DNA from: a virus
Lineage: Duplodnaviria > Caudoviricetes
Strand: one strand, 5' to 3'
Length of the DNA stretch: 34,038 nucleotides
Virus record (IMG/VR): IMGVR_UViG_3300032312_000083
Coordinates: 1-34,038 of that record
Part shown: in pieces, positions 1 through 34,038 of the stretch
Position numbering within the stretch: the stretch's first letter is position 1
Layout: every line of letters begins with the position of its first letter
Notes under the pieces: generated by a model
Seen by the model: only the letters and a program-made list of their open reading frames with translations
Told to the model about the DNA's origin: nothing
Databases searched by the model: none
Translations under genes and position numbers: made by a program

Positions 1-32
1 CGCAAATGGCGCGTTGAGCGTTAAGCTGAAAG

Positions 33-392
33 CTGGGTCAACTGGGTAGCAAACTGGGTCATGGTTTGGGCGTGGATGACCCAGTGAAAAATGGCTAATT
101 TGCACAGGTCTTGGAGGAAACTGGGTAATCTGGGTCATTATATTGTATTTAGATGATGAAATGATAAATAGAGTATATATAACCATATAGGTTTCTAGCA
201 CTCATTTCGTCGGCGACTTAAAACACATGACCCAGATGACCCAGATGACCCAGACTTGACGTTAACGTAAACTACAAATAAACTTTGAGCGTGACATTTT
301 AGCAACACAAGGCCGGGCTTCATGACCCGCGCAATCAGACACGCAAACTCAACTCATCGCCGACTTGTAAAGTCATGACCCAGAACGCCCAG
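33..392. repeat. Iteron-like 9-mer array (ATGACCCAG / CTGGGTCAT) in both orientations around an AT-rich core; candidate replication origin
   Basis: CTGGGT(C/A)-type copies at 33, 42, 54, 121 and 130. ATGACCCAG at 76, 227, 236, 245 and 375, with variants at 322 and 384. AT-rich tract at about 139-195. No convincing ORF. Confidence 0.8.
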
Positions 393-736
393 TTGGTGTA
401 TTAATACATTAACGCACCTAGCTAGCAGCAATGTGTTTTTTCCAATTCGCGCGAGCGCAGAAAGGGAAAGGCCATTTCTATTTCCAGCTAGAACATAAGC
501 AGAACGCTAATCGCATGGCGGAAAGCACAAAGCTGCGCTGCGGACAGCGCAAGCCTGCCAGCCAAGGACGCAAAGCAAAATACGGAAAATTCCAAGGCCA
601 CCCCCCTAGGGCCGACGGTCGGGCCGTTGTCAGTGTCAGGTACCGCAAACAATTTTTATTTTTTTTATTATTTGTAGATGCAAAAAATCCGTGGGCTACA
701 ATGTAGCTACAAAAAAACCACCCGCACCAAAGCCTG

Positions 737-765
737 TTGCGTATCTGCGTCCTTTGGATTATTGT
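737..765 (+). promoter_or_regulatory. Putative sigma70-type promoter for terS (probably leaderless)
   Basis: TTGCGT(737-742)-17 nt-TATTGT(760-765), then 7 nt to ATG 773; no SD. Confidence 0.4.
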
Positions 766-772
766 GCAGCTA

Positions 773-1273
773 ATGACATTCTACTCATTGCCATTTACAC
801 CTGAGCGGATACAGGCCACCGAGTCGCGGCTGGAGTCTATCTACGAAGCTGCCCGCTACGGGCTAAAGGGTGACAGCCTCGCTATGGCCGCCGGCATGAC
901 CCCGCGGCAGTTCCGCGTGTTGGCCGACGCTGACCCGCTGGTGGAGATGGCAGAGATCAAAGGCCGCGCTGACGGCGAGATGGTCGCGGCCAAAACCATG
1001 TACGAAGCGGCACGCGACGGCGACAGCAAGGCTGCGCTAGAGATACTCAAGCATCAGCACGGCTGGGTAGCCAAGCAGCAGATTGACGTAAACATCGACC
1101 AACAGATAAGTATCACAGGCGCACTGGAAAAAGCACAGACGCGCGTCATCGAAGGGCTGTACACAGAACTGCCCCGACTAGAGGATAACACAGACCATGC
1201 AGCAACCGATATACTCAGCCCAAGACGAGATGGAGTTGATGGCAAGGCTGTGGTCGCCAAGTCTAAAGGATGA
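773..1273 (+). CDS. Putative terminase small subunit
   Basis: Helical protein immediately upstream of terL and overlapping it; N-terminal HTH-like segment, ALEILKHQHGW motif and beta-rich C-terminal part typical of TerS. ATG 773 preferred over TTG 737. Confidence 0.7.
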   Translation: MTFYSLPFTPERIQATESRLESIYEAARYGLKGDSLAMAAGMTPRQFRVLADADPLVEMAEIKGRADGEMVAAKTMYEAARDGDSKAALEILKHQHGWVAKQQIDVNIDQQISITGALEKAQTRVIEGLYTELPRLEDNTDHAATDILSPRRDGVDGKAVVAKSKG

Positions 1274-2732
1274 CCCGCTAGCGTTCGTGCTGTACACATT
1301 CCCGTGGGGCCAACAAGGCACGCCGCTGGAACACTTTCCCGGCCCGCGTAAATGGCAGCGTCAGATACTCAGCGACTTGCGCGACCACATCAAAGAGAAC
1401 AACGGTAAGGTTGACTTCGACACTGCGCGGCTGGCGATTGCGTCAGGACGCGGTATCGGCAAGTCGGCACTGGTCAGTTGGTTAACTATCTGGATGCTGT
1501 CCACACGCATCGGTAGTACTACCATCGTGTCGGCTAACTCTGAGGCGCAGTTGCGGTCGGTAACATGGGCAGAAATAACCAAGTGGCTGGCAATGTCGCT
1601 AAACAGTCACTGGTTTGAAATAGCAGCTACACGCATCATGCCCGCCAAATGGATGACAGAGCTAGTCGAGCGCGACCTCAAGAAAGGTACGCGCTACTGG
1701 TCAGTCGAAGGCCGGCTGTGGTCAGAAGAGAACCCTGACGCATACGCAGGGGTCCACAACTTCGACGGTGTGATGCTCATATTCGACGAAGCCAGCGGTA
1801 TACCTGACAGCATCTGGTCTGTTAGTGATGGTTTCTTCACAGAGAATACGCCGCATCGCTTTCATTTGGCGTTCTCCAACCCGCGGCGCAACACTGGCTA
1901 TTTCTACGAAACGTTCCACAGCAAGCGGGCGTTCTGGTCAACACGCGTCATTGACGCCCGCGATGTCGAGGGTACAGACAAACACCTGTACCAGCGCATC
2001 ATCGACGAGTACGGGCCAGACAGCTACCAAGCCAGCGTCGAAGTGTACGGTAACTTCCCCAGTGAAGGTGACGATCAGTTTATTGGCAGCAACTTGGTTG
2101 ACGATGCCATGAAGCGCCCGCCTGCTAAGGACACCAGCGCGCCCATCGTCATAGGGGTTGACCCTGCACGGTTCGGGGCTGACGCTACGGTCATCGCCAT
2201 ACGGCAGGGCCGTGACATCTTGGAACTACGCAGGCACCGCGGCGCGGACACGATGGAAGTGGCAGGCCATGTCATCGACGCCATAGAGCAGTTCCAGCCG
2301 GCGCTAGTCTGCATCGACGAAGGCGGGCTAGGTGCAGGCGTCGTAGATCGGCTGAAAGAGCAGCGGTACAAGATACGCGGCGTGAACTTCGGCAACAAGG
2401 CCAAGAACCAGACAATGTGGGGTAACAAGCGCGCAGAGATGTGGGGTGCCATGCGTGACTGGCTCAGGACGGGCCACATACCATCGGATAGGTTCTTGAA
2501 GACGGACCTCATCAGCCCGCGCACTAAGCCTGACAGCCGGGGGACGCTGTTCCTTGAAAGCAAGAAAGATATGAAGTCACGCGGGCTGGCCTCGCCTGAC
2601 GCAGCGGACGCCATAGCGGTCACGTTCGCATTTCCTGTAGCATCTACTGATCCGCGTCTGACACGCGTTGACAAGCATCGCACAAGAGGCTATTCTCCCG
2701 CAGGAATATCTACATCGTGGATGGGCAGTTAA
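1197..2732 (+). CDS. terL: Terminase large subunit
   Basis: Walker A SGRGIGKS, Walker B LIFDEAS, motif III SNP, RNase H-like nuclease GVDPARFGAD and C-terminal SPDAADA. Confidence 0.96.
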   Translation: MQQPIYSAQDEMELMARLWSPSLKDDPLAFVLYTFPWGQQGTPLEHFPGPRKWQRQILSDLRDHIKENNGKVDFDTARLAIASGRGIGKSALVSWLTIWMLSTRIGSTTIVSANSEAQLRSVTWAEITKWLAMSLNSHWFEIAATRIMPAKWMTELVERDLKKGTRYWSVEGRLWSEENPDAYAGVHNFDGVMLIFDEASGIPDSIWSVSDGFFTENTPHRFHLAFSNPRRNTGYFYETFHSKRAFWSTRVIDARDVEGTDKHLYQRIIDEYGPDSYQASVEVYGNFPSEGDDQFIGSNLVDDAMKRPPAKDTSAPIVIGVDPARFGADATVIAIRQGRDILELRRHRGADTMEVAGHVIDAIEQFQPALVCIDEGGLGAGVVDRLKEQRYKIRGVNFGNKAKNQTMWGNKRAEMWGAMRDWLRTGHIPSDRFLKTDLISPRTKPDSRGTLFLESKKDMKSRGLASPDAADAIAVTFAFPVASTDPRLTRVDKHRTRGYSPAGISTSWMGS

Positions 2733-2998
2733 TGGCTGACAAGAAAAAATCAGTGTCGCTATCCGTTGGCAGAGGCGAGAAACTGCCTGTGTCAAAGGGT
2801 GCGGGCCTGACCGCCGCTGGCAGAGCCAAGTATAATGCTGCTACAGGTAGTAACTTAAAGGCGCCTGCGCCCAGCCCGAAAACAAAAGCAGATGCGGGAC
2901 GCAAAGCGTCGTTCTGCGCGCGCATGGGTGCAGTAGCTGCTAAGGCAAAAGACGGCGAGCGTGCCAAAGCTAGTTTGAAAAGGTGGAAATGCCCATGA
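2732..2998 (+). CDS. Small Lys/Ala-rich basic protein (RKASFCARM motif, DUF6321-like)
   Basis: TAATG coupling with the terL stop; GGL/GRAKYN...NLKAP...RKASFCARM pattern known from small phage proteins. Confidence 0.75.
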   Translation: MADKKKSVSLSVGRGEKLPVSKGAGLTAAGRAKYNAATGSNLKAPAPSPKTKADAGRKASFCARMGAVAAKAKDGERAKASLKRWKCP

Positions 2999-3156
2999 AA
3001 CCCGGATTGTACGCAAATATCCATGCTAAAAAAGCCCGCATTGCCGCCGGATCAGGCGAGAAAATGCGTAAAGCAGGTGACAAAGGTGCGCCTACAGCTA
3101 AAGATTTCAAAGACAGCGCCAAAACCGCTAAAAAACCAGCCAAAAAGGGTAAGTAA
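2995..3156 (+). CDS. Small basic protein, 53 aa (MKPGLYANIHAKKARIAAGSGEKMRK...KKPAKKGK); not in the ORF track
   Basis: ATGA overlap with the upstream stop; its TAA abuts the next ATG at 3157; translated by hand. Confidence 0.8.
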   Translation: MKPGLYANIHAKKARIAAGSGEKMRKAGDKGAPTAKDFKDSAKTAKKPAKKGK

Positions 3157-3402
3157 ATGCCAGCCAACAAATACACAAAAGAACTGTACAAGACCGGTAC
3201 AGTAAAGTCTGAGCGTATGGCAGAAATGCTGCGTGAACGCGCCAAGTCGCCAATGCCAAAGGAAGGCACGACCAACCCAAGCGGCGGTCGCGCTCCTGTC
3301 AAGATGCCAGCTAAAGTTTCGGCGCCAAAAATGCCAAAACCTGTACAGGTCACGCGCACAACGGTAAACATGAAGTCAACTCCAATGGGCAAAAAGCGTT
3401 AA
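3157..3402 (+). CDS. Small Lys/Pro/Met-rich basic protein
   Basis: 81-aa ORF tightly packed between two other small basic ORFs. Confidence 0.7.
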   Translation: MPANKYTKELYKTGTVKSERMAEMLRERAKSPMPKEGTTNPSGGRAPVKMPAKVSAPKMPKPVQVTRTTVNMKSTPMGKKR

Positions 3403-3404
3403 TT

Positions 3405-3545
3405 ATGCCTCTTACTAAGTCACCCAGCAAAGCTGCGTTCCGCAAGAACATCAAAGCAGAAGTAAATGCGGGCAAACCTGTGAAACAAGCCGTCGCCATC
3501 GCCTACAGCGTCAAGCGCGAAGCCGCCAAGAAGGGCAAGAAATAA
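3405..3545 (+). CDS. Small basic protein, 46 aa (MPLTKSPSKAAFRKNIKAEVNAGKPVKQAVAIAYSVKREAAKKGKK); not in the ORF track
   Basis: Translated by hand; the GKP-KQAVAIA motif is typical of small phage head-region proteins; ends 3 nt before the portal ATG. Confidence 0.8.
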   Translation: MPLTKSPSKAAFRKNIKAEVNAGKPVKQAVAIAYSVKREAAKKGKK

Positions 3546-3548
3546 TTT

Positions 3549-5774
3549 ATGGCCGACCCCACAGGCATCAACGCAGCAGGCAAAGTCGCCAACGTAGGTT
3601 CTAACGGACCTAAGACAACGCGCGACGATAACGATAAGATGGCTACCATGCGTAGCCGTCTTACGATGGCGCAGGCTGCGTATTCGGATAGCCGTGAGGA
3701 CGAACTAGACGATTTACGCTTTATGGCCGGCAGCCCTGACAACCAGTGGCAGTGGCCCGCTGACGTGTTGTCAACCCGCGGCAGTGTGCAAGGTCAAACT
3801 ATCAACGCACGCCCATGCCTGACAATCAACAAGCTGCCACAGCACGTCCGTCAGGTAACCAACGAACAGCGTCAGAACCGTCCAAACGGTAAAGTAATAC
3901 CCGCGGATGACAATGCTGACGTACAGGTAGCAGAAATCTTCAACGGTGTGGTGCGCCACATTGAGTATATGTCGGATGCCGACGTTGCGTATGACACAGC
4001 CTGCGACAACCAAGTCACTTACGGCGAAGGTTACATCCGTCTGCTGACTGAGTATTGCAACGACGATACGTTTGATCAAGACATTAAGATTGGCCGCGTC
4101 CGTAACGCATTTAGCGTGTACATGGACCCAACAATCCAAGACCCATGCGGCTCAGATGCCGAATGGTGCTTTATTACTGAAGACATACTAAAGTCAGAAT
4201 ATGAGCGTTTGTTCCCTGACGCGACGCCAATTAGCACATTATATAGCCAAGGCGTTGGCGATCAGGGCATTTCGTCGTGGCTGCAAGAAGATACAATCCG
4301 CATCGCGGAGTATTTTTACAACGTTTATGAGCCTGAAACGCTGCATCTGTACCCAAATAACCAGACTGCAAAGGCTAATTCGCCAGAAGACAAGCAGCTT
4401 AAAGAAATGTACGGCAAACCGCTTCGCACACGCAAAGTAGACCGTAAAAAAGTCATGTGGATGAAGACCAATGGCTTTGACATTCTTGACGAGCGCGAGT
4501 GGTCAGGCAAATATATCCCTGTTGTACGCGTAATTGGCAACGAATTTGAGGTTGACGGACAGATTTACATTTCCGGGCTTGTGCGTAATGCCAAAGATGC
4601 CCAGCGTATGTACAACTACTGGACCAGCCAAGAGGCAGAAATGCTTGCATTGGCACCTAAAGCGCCATTTATCGGTTACGGCGGCCAGTTTGAAGGCTAC
4701 GAAAACCAGTGGAAGACTGCCAACACGACCAACTGGCCGTATTTGGAAGTCAATCCAGACGTTACAGACGGCGCTGGTGGCGTTCTACCGCTTCCGCAAC
4801 GCGCACAGCCACCTTTGCCCCAAACAGGTCTGATACAGGCTAAAATGGGCGCTGGCGAGGACATCAAGGCCACAACCGGCCAGTATGATGCGTCGCTGGG
4901 CCAACAAGGCAACGAACGGTCGGCAAAAGCTATCATTGCACGCGAAAAGCAGGGCGATGTTGGCACGTATCACTACGTTGACAACCTTGCGCGGGCAATT
5001 CGCTACATCACACGCCAGATTGTTGATATGATCCCTAAAATCTACGACACACAACGCATTGCACGCATCATTGGTGCTGACGGCGAAGTCAGCATGGTCA
5101 AAATGGACCCAACACAGGCAGAACCTGTACGCGAAGTGCGTGACGAAACCGGTGCGTTAATCGAAAAGATTTACAACCCCGGCGTTGGTACATACGACGT
5201 TATGGTCACTACTGGCCCCGGTTACATGACCAAGCGTCAAGAAGCACTTGATGCTATGAGCCAGATTTTGCAGTCTAACCCTTCGCTTTGGGCTGTAGCA
5301 GGCGATTTGTTTGTCAAGAACATGGATTGGCCCGGCGCGCAGGAAATGGCGGATCGGTTCCGTAAGATACTTGACCCCAAGGTACTGGCTACCGACGATG
5401 AGTCGCCTGAAATGGTCGCTGCACAGCAGCAAATGGAAGTTATGGCGCAAGAACTGAACCGTATGGTCGATATTATCGAAGGCGTTCAGGCAGACGTTGC
5501 GAAGCGCGAAGTAGACATCAAGGAATACAAGGCACAGGTAGACGCCTACGACGCTGAAACAAAACGCATCAGCGCGATGCAAGCAGGGATGACAGAAGAG
5601 CAAATTCAGGATATTGTCATGGGTACAATTGCTGGCGCGCTAGACACAGGTGATTTGATTAGCGGATCACCCGAAATGCGTGAGCAACCTGACATGATTG
5701 AAGAAATGCCTGAACCGCAACCAATGCCAGAAATGGGCGCCATGCCTGAGATGCCGCCTGAAGGAATGATGTAA
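3549..5774 (+). CDS. Portal protein, P22-like
   Basis: 741 aa after terL; [43 protein letters not shown]; C-terminal coiled-coil barrel. Confidence 0.93.
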
Positions 5775-7213
5775 TGACCGTAAGCCTCAAACATACCTTT
5801 CAGTCTGCCAAAACTGATAGCCTTGATGCAACACTTGTCCAGCCGTCTAACTGGAACCAAGAACATGATTTGACGCTTGCCACCAACAAGGTGCTGGGCC
5901 GCGCTACCGCCGGTACAGGCGCTGCCGAAGAAATCAGCATTGGCACTGCTTTGTCGGTATCTGGCGGCACGCTGGCGGTTACTAACGTACCTGTCGCAAA
6001 TGGCGGTACAGGCGCGTCAACACTTACAGGTTACGTCAAGGGTAACGGTACATCTGCGTTTACTGCGGCGGCTAGTGTTCCAGTAGGCGACATATCAGGT
6101 ATACTACCTATTGCAAACGGCGGCACGGCCCTAGCAACTCTTGGCACTGCTGGGCAAGTTCTTGCTGTCAATAGCGGGGCCACTGCATTAGAGTATGTTC
6201 CACCCCCTATCGGCGCTGAAATTATTCGCGTGGCGCGCACTAGCAATACGCAAATTGGTGCATCTAACCGTTCAAACTTAATTGATATTACATCAGGTAC
6301 TTTTACACAAACTTTTGCGGCTGCGGCAACATTAGGAAATGGTTGGTTTTGCTATCTTCGTAATAGTGGTACAGGCGACATTACGTTAGACCCTAACGGC
6401 TCAGAAACTATTGATGGGCTGACAACTTATATTATGTACCCCGGCGAATGTCGGTTGGTTCAGTGCGATGGTACTGCGCTCAGAACAATAGTTCTAGATG
6501 CTTTTTACACCACATTTACTGCCTCCAGCACATTTACCAAACCGCCGGGATATAGTGCTTTTTCGGGGCTGCTTTGGGGCGGCGGGGGTTCTGGCTGCGG
6601 CGGTAATGGCGGGAACAACCCTGCGGGCGGCGGCGGCGGCGCGTGCAATATATTTTCATTAAACAGCACGCTTTTTTCTGCGTCTTGCACTGTAACCATT
6701 GGCGCCGGTGGGGTTAGTGCGATTAGTGCAAACGGTAATACGGGCGGAAATTCATCTTTTGACAATAAAGTTTTTGCTTATGGTGGCGCCGGCGGGTCAG
6801 GCACTTTTAGCGGCGGCGGCGGCGGCATTTTGTCTGCCGGTACCAGCAGCGGCGGCAGTCCGAACCCCGGAGGCAGCGCAAACTCTGGGTTTGGCGGCGC
6901 AGATTCAACAAATAACGTTGGGTTACCCACTTATGCTGGGGGCGCTTCTGGGGGCGGTACTAACTCTAGCATCAATGCTTTTGCTGGCGGAGCTAGTGTT
7001 TACGGCGGCGGGGGTGGTGCTTCTCAAGGCGCGACTAATTTTGGTGGCGCTGCTGGCGGCATATCTATTTTTGGTGGTAACGGAGGGGCGTCCGCCGATG
7101 CAGCGGGCGTAGCCGGAAGCGCTCCGGGCGGCGGCGGCGGCGCAACTAAAACCAACGGTAACAGTAGCGGCGCAGGCGGACGCGGCGAGTTACGTATCTG
7201 GGGTATTGTCTAA
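5774..7213 (+). CDS. Glycine-rich fibre protein
   Basis: VPVANGGTG / LPIANGGT fibre repeats, [13 protein letters not shown] domain and C-terminal Gly-rich domain ending [11 protein letters not shown]; followed by a chaperone gene. Confidence 0.8.
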
Positions 7214-7545
7214 TGAGAGCGCATATTGTTGAAAACGGTGTTGTTACAAACACCATCGAAGTTGATAGCTTGGACGCAATACCGAACTCGATAGAGGCCA
7301 ATATCGGTGGAATCGGTTGGCTTTGGGACGGGGAAAATCTTACCCCACCCGCACCAGATACCGAAGCGCAATGGGCTGTTGTCCGCGTTGAACGTAACAA
7401 GCTGTTGGCTGAATCCGATTGGACGCAGTTACCTGACGCACCTGTAGACGCTGCTGCATGGGCTACATATCGTCAAGCCTTACGCGATGTAACTACTCAA
7501 ACTGATCCGTTTGCTATCGTCTGGCCCGAAAGACCATCATCATGA
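7213..7545 (+). CDS. Tail fibre assembly chaperone
   Basis: RNKLLAESDWTQLPDAP...WATYRQALRDV...WP signature; TAATG-coupled to the fibre gene. Confidence 0.88.
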   Translation: MRAHIVENGVVTNTIEVDSLDAIPNSIEANIGGIGWLWDGENLTPPAPDTEAQWAVVRVERNKLLAESDWTQLPDAPVDAAAWATYRQALRDVTTQTDPFAIVWPERPSS

Positions 7546-7904
7546 AATGCGCTGACTTCGTAGGCACATTGTTTCTCGCGCGCGATGTAGCCCATTCGAC
7601 GCACCTGAACACACGCAGCTTTGCCAAACACTCTGCATTGAACACTTTTTATGATGAAGTGATCGAATTGGCTGACAAATTTGCTGAAGCCTACCAAGGC
7701 AAATATGGCCTAATCGGTCCTATTTCGCTTATGTCAGCTAAGAAGACAAACAATATTGTTGCGTTTCTTGAAGGTCAGGTAGACGAACTTGAGGAAATGC
7801 GGTATAAAGTCGTTGATAAGGATTGCACTCCGATCCAAAACATTATCGACGAGATTTTTGGGTTGTATTACTCAACCTTGTACAAACTTAAATTTCTCGC
7901 ATAA
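7542..7904 (+). CDS. Dps/ferritin-like four-helix protein (DUF5856-like)
   Basis: H-x2-H-x8-H-x6-Y-x7-D-x2-AE pattern resembling Dps ferroxidase ligands; ends YKLKFL. Confidence 0.75.
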   Translation: MKCADFVGTLFLARDVAHSTHLNTRSFAKHSALNTFYDEVIELADKFAEAYQGKYGLIGPISLMSAKKTNNIVAFLEGQVDELEEMRYKVVDKDCTPIQNIIDEIFGLYYSTLYKLKFLA

Positions 7905-7915
7905 GGACGCGACAT

Positions 7916-8233
7916 ATGGAAATTTTACGCCCTCTTAATGATCCTGCTTTTGGTACGCAAAACGTAGCATACACTGGAACCGCTGGTTCTGTAACTGGCT
8001 GGAACTCTGGCCCGCAAGCCGTGCTGGTGTGGTGTACATCTGACGCGTACATCCGCGTTGGTAACGGCGTCACAGCTACAACGGCTGACACACCGCTGCC
8101 AGCTAACACACCTGTACCAATTTATGTACCCCAGCCTAGCGACGTAGGCGGCAACGGCGGCACATGGCGTGTTAGCGCAATTCAAATCAGCGCCGGCGGC
8201 ACAATGTACGCAAAGCCGATTAACATACGATGA
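7916..8233 (+). CDS. Hypothetical beta-rich virion protein
   Basis: SD AAGGA; 105 aa, rich in small residues; lies in the structural operon. Confidence 0.65.
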   Translation: MEILRPLNDPAFGTQNVAYTGTAGSVTGWNSGPQAVLVWCTSDAYIRVGNGVTATTADTPLPANTPVPIYVPQPSDVGGNGGTWRVSAIQISAGGTMYAKPINIR

Positions 8234-9072
8234 GCTTTGGTATCCCCGTCCGTAATGGTGTAGGTATAGGCTTACGGGCCTCTACCGCGCTGTCTACGCG
8301 CGGCGGCGGCGCGGCAGGCATTCAAGGGCAGCAGGCATACACTACGCCGGGGACGTTTAGCTGGGTTGCCCCTGCGGGCGTGACAAGCGTGTGCGTTGTG
8401 TGCGTCGGCGGCGGCTCGTATCAATCTGCTGGCGGATTAGGTTGGAAAAACGACATAGCGGTTATTCCCGGCAACTCTTACTCTGTTAGGGTAGGTAACA
8501 AAGCTACGGGCGACTTTATCAACGGTCAATCATCCTTTTTTGTAAATGACGCAACCGTCAGCGGCGGCGGCGGCGTTTGGCAAAGTTCTGGGGGTACCTT
8601 TGTTGGTACCGGCGGCGGTAACGGCGGCAGCAGCAGCGGCACTCTTGGTGCCGGCGGCGCGGGTGGGTACACAGGCAACGGCGCGGCACCGCCCGGCACG
8701 TATAACGTTAATGGTTTGGCCGGCAGCGGCGGCGGCGGCGGTAGCGGCGCTTTAGTAGTTGATGGAGGCCAAGACTTTTACTCTGGCGGCGGCGGCGGCG
8801 TGGGTATTTTAGGCCAAGGGGCCAACGGCGCGGGAGGGGTAAGGAGCGGCGCGGTCGCAGGCGGCGGTGGTGGCGGCAGCGGCGGCGGAAATGGCTCAAC
8901 AGCAACTGTGTATTATATCCCCGGCGACGGCGGCCTTTACGGCGGTGCGGGCGGCGGAGGGCTTAACATATCAGAGGGCATAACATATTTTCAATATGGC
9001 CAATCTGGTGCGGTTCGTATCATTTGGGGTGCAGGGCGTGCATTTCCTGCGACTAACACGGGTAACGTCTAA
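8230..9072 (+). CDS. Second glycine-rich fibre-like protein
   Basis: YTTPGTFSWVAPAGVTSVCVVCVGGG start of the domain, poly-Gly runs, C-terminal GAVRIIWG. Confidence 0.8.
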   Translation: MSFGIPVRNGVGIGLRASTALSTRGGGAAGIQGQQAYTTPGTFSWVAPAGVTSVCVVCVGGGSYQSAGGLGWKNDIAVIPGNSYSVRVGNKATGDFINGQSSFFVNDATVSGGGGVWQSSGGTFVGTGGGNGGSSSGTLGAGGAGGYTGNGAAPPGTYNVNGLAGSGGGGGSGALVVDGGQDFYSGGGGGVGILGQGANGAGGVRSGAVAGGGGGGSGGGNGSTATVYYIPGDGGLYGGAGGGGLNISEGITYFQYGQSGAVRIIWGAGRAFPATNTGNV

Positions 9073-9396
9073 ATGGAACACACCGACCTTGAACTTTACA
9101 TTCAAATCCGCAACGGTCAGCCGCACGAGCATCCTATTTTCGGAGACAACTTTCGCGCCGCATTTCCTGATGTAGACACTGCAAATTTGCCAAACACGTT
9201 TGCTAAGTTTATCCGCGTAGATATACCCGCAATCGGCACATATGAGGTGTACGAAGGTGCTACCTATCAGTGGGTCGAGGGTGTCGTAAAAGACGTTCAC
9301 AGCGTGCGCCCAATGACGGCCAAAGAACAAACAGCTAAAACGCGCGAACTTGAGGCCGCAAAAAATTCAATCGTATTGTCAAGCCGCAAAATTTAA
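9073..9396 (+). CDS. Hypothetical protein, probable partner/chaperone of the preceding Gly-rich protein
   Basis: Abuts the upstream stop; NFRAAFP motif; same large-plus-small arrangement as 5774-7545. Confidence 0.65.
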   Translation: MEHTDLELYIQIRNGQPHEHPIFGDNFRAAFPDVDTANLPNTFAKFIRVDIPAIGTYEVYEGATYQWVEGVVKDVHSVRPMTAKEQTAKTRELEAAKNSIVLSSRKI

Positions 9397-9455
9397 TGTA
9401 GTTTGACCATTAACCGTACTGGTGCGGCACATCAGGAACTCCATAGGAGTTAAAC
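9376..9455 (+). promoter_or_regulatory. Possible promoter and structured leader of the scaffold gene
   Basis: TTGTCA-17-TAGTTT (9376-9404); hairpin CTGGTG/CATCAG (9419-9435); hairpin AACTCC/GGAGTT (9437-9451) containing the SD. Confidence 0.5.
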
Positions 9456-10241
9456 ATGGACGAAACAGTCCCCAACGTAGCGGATGCCTCCGCGCCAGAA
9501 CTCGAAGCCACGGCAGCAATCGAGCCTGTAGAAAACACGACGCCGGAAACGCCTGCTGAACAGGAAGCAAATAAGTCCTTCACACAAGAAGAACTTGACG
9601 CAATTGTTGGCAAGCGCCTCGCAAGAGAACAGCGCAAATGGGAGCGCGAACAGGCTCAAAGAGCAGAGGAAGTCCAAGCCCGCCAACAGCAGGCATACGA
9701 CATTACCCCTGATCAATTTGAGACATATGAAGATTACGCAGAGGTTTTGGCCGAACGTAAAGCTGAAGAATTGCTTGCAAGGCGGGAAACCGCAAGGCAG
9801 CAATCTGAAATGCAGGATGCCTACCATGATTTAGAAGAGGTGGCGCGGGACAAATATGATGACTTTGACCAAGTCGCATACAACCCCAACCTTCCGATTA
9901 CTGATTTCATGGCGCAAAGTATCCAAGCGTCAGACGCAGGCCCAGACGTTCTATATTATCTCGGTGCTAATCCGAAAGAAGCTGATCGTATCGCCCGCCT
10001 AGCGCCAATTTTGCAGGCAAAAGAAATTGGAAAACTTGAGGCTTCATTGTCCTCAAATCCGCCGGTTAAAAGAACTTCAAACGCCCCGGCTCCGATTGCG
10101 CCTGTCACTGCCCGTTCTACTGGGTCAAACCAGTACGACACAACTGATCCTCGCTCGACTAAGTCAATGACTACGTCGGAATGGATTGAAGCGGAACGGC
10201 TGCGGCAGATCAAGAAGTACGAGGCACAACGCAACAGATAA
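9456..10241 (+). CDS. Scaffolding protein
   Basis: Acidic coiled-coil protein directly upstream of the coat gene; FTQEELDAIVGKRLARE, GPDVLYYLGANP, KEIGKLEA. Confidence 0.85.
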   Translation: MDETVPNVADASAPELEATAAIEPVENTTPETPAEQEANKSFTQEELDAIVGKRLAREQRKWEREQAQRAEEVQARQQQAYDITPDQFETYEDYAEVLAERKAEELLARRETARQQSEMQDAYHDLEEVARDKYDDFDQVAYNPNLPITDFMAQSIQASDAGPDVLYYLGANPKEADRIARLAPILQAKEIGKLEASLSSNPPVKRTSNAPAPIAPVTARSTGSNQYDTTDPRSTKSMTTSEWIEAERLRQIKKYEAQRNR

Positions 10242-10256
10242 TTTGGGATTATTACC

Positions 10257-11465
10257 ATGTCTAACTCGATTTTAACAATTGATATGATCACGCGGAAGGC
10301 TCTAGAAATTCTAGAGAACAACCTCGTGCTTACACGTAACGTAAACCGCCAGTACGACGATAGCTTTGCTGTCGAAGGTGCTAAAATTGGCTCAACCCTG
10401 CGTATCCGTCTTCCAGACCGCGCGCTTGTAACTGACGGCGCAGCCCTTCAGGTGCAGGATGACAACGAGCAGTTCACAACACTGCAAGTTTCCACCCAGA
10501 AGCACATCGGCGTCAACTTCACGACTGCTGAATTGACGATGCAGCTTGACGATTTCGCAGAGCGCGTTCTTAAGCCACGTATCTCGCAGCTTGCTGCCAG
10601 CATCGACGCTGACGTTGCTAACTCGTTCTTGACCATCGGTAACACGGTCGGCACGCCCGGCACAACTCCCGGTACTTCGGCAGTCCTTCTTGCTGCACAG
10701 CAGAAGCTGAACGAAAACGCTGCGGTGATGTCGCCACGCTATGCCACTGTTAACCCAGCCGCTAACGCTGGTTTGGTCGAAGGTCTGAAGGGTCTATTCA
10801 ACCCAACCGACACCATCAGCAAGCAGTTCAAGAACGGCATGATGGGTACAGGTGTACTTGGCTACGACGAAATCAATATGTCGCAGTCAATTAAGCAGTT
10901 CACCACTGGTTCGCGTACTGCAACCGGCGGCACAACTTCGGCGGCAATTACCGCTGAAGGCGCAACAACCATCGCCATTACTGGCGCAGGCGCAAACGCT
11001 ACTGTTAAGGCAGGCGACGTTTTCACTGTAGCTGACTGCTTCCAAGTTAACCCACAAACCCGTGAAAGCACAGGTTCGTTGTTCCAGTTCGTTGTTCTTG
11101 CTGATGTCACACTCAGCGGCGCAGGCGCTGGTAACTTAACTGTTGCACCGATCTACTCGGCTGCACAGGCACTTGCCACTGTCAACACGCTGCCCGGTAA
11201 CGCCAAGGCAATCATCTTTGTTGGTACGGCTTCTACGCAATACGCGCAGAACCTTGTATACCACAAGGACGCTATCACCTTCGCAACCGCCGACCTTCTG
11301 CTCCCACAGGGCGTAGATATGGCTTCGCGTCAGGTGCATAACGGCATCAGCTTGCGCGTTGTTCGTCAGTACGACATCAACAACGACCGTCTGCCTTGCC
11401 GTATTGACGTTCTGTACGGTTACAGCACAATCCGTCCGCAGATGGCTGTCCGGATGTGGGGTTAA
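10257..11465 (+). CDS. Major capsid protein, P22 coat family
   Basis: MSNSILTIDMITRKALEILENNL, GAKIGSTLRIRLP, CRIDVLYGYSTIRP. Confidence 0.95.
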   Translation: MSNSILTIDMITRKALEILENNLVLTRNVNRQYDDSFAVEGAKIGSTLRIRLPDRALVTDGAALQVQDDNEQFTTLQVSTQKHIGVNFTTAELTMQLDDFAERVLKPRISQLAASIDADVANSFLTIGNTVGTPGTTPGTSAVLLAAQQKLNENAAVMSPRYATVNPAANAGLVEGLKGLFNPTDTISKQFKNGMMGTGVLGYDEINMSQSIKQFTTGSRTATGGTTSAAITAEGATTIAITGAGANATVKAGDVFTVADCFQVNPQTRESTGSLFQFVVLADVTLSGAGAGNLTVAPIYSAAQALATVNTLPGNAKAIIFVGTASTQYAQNLVYHKDAITFATADLLLPQGVDMASRQVHNGISLRVVRQYDINNDRLPCRIDVLYGYSTIRPQMAVRMWG

Positions 11466-11474
11466 TCTAATACC

Positions 11475-11496
11475 GGCCCTCGGTTCGCCGGGGGCC
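11475..11496 (+). terminator. UUCG-capped hairpin after the coat gene (stabiliser or weak terminator)
   Basis: GGCCCTCGG-TTCG-CCGGGGGCC; no immediate U-tract. Confidence 0.5.
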
Positions 11497-11519
11497 AACT
11501 ATTTTAAAGGATTTTTACT

Positions 11520-11918
11520 ATGCCTACTTTACCTAACGGCGCTGGCGGTTACCAAGTTGGTGACGGCAATCTCGGCGAAATCACTTTTGGTGTTTCATCT
11601 ATCCCGACTGCACTTACCGCAGCAGCTACACTAACCACTGCCGAATTGGCTGGTGGCCTTGTTGTCTACACTTCGTCCAGCACGGCAGACCTTACGCTTC
11701 CAACGGTTGCACTTGTCAACGCCGACTTCAGCAGTGCAAAAGTCTACTCGTCTTTTGACATTTCTTTGGTCGCTACCAGCACCGGCGTTCCTACTATCTT
11801 AGTAGGCACCGGCTGGACCTTGGTTGGTTCAGGCGCAGGCGTTGCTTCTAAGAGCGTATTGTTCCGCGCTGTTAAAACTGGCGAAACAACGTACAACTTG
11901 TACCGCATCGCTGGCTAA
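11520..11918 (+). CDS. Hypothetical virion (possible capsid decoration) protein
   Basis: SD AAAGGA; rich in A/T/G/V; immediately after the coat gene. Confidence 0.65.
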   Translation: MPTLPNGAGGYQVGDGNLGEITFGVSSIPTALTAAATLTTAELAGGLVVYTSSSTADLTLPTVALVNADFSSAKVYSSFDISLVATSTGVPTILVGTGWTLVGSGAGVASKSVLFRAVKTGETTYNLYRIAG

Positions 11919-11924
11919 TAGGTT

Positions 11925-11953
11925 TGCCCCGGCTACGGTCGGGGCATCCTTTT
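11925..11953 (+). terminator. UACG-capped hairpin, possible partial terminator
   Basis: TGCCCCGGC-TACG-GTCGGGGCA followed by TCCTTTT. Confidence 0.55.
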
Positions 11954-11966
11954 CAGGAGAAAATCA

Positions 11967-12383
11967 ATGCCTAATACAAAACCTATTGGTGTTGCATACC
12001 TCGATCAAGACATTATTGGCGCACAATATCTCTTGAGCGAGGAGCAATTCGGCTACACCGCCGCAGCACAAGGCACGGTTACGCAAGCTACCAGCAAGTC
12101 AACTGCTGTTACGCTGAACAAGTCTGCTGGCCGCATCACGATGAACAACGCAGCGTTGGCGGGCAACACCGCCGTTACTTTTAACTTGAACAACAGCTTA
12201 ATTTCGGCCAACGACATTTTGATTTTGAACGTGTCGGCGGGTTCTGTAGCTGACGCAACGACGTACACCACGTACACTAGTTCACTGGGTGCGGGCGTCG
12301 CAGCCATCACTTTGCGAAACCTGACGGGTACATCGCAAAGCGAAGCAGTAGTGATTAACTTTGCAATCATTCATTGCGTATAA
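11967..12383 (+). CDS. Hypothetical virion (possible decoration or head fibre) protein
   Basis: SD AGGAG; GTVTQATSKSTAVTLNKSAGRITMNNAAL motif. Confidence 0.7.
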   Translation: MPNTKPIGVAYLDQDIIGAQYLLSEEQFGYTAAAQGTVTQATSKSTAVTLNKSAGRITMNNAALAGNTAVTFNLNNSLISANDILILNVSAGSVADATTYTTYTSSLGAGVAAITLRNLTGTSQSEAVVINFAIIHCV

Positions 12384-12389
12384 CTAATT

Positions 12390-12416
12390 TGGACGGCTTT
12401 CGGGCCGTCCATTTTT
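12390..12416 (+). terminator. Rho-independent terminator
   Basis: TGGACGGCT-TTCG-GGCCGTCCA followed by TTTTT. Confidence 0.8.
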
Positions 12417-12438
12417 AAATTTTTTCAGAGGTAAAGCG

Positions 12439-13149
12439 ATGGAAACTGCTGGAGACATAATTAACGGTTCGCTTAGATTGCTAGGCGTTCTGGCAGAAGG
12501 CGAAACTCCATCGGCTGAAACGTCGCAGGACGCGCTGCTTGCCATGAACCAGATGATTGATAGCTGGAACACAGAGCGGCTGTCCGTCTTCTCAACGCAA
12601 GACCAAGTCTTCACATGGCCTTCTGGCATCCTTAGCCGCACGCTTGGGCCAACCGGTGATTTCGTCGGCAACCGACCTATTTTGCTAGATACTGCAACGT
12701 ACTTTGTCGATCCCGGCTCAGGCGTTAGCTACGGCATTAAAATGATTAACCAGCAGCAGTACGATGGTATTGCTGTCAAGAATGTAACGTCTACATTCCC
12801 GCAGGTTATCTTTACCAACATGACGTACCCTGACATTGAAATGTTCATCTACCCGCGTCCTACGCGGCCCTTGACATGGCATTTTATTTCGGTTGAAGAA
12901 CTGACACAGCCTGCAACGCTTGACACAGTACTTTCGTTCCCGCCCGGCTATCTGCGTGCGTTCCGCTATAACTTAGCGTGCGAACTAGCGCCTGAGTTTG
13001 GCGTTGAGCCGTCACCACAAGTTCAGCGTTTAGCTATGTATTCTAAGCGCAACCTGAAGCGCATCAACAACCCGAACGACATTATGGCTATGCCATACAG
13101 CATTGTAGCAACCCGCCAGCGGTATAACATCTTTGCGGGTAACTACTAA
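12439..13149 (+). CDS. Head-to-tail adaptor (P22 gp4-like)
   Basis: TAGDIINGSLRLLGVLAEGE...DALLAMNQMIDSW and PPGYLRAFRYNLACELAPEFG; position after the head genes. Confidence 0.8.
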   Translation: METAGDIINGSLRLLGVLAEGETPSAETSQDALLAMNQMIDSWNTERLSVFSTQDQVFTWPSGILSRTLGPTGDFVGNRPILLDTATYFVDPGSGVSYGIKMINQQQYDGIAVKNVTSTFPQVIFTNMTYPDIEMFIYPRPTRPLTWHFISVEELTQPATLDTVLSFPPGYLRAFRYNLACELAPEFGVEPSPQVQRLAMYSKRNLKRINNPNDIMAMPYSIVATRQRYNIFAGNY

Positions 13150-14681
13150 TGAAGACGCCCATACTCGGCAGCGCGTATGTGACCCGTTCAATAAATGCTG
13201 CCAACGCACGCATGGTAAACTTGTTTCCGGAAGCTGTGCCAGAAGGCGGCATAGAGCCGGCGTTTATCCAGCGTTGCCCCGGCTTGCAGCTTCAACAGGT
13301 TGTCGGCGAAGGTCCGATCCGCGGACTGTGGGCGCACCAGACGCGCGGCGATGACTTTTACGTTGTGTCTGGCTTTGAAGTTTACAAGCTGTCAAGCCTT
13401 ACTGGGGTACCTGTTAAGCTGGGCGACGTAACCGGCACTGGCCCTGTATCCATCGCCGACAACGGCACACAGATATTCTTTGCCTGCAATCCTGACGCGT
13501 TTATTTATGACGAGTCCACCAACACGTTTGGGCAGATCACTGACCCTGACTTTCCGGGCGCGGTCACTGTCGGCTATCTCGACGGTTATTTTGTGTTTAA
13601 CGAGCCTAATAGCCAGAAACTTTGGGTGACGCAGCTTTTTGATGGTTTCCAGATTGACCCGCTAGAGTTTGCCAGCGCCGAAGGTAGCCCTGACGGCGTC
13701 GTTGGCATATTAGTAGACCACCGCGAATGTTGGGTGTTTGGTACTGACTCGACCGAAGTGTGGTACAACTCTGGCGGGCTAGACTTTCCGCTATCGCCAA
13801 TCCAAGGCGCGTTCAACGAAATCGGTTGCGCTGCGCCATACTCCATCGCCAAGATGGACAACACTGTGTTCTGGCTGGGCGCTGACGCGCGCGGCCAAGG
13901 CGTCATTTACAGGGCTGCGGGCTATAGCGCACAGCGCATATCGACGCACGCAATTGAATGGCAAATCCAAAACTACCTAAATATGAGCGACGCTGTGGGC
14001 TACACCTACCAGCAGGACGGCCATGCGTTCTATGTCTTGTCATTTCCGTCCGCGGATGAAACTTGGGTGTTCGACGCTGCCACTGGCGCGTGGCATCAGC
14101 GGTCATCTTATTCCGCTATTGCGCCGGGTGAAGGCGCGTTTGAAGCCGAATCGTTTTATTCAAGTGCGTTCTACGTTGTGCAACCGCTCACACCTTCCGG
14201 CGTCAGCGGTAGGTTCTCACGTCACCGCAGCAACTGCCAGTGTAACTTCCAAGGCAATATCGTTGTTGGTGATTACGTTAACGGCAACATTTACACGTTT
14301 GAACTAAACGTTTTTGAAGACAACGGAATAGCGCAGCGTTGGCTACGGTCATGGCGCGCGCTACCAACAGGCCAAAACAATCTCAAGCGTACAGCAAACC
14401 ACTCTTTGCAGCTTGAGTGCGAAACAGGCGTTGGCCTGAACGACGGCCAAGGAAGCGATCCGCAAGCTATGCTTCGCTGGTCCGACGATGGCGGCCATAC
14501 ATGGTCCAACGAACATTGGGCGTCCATGGGCAAGATTGGCGCAACTGGTACCCGCGTCATGTGGCGCCGACTTGGCATGACGCAAAAGCTGCGCGACCGC
14601 GTGTACGAAGTGTCTGGCAGTGATCCTGTCCGCATCTATCTTACCGGCGCTGAACTGATGTTGAGCGGCACAAATGCCTAA
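13149..14681 (+). CDS. Tail hub / packaged-DNA stabilisation protein (P22 gp10-like)
   Basis: 510-aa beta-propeller-like protein; FASAEGSPD, LRWSDDGGHTWSNE, WRRLG. Confidence 0.88.
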   Translation: MKTPILGSAYVTRSINAANARMVNLFPEAVPEGGIEPAFIQRCPGLQLQQVVGEGPIRGLWAHQTRGDDFYVVSGFEVYKLSSLTGVPVKLGDVTGTGPVSIADNGTQIFFACNPDAFIYDESTNTFGQITDPDFPGAVTVGYLDGYFVFNEPNSQKLWVTQLFDGFQIDPLEFASAEGSPDGVVGILVDHRECWVFGTDSTEVWYNSGGLDFPLSPIQGAFNEIGCAAPYSIAKMDNTVFWLGADARGQGVIYRAAGYSAQRISTHAIEWQIQNYLNMSDAVGYTYQQDGHAFYVLSFPSADETWVFDAATGAWHQRSSYSAIAPGEGAFEAESFYSSAFYVVQPLTPSGVSGRFSRHRSNCQCNFQGNIVVGDYVNGNIYTFELNVFEDNGIAQRWLRSWRALPTGQNNLKRTANHSLQLECETGVGLNDGQGSDPQAMLRWSDDGGHTWSNEHWASMGKIGATGTRVMWRRLGMTQKLRDRVYEVSGSDPVRIYLTGAELMLSGTNA

Positions 14682-15321
14682 CGACCAACTTACCCGCATC
14701 CCCGCGTCGCGCGTGCCGATTACTGATGTATCAGACGGCACGGTGACGCGTGAGTGGTACAGGTATCTGTTTAACATCTTTACGCTGATGGGCGGCGGGC
14801 AGTCTAACTCGGCTGCAAGTTCGTCTTTTGGGCAAGACTTGGCCCCGCTGTACACACCGCAGAACGTAGTTAAGCGTAACGGCGCGTTCTTTGATACAAC
14901 CACGCAAACAGCAGCCGTCATCAACACAGCGTATCCAATTACGCTTAACTCTACATCTGCGACACAAGGCGTCTACATCGGCGGAACTACATCGCAAGTG
15001 TTTGTGGATCGGGTAGGCAGCTATAACTTTCAGTTTTCTATCCAACTTAGCAAAACGACTGCCGGTGCAGGCAACGTCTTTATCTGGTACAGAGTAAACG
15101 GCGTTAACGCGGCAAGTTCTGCATCCAGCGTAACATTGGCCGGAAGCGGTTCAACAGTTGTCGCCGCATGGAACTTTGTGGTAAAGCTAAACGCAGGAGA
15201 TTATTTTGAACTGGTTTGGTCTACTGATAACACAGGTTGCCAAATTCTTGCAGCGGCGGCGAGCGCCCCTGTACCCGCAATTCCGTCCGTCATATTGACG
15301 GTTACGGACAACATTAACTAA
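14674..15321 (+). CDS. Tail-associated protein (at the needle-gene position)
   Basis: N-terminal TREWYRYLFN followed by a beta-sandwich-like domain; follows the gp10-like gene. Confidence 0.6.
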   Translation: MPNDQLTRIPASRVPITDVSDGTVTREWYRYLFNIFTLMGGGQSNSAASSSFGQDLAPLYTPQNVVKRNGAFFDTTTQTAAVINTAYPITLNSTSATQGVYIGGTTSQVFVDRVGSYNFQFSIQLSKTTAGAGNVFIWYRVNGVNAASSASSVTLAGSGSTVVAAWNFVVKLNAGDYFELVWSTDNTGCQILAAAASAPVPAIPSVILTVTDNIN

Positions 15322-15330
15322 GGTTTAGAT

Positions 15331-16122
15331 ATGACTGTTCTTGCTCAACAACCTAAAGCACAATTCTTCGATGCTAACGGTAGCCCGTTGGTCGGCGGCA
15401 AGGTCTATACCTATGCAGCCGGTACAACAACGCCGTTGGCTACATATACGGATGCGTCGGGGGCTACACCTAACACCAACCCAGTTATTTTGGACTCTCG
15501 CGGCGAATGTAACCTGTGGTTCTCTACAGCTACTAGCTACAAGGTAGTCTTGGAAAGCGCGACTAACGTGCTGCAATGGTCCGTTGATAACATTGCAACC
15601 TACGGCACCATCACCAGCCAGAACTCCAACAACGTGGCGATCACTGGCGGCACAATCAGCGGCGTCACAATCACAACGTCTACCATCACCGGCGACATAT
15701 CCGGCAACGCTGGCACTGTGACCAACGGCGTCTATCTGACAGCAACGCAGACGCTGACAAACAAGACCATCACAGGTCTGGCTTCGGCGTCAACGGTTAA
15801 CGACAGCCTTGGTACAGGATTCACTATCGGCTACCGCAGCGTCCCGCAAAGCCTCAACACTACTGCTGCCGCTTCCGACATCGGAAAGCATCTGTTTGTT
15901 TCCGCAACCACCACGGTCCCATCGGGCGTGTTTGTGGCCGGTAACGAGTTTCTTGTGGTCAACAGCAGTGCAAGCCCCATAACGCTCACACAAGGCGCTG
16001 GAACGACGCTGCGGCTTGGCGGCACTGCAACCACCGGCAGCCGCACCATCGCAGCTTACGGCGTCGCTAACGTGCTGTGCGTCGGCACTGAAACATTCTA
16101 CGTCACCGGCAACGTAACCTGA
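15331..16122 (+). CDS. Tail fibre/spike with N-terminal virion-binding domain
   Basis: QFFDANGSPLVGGKVYTYAAGTTTPLATYTD...NPVILDSRGE; NNVAITGGTI and TQTLTNKT fibre motifs. Confidence 0.8.
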   Translation: MTVLAQQPKAQFFDANGSPLVGGKVYTYAAGTTTPLATYTDASGATPNTNPVILDSRGECNLWFSTATSYKVVLESATNVLQWSVDNIATYGTITSQNSNNVAITGGTISGVTITTSTITGDISGNAGTVTNGVYLTATQTLTNKTITGLASASTVNDSLGTGFTIGYRSVPQSLNTTAAASDIGKHLFVSATTTVPSGVFVAGNEFLVVNSSASPITLTQGAGTTLRLGGTATTGSRTIAAYGVANVLCVGTETFYVTGNVT

Positions 16123-16133
16123 TAGGATAGGCC

Positions 16134-16472
16134 ATGCCAATTATTGCAGCAAACATCATCCCCGCCAAGAATATGGAAAACGCCCAGACAGTGCAGTATG
16201 CGGCGCCAAGCGGCACCACGACTATCATTGACAAGTTCACGGCTACCAACTTCAGTAGTGGCATGGTCAATGTAAGCGTCAACTTGGGAGCGGTTAGCGA
16301 AGCCACGGGCAACAGCAACCTGATCGTCAAGACGCGGACGCTGCAACCCGGCGAGACTTACACCTTTCCAGAGATCGTAGGCCACACCCTGCCGTCCGGC
16401 GGGTTTGTATCGACGCTTGCGTCAGCGGCAGCGGCAGTCAATCTGCGCGCGTCCGGACGCGAGATTAGTTAA
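16134..16472 (+). CDS. Hypothetical virion protein
   Basis: SD AGGA; TIIDKFTATN...GETYTFPEIVG; TAATG-coupled to the next gene. Confidence 0.7.
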   Translation: MPIIAANIIPAKNMENAQTVQYAAPSGTTTIIDKFTATNFSSGMVNVSVNLGAVSEATGNSNLIVKTRTLQPGETYTFPEIVGHTLPSGGFVSTLASAAAAVNLRASGREIS

Positions 16473-17539
16473 TGCCGCCCTTCGTCGTATTCTCTTTACC
16501 TAGGTCGCGGTCAGCTTGGCTGTCTCAGTTTCTGACTTACGGTGAATGGGTGTGCGGCCATGAAGAGTTACGGCATATGCGTAGCATTGACGATGTGCAG
16601 GCATGGTTTTCGCAGCCTAACATTGGCACGGCAGAAACTGCCGGCGCGCCTTGGTGGCGGTTGCTAGACAAGTTTGCGCCCAACGCCCGCGTTCTGGTTG
16701 TACGCCGTCCGCGTGACGAAGTTGCCGAAAGTCTGATGAAGATAGCCGGCACGCAGATTGACCGCGCTAAACTTGACGCGCTGCTGTTAAAACTGGACCG
16801 TAGCCTAGACCAGATTGAGGCGCGGTTACCTAACGTCTTGTCCGTATCGTTTGACAGCTTGAACGATGAAGACACTTGCGCGGCAGTGTTTGAGCATTGC
16901 CTACAGCAGCCGCATGACAGTGATCATTACGCGCGTCTAGCCCCTGTGAACATCCAAATTAATTTGCCTGCAATGATACGCCACTACGACGCATACGCAC
17001 CAGCAATGGAAAAGCTGGCGTCGGTTGCCAAGCACCAGACAATAACGGCAATGGCACCAAAAGTTAATGAACCGCCCGAAGGCGTTACCTTTCAGACAGA
17101 AGACTTTGATAGCTGGGTACGCGACGCCGACAGTCTGTTTGACGAACATCTTATTCAGGTAGGCGAAACACCGGGCAACTGGCAGAATAAAAACTTGCCG
17201 CTCATGCGCGCGCTGGATGATGTTGGCGCTATGCAGATAATGACTGCGCGGTGTAATGGCCGTATGTTTGGTTATCTGATGACGTTAATATCGCCGTCGT
17301 TGACTTCGCCTGACATTTTGTCCGCAACAAACACTACATTCTTTGCGTCGCCAGAGTTCCCCGGTTTAGGGTTGAAGCTGCAACGCGAAGCAATTAAAGA
17401 GTTAAAAAATAAAGGTGTTGACGAAGTCTTTTTTGAGGCAGGTAAAAGGGGTTCTGGTCCCCGTATTTCTATGCTATATAAGCGTCTAGGCGCGCAAGAT
17501 CACGGTAGTGCATACCGTTTGCAACTGAAGGAAGCGTAA
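16472..17539 (+). CDS. Fusion of a sulfotransferase-like P-loop domain and a GNAT-like acyltransferase domain
   Basis: N-terminal FVVFSLPRSRSAWL...CGHE and VLVVRRPRDEVAESL; C-terminal TARCNGRMFGY...FFASPEFPGLGLKL...LYKRLG. Confidence 0.65.
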   Translation: MPPFVVFSLPRSRSAWLSQFLTYGEWVCGHEELRHMRSIDDVQAWFSQPNIGTAETAGAPWWRLLDKFAPNARVLVVRRPRDEVAESLMKIAGTQIDRAKLDALLLKLDRSLDQIEARLPNVLSVSFDSLNDEDTCAAVFEHCLQQPHDSDHYARLAPVNIQINLPAMIRHYDAYAPAMEKLASVAKHQTITAMAPKVNEPPEGVTFQTEDFDSWVRDADSLFDEHLIQVGETPGNWQNKNLPLMRALDDVGAMQIMTARCNGRMFGYLMTLISPSLTSPDILSATNTTFFASPEFPGLGLKLQREAIKELKNKGVDEVFFEAGKRGSGPRISMLYKRLGAQDHGSAYRLQLKEA

Positions 17540-17540
17540 A

Positions 17541-19247
17541 ATGGGTTTGGCAGCAGCAGCAGCAGTAGTTGGCACGGCAGCCATCGGCGCCGCCGTATCT
17601 AGCAGCGCATCTAAAAAAGCGGCTGCCGCGCAAATAACCGCGTCTAACACTGCAACAGCAGCGACAGAACGCGCGAATGCGCTGGCGTTAGAAGCACAAA
17701 AAACTGCGTCGGCTGAATCCATTGCAGCGGCAAGAGAAGCAGCCGCCACAGCGCAGAAAGCGCAGGATGAAGCAAACAGACAAGCGCAGAACTTGGAACG
17801 TTTGCGTTACACCGAAGCGCGGGACGCGGACGAGCGGGCGTTTAACACCGCGCAAGCAGCCGCGACTAAAGGATACGACACCGCTCAAGGCGCCTACGAT
17901 ACCTCGTATGCTAGGGCGCAAGCGGCTAGTGATTTGGGTTTCGACACCGCCCTAACCGATACCACTAGGGGTTTTGACACCGCCCTGTCCGATGTCAATA
18001 GGGGCTATAGCGAAGCCATATCTAGCGTCGATAGCGGCTACGGCACCGCCATATCTGACCTTAATAGGGGGTATGACACCGCCCTAACTGACGCCAATAG
18101 GGGTTTTGATGCAGGGCTGGCTGCTACGGAACTAGGCTATACCACCTCCAGAGGTGATCTTGAGCAAGCGTACCAGCGGCAGGGCGAATTTCAACAACCA
18201 TTTATTGACGATGGGGGCCTTGCGCGCGATCAAATTATGCAGCTTATGGGGCTGCGCGGCGATACAAACGCGGCTAATTACGGCCAGTACGCTAAGGCTT
18301 TTGGCACCGACCAGTTCCAGCAAGACCCCGGATATGCTTTCCGCCAATCAGAAGGTCTAAAGGGGCTAGAGCGGTCGGCGTCCGCGCGCGGCGGCGTATT
18401 GTCTGGCAGCGCACTAAAGAACATTCAGCGGTTCGGTCAAGACTTAGCCAGCCAAGAATATCAAAACGCGTTTAATCGCTATCAGGCTGAGCGCGAGGCG
18501 CGCCTTAATACGCTTGGCGGGTTGTCATCTATGGGCCAAGCAGCGTCAAATGTTATGACGGGCGCTGCGGGAACGCTTGGCTCAAACCTAGCGGCAGCCG
18601 CTGTGGAGCGGGCGCGGGCGGTATCTGCAAACTCTATAGGGCGCGGGGCCGCAACTGGCACTCTTGCTGTCAATCGCGGGATTGGAACGGGCAATCTTGC
18701 TGTCAATCGCGGGACCGCACTTGGCAGTCTTGCCGTCAATCGCGGGACCGCAACTGGCAACATTGCTACAAATCGCGGCGCCGCAACTAGCAACATCGCT
18801 ACAAATCGCGGCGCGACAACAGCGTCAAATCTTTTGAACCTTGGCGAAGCGACCGCCGGGATCGGTTTGGCGCGCGGTAGTACAGAAGCCACAAATGCGT
18901 TAAACCGCGGCGCGGCGACCAAAGCAAACGATGCAGCGTATTACGGCACAACAGCCGGTCTTGAGTTAGACCGAGCCACGAACACCGCAAATAATGCGTT
19001 CTATGTTTCAGACGCAGCACAACGCGGCGCAGCAAACATAGGCAACGCTGCGTCAGCAAGCGCGTACAATACCGGTAACGCGTTAGCCAACAACGCGATA
19101 AACACAGGTAACGCCCGCGCGTCAGGCTATGCAGGAACAGCTAACGCGTTAACAAATGCTTTGGGCCAGATAAGCGGGTATGTGACTAACGCACCTATCA
19201 ACAACGCGATAATGGGTTATTACAACCGCACCAAACCTGTTGCTTAA
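17541..19247 (+). CDS. DNA ejection/pilot protein (P22 gp7-like position) with 11-aa repeats
   Basis: Ala-rich hydrophobic N-terminus; FQQDPGYAFRQSEG...SASARGGVLSG...GQDLASQEYQNAFNR core. Confidence 0.8.
   Translation: MGLAAAAAVVGTAAIGAAVSSSASKKAAAAQITASNTATAATERANALALEAQKTASAESIAAAREAAATAQKAQDEANRQAQNLERLRYTEARDADERAFNTAQAAATKGYDTAQGAYDTSYARAQAASDLGFDTALTDTTRGFDTALSDVNRGYSEAISSVDSGYGTAISDLNRGYDTALTDANRGFDAGLAATELGYTTSRGDLEQAYQRQGEFQQPFIDDGGLARDQIMQLMGLRGDTNAANYGQYAKAFGTDQFQQDPGYAFRQSEGLKGLERSASARGGVLSGSALKNIQRFGQDLASQEYQNAFNRYQAEREARLNTLGGLSSMGQAASNVMTGAAGTLGSNLAAAAVERARAVSANSIGRGAATGTLAVNRGIGTGNLAVNRGTALGSLAVNRGTATGNIATNRGAATSNIATNRGATTASNLLNLGEATAGIGLARGSTEATNALNRGAATKANDAAYYGTTAGLELDRATNTANNAFYVSDAAQRGAANIGNAASASAYNTGNALANNAINTGNARASGYAGTANALTNALGQISGYVTNAPINNAIMGYYNRTKPVA
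17871..18167 (+). repeat. 33-bp / 11-aa coding tandem repeat (G[YF]DTALxDxNR)
   Basis: Nine in-phase units starting at 17871, 17904, 17937, 17970, 18003, 18036, 18069, 18102 and 18135. Confidence 0.85.
18642..18938 (+). repeat. 33-bp / 11-aa coding tandem repeat (RGxATGNLAVN)
   Basis: Nine in-phase units from 18642 in 33-nt steps; CTTGCYGTCAATCGCGGG recurs at DNA level. Confidence 0.85.
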
Positions 19248-19261
19248 AAAGGTTTATTGAT

Positions 19262-20992
19262 ATGCCAAACCAAATGATGCCTAAGATAAACTTGCTCCAG
19301 ATGCCTGATCCGGCTGCGCGGACAGCGAAATTCGTTAACATGATGAACACGACGAAGCAGCAGGAAGCGGCTGAACAGACATTAAAGTTGCAGCAAGAGC
19401 GCGCCGCGCGCGAAGAAGCGTTGCAAGCACCCGCTTTGGCCACTGCAAAGACAGAAGCTGACATTAAAAAATTAGATTTTATAATGCAGTTCTATAAAAA
19501 TACGGCTAGTGATATTGCCAACTCAAGCACACCCGATGAAGTTGTAGCGCGTGCCGAGCGGTTAAAGCAACAGTTCCCCGTCCCTGAGCTTCAAGCGCGG
19601 ATAGATGAAACAGTAAATAACTTAGTGAGCGACCCTAGCCGGTTTGAGGAAAACCGTAAGCGGATACTTACGCGCACTTTAGACGCTAAGGATCAGTTTG
19701 CTGTAAACCACAGCGACATCTTTGATGCCGACGGAAACCTATACATTAAGGAAACAAGCCCTACAGGTTCTTTCTCAACTAGAATAATGCCCGGCGTTGT
19801 AACCGGCCCTGCAAACACTGGTGCAGCGCCTGCGCCCGCACCTAGGACGCCAACCGCACTACAGGCAGCGGCACCTAATCCTTTTGCGCCCGGTTACAAG
19901 CCGAATAGCGCCGCAGCGCCCGTTAACTCGCTTTCGCTGGTTGTAGATTCCGCGCTGGAAACTGGCGTTATGGCGAAGGCCGACTTTGATAAGCTGGTTA
20001 GTATTGCTCAACCCGGAAGCGGACCAAAGCTAGAGGCTTGGGCGCGTCAACATAATATAACTATTGCGCCAAACGCCCCCGGCGTCACCGACAATCAGGT
20101 CCGCGGCGCACCCGCAACCTTGCCTGACCAAATGGCTGTCTCGCCAATGTCGTATGACGGCAAGACACCTCCAGCAGATTTTGCTGTTTACCGCGGGCAA
20201 CCCATGCCATCGCAAACCGCTGGCCTAGCCGGCGCACCGCCAATGCAGAATACAATGGCGCAGTATCAGGTCGGCCAGCAGATTAAAGGCAAGAACCCTA
20301 GCCTGTCGCCGTACCCCGGATCGGCGCAAGTTCCTATATCACGCGTCGCGGCAGAAGCCCAAGCGGGGCGCGAGTCGCCCGCAGAAGCAGCAACTAAAGC
20401 AACAGCAGTAGCTAGGGCTAACGCGGCTGTTGAAACCGAAAAGAAGGCCGCTGAAAAGCTACCGGGTCGCAAACAAGTAAGCACAATAATTAATAAAGTC
20501 CGCGCAGCTTATGAAGCGTTGGATAAAGCCGAAGCTATTCCATCAGAAACCCGCGGTGGTTTTGCCAACGCAATGGATTATTTTGCTTCGTCAACCCTTG
20601 GCCGCGAAGCACAAAAGATGGTCGGCACAAAATCGTCTAAATATCTGTCAGAGATTATCAACTCGCGTAAGCTGTTGGCGACCGCTATTAAAAACGCGAC
20701 AAATATGTCCGCGCAAGAAATGAACTCAAACGTAGAACTTCAGTTGACGTTGGACGCACTGACCGACCCTACGCAGGGCATTGAAGCGGCGCGTAACACT
20801 CTGAACACCTTAGAAGAACTGTACGGCGCACCGCGTACTGCTGCTCCCGCCGCTCCCCGCGCCGCAGCTAAGACGCCTGTAATACCTGACGCGGCAAAGC
20901 AGATGCTTCGTAAGAATCCTTCGCCGCAGCAGCGCGCGTTTTTTGACCGCACATTTGGTAAGGGCGCCGCAGCAAAAGTGTTAGGACGGTAA
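19262..20992 (+). CDS. Internal virion / DNA ejection protein
   Basis: 576 aa, helical with Pro/Ala-rich linkers; second of three large genes after the tail genes. Confidence 0.65.
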   Translation: MPNQMMPKINLLQMPDPAARTAKFVNMMNTTKQQEAAEQTLKLQQERAAREEALQAPALATAKTEADIKKLDFIMQFYKNTASDIANSSTPDEVVARAERLKQQFPVPELQARIDETVNNLVSDPSRFEENRKRILTRTLDAKDQFAVNHSDIFDADGNLYIKETSPTGSFSTRIMPGVVTGPANTGAAPAPAPRTPTALQAAAPNPFAPGYKPNSAAAPVNSLSLVVDSALETGVMAKADFDKLVSIAQPGSGPKLEAWARQHNITIAPNAPGVTDNQVRGAPATLPDQMAVSPMSYDGKTPPADFAVYRGQPMPSQTAGLAGAPPMQNTMAQYQVGQQIKGKNPSLSPYPGSAQVPISRVAAEAQAGRESPAEAATKATAVARANAAVETEKKAAEKLPGRKQVSTIINKVRAAYEALDKAEAIPSETRGGFANAMDYFASSTLGREAQKMVGTKSSKYLSEIINSRKLLATAIKNATNMSAQEMNSNVELQLTLDALTDPTQGIEAARNTLNTLEELYGAPRTAAPAAPRAAAKTPVIPDAAKQMLRKNPSPQQRAFFDRTFGKGAAAKVLGR

Positions 20993-22621
20993 ATGGCAAA
21001 AGAAGAACCAAATCCGTTTGCCCAGTTTAAGGCGCCCCCTGCTGCCAAAGTTAAGGTAGAAGCAAATCCGTTTGAGCAGTTTAAGCCCGCTAAAGTTAAG
21101 CGTGAGCGCACGGGCATGGACAAGGCTACGCAAATAGCCGGCGTTACCACAGACGCGTTTCTGCCTTACGCAACCGCGGCTGGGCTTGGCGCGTTGGCTA
21201 CTGGTGTCCCTACTGGTGGGCTTGGCGCACCGTTTGGTGCGGGTGCGGGTATGCTGGCGTTAGGCGTTGGCGACCTTGGCACAAGCGTATATAACTTAGG
21301 TGCATCGCTGTTCGACGGCGAACGTATGCAGTTGCCATCGGAGACTATCAGCAAAGCATACAGGGGCGTCGGCATTGGCCGCGCGCCAGAGACAACTGGC
21401 GAACGCGTTTACAGCGACACTCTAAAAGCAGCCGTCAGCGGAGGCGGTCAAGCTAAAGGTTTTCAACTTGCAGAGAGCGCAGCTACATCGCCGCAGACGC
21501 GTAACTTTATGAATATGATGGGCCAGAACACCCGCGGACAGGTCGGCGCAGGCGTCGGCGCCGCCGGCGCGCCGTCTGTCGCAACGAACTATTTTGATGT
21601 TACAAACCCATATGCGTTGATGGCGTTATCTGTGCCGGGTGCTGTTGTCGGCAGTAAAACGGCCACGCCTAGTGTAAAGCCTGTAACGGCGGCTGCACTA
21701 AAGGATGAATCCAGTAAGCTATACCGTGCAATGGAAGCGGAGAACGTAAACATTGCACCGCAAGCAATGGTTGACTTGGACGCTACAGTACGCACAAAAT
21801 TAGGCGATATGCGGTATGACCCAGATACGGATAAGTTAGTTAACCAAGCGTTAGACCTGTTCGGTAAAAAATCTGGCAAGCCCATGTCGTTTGAAATGCT
21901 GGAAGAGTTTAGAAAATCTATCCGCGATCTTCCTTACACACAGAGCGGCGCTGGTCGCGGCACACCTAAAGAACGCGCGATAATCGCGGCGCTTGATGAC
22001 ACCATAGATGAATACATGGATAGTTTGACGCCCGCTCAAGTAACATCTGGCGACCCTGCCGCTGCGACTGCGTTTCTTAAACAGGCCCGCGACGTCCGCG
22101 CAAGAGGCTATCGGACTGAAACGTTAGAGAACGCGTTTACACGAGCAACAGCTACCTCCGAGGCACTAAACTCTAACAAATCGTTCCCGCAGGCGCTTCG
22201 GGATGAGTTTGGTAAGATAGCCAAAGACCCGCGTAAGCTGTCAAAGTTTGACAAACCAACGCAGGGGCTAATCAAACAGGTTGCGAATGGAACGGCCACG
22301 CAAAAAGTTTTGGCGGGGCTTGGGAAGTTTTCGCCCAGCGCAACTTTGTTTGGTATGAAAAATCTTGGTTACGGCGGCGCCGGCTATTTAGCGCCAATAA
22401 CTACAGCCACCGTCGCTGGCGTTACATCAACGGCAAAAGGCGCGGCAAACCGCATGACGCGCAATCAAGGAAACCGTGCATTAATCAGCGCCGCGCAGCC
22501 CGGTGGTAATATAAAAGCAGGCAAACCGGGCTACTTTGTGGCTTCGCAAGCCGTACAACAAAACGTATTAGCGCAAGAACGGGCTAAGAAAGCGGCAGAA
22601 CGTCGCCGGCTTGGCTTTTAA
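20993..22621 (+). CDS. Internal virion / DNA ejection protein
   Basis: 542 aa with Gly/Ala hydrophobic segments; last large gene before lysis. Confidence 0.65.
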   Translation: MAKEEPNPFAQFKAPPAAKVKVEANPFEQFKPAKVKRERTGMDKATQIAGVTTDAFLPYATAAGLGALATGVPTGGLGAPFGAGAGMLALGVGDLGTSVYNLGASLFDGERMQLPSETISKAYRGVGIGRAPETTGERVYSDTLKAAVSGGGQAKGFQLAESAATSPQTRNFMNMMGQNTRGQVGAGVGAAGAPSVATNYFDVTNPYALMALSVPGAVVGSKTATPSVKPVTAAALKDESSKLYRAMEAENVNIAPQAMVDLDATVRTKLGDMRYDPDTDKLVNQALDLFGKKSGKPMSFEMLEEFRKSIRDLPYTQSGAGRGTPKERAIIAALDDTIDEYMDSLTPAQVTSGDPAAATAFLKQARDVRARGYRTETLENAFTRATATSEALNSNKSFPQALRDEFGKIAKDPRKLSKFDKPTQGLIKQVANGTATQKVLAGLGKFSPSATLFGMKNLGYGGAGYLAPITTATVAGVTSTAKGAANRMTRNQGNRALISAAQPGGNIKAGKPGYFVASQAVQQNVLAQERAKKAAERRRLGF

Positions 22622-22637
22622 TTAGGAAGTATCTCCC

Positions 22638-22808
22638 ATGGCTACTATCGACGAAACCCAAGCGCAACTCAACACACACGAACAGGTCTGCGCGTTCCGG
22701 TACGAAAGTATCTGTGCGCGGATGAAGCGTCTGGAAAGCGTCGGTATGACCGCGGCGGGTACAATCATTATGCTGTTGGTTGGCATACTGATGCGAGGAA
22801 CCTTATGA
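22638..22808 (+). CDS. Small membrane protein, 56 aa (HEQVCAFRY, C-terminal TM; XhlA/holin-like); not in the ORF track
   Basis: SD AGGAAG; MATIDETQAQLNTHEQVCAFRYESICARMKRLESVGMTAAGTIIMLLVGILMRGTL; ATGA overlap with the endolysin. Confidence 0.75.
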   Translation: MATIDETQAQLNTHEQVCAFRYESICARMKRLESVGMTAAGTIIMLLVGILMRGTL

Positions 22809-23197
22809 CTATAATCTTAGGCCAGCGCAGCCTGTCACGGCTGGAAGGCGTGCATCCTGATCTGGTGCGTGTGGTCAAGAAGGCGGCTGTACTGTCAGAC
22901 CTTGACTTTACAGTGTTAGAAGGCTTACGTACCGTCGAACGCCAGAAGCAATTGGTTGCCCAAGGCGCATCAAAGACGATGAACTCACGCCACATCACTG
23001 GTCACGCTGTCGATTTGGCGCCCATGATTGGCGGCAAAGTACGCTGGGATTGGCCGCTGTATCACAAGCTGGCTAAAGTAATTAAATCCGCTGCGGCGGA
23101 TGAGAAAGTCCCGCTCCAATGGGGCGGCGATTGGCGCGCGTTCAAGGACGGCCCGCATTGGGAACTGCCTTGGGCGTTTTATCCGAAGGGGAAATAA
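22805..23197 (+). CDS. Endolysin, M15-family Zn peptidase (L-Ala-D-Glu type)
   Basis: EGLRT..RQ, SRHITGHAVD, WGGDW..FKDGPHWEL. Confidence 0.92.
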   Translation: MTIILGQRSLSRLEGVHPDLVRVVKKAAVLSDLDFTVLEGLRTVERQKQLVAQGASKTMNSRHITGHAVDLAPMIGGKVRWDWPLYHKLAKVIKSAAADEKVPLQWGGDWRAFKDGPHWELPWAFYPKGK

Positions 23198-23198
23198 C

Positions 23199-23375
23199 AT
23201 GGAAATCGTATCTTGGTTAGTAAACCGCTTGAAAGAGCCGAGTACTTACGCTGGGTTCGCCGGCATTGCGCTGGCGTTTGGCCTGTCTGACGCTGAGTGG
23301 GCTACCGTTTCTACAGCGGTAGCTGGTTTGGCAGGCGTTGTCGCTATGTTCCTAGCTGAAAAACCAGCAGCATAA
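23199..23375 (+). CDS. Putative holin
   Basis: 58 aa, RLKEPSTYAG followed by two hydrophobic segments; ATG 23199 after AAGGGG. Confidence 0.7.
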   Translation: MEIVSWLVNRLKEPSTYAGFAGIALAFGLSDAEWATVSTAVAGLAGVVAMFLAEKPAA

Positions 23376-23587
23376 TGAAGTTCCTGTCGGCCCTGCTGGG
23401 TATCATTAACAAGCTCTTAGGGCTTTGGAATGAGAACCGTTGGAAGCAGCGGGGCCGTCAGGAAACCATTAAGGAAATGAACGATGCCATCAACGAGCAA
23501 ATCGAACTTGGTGAAGCTGCTATCAGCGTCCCTGATCCTGAGCGCACTGAGCGGCTGCGCGACCGTTTCGACCGTTCCCGTAAATAG
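23375..23587 (+). CDS. Putative i-spanin (Rz-like)
   Basis: Hydrophobic N-terminus, charged helical body; overlapped by a lipoprotein ORF in another frame. Confidence 0.65.
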   Translation: MKFLSALLGIINKLLGLWNENRWKQRGRQETIKEMNDAINEQIELGEAAISVPDPERTERLRDRFDRSRK

Positions 23588-23717
23588 CTATTGTGCTGTT
23601 GCGAAACCGATTAGTTACGATGCAACAAAAGATTCATCAGAAACTGTCAAGGAAATAGAGGCGCATAACAGCGTCTTTATTTGTGTCTGCGAAGCGGACT
23701 GCCCGAAAGGCAACTAA
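23484..23717 (+). CDS. Putative o-spanin lipoprotein (Rz1-like); start may be GTG 23511
   Basis: Signal peptide with lipobox LSGC; Cys-rich mature part; overlaps the i-spanin. Confidence 0.75.
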   Translation: MPSTSKSNLVKLLSASLILSALSGCATVSTVPVNSYCAVAKPISYDATKDSSETVKEIEAHNSVFICVCEADCPKGN

Positions 23718-24911
23718 ATGCCAGCGACTATAGCGATAGACCCAGAGTTGTACAGATACTGTACACCCCGTCAACGTGAGATGCTTGAGGCTATAGAATT
23801 ACACGGCGGCGCTAAAGCTGCGTCGATTGCGTTAGGCATTAACATCGGCGGCGCAAGCGACGCCTACCTCGCGGTCAAAAAGAAGGCGGCGTTGATGGGC
23901 TACGCTCCTGAAAACGATTTCACCCGCCCCGTGCCGCAGGGCTACGTTACCAAAGGGGTGTCAACATACTACAACTCCGAAGGCAAACCAAGCGGACAAT
24001 GGGTTAAAGCATCGCTAACGCATGAGGCGCTGATTGACGCCATGCGTGAGACTGTCAAAGGCTTCAAGGACGAGATACCACCCGCGGTATCAGTTGCTGC
24101 CCCAGCAAATACTGAAGAGCAGTTATGCAATCTGTACACGTTCACTGACTACCACCTTGGTATGCTGGCGTGGCATAAAGAAGGCGGCGCGGACTGGGAC
24201 ATCGCCACCGCGGAAAAGACTATCCTCGCCGCACTCGCCCAAATGGTTAACCAAAGCCCGCAGGCGCACACAGCAGTTCTCAATATACAAGGCGACTTCC
24301 TGCACACTGACGGCAAGACGCCAGTGACGCCTGCGTCAAAGCACGTTCTGGACGCGGACAGCCGCTTCCCCAAGATACGCCGCGCAGCAATCCGCATCAT
24401 CCGATCCTTGATGGCGGTATGTTTACAACGCCATCAAGAAGTCTATTTGATTATCGCGGAAGGCAATCATGACGAAGAGAGCGCCGGCTGGCTGGCTGAT
24501 CTGTTCGCGGTGCATTACGAAGAAGAACCGCGCGTCACTGTCAACGACAGCGTCCTGCCGTTCTACGTGTTTGAGTGGGGCAACACCATGCTGGGCGTGC
24601 ATCACGGCCACAAAGTCAAGAACGAATCACTGCCTTTACTGTTCGCCGCGCAGTTCCCTCAACAGTGGGGTCGCACGACGCGCCGTGAGATACACTGCGG
24701 CCACCGGCATCACCGCGACGAAAAAGAATATAATGGTGTGACAGTTGTGCAGCATCCAACGCTGGCGGCGCGTGATGCCTACGCTGCGCGCGGCGGCTGG
24801 ATTGCCGACCGGGCTGCATGGGCCATCACCTACCACAAAGACTACGGCGCTGTTGGCCGCGTTATGGTGACAACTGAAATGCTAGGTGCGTCTAGCCATC
24901 AGGCGGCCTAG
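23718..24911 (+). CDS. N-terminal HTH plus calcineurin-like metallophosphoesterase
   Basis: DYHLG, GDFLH, GNHD, HHGH and GHRH motifs; HTH-like N-terminus TPRQREMLEAIELHGGAKAASIALG. Confidence 0.85.
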   Translation: MPATIAIDPELYRYCTPRQREMLEAIELHGGAKAASIALGINIGGASDAYLAVKKKAALMGYAPENDFTRPVPQGYVTKGVSTYYNSEGKPSGQWVKASLTHEALIDAMRETVKGFKDEIPPAVSVAAPANTEEQLCNLYTFTDYHLGMLAWHKEGGADWDIATAEKTILAALAQMVNQSPQAHTAVLNIQGDFLHTDGKTPVTPASKHVLDADSRFPKIRRAAIRIIRSLMAVCLQRHQEVYLIIAEGNHDEESAGWLADLFAVHYEEEPRVTVNDSVLPFYVFEWGNTMLGVHHGHKVKNESLPLLFAAQFPQQWGRTTRREIHCGHRHHRDEKEYNGVTVVQHPTLAARDAYAARGGWIADRAAWAITYHKDYGAVGRVMVTTEMLGASSHQAA

Positions 24912-25013
24912 TAGTATCACCGCCTCACCTAAGTCTTCTGGTGCATGGCCTGCCCGCAGTAACGCAAGTATTTTTTCCAGCGCCTCAACGGTCGCCGCTG
25001 CGTGGTCTGTCAT
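24882..25013 (-). CDS. Hypothetical 43-aa protein (MTDHAAATVEALEKILALLRAGHAPEDLGEAVILLGRLMARRT); not in the ORF track
   Basis: ATGA coupling with the upstream gene; overlaps the 3' end of the phosphoesterase convergently by 30 nt. Confidence 0.55.
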   Translation of the reverse strand: MTDHAAATVEALEKILALLRAGHAPEDLGEAVILLGRLMARRT

Positions 25014-25201
25014 TTCTTTAGCCACACCATAATCTCCTCGCGTTCCCGCGCCGTCCGTATCGCAGAGTACCGCTGATGCAGGCGCCGCGCGATGGCTGGC
25101 CGCTTGTGCGTGTCCAGTTCAGCGTCCAGCGCCTGCTTTACTTCGGCTTCCGAAAGGTCGGACAGCACGGCAATCATCGACCGCCAGTTTAGTTTACTCA
25201 T
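25010..25201 (-). CDS. Hypothetical protein downstream of the helicase
   Basis: 63 aa, RRLHQRY...R.ARER motif; overlaps the helicase stop. Confidence 0.75.
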   Translation of the reverse strand: MSKLNWRSMIAVLSDLSEAEVKQALDAELDTHKRPAIARRLHQRYSAIRTAREREEIMVWLKK

Positions 25202-26507
25202 TTTTAAGTTCTTCCAATGCTAGGTCTGACACCGCACGCTTGTCGTGCAGCGCCGCCCATATACGTTCGTCAATACTTTTCTCTGTCAGCATCACGTACA
25301 CCCAAACGTCCTTTGTCTGACCGCTGCGGTGCAGGCGCCCGACCGTCTGTTCGTACAGTTCCAGCGACCACGGCAGCGACAGGAACACCATGTGGCATCC
25401 GCCATGCTGTAGGTTCAGCCCGTGGCCTGCTGACTTAGGGTGGGCCAACAACAACTCGACTTCGCCTGCGTTCCAGCGTTCGATGATGTTGTCATCGTCC
25501 ATCGTCTTTGCGTGCGGGAAGCGGCGCTTCAGTTCCGCCAACTCTTCTTGGTATGTATACGCTACTAGCGTATTGGCCCGCTGGTTTTCTGCCAGCAGTT
25601 CTTCCAGCCGGTCAAACTTGTGGCTGCTAAACCATATCGACCCCGGCCCAGCGTCGCGGTTGTAAACAAAGCCGGACGCCATCTGTTGCAGCTTGGTCGT
25701 TACCGCTGCTGCGTTCTGGGCTACAATCTGGTCGTTACCGAAGCGCACGACATAGTCGCGCTTCATCCTGTCGTATGGCGCGCGATCATCCAGCGGCACC
25801 CGCACCTCTGTGACATGGCACGGCGGCAGCTTGTCCTTGTACTCGCCCGGCTCCAGCACGAACGTCGCAGGGCGGATGCGCTTCATGACTTGCTCCAGCG
25901 CGCCGGCTGCTGGTACCCATTGACCAAACTCGCGGTTGGTGCAGATAAAATACTGCTGCATGAACGCACCCTTGGCGCGGCCCAGCAGTCCTTGGTCAAT
26001 TATCTTGCACTGGCCGAAGACATCTTCCAGCCCGTTTGAGGTGAACGATCCTGTCAGACCCCACCGTATCTTCATCGTAGACATAATTTTCTCCAACGCC
26101 TTATAGCGTTTGCCTGACGGGTTCTTCAACCGCGTCAGTTCGTCAAACACCACTCCATCAAAACTCGACAAGTCCTTTAGCTTGTCCAAGTTATCATAAT
26201 TGATAACCACCACACTGGCGCCACTAGCTATTGCTGCGGCGCGCTGCGCCGGCGGACCGACAGCAAGCGCAGGCTTGATGCTGGACCACTTCGGCGCTTC
26301 CACCGGCCACACGTCAGTGCAGACCCGCTTCGGCGCCACTACCAACCAACGTTTCACATGGCCGTCACGCAGCATCTCATCCATCGCCGACAAGGTGATG
26401 GCGGTCTTGCCCGCGCCGACAGGCGCAAGGATCATGGCGCGGTCACGCTCGTACAGGAACGTCGCCGCTTGCTCTTGGTATGGTCTTAGCTGAAGCGTTT
26501 GAGCCAT
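25194..26507 (-). CDS. SNF2-like superfamily 2 helicase
   Basis: LRPYQ, GAGKT, FDEL, LTGS, SAGHGLNLQ, QTVGRLHRSGQ; start set at MAQTLQ (26507). Confidence 0.92.
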   Translation of the reverse strand: MAQTLQLRPYQEQAATFLYERDRAMILAPVGAGKTAITLSAMDEMLRDGHVKRWLVVAPKRVCTDVWPVEAPKWSSIKPALAVGPPAQRAAAIASGASVVVINYDNLDKLKDLSSFDGVVFDELTRLKNPSGKRYKALEKIMSTMKIRWGLTGSFTSNGLEDVFGQCKIIDQGLLGRAKGAFMQQYFICTNREFGQWVPAAGALEQVMKRIRPATFVLEPGEYKDKLPPCHVTEVRVPLDDRAPYDRMKRDYVVRFGNDQIVAQNAAAVTTKLQQMASGFVYNRDAGPGSIWFSSHKFDRLEELLAENQRANTLVAYTYQEELAELKRRFPHAKTMDDDNIIERWNAGEVELLLAHPKSAGHGLNLQHGGCHMVFLSLPWSLELYEQTVGRLHRSGQTKDVWVYVMLTEKSIDERIWAALHDKRAVSDLALEELKNE

Positions 26508-26761
26508 GCGTCTATATCCTCTATCGACCACAGGCACGCGTAATGCTGCTTGGTGTGCGTCATTTCGTCTGCAAAGATGCGCTGCAATGCAGACAGCCGT
26601 CCGTTGGGCTGCTTGATTTCGATGAACCAAGCCTCGCCGTTAGGCATACAAGCTATGCGGTCGGCGACGCCGACTTGCGTAACGCTGCGGAACTTGTAGG
26701 CAAAACCGCCTAGCGCCCGCACACGTTTACAGAAGTATCGCTCTATTTCTTTCTCAGTCAT
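26486..26761 (-). CDS. VRR-NUC domain nuclease
   Basis: EKEIE...GVADRI...FIEIK..NGRLSALQ (PD-(D/E)xK pattern). Confidence 0.9.
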   Translation of the reverse strand: MTEKEIERYFCKRVRALGGFAYKFRSVTQVGVADRIACMPNGEAWFIEIKQPNGRLSALQRIFADEMTHTKQHYACLWSIEDIDAWLKRFS

Positions 26762-26767
26762 GCAAGA

Positions 26768-26827
26768 AGGCTACTACAAAATTTTTTGCATTTCAAGGCT
26801 TGCATCAAATTTTGTTGTGTGTATGGT
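26768..26827. promoter_or_regulatory. Back-to-back promoters of the replication module
   Basis: Minus strand TTGAAA(26796-26791)-17-TAGCCT(26773-26768); plus strand TTGCAT(26800-26805)-16-TATGGT(26822-26827). Confidence 0.55.
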
Positions 26828-26857
26828 GGGGGTCCAAACAGTAAAGTGAGGTACATT

Positions 26858-27979
26858 ATGCAACATAGTAAGATAGTCGGCGGCTCGACCGCCAAGCGCG
26901 TCATAGCCTGCCCCGGCAGCGTGGCGCTGGTGGATACCATGCCGCCAAAGCCCAGCAGCAGCTACGCCGACGAAGGCACGCTCCTGCACGACAGCATTGC
27001 AACTATACTAGAACGCGACGTTGACCCATACCGCTTGGTTGGTCTGCGTTACGAAGATGTAGAGTTGACCGAAGCGTTAATTGAGGACAAGCTGATACCG
27101 GCGCTGCGCGCGCTGGACGAAATAGACCCGCAGGGGGAGATGGAATATGCTGTTGAAAGCCGGGTTGGTTTTGGTGATTTTCTGCCTGACGTTTTTGGTT
27201 CTACCGATCTTCTTGGTCGCCTTGGTGATCGAGCGATTGTTTTGGATTGGAAGTTTGGTGACGGGGTGGCTGTTGAAGCCATCGAAAACGCCCAATTACT
27301 CTTCTACGCTGCGGCTGCTAAACGCACGGCGGAAACGGCGTGGGCTTTCGACGGAGCCAAAGAAGTAGAACTAATCATTGTCCAGCCGCCGTTTGTTAAG
27401 CGGTGGGTGACAACGCTAGACCGCGTCGATGCGTTTGAGAAAGAACTTGCCGCTGCCATCAAGATTGCTATGCGCCCTGACGCGCCGCTGGCATCCGGCG
27501 ACCATTGCAAGTGGTGCGCGGCCAAGCCTGTCTGCCCTGTCATGACCGGCGCTGTAGACCGTGCGCTGAAAGTCAAGGTCGATGCGCTGCCAATGGATCA
27601 GATAGCACACTATCTGGAACAGGCGCCGTTGGTCGAGGCGTTCATCAAAGACTTGCAGCAGTTGGCGCATGGGCTTCTGGAAGACGGACATAAAGTCCCC
27701 GGATGGAAGCTGGTCAACAAACGTGCAACACGGCAGTGGACAAACGAGGATAAAGCTGTAGCTTTCATGTCCGCTGCTGGTGTAGAAGCATGGGCTGACC
27801 CTAAGCCCTTGTCGCCTGCACAAGCAGAAAAGGCTTTGAAGAAAGCCAAGATAGAATTGCCAGCGGACTTAGTTGTCGCTGTCTCCAGTGGCTCTACCCT
27901 TGCGCCGGAAAGTGATTCCCGGCCAGCGGTTTTGCAAATCGGACAGATGCTTACCAAAGCTATGTCTAAAATACAGTAA
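26858..27979 (+). CDS. Cas4-like PD-(D/E)xK exonuclease (DUF2800-like)
   Basis: CPGS, EGTLLH, FGSTD, LDWKFG, QL..YA, HCKWCAAKPVC; SD GAGG before ATG 26858. Confidence 0.88.
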   Translation: MQHSKIVGGSTAKRVIACPGSVALVDTMPPKPSSSYADEGTLLHDSIATILERDVDPYRLVGLRYEDVELTEALIEDKLIPALRALDEIDPQGEMEYAVESRVGFGDFLPDVFGSTDLLGRLGDRAIVLDWKFGDGVAVEAIENAQLLFYAAAAKRTAETAWAFDGAKEVELIIVQPPFVKRWVTTLDRVDAFEKELAAAIKIAMRPDAPLASGDHCKWCAAKPVCPVMTGAVDRALKVKVDALPMDQIAHYLEQAPLVEAFIKDLQQLAHGLLEDGHKVPGWKLVNKRATRQWTNEDKAVAFMSAAGVEAWADPKPLSPAQAEKALKKAKIELPADLVVAVSSGSTLAPESDSRPAVLQIGQMLTKAMSKIQ

Positions 27980-27997
27980 CAGAAAAGGTACAATACA

Positions 27998-28660
27998 ATG
28001 TCAAATATCACTACTTTTGGCGGCGCTAACTTGCCGTCAGTTCAATCGCTCACTGGTGCTTTGCGTTCCATTCAGTCTGAAATCGCTCCCGGCGGCACAG
28101 TCATTCTGAAGATGGACAAGACAGGCCATTGGGTTTTCGGTGCAGACCAGACCGAAGTCGAGGAAGGCAGCCTGTGGGCCGCTAACCCGTTCTCGTTCGT
28201 CCACGGCTACATTGCGTGGGGCAACGGCGAAGTGCTGGCAGAAAAGCTGGTGCCGGTGTCAGAACCGCTGCCAGAGTTGGACCCAGCGCCAGCAGGCGCG
28301 CAGCGCGGCTGGGAAATGCAAGTCGGCATGATGCTGGTTTGCACTAACGGCGAAGACAAGGATATGCAGGCACGCTTCACGGCGACGTCAGTCGGCGGTA
28401 AGCGCGCTGTGCAGGCGTTGGCAGTTGCCATCGCGGACCAAGTGGAAAAGGATCAGGCCAAGCCTGTGCCATTGCTTGAACTAAAGACCGAGCATTACCA
28501 GCACAAGACCTATGGTCGTATCTTTACGCCAATATTTGATATTACTGACTGGGTGTCAATGGACACCGATTCGGTCAAGCCATCAGATGACGCAGAATTG
28601 GAAGTCGCTGCTGAACCTGAAGCCGCTGAAGGTGCGCGTCGTCGTCGTCGCGTAGTTTAA
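27998..28660 (+). CDS. Putative ssDNA-binding protein
   Basis: Lies between the exonuclease and the polymerase; aromatic beta-rich core, acidic tail ending RRRRR. Confidence 0.6.
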   Translation: MSNITTFGGANLPSVQSLTGALRSIQSEIAPGGTVILKMDKTGHWVFGADQTEVEEGSLWAANPFSFVHGYIAWGNGEVLAEKLVPVSEPLPELDPAPAGAQRGWEMQVGMMLVCTNGEDKDMQARFTATSVGGKRAVQALAVAIADQVEKDQAKPVPLLELKTEHYQHKTYGRIFTPIFDITDWVSMDTDSVKPSDDAELEVAAEPEAAEGARRRRRVV

Positions 28661-28665
28661 GTGGT

Positions 28666-28706
28666 GCGAAAGCCGGGGCGACATCCACCCCGCCCCGGCA
28701 AGTAGC
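28666..28706 (+). promoter_or_regulatory. Structured RNA element upstream of the polymerase gene (9-bp stem on a loop-E/bulged-G-like motif)
   Basis: GC-GAAA-GCCGGGGCG-(10 nt)-CGCCCCGGC-AAGTA-GC; no U-tract. Confidence 0.6.
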
Positions 28707-28724
28707 GGAAGAGTGAGAACTTCT

Positions 28725-30680
28725 ATGTCTAAATTATGGATTGACTTTGAAACGCGCAGCCGGTGCGACTTACGCAGCCGCGGCGTTTACAATTACGCGC
28801 AGGACGCCAGCACCGACGTGTTGTGTATGTCATACGCATTTGATGACGAAAATGTGCGGACGTGGCTACCCGGTGAGCCTTTCCCGCAGGACGTCCGCGA
28901 CCACACAGGGCTAGTCTACGCGCACAACGCAGCGTTCGAGCGCCTGATATTCTGGTATGTCCTTCAGGTAAACTTTAAGCTGGAGCAGTTTTATTGCACC
29001 GCAGCACAAGCCCGCGCCAACTGCGCGCCGGGCAGCCTTGAGGATGTGGGCCGCTTCGCTGGCGCGACCATGAAGAAAGACCACCGCGGCGGACAACTGA
29101 TCCGCGCGCTGTCCATCCCGCAATCAGACGGCACGTTTCGCCAAGACGCGAAGCTGATGCAGGAGATGGTTGACTATTGCGAACAGGATGTGCGGGCCAT
29201 GCGGGCCATCACGCTGGCGCAGCGTCCGCTGTCGGCTGAAGAATTGGCTGACTATCATGTCAACGAGCGCATCAACGACCGCGGCGTGTTGCTTGACCGG
29301 CCATTGGCGCTGGCAGCGGTGCGCTACGCCGAAGCTGAATTGGCAGAGATACAGACCATTGTCGCAGAAGTGACGCACGGCGAGATTAAGTCCGTCCGCA
29401 GCCCAAAGATGAAGGATTGGGTATTGGCTAGGGTAGGGCCGCAAGCCCTTGAACTAGCTACGGTTTACAAAGACGGGGTAGCTAGGCTATCCATTGACAA
29501 GAACGTGCGCGCTAATCTGCTCACGTTAGCGGGGGAGAATGCAGATGAAGTGCCGTCGGAAGTTGCGGAAGTCATCCAGTGCGCGGACGATCTGTGGGCA
29601 TCGTCCGTCGCTAAGTTCCAACGCGCCGCAGCTCTTGCTGACGCGGAAGATTATAAGGTTAGAGGAGCATTTGTGTTTGCTGGAGGGAGTGCTACTGGCC
29701 GTGCTTCGTCATATGGACTACAAGTTCACAATTTCCCAAGAAAGTGTGCCGGAAACCCGGCATTAGTTAGGCAGGCTATGGTCCGCGGACACAGGATTGT
29801 CCCCGACCATGGCGCCCGCGTGACTGACGTGCTGAAAGGTATGCTGCGCCCTGCGCTGATGGCCGGCAAAGGCAAGCGCCTTGTCGTTGCTGACTGGGCC
29901 GCAATCGAAGCGCGCGTCACGCCGTGGGCATCTAACAGCACCTTTGGCGGACGCAAGCTGGACATCTTTGCCAAAGGCGAAGACGTTTACAAGCATAACG
30001 CTATGGCGACCTTCCATGTCGGCTATGATGACGTTGACAAAGACCAGCGCCAGATTGGCAAGGTGCAAGAGTTAGCCTGCGGCTTTGCAGGCGGCGTCGG
30101 CGCGTTCGCCAGCATGGGCCGCATCTACGGCTTGGTCATGTCAGAGAGCGACGCCAAGCGCATGGTTGACGCATGGCGCAGGGCTAACCAGTGGGCCGTG
30201 CCTTACTGGTCTGGCCTTGAAGAAACTTATATGCGCGCTATGCGGAACAAAGGACGTGAGTTCACTGTTGGCCGCGTTACATATTTATTTGATGGACTGC
30301 ATCTTTGGTATGCCCTTCCGTCTGGCCGTGTGTTATGTTACCCTTTCGCCCGTTTCAACGAGAAAGGCGACCTGACCTACGCGAAGGCTTCTTGGAAGCC
30401 AGCCGCCGACGCGAAGGAGTGGCCGAGGGCGCGGCTGTGGCGTGGTCTGGCGTGTGAGAACATCACGCAGGCTATCGCTAACGACTTGCTGCGCCACGCC
30501 TTGCGACAGTTGGACGATGTAGTCTTACACATCCACGATGAAATAGTCTTGGAAGTGCCGGAAGCAGATGCAGAGGCCGCAGCAGCGCGGCTGGTGCAGA
30601 TTATGTGTGAGCCGCCATCATGGGCAACAGGGCTACCCCTGAACGCTGAAGTGGCAGTTATGGAACGTTATGGAAAATAA
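28725..30680 (+). CDS. polA: Family A DNA polymerase with 3'-5' exonuclease
   Basis: Exo DFET and HNAAFE; motif A DWAAIEAR, motif B RQIGKVQELACGF, motif C HIHDE. Confidence 0.95.
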   Translation: MSKLWIDFETRSRCDLRSRGVYNYAQDASTDVLCMSYAFDDENVRTWLPGEPFPQDVRDHTGLVYAHNAAFERLIFWYVLQVNFKLEQFYCTAAQARANCAPGSLEDVGRFAGATMKKDHRGGQLIRALSIPQSDGTFRQDAKLMQEMVDYCEQDVRAMRAITLAQRPLSAEELADYHVNERINDRGVLLDRPLALAAVRYAEAELAEIQTIVAEVTHGEIKSVRSPKMKDWVLARVGPQALELATVYKDGVARLSIDKNVRANLLTLAGENADEVPSEVAEVIQCADDLWASSVAKFQRAAALADAEDYKVRGAFVFAGGSATGRASSYGLQVHNFPRKCAGNPALVRQAMVRGHRIVPDHGARVTDVLKGMLRPALMAGKGKRLVVADWAAIEARVTPWASNSTFGGRKLDIFAKGEDVYKHNAMATFHVGYDDVDKDQRQIGKVQELACGFAGGVGAFASMGRIYGLVMSESDAKRMVDAWRRANQWAVPYWSGLEETYMRAMRNKGREFTVGRVTYLFDGLHLWYALPSGRVLCYPFARFNEKGDLTYAKASWKPAADAKEWPRARLWRGLACENITQAIANDLLRHALRQLDDVVLHIHDEIVLEVPEADAEAAAARLVQIMCEPPSWATGLPLNAEVAVMERYGK

Positions 30681-30690
30681 GGAGCAAGCG

Positions 30691-33036
30691 ATGAGTGAGA
30701 GTCGCACGAAGTTCATAGACTATATAGTCGGGTTGGCCGCTGATACAGTGGGCGAAACGGCTTTGTTAGTGCGTCAGAAGCCCGTGCATGGCGATGACGG
30801 CAAACCAATCTATCACGCAGACGGCGCGCCAAAGGCGACGTTCCCTGCGTTCCTGCCTGAAAAGGCCCGCATCAAGGACGGCGAGGCATGGTATGTCAAC
30901 ACTGGCTCGTTCGTTGTTGACCGCTTTGTAGATGGCAAGCCCGCTGCCAAGTCCAGCAACGTCGAATATGTCCTGTTCATGATGCTAGATGATATCGGCA
31001 CTAAGTCCAAGACGCCGCCGCTTGCGCCGACATGGATACTGGAAACCAGCGAAGGTTCGTTCCAATGGGGCTATGCGTTCAACGAGCAGCCAAAGAAGGG
31101 CGACTTCTGCGCTGCCGTCAAAGCTATCGCAGCCGCTGGCTACACCGACCCCGGCGCGACCAACGCTGTCCGCAACTGTCGCATTCCCGGCAGTGTCAAC
31201 CTAAAAAGCGGGCGCGGTAATTTCCCTGCGCGGCTGGTCGAGTTCCACCCAGAACGTGAATACACAATAGAACAAATCTGCGAAGCGTTAGGCGTCACAC
31301 CCGAAGAAGGCGACACAGCCGACTTTAGGACTGTGCAACTGCGCGACACTGGGCATGACAACGTCCTGACATGGTTAAGCGAAAACAACCTAGTCCTTAG
31401 CGCACCTAACAACGACGGCTGGTGCGGCATCGTCTGCCCTAACCACGCCCACCACAGCGATGGCATGATCGAGGCGCGTTACAAGCCGCTCGACCGTTCG
31501 TTCTGCTGCTATCATGGACACTGCCAAGACCTTGACAGCCGCACGTTCCTTGATTGGGTTGCCGCTAACGGTGGGCCACAGGCAACGCCGGGCTTGCGGG
31601 ATGAACTAATCGCAGAGCGCATGGCGTCGATGATGGATAAGATTTCCCCTACGGAAGCTTTTCCTGACGAAGCCGCAGCGCGTGTGCGTGAGGTCGAAAA
31701 GAAAGAAGCAGGACGGCTGGAACAAAGCGAGTGGTTCGAGCGTTTCGCTTACATACAGTCTGATGACTGCTATTTCGACATGGTCACACGTCAAGAGATA
31801 GCCCGTAACGTCTTTAACGCCTTGTTTCGTCACGTTGACTGTCGCTCCATCCACAAGAAGACACAGCGCATCCAAGCGTCCGTCTACTACGACGAGCGTC
31901 GGCAGGACCGTGGCGCACCTGCGCTGGCAGCCGTGACGTTTGCCGCCGGTGATGACGTGCTGGTAACGCGCGACGGCTTGGTCTATGGTAACAGGTGGAC
32001 AAACGCCCGCCCTGACGTGTCAGAAAGCGACAAGATTGCCGACCATGACGTCGAGCCTTGGCTTGAGCATTGCCGCAATCTAATTAAAGATGACAGGGAC
32101 TTGGACCACATCCTAAACGCTATGGCGTTCAAGATACAGAACCCACGCGTCAAGATTAACCACGCCATCCTGATTGGCGGCGACGAAGGCGCGGGCAAGG
32201 ATACCATCTTTCAGCCGTTCCTGTGGGCGCTGGGCGGCGGCAACTGGCGCAACAGGTCAGTCATCGAAGCTGGCGGGCTGGACAGTCAGTGGGGCTACGC
32301 GCTGGAAGCTGAAGTTGTCATCTTGAACGAGTTAAAGGAGCCAGAGGCGCGTGAACGTCGGGCCATGGCTAACAAGCTGAAACCCATGATTGCTGCACCG
32401 CCTGAAACGCTGTCGGTCAACCGCAAGGGTATGCACCCTTACGAGTTGGTCAACCGCCTCATGGTGCTTGCCTACACGAACGACTCGCTGCCCATCACGC
32501 TGCCCACACAAGACCGTCGTTGGTTCTGTGTGTGGACACACGCGCCGCGCATGACAACGCCAGCAGCCGACGCGCTGTGGGGCTGGTATGAGACAGGCGG
32601 TTATGAAAAGTGTGCCGCATGGCTGCATCAGCGCGACGTGTCATCGTTCAATCCATCTGCGCCGCCGCCAGTGACCGAATGGAAGCTGAACATGGTCGAG
32701 CATGGCATGAGCGTAGCAGAAAGCTATCTGGTCGAGTTGATGCGGAACAAGGCGGCGGTGTTTGCCAATGGCGTCATTGGTGGTCCGTTCCACCGTATTT
32801 GCGACGCGCTGGCTATCAACGTGCCTGCGGGCGTAAAGATACCACCCGCTGCGTTACTTCATGCGCTGAAAGAGGCAGGCTGGGTTGACATAGGTCGCGT
32901 CCATTCTGTCGAACACCCGACAAAGAAACACATTTTTGCCGCGCCGGACGTCATTAAAAAGAACAGCAAGTCAGAATTGCGCCGCATGGCAGAAGAACTG
33001 CCGAAGATAAATATACCCGGTGTAAGCAAGAATTGA
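30691..33036 (+). CDS. Primase-helicase (RepB-like AEP primase, Zn finger, SF3 helicase)
   Basis: MLDD, ETSEGSFQWGY, RIPG; CPNHAHH...CYHGHC; Walker A GDEGAGKD, ILNE, DRRW; SD AAGGAG before ATG 30691. Confidence 0.9.
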   Translation: MSESRTKFIDYIVGLAADTVGETALLVRQKPVHGDDGKPIYHADGAPKATFPAFLPEKARIKDGEAWYVNTGSFVVDRFVDGKPAAKSSNVEYVLFMMLDDIGTKSKTPPLAPTWILETSEGSFQWGYAFNEQPKKGDFCAAVKAIAAAGYTDPGATNAVRNCRIPGSVNLKSGRGNFPARLVEFHPEREYTIEQICEALGVTPEEGDTADFRTVQLRDTGHDNVLTWLSENNLVLSAPNNDGWCGIVCPNHAHHSDGMIEARYKPLDRSFCCYHGHCQDLDSRTFLDWVAANGGPQATPGLRDELIAERMASMMDKISPTEAFPDEAAARVREVEKKEAGRLEQSEWFERFAYIQSDDCYFDMVTRQEIARNVFNALFRHVDCRSIHKKTQRIQASVYYDERRQDRGAPALAAVTFAAGDDVLVTRDGLVYGNRWTNARPDVSESDKIADHDVEPWLEHCRNLIKDDRDLDHILNAMAFKIQNPRVKINHAILIGGDEGAGKDTIFQPFLWALGGGNWRNRSVIEAGGLDSQWGYALEAEVVILNELKEPEARERRAMANKLKPMIAAPPETLSVNRKGMHPYELVNRLMVLAYTNDSLPITLPTQDRRWFCVWTHAPRMTTPAADALWGWYETGGYEKCAAWLHQRDVSSFNPSAPPPVTEWKLNMVEHGMSVAESYLVELMRNKAAVFANGVIGGPFHRICDALAINVPAGVKIPPAALLHALKEAGWVDIGRVHSVEHPTKKHIFAAPDVIKKNSKSELRRMAEELPKINIPGVSKN

Positions 33037-33062
33037 CAACTGATATCACGCGATGATATACT
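33033..33062 (+). promoter_or_regulatory. Near-consensus sigma70 promoter driving a small RNA
   Basis: TTGACA(33033-33038)-18-TATACT(33057-33062) with extended -10 TG; no ORF downstream on this strand. Confidence 0.8.
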
Positions 33063-33066
33063 GCTT

Positions 33067-33133
33067 GGGTTAGTAATGCTCTACTGACCCTTTTGGAAAG
33101 CCCCCGGTGTCTCACTCCACCGGGGGCTTTTTG
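33067..33133 (+). ncRNA. Putative ~66-nt two-hairpin antisense small RNA
   Basis: Promoter; hairpin 1 GGGTTAGTA-ATGCTC-TACTGACCC; hairpin 2 AAAGCCCCCGGTG-TCTCACTC-CACCGGGGGCTTT plus U-tract; loops complementary to several translation-initiation regions. Confidence 0.75.
33097..33133 (+). terminator. Rho-independent terminator (possibly bidirectional)
   Basis: 13-bp perfect stem followed by TTTTTGTTGTTT, between convergent genes. Confidence 0.85.
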
Positions 33134-33137
33134 TTGT

Positions 33138-33431
33138 TTACGCTGCTAGTTTGCGTTTGCCGGGTAACACTACCAAGCGGGTGTTGACTTTGGTTATGGG
33201 GTGTTCGTCTTGCTTATCCCCGTGCATACCTTCGTCATCCCAATGGACATCATCGTTGCCAGTAACATCCCAGACGTTGACATAAATCTCAGCGCCCTTC
33301 ATGTTAAAAATCTGACCCCAATCGTTCTTTACTTGCCTTACGACACTGGCGATGGCTTTTTCTGGATCAGGGTTTCTGGCCCAGCTTGATCCGCCGCCGA
33401 GTAAAACGATAGCTATGTAGTCGTGTGTCAT
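33138..33431 (-). CDS. Hypothetical early protein, 97 aa
   Basis: SD AAAGGA; own consensus promoter; no recognisable domain. Confidence 0.8.
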   Translation of the reverse strand: MTHDYIAIVLLGGGSSWARNPDPEKAIASVVRQVKNDWGQIFNMKGAEIYVNVWDVTGNDDVHWDDEGMHGDKQDEHPITKVNTRLVVLPGKRKLAA

Positions 33432-33452
33432 GCTCTACTTTCCTTTTATCAA

Positions 33453-33521
33453 TGTCAAAGAACCATCAAGGCGGTTTCCCGTCTTGATGGCTCATTATAG
33501 CATAGTTTGAGGGTATGTCAA
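33453..33521 (-). promoter_or_regulatory. Strong sigma70 promoter with a boxB/boxA-like leader
   Basis: TTGACA(33521-33516)-16-TATAAT(33499-33494) with TGn; GAAA-capped hairpin 33490-33463; GGTTCTTTGACA at 33464-33453. Confidence 0.75.
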
Positions 33522-33590
33522 TAACTTTCTTTCTTTTGTTTTCAAGGACTTATGAGAAAGTTATTTTTATTGTCTTTTGTTTTCAGGTAG

Positions 33591-33791
33591 TTATTCGTCC
33601 TTCAATGCCTTTTCGGCGTCTTCGATCAATTCGATGGGCGGGTAGCGTAGATAGGACACATGGTCTTTGCCTATCACGCCCAGAAATTCCAGATATTCCA
33701 TCAGGCGGTAGGCTAAGGTTTCGCCTGCGCGTTCGATGTATCGTTCGGGCAGTGCCAATTCGTCGTCCTCATCATCGTCATAGTAAGTCAT
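33591..33791 (-). CDS. Hypothetical acidic protein
   Basis: MTYYDDDEDDEL...; ATGA coupling with the upstream gene at 33788-33791. Confidence 0.7.
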   Translation of the reverse strand: MTYYDDDEDDELALPERYIERAGETLAYRLMEYLEFLGVIGKDHVSYLRYPPIELIEDAEKALKDE

Positions 33792-33970
33792 TCTGGTTTC
33801 CAATCTTTAGGGTAGGGGACAGACTTATAACTAGTCTTGTAAAGTCTGCCGTTTTCGTAATGTTCGGTTACTGTCGAGCCATCATCATTAAGGACGGCGG
33901 CAAGGTCGCCAAGCAGGTGCAATGGTCGCCCCGTCTTGGGGTCCATGCGATATTTGATTTTGTCGGTCAT
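33788..33970 (-). CDS. Hypothetical protein
   Basis: MTDKIKYRMDPKTGRP...; starts just after the upstream stop (GTG 33976 is an alternative start). Confidence 0.6.
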   Translation of the reverse strand: MTDKIKYRMDPKTGRPLHLLGDLAAVLNDDGSTVTEHYENGRLYKTSYKSVPYPKDWKPE

Positions 33971-33972
33971 GG

Positions 33973-34038
33973 TCACATCCATCTCGTTATGAAGGTTACG
34001 CCGCCCACAGTGCGGCACTTGAACGCCTTGCCGTTACG
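33973..34038 (-). CDS. 3' end of a small basic protein (partial; ...RNGKAFKCRTVGGVTFITRWM)
   Basis: Open frame from the window edge to TGA 33973, coupled to the next gene. Confidence 0.5.
   Translation of the reverse strand, partial: RNGKAFKCRTVGGVTFITRWM

Follow-up and report, generated by a model that had tools for sequence, protein, structure and literature searches.

A conserved two-hairpin small RNA predicted behind the primase gene of a P22-like phage, with loops complementary to phage translation starts

The locus described here raises the question of whether the DNA immediately behind the primase gene of a tailed phage encodes a small RNA directed at the phage's own replication genes and, if so, what such an RNA might do. 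The sequence analyzed (the window, 34,038 nucleotides in full) is a 34-kb virus record with a tool-estimated completeness of 91%. Family searches identify P22-like virion genes (portal, scaffold, coat and ejection) and a replication arm made up of a helicase, a VRR-NUC gene, a DUF2800 exonuclease, a probable single-strand-binding (SSB) gene (named from its position and the annotation of a syntenic gene), a DNA polymerase and a RepB-primase/DUF5906 helicase. A gene of the Dps/ferritin-like "starvation-inducible" family (phrog_858) lies among the virion genes at bp 7542-7904. The endolysin is closest to those of phages of Caulobacter (72%) and Sphingopyxis (68%).

The original prediction described a phage with no visible repressor or integrase, and this was borne out by family search: no integrase, repressor or partition families were found among the 44 proteins of the window or in 84 of the 92 unassigned ORFs of three complete relatives. 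As most of the small ORFs match no family, a small repressor could be hidden among them. Related DNA was drawn from freshwater metagenome runs. Protein-level scans (IMG/VR four times, GTDB once) gave 337 primase loci, 324 of them with DNA past the primase stop codon and 227 distinct. From GTDB came five short, inconsistently labelled bin contigs, among which no integrated copy was clear as judged from the contigs alone. The features discussed below are collected in Table 1.

Table 1. Positions of the genes, RNA elements and complementary sites considered in the window
Feature	Position (bp)	Strand	Basis
DUF2800 / PD-(D/E)XK exonuclease	26858..27979	+	Family matches
DNA polymerase	28725..30680	+	Family match
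Primase-helicase (RepB primase and DUF5906)	30691..33036	+	Family matches
Promoter of the RNA, sigma70-type, overlapping the primase stop codon	33033..33062	+	11/12 consensus, TTGACA-18-TATACT with TG
Predicted small RNA, ~68 nt, two hairpins	33068..33135	+	Fold, covariation; no ORF on + strand
Hairpin 1; loop 1 AUGCUC at 33076-33081, which with the 3' stem strand forms seed 1	33068..33089	+	Fold, covariation
Hairpin 2, intrinsic terminator; loop UCUCACUC at 33110-33117 is seed 2	33095..33135	+	Fold, conservation
Seed-2 target across primase codons 1-4 (ATG 30691)	30693..30700	+	Exact 8-mer
Seed-2 target at polymerase ribosome-binding site (ATG 28725)	28711..28718	+	Exact 8-mer
Partial seed-2 target at exonuclease ribosome-binding site (ATG 26858)	26845..26851	+	7-nt pairing
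Primase Shine-Dalgarno GGAGCA, weaker seed-1 site	30681..30686	+	Complementarity to loop 1
Seed-1 target over ribosome-binding site and start codon of 97-aa ORF	33430..33439	-	Exact 10-mer complement
97-aa ORF, swappable cargo behind a fixed leader	33138..33431	-	Four homologous clusters, no family
Promoter of the 97-aa ORF cassette, 12/12 consensus	33494..33521	-	Promoter scan

The RNA unit and its conservation

A near-consensus promoter followed by two hairpins without an ORF had been proposed for this locus, and both were recovered in place. The 5' end of the RNA is set by the position of the promoter. The predicted fold of bp 33068-33136 has an energy of -37.4 kcal/mol (z -7.15), a value reached by none of 200 shuffles. 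The suggested Rfam/Infernal search returned no family for the RNA in the window or in its relatives; the NsiR1 model (RF02399) scored 25.2 bits against a gathering threshold of 39 (E-value: 0.54), a score driven by the terminator. A dyad in the promoter spacer was rejected as a general feature, being confined to one common allele type. In one metatranscriptome run, a 256-nt contig spans the terminator and extends past it on both sides; as contigs show neither ends nor strand, nothing follows from it on transcription.

Across the relatives, the unit lies directly behind the primase gene. A terminator with a CUCAC loop is found in 118 of the 227 distinct loci: in all 70 loci with a primase identity of at least 84% (counting L006, missed by the regular expression and plain on inspection) and in 48 of the 51 loci at 66-83%, the other three having a changed version. 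Below 66% identity, 104 of 106 loci have no RNA and two (L213 and L272) carry a divergent element. Of 121 loci, 118 share one seed, the most divergent having a primase identity of 68%; the CTCAC core is present in all 118, and the loop-1 core GCUCC/GCUCU is kept in most of the clade. Among promoters from 70 loci, 43 distinct ones were compared; conservation is 100% at TTGAC and the TG..TA positions and 42-77% at most spacer positions. In the 68-73% identity group, a promoter-like sequence lies inside the 3' end of the primase gene.

The stems were aligned for the window and 32 sequences from the clade with at least 84% identity, leaving out mid-identity and 11 three-module sequences. In these 33 distinct two-hairpin sequences, 99.7% of the cells are paired, and changes on both sides are seen at 10 of the 22 pairs, which exceeds all 500 shuffles and all slid controls. 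With a covariance model derived from this alignment, the mid-identity members were recovered, as was the L279 clade (E-value: 2.5e-4), and the distant loci were not. In the distant loci and five distant genomes searched it gave no convincing match (best E-values: 0.026-0.04 for the plain terminators of L092 and L104, and 0.035 for L213), and it detected no further copy within the window. When viral contigs were scanned with a loose pattern (6 of 64 parts), 120 loci came up, mostly by chance; the RNA is present in 10 of these, nine behind the same primase and one on a contig cut too short to tell. Searching the locus against GenBank phages with blastn gave three weak unrelated matches, and MW202483, with a short CTGACCC motif behind its primase and no covariance-model match, was rejected as a homolog. 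Judged by its sequence conservation, the unit is a real conserved RNA element of a new family, and it is likely transcribed by the host RNA polymerase as a discrete ~68-nt product.

Several variants were seen in relatives. A three-module RNA with a tandem extra hairpin unit occurs at L003:9402-9488 and in 10 other distinct sequences, and its extra loop pairs over 10-11 bp (with one bulge) with the primase leader in five of the six tested. In the L163-L178 and L188 subclade, VRR-NUC/helicase is relocated downstream of the RNA and loop 1 is different and C-rich; no target of this loop was found in that group. Behind the primase stop codon, L092, L099, L101-L104 and L110 have hairpin-2-like terminator stems whose loops are long and different, and they lack hairpin 1; L128, L143, L148, L201-L208 and L229 have short tandem repeats instead of the RNA, a possible replication origin.

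Complementary sites at phage gene starts

Loop 2 had been predicted to be complementary to an 8-mer at the polymerase Shine-Dalgarno and the primase start, and both exact matches are present. Counted against a shuffled background, GAGTGAGA occurs three times in the window (these two sites and the loop itself) with 0.48 expected, and three occurrences were reached in 1 of 100 shuffles. It is the only 8-mer common to two of the six replication-gene start regions. The seeds are short in the window (7-8 nt), and the claim that such matches are unlikely by chance held: none of 4000 random 8-mers pairs as well as the loop with the best three of the six replication starts, and the real loop 2 ranks first among 280 permutations of its letters. 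Similarly, none of 150 loop shuffles matches its pairing in the window.

The proposed IntaRNA-type comparison was run with accessibility-aware energies from an IntaRNA-like script (with one of the 35 start positions mis-set), and the top five of the 35 window starts were primase (-10.8 kcal/mol), polymerase (-7.7), the 97-aa ORF (-5.0), exonuclease (-3.8) and VRR-NUC (-2.8). The 10-nt pairing claimed for the exonuclease (bp 26845-26854) needs an opened terminator stem, so the accessible match is 7 nt, and a partial site is what stands of it. The VRR-NUC start, also named as a target, has a central mismatch in addition to its low energy and was given up; among loci with the RNA, GTGAG is found at 1 of 78 VRR and 0 of 77 SSB starts, and neither the start regions of relatives nor the pairing energies support VRR-NUC, SSB or helicase as targets. 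Loop 1 does have a weaker site at the primase Shine-Dalgarno, as suggested, which varies among relatives without a matching loop change; its best partner lies at the convergent 97-aa ORF, whose start holds the one 10-mer in the rest of the window that is exactly complementary to the RNA.

In the relatives, GTGAG was scored within -25 to +15 of gene starts. It is present at 98 of 98 primase starts where the RNA has a CUCAC loop and at 2 of 93 where the RNA is absent. For the start of the polymerase block, the corresponding counts are 87/87 and 0/66; the motif is at the polymerase start itself in 66 of the 87, and in all of the other 21 (21/21) an inserted gene precedes the polymerase and has the motif at its own start, behind the same leader. 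Half of the exonuclease starts in loci with the RNA have the motif (33/66, compared with 0/46 in loci without it), so that this site has been lost in half of the loci without a loop change. Primase codons 2-5 are synonymously invariant and make up four of only nine such columns among 377 (96 primase genes), which indicates that the constraint acts on RNA and not only on protein. In a midpoint-rooted primase tree of 85 thinned sequences, the CUCAC phages form one clade, so that the joint presence of RNA and sites represents a single event on the tree. Taken together, these comparisons point to primase and polymerase as firm targets and to the exonuclease as a partial one; VRR-NUC is unsupported and small leftward genes are added to the predicted set.

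Two intergenic regions of the replication arm have features of their own. Ahead of the polymerase gene, a GC-rich hairpin without a U tract is followed by a conserved AGTAGC leader (bp 28672-28710). The AGTAG part persists in distant relatives without the RNA, some of which have a C-rich stretch at the Shine-Dalgarno position, and the leader is a hotspot for gene insertion. Between the VRR-NUC and exonuclease genes (bp 26762-26857) lies a divergent promoter region with an inverted repeat (ACAAAATTT..TGCA / TGCA..AAATTTTGT) and A/T tracts, both kept down to 59% primase identity; the repeat is possibly a protein-binding site.

The 97-aa ORF is part of a moron-like cassette (bp 33138-33521, minus strand) carried by a minority of relatives, in which a fixed promoter, a leader hairpin (bp 33463-33490) and a ribosome-binding site precede varying ORFs. 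Its protein matched no family, and its Atlas matches were below 0.9. Loop 1 and the cassette site correspond as U/A in the window and L020 and as C/G in L012, L014, L017, L030, L046, L057 and L257, and L297 has a third exact form of the match. Only these 10 of 118 loci show the cassette site, and nine loci that share the window's loop 1 are without it in the DNA examined.

A wider set of sites was found among the small opposite-strand genes, whose "early" status is assigned from their position. Across 12 RNA-bearing records (11 of them near-complete, the window among these, and one partial; G008 has an inverted layout), seed complements are present at 38 of 209 small opposite-strand starts versus 1 of 168 structural starts. 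The counts in five records without the RNA are 4 of 82 and 0 of 58, and the Fisher p of 0.003 between the groups is nominal, as the genomes are not independent and the ORF starts come from a heuristic caller. CA and TG directly after GGAG complement loops 1 and 2, respectively. Of 85 small opposite-strand starts, 26 have CA and 9 have TG at this position; of 24 structural starts, one has CA and none has TG. Since structural genes are free of the motifs in RNA-less phages as well, the sparing of late genes is not specific. In record G006, the leftward small-gene operon also contains a type II hammerhead ribozyme at gathering score (L348:9292-9364, minus strand); no hammerhead core was found in the window.

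Joint changes of loop and target, and proposed action

Alignment of related loci, proposed as a check for co-variation, points to loop and target having switched together in three lineages (the L279 clade, L194 and L213), with L272 as an exception that does not fit. L279, L326 and L327 are nested in the CUCAC clade, and their terminator loop is down to 4 nt. The primase, the polymerase leader and the exonuclease have all lost GTGAG. Pairing is instead between a newly acquired UUUCCCCU loop and an equally new primase ribosome-binding site, AGGGGAAA, with ranks of 1/41 and 1/35 of starts; for L326, support from shuffling is modest (2/150) and the match to the polymerase is 5 nt long. In L194, where the primase start is no longer M-S-E, the site has moved out of the coding region into the ribosome-binding site, and the changed loop pairs over 11 bp with this relocated site (rank 1/30; shuffles 0/150). 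L213, a sister lineage, has an unrelated 5' seed that pairs over 13, 11 and 8 bp with the primase, polymerase and exonuclease starts, respectively (ranks 1, 3 and 8 of 33 starts; shuffles 0/150). The GAUGUUU terminator loop of L213 and L272 was considered as the seed and rejected, as the energies point to the 5' single-stranded part. L272, the sister of L213, has no start that its own RNA fits (the primase ranks 27/27), and the L213 RNA fits the L272 starts well; the L272 RNA may have decayed or recombined. The matrix of cognate and non-cognate pairings is block-diagonal.

We consider it very probable, from these patterns of complementarity, that the RNA pairs with these phage starts. Its exposed loops would nucleate duplexes of 7-11 bp over the Shine-Dalgarno or start codon, possibly with the help of Hfq, and occlude the ribosome; blocking of initiation at this position is an established mode of trans-encoded sRNAs in the portion consulted of a review (PMC12197685). 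Translation of the primase, the polymerase and the small early genes would be blocked and virion genes would be spared, and the genes behind the polymerase leader (inserted genes and polymerase) would follow by translational coupling. As the RNA builds up with time and genome copy number, it would turn down replisome and early proteins and free ribosomes for late genes, giving an early-to-late handover or a copy limit in the lytic cycle. One further idea is that leftward read-through across the unit could produce a full antisense sponge.

To this reading as a whole, a lytic brake on replisome and early genes, we assign a probability of roughly 0.55. It is favoured by the lack of integrase, repressor or partition families among the window proteins and the 84 unassigned ORFs of relatives, by the recovery of only five short GTDB contigs and by the retention of one seed over wide distances; the constitutive-looking promoter counts against it, as the delay of the brake would be left unaccounted for. 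The trans-acting, multi-target repressor of the original prediction is upheld by the comparative tests (promoter, stems, loop, targets only where the RNA is present, and three switches), with a different target set and with repression itself still predicted. A broader proposal, which we hold tentatively, is that one modular RNA with interchangeable seeds would serve as a protein-free master switch. Ribosome-binding sites of replisome and early genes would be shaped for joint silencing, seeds and sites re-coded in step would give specificity groups, and, with neither a repressor nor an integrase, the RNA alone would decide between replication and assembly or between dormancy and lysis.

Other explanations can be offered for the same data. 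Immunity after the manner of P4 CI and P1 C4 formed part of the original prediction and found no support, with no sign of a temperate life style and no match to the C4 family. As a rival it would have an RNA-only immunity factor hold the phage dormant, as a carrier or plasmid-like element, and block superinfecting relatives, the seed switches being immunity types. A strong, constitutive-looking promoter, targets that are the genes to silence in dormancy and the block-diagonal matrix would all suit such a factor, as would the silencing of P4 replication genes through CI RNA described in the available text of PMC4825925. We nevertheless think it rather unlikely, given that integrase, repressor and partition genes were not found, that no clear integrated copy was seen in GTDB and that one seed in 118/121 loci would, we infer, be slow evolution for an immunity determinant. 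It is improbable that the element acts in cis, with the terminator hairpin of an exo-SSB-pol-primase mRNA folding back on, or being processed from, its own transcript as feedback. The unit is always directly behind the primase, the hairpin doubles as the operon terminator, and all seed-2 replication targets are upstream on the same strand, which agrees with this; on the other hand, the -35 and -10 are conserved despite a variable spacer, and targets on the opposite strand are out of reach in cis.

Still less probable is a generic, cuckoo-like anti-Shine-Dalgarno RNA aimed mainly at host mRNAs, with the phage matches as side effects. The two loops share a CUCC ending and are similar to the CCUCCUCCC loop of cuckoo as given in the consulted sections of PMC4615179, and the nearest endolysins are from phages of Caulobacter and Sphingopyxis; yet the phage sites change with the loops and are absent where the RNA is absent, and host targets may exist in addition. 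We regard it as very improbable that the loop of an ordinary terminator matches these starts by coincidence, or that the motif is bound by a protein as DNA. Coincidence would draw on the short motifs and on L272, against which stand the chance tests, the joint presence, the synonymous invariance, the stem covariation and the joint switches, and a DNA site is opposed by the placement of the motif, which invariably occurs in the loop, reversed, and at translation starts rather than promoters.

Comparison with known RNA systems

No published description of the RNA was found in a literature search. The loop motif and four sample identifiers are absent from four supplements of a survey of 10,000 candidate viral RNAs (PMC10690425), whose other files may list it. 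The phage antisense regulators covered in the part of a review consulted (PMC12197685) have a single operon or host genes as their targets and come mostly from temperate phages. The single short RNA described here appears to reach many of the phage's genes by way of ribosome-binding-site motifs that they share, with primase and polymerase as direct targets, and its natural seed swaps are ready-made specificity tests. If the proposal is correct, phages without a repressor, an integrase or their own RNA polymerase can order their programme by RNA, and the unit would be a compact, programmable two-seed scaffold.

The P4 CI RNA, as presented in the text available from PMC4825925, pairs with separate sites (seqA/seqC) in phage transcripts and shuts off phage replication genes. 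The likeness extends to a small phage RNA, sites in the phage's own transcripts and replication genes as targets, here predicted. P4 CI is, within the same text, processed from the target leader and acts through premature transcription termination in the lysogen. The RNA described here is preceded by a promoter of its own that lies downstream of the operon and whose conservation argues against processing. Its sites are the ribosome-binding sites and start codons of several genes, which lie as far as 6 kb away and on either strand, in a phage in which no lysogeny genes were found.

Seed and target of c4 reportedly changed together between phages P1 and P7, and our RNA likewise appears as a trans-acting phage RNA with loop seeds that co-vary with phage mRNA sites, in this case computationally. 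In the accessible portion of PMC8201110, c4 of P1/P7 controls an antirepressor operon within the C1-repressor circuit. Unlike c4, the RNA lies behind the primase and not in an icd/ant antirepressor leader, with no antirepressor, repressor or integrase family found; it has two hairpins only and would target replisome and early genes directly. The Rfam C4 model (RF01695) had no match in the window at an E-value of up to 1 and none in seven related sources at gathering score.

In architecture, the closest parallels are with the cuckoo, CcsR and NfeR1 (ar14-type) sRNAs of Alphaproteobacteria, which in the sections seen of PMC4615179 have two or more adjacent hairpins, variable covarying stems and anti-Shine-Dalgarno-like loops. 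The 2-4 adjacent hairpins and variable stems are shared on this description, with a third module in some relatives of our phage; the loops differ, being (U/C)CUCACUCC and GCUCC here rather than CCUCCUCCC in every loop. Our RNA is also phage-encoded, has a terminator as its second hairpin and matches no Rfam family. A regulatory terminator loop is known from E. coli SdsR, RseX and ArrS, in which, according to the text available (PMC11979758), it is used to regulate fepA "likely without base-pairing"; the loop described here differs in that it covaries with complementary targets. By analogy, then, the RNA would act like P4 CI and P1 C4 and is built like the cuckoo RNAs, and it appears to depart from defining features of each.

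Follow-up and report, generated by a model that had tools for sequence, protein, structure and literature searches.

Does the small-RNA locus that follows the primase-helicase gene of this phage serve only the gene that converges on it, or a wider set of genes? The window, by which we mean the whole analysed stretch of 34,038 nt, holds the RNA locus on the plus strand and, facing it, an open reading frame for a 97-amino-acid (97-aa) protein on the minus strand (33138-33431), a convergent layout that was confirmed. An earlier note had proposed that the RNA blocks translation of the 97-aa gene while the transcript of that gene sponges the RNA and de-represses replication genes, so that the pair decides between lytic and carrier states; a type I toxin-antitoxin pair was offered as an alternative.

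The window covers most of the genome of an uncultured podovirus-like phage, with genes for a terminase, a P22-type portal and capsid, lysis proteins, a helicase, an exonuclease and a PolA-type polymerase; a gene that we label as putatively single-strand-binding carries the PHROG label nucleotidyltransferase. Complete relatives measure 37-39 kb, which implies that about 3-4 kb, probably from the early region, are absent from the window. We left the host unassigned because a genome scan returned two MAG contigs and nothing else, the nearest records of the capsid are uncultured or labelled only Gammaproteobacteria, and a GcrA-like match fell below the cut-off.

The RNA gene and its conservation

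The plus-strand locus behind the primase-helicase gene (30691-33036, plus strand) likely makes an RNA of about 67 nt, judging from its sequence signals. The 3' end of the primase gene carries a sigma70-type promoter (33033-33062, TTGACA-18-TG..TATACT), whose -35 box TTGACA overlaps the primase stop codon and whose -10 box is of the extended form TG..TATACT. It is followed by hairpin 1 (33067-33090), with the loop AUGCUC (33076-33081) complementary to GGAGCA and AGAGCA, and by hairpin 2 with the intrinsic terminator (33095-33135), whose loop UCUCACUC (33110-33117) is complementary to AGUGAG(G/A). The plus strand of 33067-33140 gives a two-hairpin fold of -41.1 kcal/mol (z -8.0), and the single terminator-like site in 31500-34038 lies on the plus strand. 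A search of the window against Rfam gave no family at the gathering score and, below it, generic terminator-like matches only.

That the RNA is a real, conserved element was borne out by its relatives, for which we kept the best 80 of 176 loci found with the primase. The whole gene, with promoter, two hairpins and U-tail, lies directly after the primase stop codon in 80/80; TTGACA is present in 79 and the extended -10 in all 80, and every one has a hairpin whose loop is of the (U)GCUC(C/U) type as well as a terminator bearing CUCACUCC, the terminator hairpin containing CTCACTCC in 80/80. A promoter-like site was found in 74/76 RNA-bearing versus 0/95 RNA-lacking dereplicated loci. RNAalifold on 46 RNA variants, an alignment that omitted three-hairpin forms and the subclade whose loop 1 differs, recovered two hairpins, and 12 of the 16 consensus pairs show compensatory changes; the stems vary and the loops are invariant. 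Both loops are likewise kept, on different stems, in a sister clade at 68-73% primase identity, where the RNA promoter is buried in the last primase codons. There, the last 45 nt of the primase (L233, L333, L332, L226, L240) encode a C-terminal tail, VA..D.KVV.IR, together with the -35 and -10 boxes of the RNA, and the promoter thus seems to constrain the peptide.

Further out, at 54-62% primase identity, the position of the RNA is mostly taken by a plain terminator or another gene, and a model of the RNA run against 96 distant loci found no true copy (best 31.8 bits, minus-strand terminators). Several variants at this position deserve mention. A longer RNA, at L001:9180-9245 and in L004, L012, L021, L074, L098 and L101, has an extra GGTGTCGCTTTGCTGACC segment separating the hairpins; this may be a third hairpin and may hold a seed of its own. 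In the distant relatives L260 (10351-10415), L119, L126 and L128-L131, terminator loops after the primase stop are complementary over short stretches to the primase start of the same genome and may be divergent or independent versions of the RNA. Short direct repeats (TCGAAAAAAGCGTC; AAAAAACGGGAGCGTTTGCCTGC) follow the primase in the distant relatives L155, L157, L158, L175, L249, L255 and L275 and are possibly origin iterons.

In a freshwater metatranscriptome 9% of words were present, in contigs of mostly diverged relatives from which strand and ends cannot be read. Literature searches found no description of the present RNA. It may be listed as an unannotated candidate in PMC10690425; the loop sequences were absent from the supplements of that paper that were searched.

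Loop complements at early and replication start sites

Both loops have complements at the starts of replication genes, all on the plus strand. The primase-helicase start region (30681-30705) has a loop-1 site, GGAGCA (30681-30686), at the Shine-Dalgarno sequence (SD) and a loop-2 site, GAGTGAGA (30693-30700), in a hairpin across codons 1-5. At the DNA polymerase, a loop-2 site sits at the SD in a 5-bp hairpin (28707-28724) ahead of the ATG at 28725, and the exonuclease SD AGTGAGG (26845-26851) is a loop-2 site of 6-7 nt with a stem of 3 bp only. Outside the RNA, sense-strand AGTGAG(A/G) occurs at just these three places in the window, all of them starts (exonuclease SD, polymerase SD, primase codons 1-4). 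The primase variant of the window, GAGUGAGA, exactly matches the UCUCACUC loop of the same genome, although G-U pairs are used in other phages that have this loop. We dropped a loop-1 match to AGCGGA in the polymerase leader after seeing no covariation by eye.

The primase site follows the RNA closely. AGTGAG lies near the primase start in 65/65 dereplicated RNA-bearing versus 3/88 RNA-lacking loci, although the RNA-bearing phages form one clade and presence or absence thus counts as a single evolutionary event; in the three exceptions the site is in an upstream hairpin. Primase codons 2, 3 and 5 are fixed as AGT, GAG and CGC in 64/65, an invariance equalled by only 33 of 398 conserved degenerate columns. 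In L241 the two sites at the primase start have been swapped, with AGTGAGG at the SD and GGAGCA in codons 4-5.

We then looked at all start sites, using genes called by a simple codon-and-SD model (which placed some starts wrongly) and then clustered. The 651 hexamers present in at least five clusters were ranked by comparing start sites of RNA-bearing and RNA-lacking relatives, and the first four, AGTGAG, GGAGTG, GGAGCA and GAGTGA, are complements of the two loops. AGTGAG occurs in 40/372 RNA-bearing versus 6/436 RNA-lacking clusters and GGAGCA in 48 versus 13, counts that are inflated by common junction modules and phage kinship, with p-values that overstate independence. Loop-2 and loop-1 sites mark 30 and 45 of 208 early clusters, compared with 4 and 8 of 286 control early clusters, whereas 0/95 late clusters carry either site; counted per distinct start region, 1 and 3 of 321 late genes do. 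The conserved unit thus appears, by sequence, to be a regulon of early and DNA-replication genes with almost no virion genes.

GGAG belongs to the ordinary SD. An ordinary terminator whose loops overlap generic SD sequences by chance might therefore be suspected, GGAG and GAGG both being SD-like and a plain terminator occupying the same place in RNA-lacking relatives. This reading hardly seems tenable and is largely refuted already: the sibling SD hexamers AGGAGA and GGAGAA show no enrichment (near the bottom of the 651), the primase site lies within codons and is under synonymous constraint, and the loops stay invariant on varying stems.

The structure of the sites differs between the two loops. 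Stems of at least 4 pairs enclose the loop-2 site in 18/18 polymerase, 27/31 primase and 27/69 early variants, compared with shuffled means of 3.5, 4.0 and 9.8, and 0/200 shuffles reach the observed values. The polymerase stems vary yet stay paired (e.g., GAAG/CTTC, GGATG/CATCC, GGTTG/CAACC, GGTG/CACC); for 36 polymerase leaders, whose two types of stem lie one column apart, RNAalifold reached no consensus. The target stems are weak, at -3 to -7 kcal/mol, and a 4-bp stem is found at only 1/21 exonuclease loop-2 sites. Since the sites lie mostly in hairpin loops on variable, still-paired stems, the comparison suggests that loop 2 pairs with its targets loop to loop. Loop-1 sites are unstructured, 15/105 falling in hairpins versus 10.7 after shuffling.

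Two side observations concern genes with loop-2 sites. A 288-aa early gene (L314:13544-14410, minus strand; Pfam GP88, E 4e-42) has the site in 11/11 members of its cluster. The polymerase leader (window 28683-28724; e.g., L215:5247, L328:5093) consists of a GC hairpin, AGTAGC and then the AGTGAG hairpin. Where methylases or other genes have inserted ahead of the polymerase, this leader stays put, and the loop-2 site thus passes to the inserted gene.

Besides L241, two groups of relatives serve as natural experiments. A subclade with rearranged genes has lost the GCUCC loop, and GGAGCA is found at 0/19 of its small-gene clusters versus 29/121 (p 0.013, with L224 binned in the wrong group); it retains loop 2 and the loop-2 sites. 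Its own loop 1, in a hairpin before the primase stop codon in L215, L218 and L236, reads ACCCCAAACC or ACCCAGC. Among RNA-lacking phages, a minus-strand terminator lies immediately upstream of the primase SD in 26/87 loci, versus 0/69 RNA-bearing loci, and a strict extended -10 lies inside the primase 5' end in 12 of these 26 versus 6/61 others. This terminator, which follows the complement of the primase SD (L172:6942-7001, minus strand; also L143, L188, L165, L134, L118, L160 and L263), looks like the end of a candidate cis-antisense RNA of about 55-60 nt, an alternative route to the same control.

We think it rather probable, on this evidence of complementarity, that the RNA is a trans-acting brake that pairs through its loops with ribosome-binding regions of many early and replication mRNAs and blocks their translation. 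Loop 2 (CCUCACUC/UCUCACUC) would kiss AGUGAG hairpin loops at the primase, the polymerase, the exonuclease and first-in-operon early genes, and loop 1 (UGCUCC/U) would pair with unstructured GGAGCA SD sites at the primase, many early genes and the 97-aa cassette. Pairing over the SD or first codons blocks initiation, and because the sites cover these positions we infer repression; the repression of replication genes that the earlier note implied is plausible, through loop 2. At 6-10 nt and -9 to -17 kcal/mol the predicted pairings are short, and with seeds that hardly vary in the loops, compensatory change between RNA and target is scarce. The host polymerase would transcribe the RNA from every genome copy, so that it builds up with genome replication; the accumulated RNA would then cap the synthesis of early and replication proteins while sparing virion genes, acting as a copy-linked negative-feedback brake and an early-to-late hand-off.

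The convergent 97-aa gene and its transcript

The match that first drew attention to the locus is exact. ATGCTCTACT occurs at 33076 and at 33430 and nowhere else in the window, and the copy on the minus strand spans the SD spacer together with the AU of the 97-aa gene's AUG, as the earlier note had described. The SD and spacer of this gene occupy 33430-33445 (minus strand), including the 10-nt loop-1 complement at 33430-33439, and are preceded by a mobile cassette (33446-33521, minus strand) made of a hairpin leader and a promoter (33521-33494) with 12/12 consensus positions, which in relatives drives at least five different cargo genes. The complement is the longest among the 40 called start regions of the window, and one as long arose in 8/5000 shuffled targets and 1/1938 window tiles of 35 nt. 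The full 10 nt are not conserved; only the 6-nt core GAGCAU:AUGCUC persists, in 13/14 distinct cassette-RNA combinations. The position after the core forms C-G in eight of the 14 combinations, U-A in two (the window and L011) and a mismatch in three, the last (L026) being without a site. The C/U variant of loop 1 showed no genome-wide covariation, and GGAGCA remains in use in U-type phages (8 G, 5 T, 0 A, with the window's own gene call excluded). Blocked translation of the 97-aa gene therefore stays plausible through loop 1, although what is conserved is the core and not the 10-nt duplex: loop 1 probably acts on the cassette start region, and the 10-nt match would be the best case of this genome, not a rule.

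The gene itself is present in 2/80 RNA-bearing relatives, the RNA being kept in 78/80 loci without it. The promoter-leader cassette is found in 14/80, to which two pattern scans added a few cases, and its cargo is of at least five types. Across 63 loci the convergent slot holds 13 gene clusters. GAGCA stands at the start of the slot gene in 10/63 (with one of these undercounted because of a mis-called start), so the expectation that relatives keep loop-1 complementarity to whichever gene fills the slot was not supported, and one rearranged subclade has the RNA with no convergent gene in 8/8 loci. A dedicated double-negative pair of sRNA and 97-aa mRNA that chooses between lytic and carrier states would account for the 10-nt match as the best of the window, for a perfect-consensus promoter aimed at the RNA from 390 nt away and for the U-A pair that replaces C-G in the window and L011. 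With the gene in two relatives, the cassette in 14, cargo freely swapped, three combinations mismatched and L026 without a site, we consider such a two-component switch very unlikely. By its distribution the 97-aa gene appears to be swappable cargo and an occasional predicted target of the RNA. In the early regions of G001-G010 (e.g., L306, L317, L321) we also observed recurring junction modules whose last bases are GGAGTGAG or GGAGCA; the cargo that each drives is unrelated.

The model of the 97-aa protein (pLDDT 88) is a soluble alpha/beta domain of small size that lacks a short hydrophobic helix. The protein has 153 unnamed relatives and no PHROG or Pfam family, and its Atlas matches stay under 0.9. 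The best PDB hit of a fold search (Z 4.3, rmsd 2.2, 59 aligned) indicates no clear family; no viral fold matched at E 0.001, and a profile search gave only designed TIM barrels. The structure prediction that the earlier note called for thus yields a fold class and no named family. It also bears on the idea of a type I toxin-antitoxin pair with this protein as the toxin, to which the convergent layout, the strong promoter and an RNA antisense to the start region would all be suited. Given a predicted soluble alpha/beta protein, an RNA that persists without the gene in 78/80 loci and many other predicted targets, we hold that idea to be extremely improbable.

The overlap of the two transcripts is better founded. 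On the minus strand the copy of the RNA locus displays a GAGUGAGA loop followed by only UUUCC, as had been claimed. A U-rich tail is present on the plus strand in 36/36 and 18/19 variants and on the minus strand in 0/36 and 2/19, whereas 50/60 RNA-lacking phages have it on the minus strand. In the stretch from the slot gene to 300 nt into the primase, 6/65 RNA-bearing versus 64/73 control loci have an intrinsic terminator on the minus strand, and the stop codon of the slot gene lies within 15 nt of the terminator stem in 57/65. Few minus-strand terminators and stop codons this close to the stem make an overlap of the early operon with the RNA likely and general; on these grounds, and in agreement with the earlier note, transcription of the early operon probably continues through the RNA locus in antisense. 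Extra GC-rich hairpins without a U-tract lie between the last early gene and the RNA in L032, L045, L035 and L057, at the 3' end of the early operon.

The same strand data speak to a reading in which the AGUGAG hairpins and GGAGCA sites are operators of an RNA-binding protein and the functional product of the locus is a minus-strand decoy. Such a decoy would show the target loop sequences, and the target hairpins do resemble translational operators, but promoter and U-tail sit on the plus strand, many pairs of hairpin 1 are G-U on the plus strand, folding favours that strand in 50/52 and 17/22 loci (imprecise windows), and the element is retained where no minus-strand operon arrives. We give this reading very little weight.

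For the trans-acting brake, convergent read-through would be an accessory step that supplies antisense and delays the action of the RNA early in infection; the rearranged subclade, with the RNA and no convergent gene, indicates that the overlap is dispensable. Read-through could also have a larger part. In a bistable switch it would sponge the RNA, while block by the RNA would lower read-through through polarity, and the RNA-high condition would be a repressor-free carrier or immune state that silences incoming relatives. Put most broadly, the RNA would be the master repressor of an abundant clade in place of a CI protein and would silence all early and replication functions by loop pairing, antisense read-through of the repressed operon would create a protein-free bistable lytic/carrier switch with superinfection immunity across the clade, and cassettes would tune it by adding antisense. 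We judge the switch unlikely, if well short of negligible, and the same goes for its broader form. Minus-strand terminators in only 6/65 loci against 64/73 controls, the flipped polarity of the U-tract (0/36 and 2/19 versus 50/60) and seeds common to the whole clade would fit it, and RNA-based immunity has precedents in P4 CI and P1 C4 (excerpts of PMC4825925 and PMC5320573). However, loss of the A-tract may simply reflect hairpin 1 taking that place, Rho could end the minus-strand transcript, and the rearranged subclade has the RNA without a convergent gene. The five complete relatives all lack a match to PF00589 (integrase) and PF01381 (HTH_3 repressor), and no ParA-type or other maintenance family was recognised among 141 accessory proteins, most of which have no family and may include maintenance genes that go unrecognised. 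The proposed decision between lytic and carrier states thus gained no support, and a carrier or immunity role for the RNA is possible.

Relation to known regulatory RNAs and significance

As read from the window and its relatives, the locus appears to have the features of a trans-encoded multi-target sRNA, namely its own promoter, an intrinsic terminator, a conserved structure and conserved single-stranded seeds complementary to several start regions. Among known systems, C4 of P1/P7 has three stem-loops, is cut by RNase P from a precursor, confers prophage immunity and acts on an antirepressor operon. The present RNA differs in having two hairpins, its own promoter and terminator and dozens of predicted targets; the promoter argues for a primary transcript rather than an RNase P-processed precursor, and the C4 Rfam model found no match up to E 5 in 32900-33700. 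The likeness is in mode of action: C4 is a small phage RNA whose two loops pair with the target mRNA and occlude the ribosome-binding site (PMC5320573, in excerpt), and here too two loops are complementary to sites at ribosome-binding sites.

P4 CI is an antisense RNA that holds replication genes off without a repressor protein (excerpts of PMC4825925); it is processed from the leader under its control and causes premature termination at two nearby sites. CI lies inside its own leader, flanked by the targets seqA and seqC, whereas the present RNA lies downstream of the operon, after the primase stop codon, and its predicted targets are dispersed start regions, 0.3-6 kb from the RNA in the window.

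RNAIII of Staphylococcus aureus is a long RNA. It is chromosomal and quorum-controlled, in contrast to a phage-encoded RNA of about 67 nt aimed at the phage's own genes. Both would act by loop pairing at ribosome-binding sites, RNAIII's C-rich hairpin loops repressing several mRNAs at the SD and two loop-loop contacts engaging rot mRNA (PMC2837412, as excerpted).

The plasmid copy-number antisense RNAs, such as repABC ctRNA (RepE/IncA), are short RNAs that limit the replication initiator (parts of PMC6090056). A ctRNA is cis-encoded opposite the initiator leader and has one fully complementary target, whereas the present RNA would act in trans through seeds of 6-10 nt on many targets, and a minus-strand terminator ahead of the primase start is present in 0/69 RNA-bearing loci; it is the RNA-lacking relatives that appear to use such a cis arrangement there. 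By analogy, the RNA would work like C4 and RNAIII and serve a purpose like that of P4 CI and ctRNA, while lacking features that define membership of C4, CI and ctRNA.

The phages that bear the RNA are a large, uncultured, freshwater group. According to the portion consulted of PMC12197685, each phage sRNA that regulates phage genes has a single gene or a few as its target, while the present short RNA seems to reach an entire temporal class, namely the replication core and dozens of swappable early genes, with two six-base codes in ribosome-binding sites as its address system. If this is true, phages with no recognisable repressor or RNA polymerase would have a post-transcriptional early-to-late transition, or a carrier state, and newly acquired early genes would come under control by inheriting a tagged ribosome-binding-site module.
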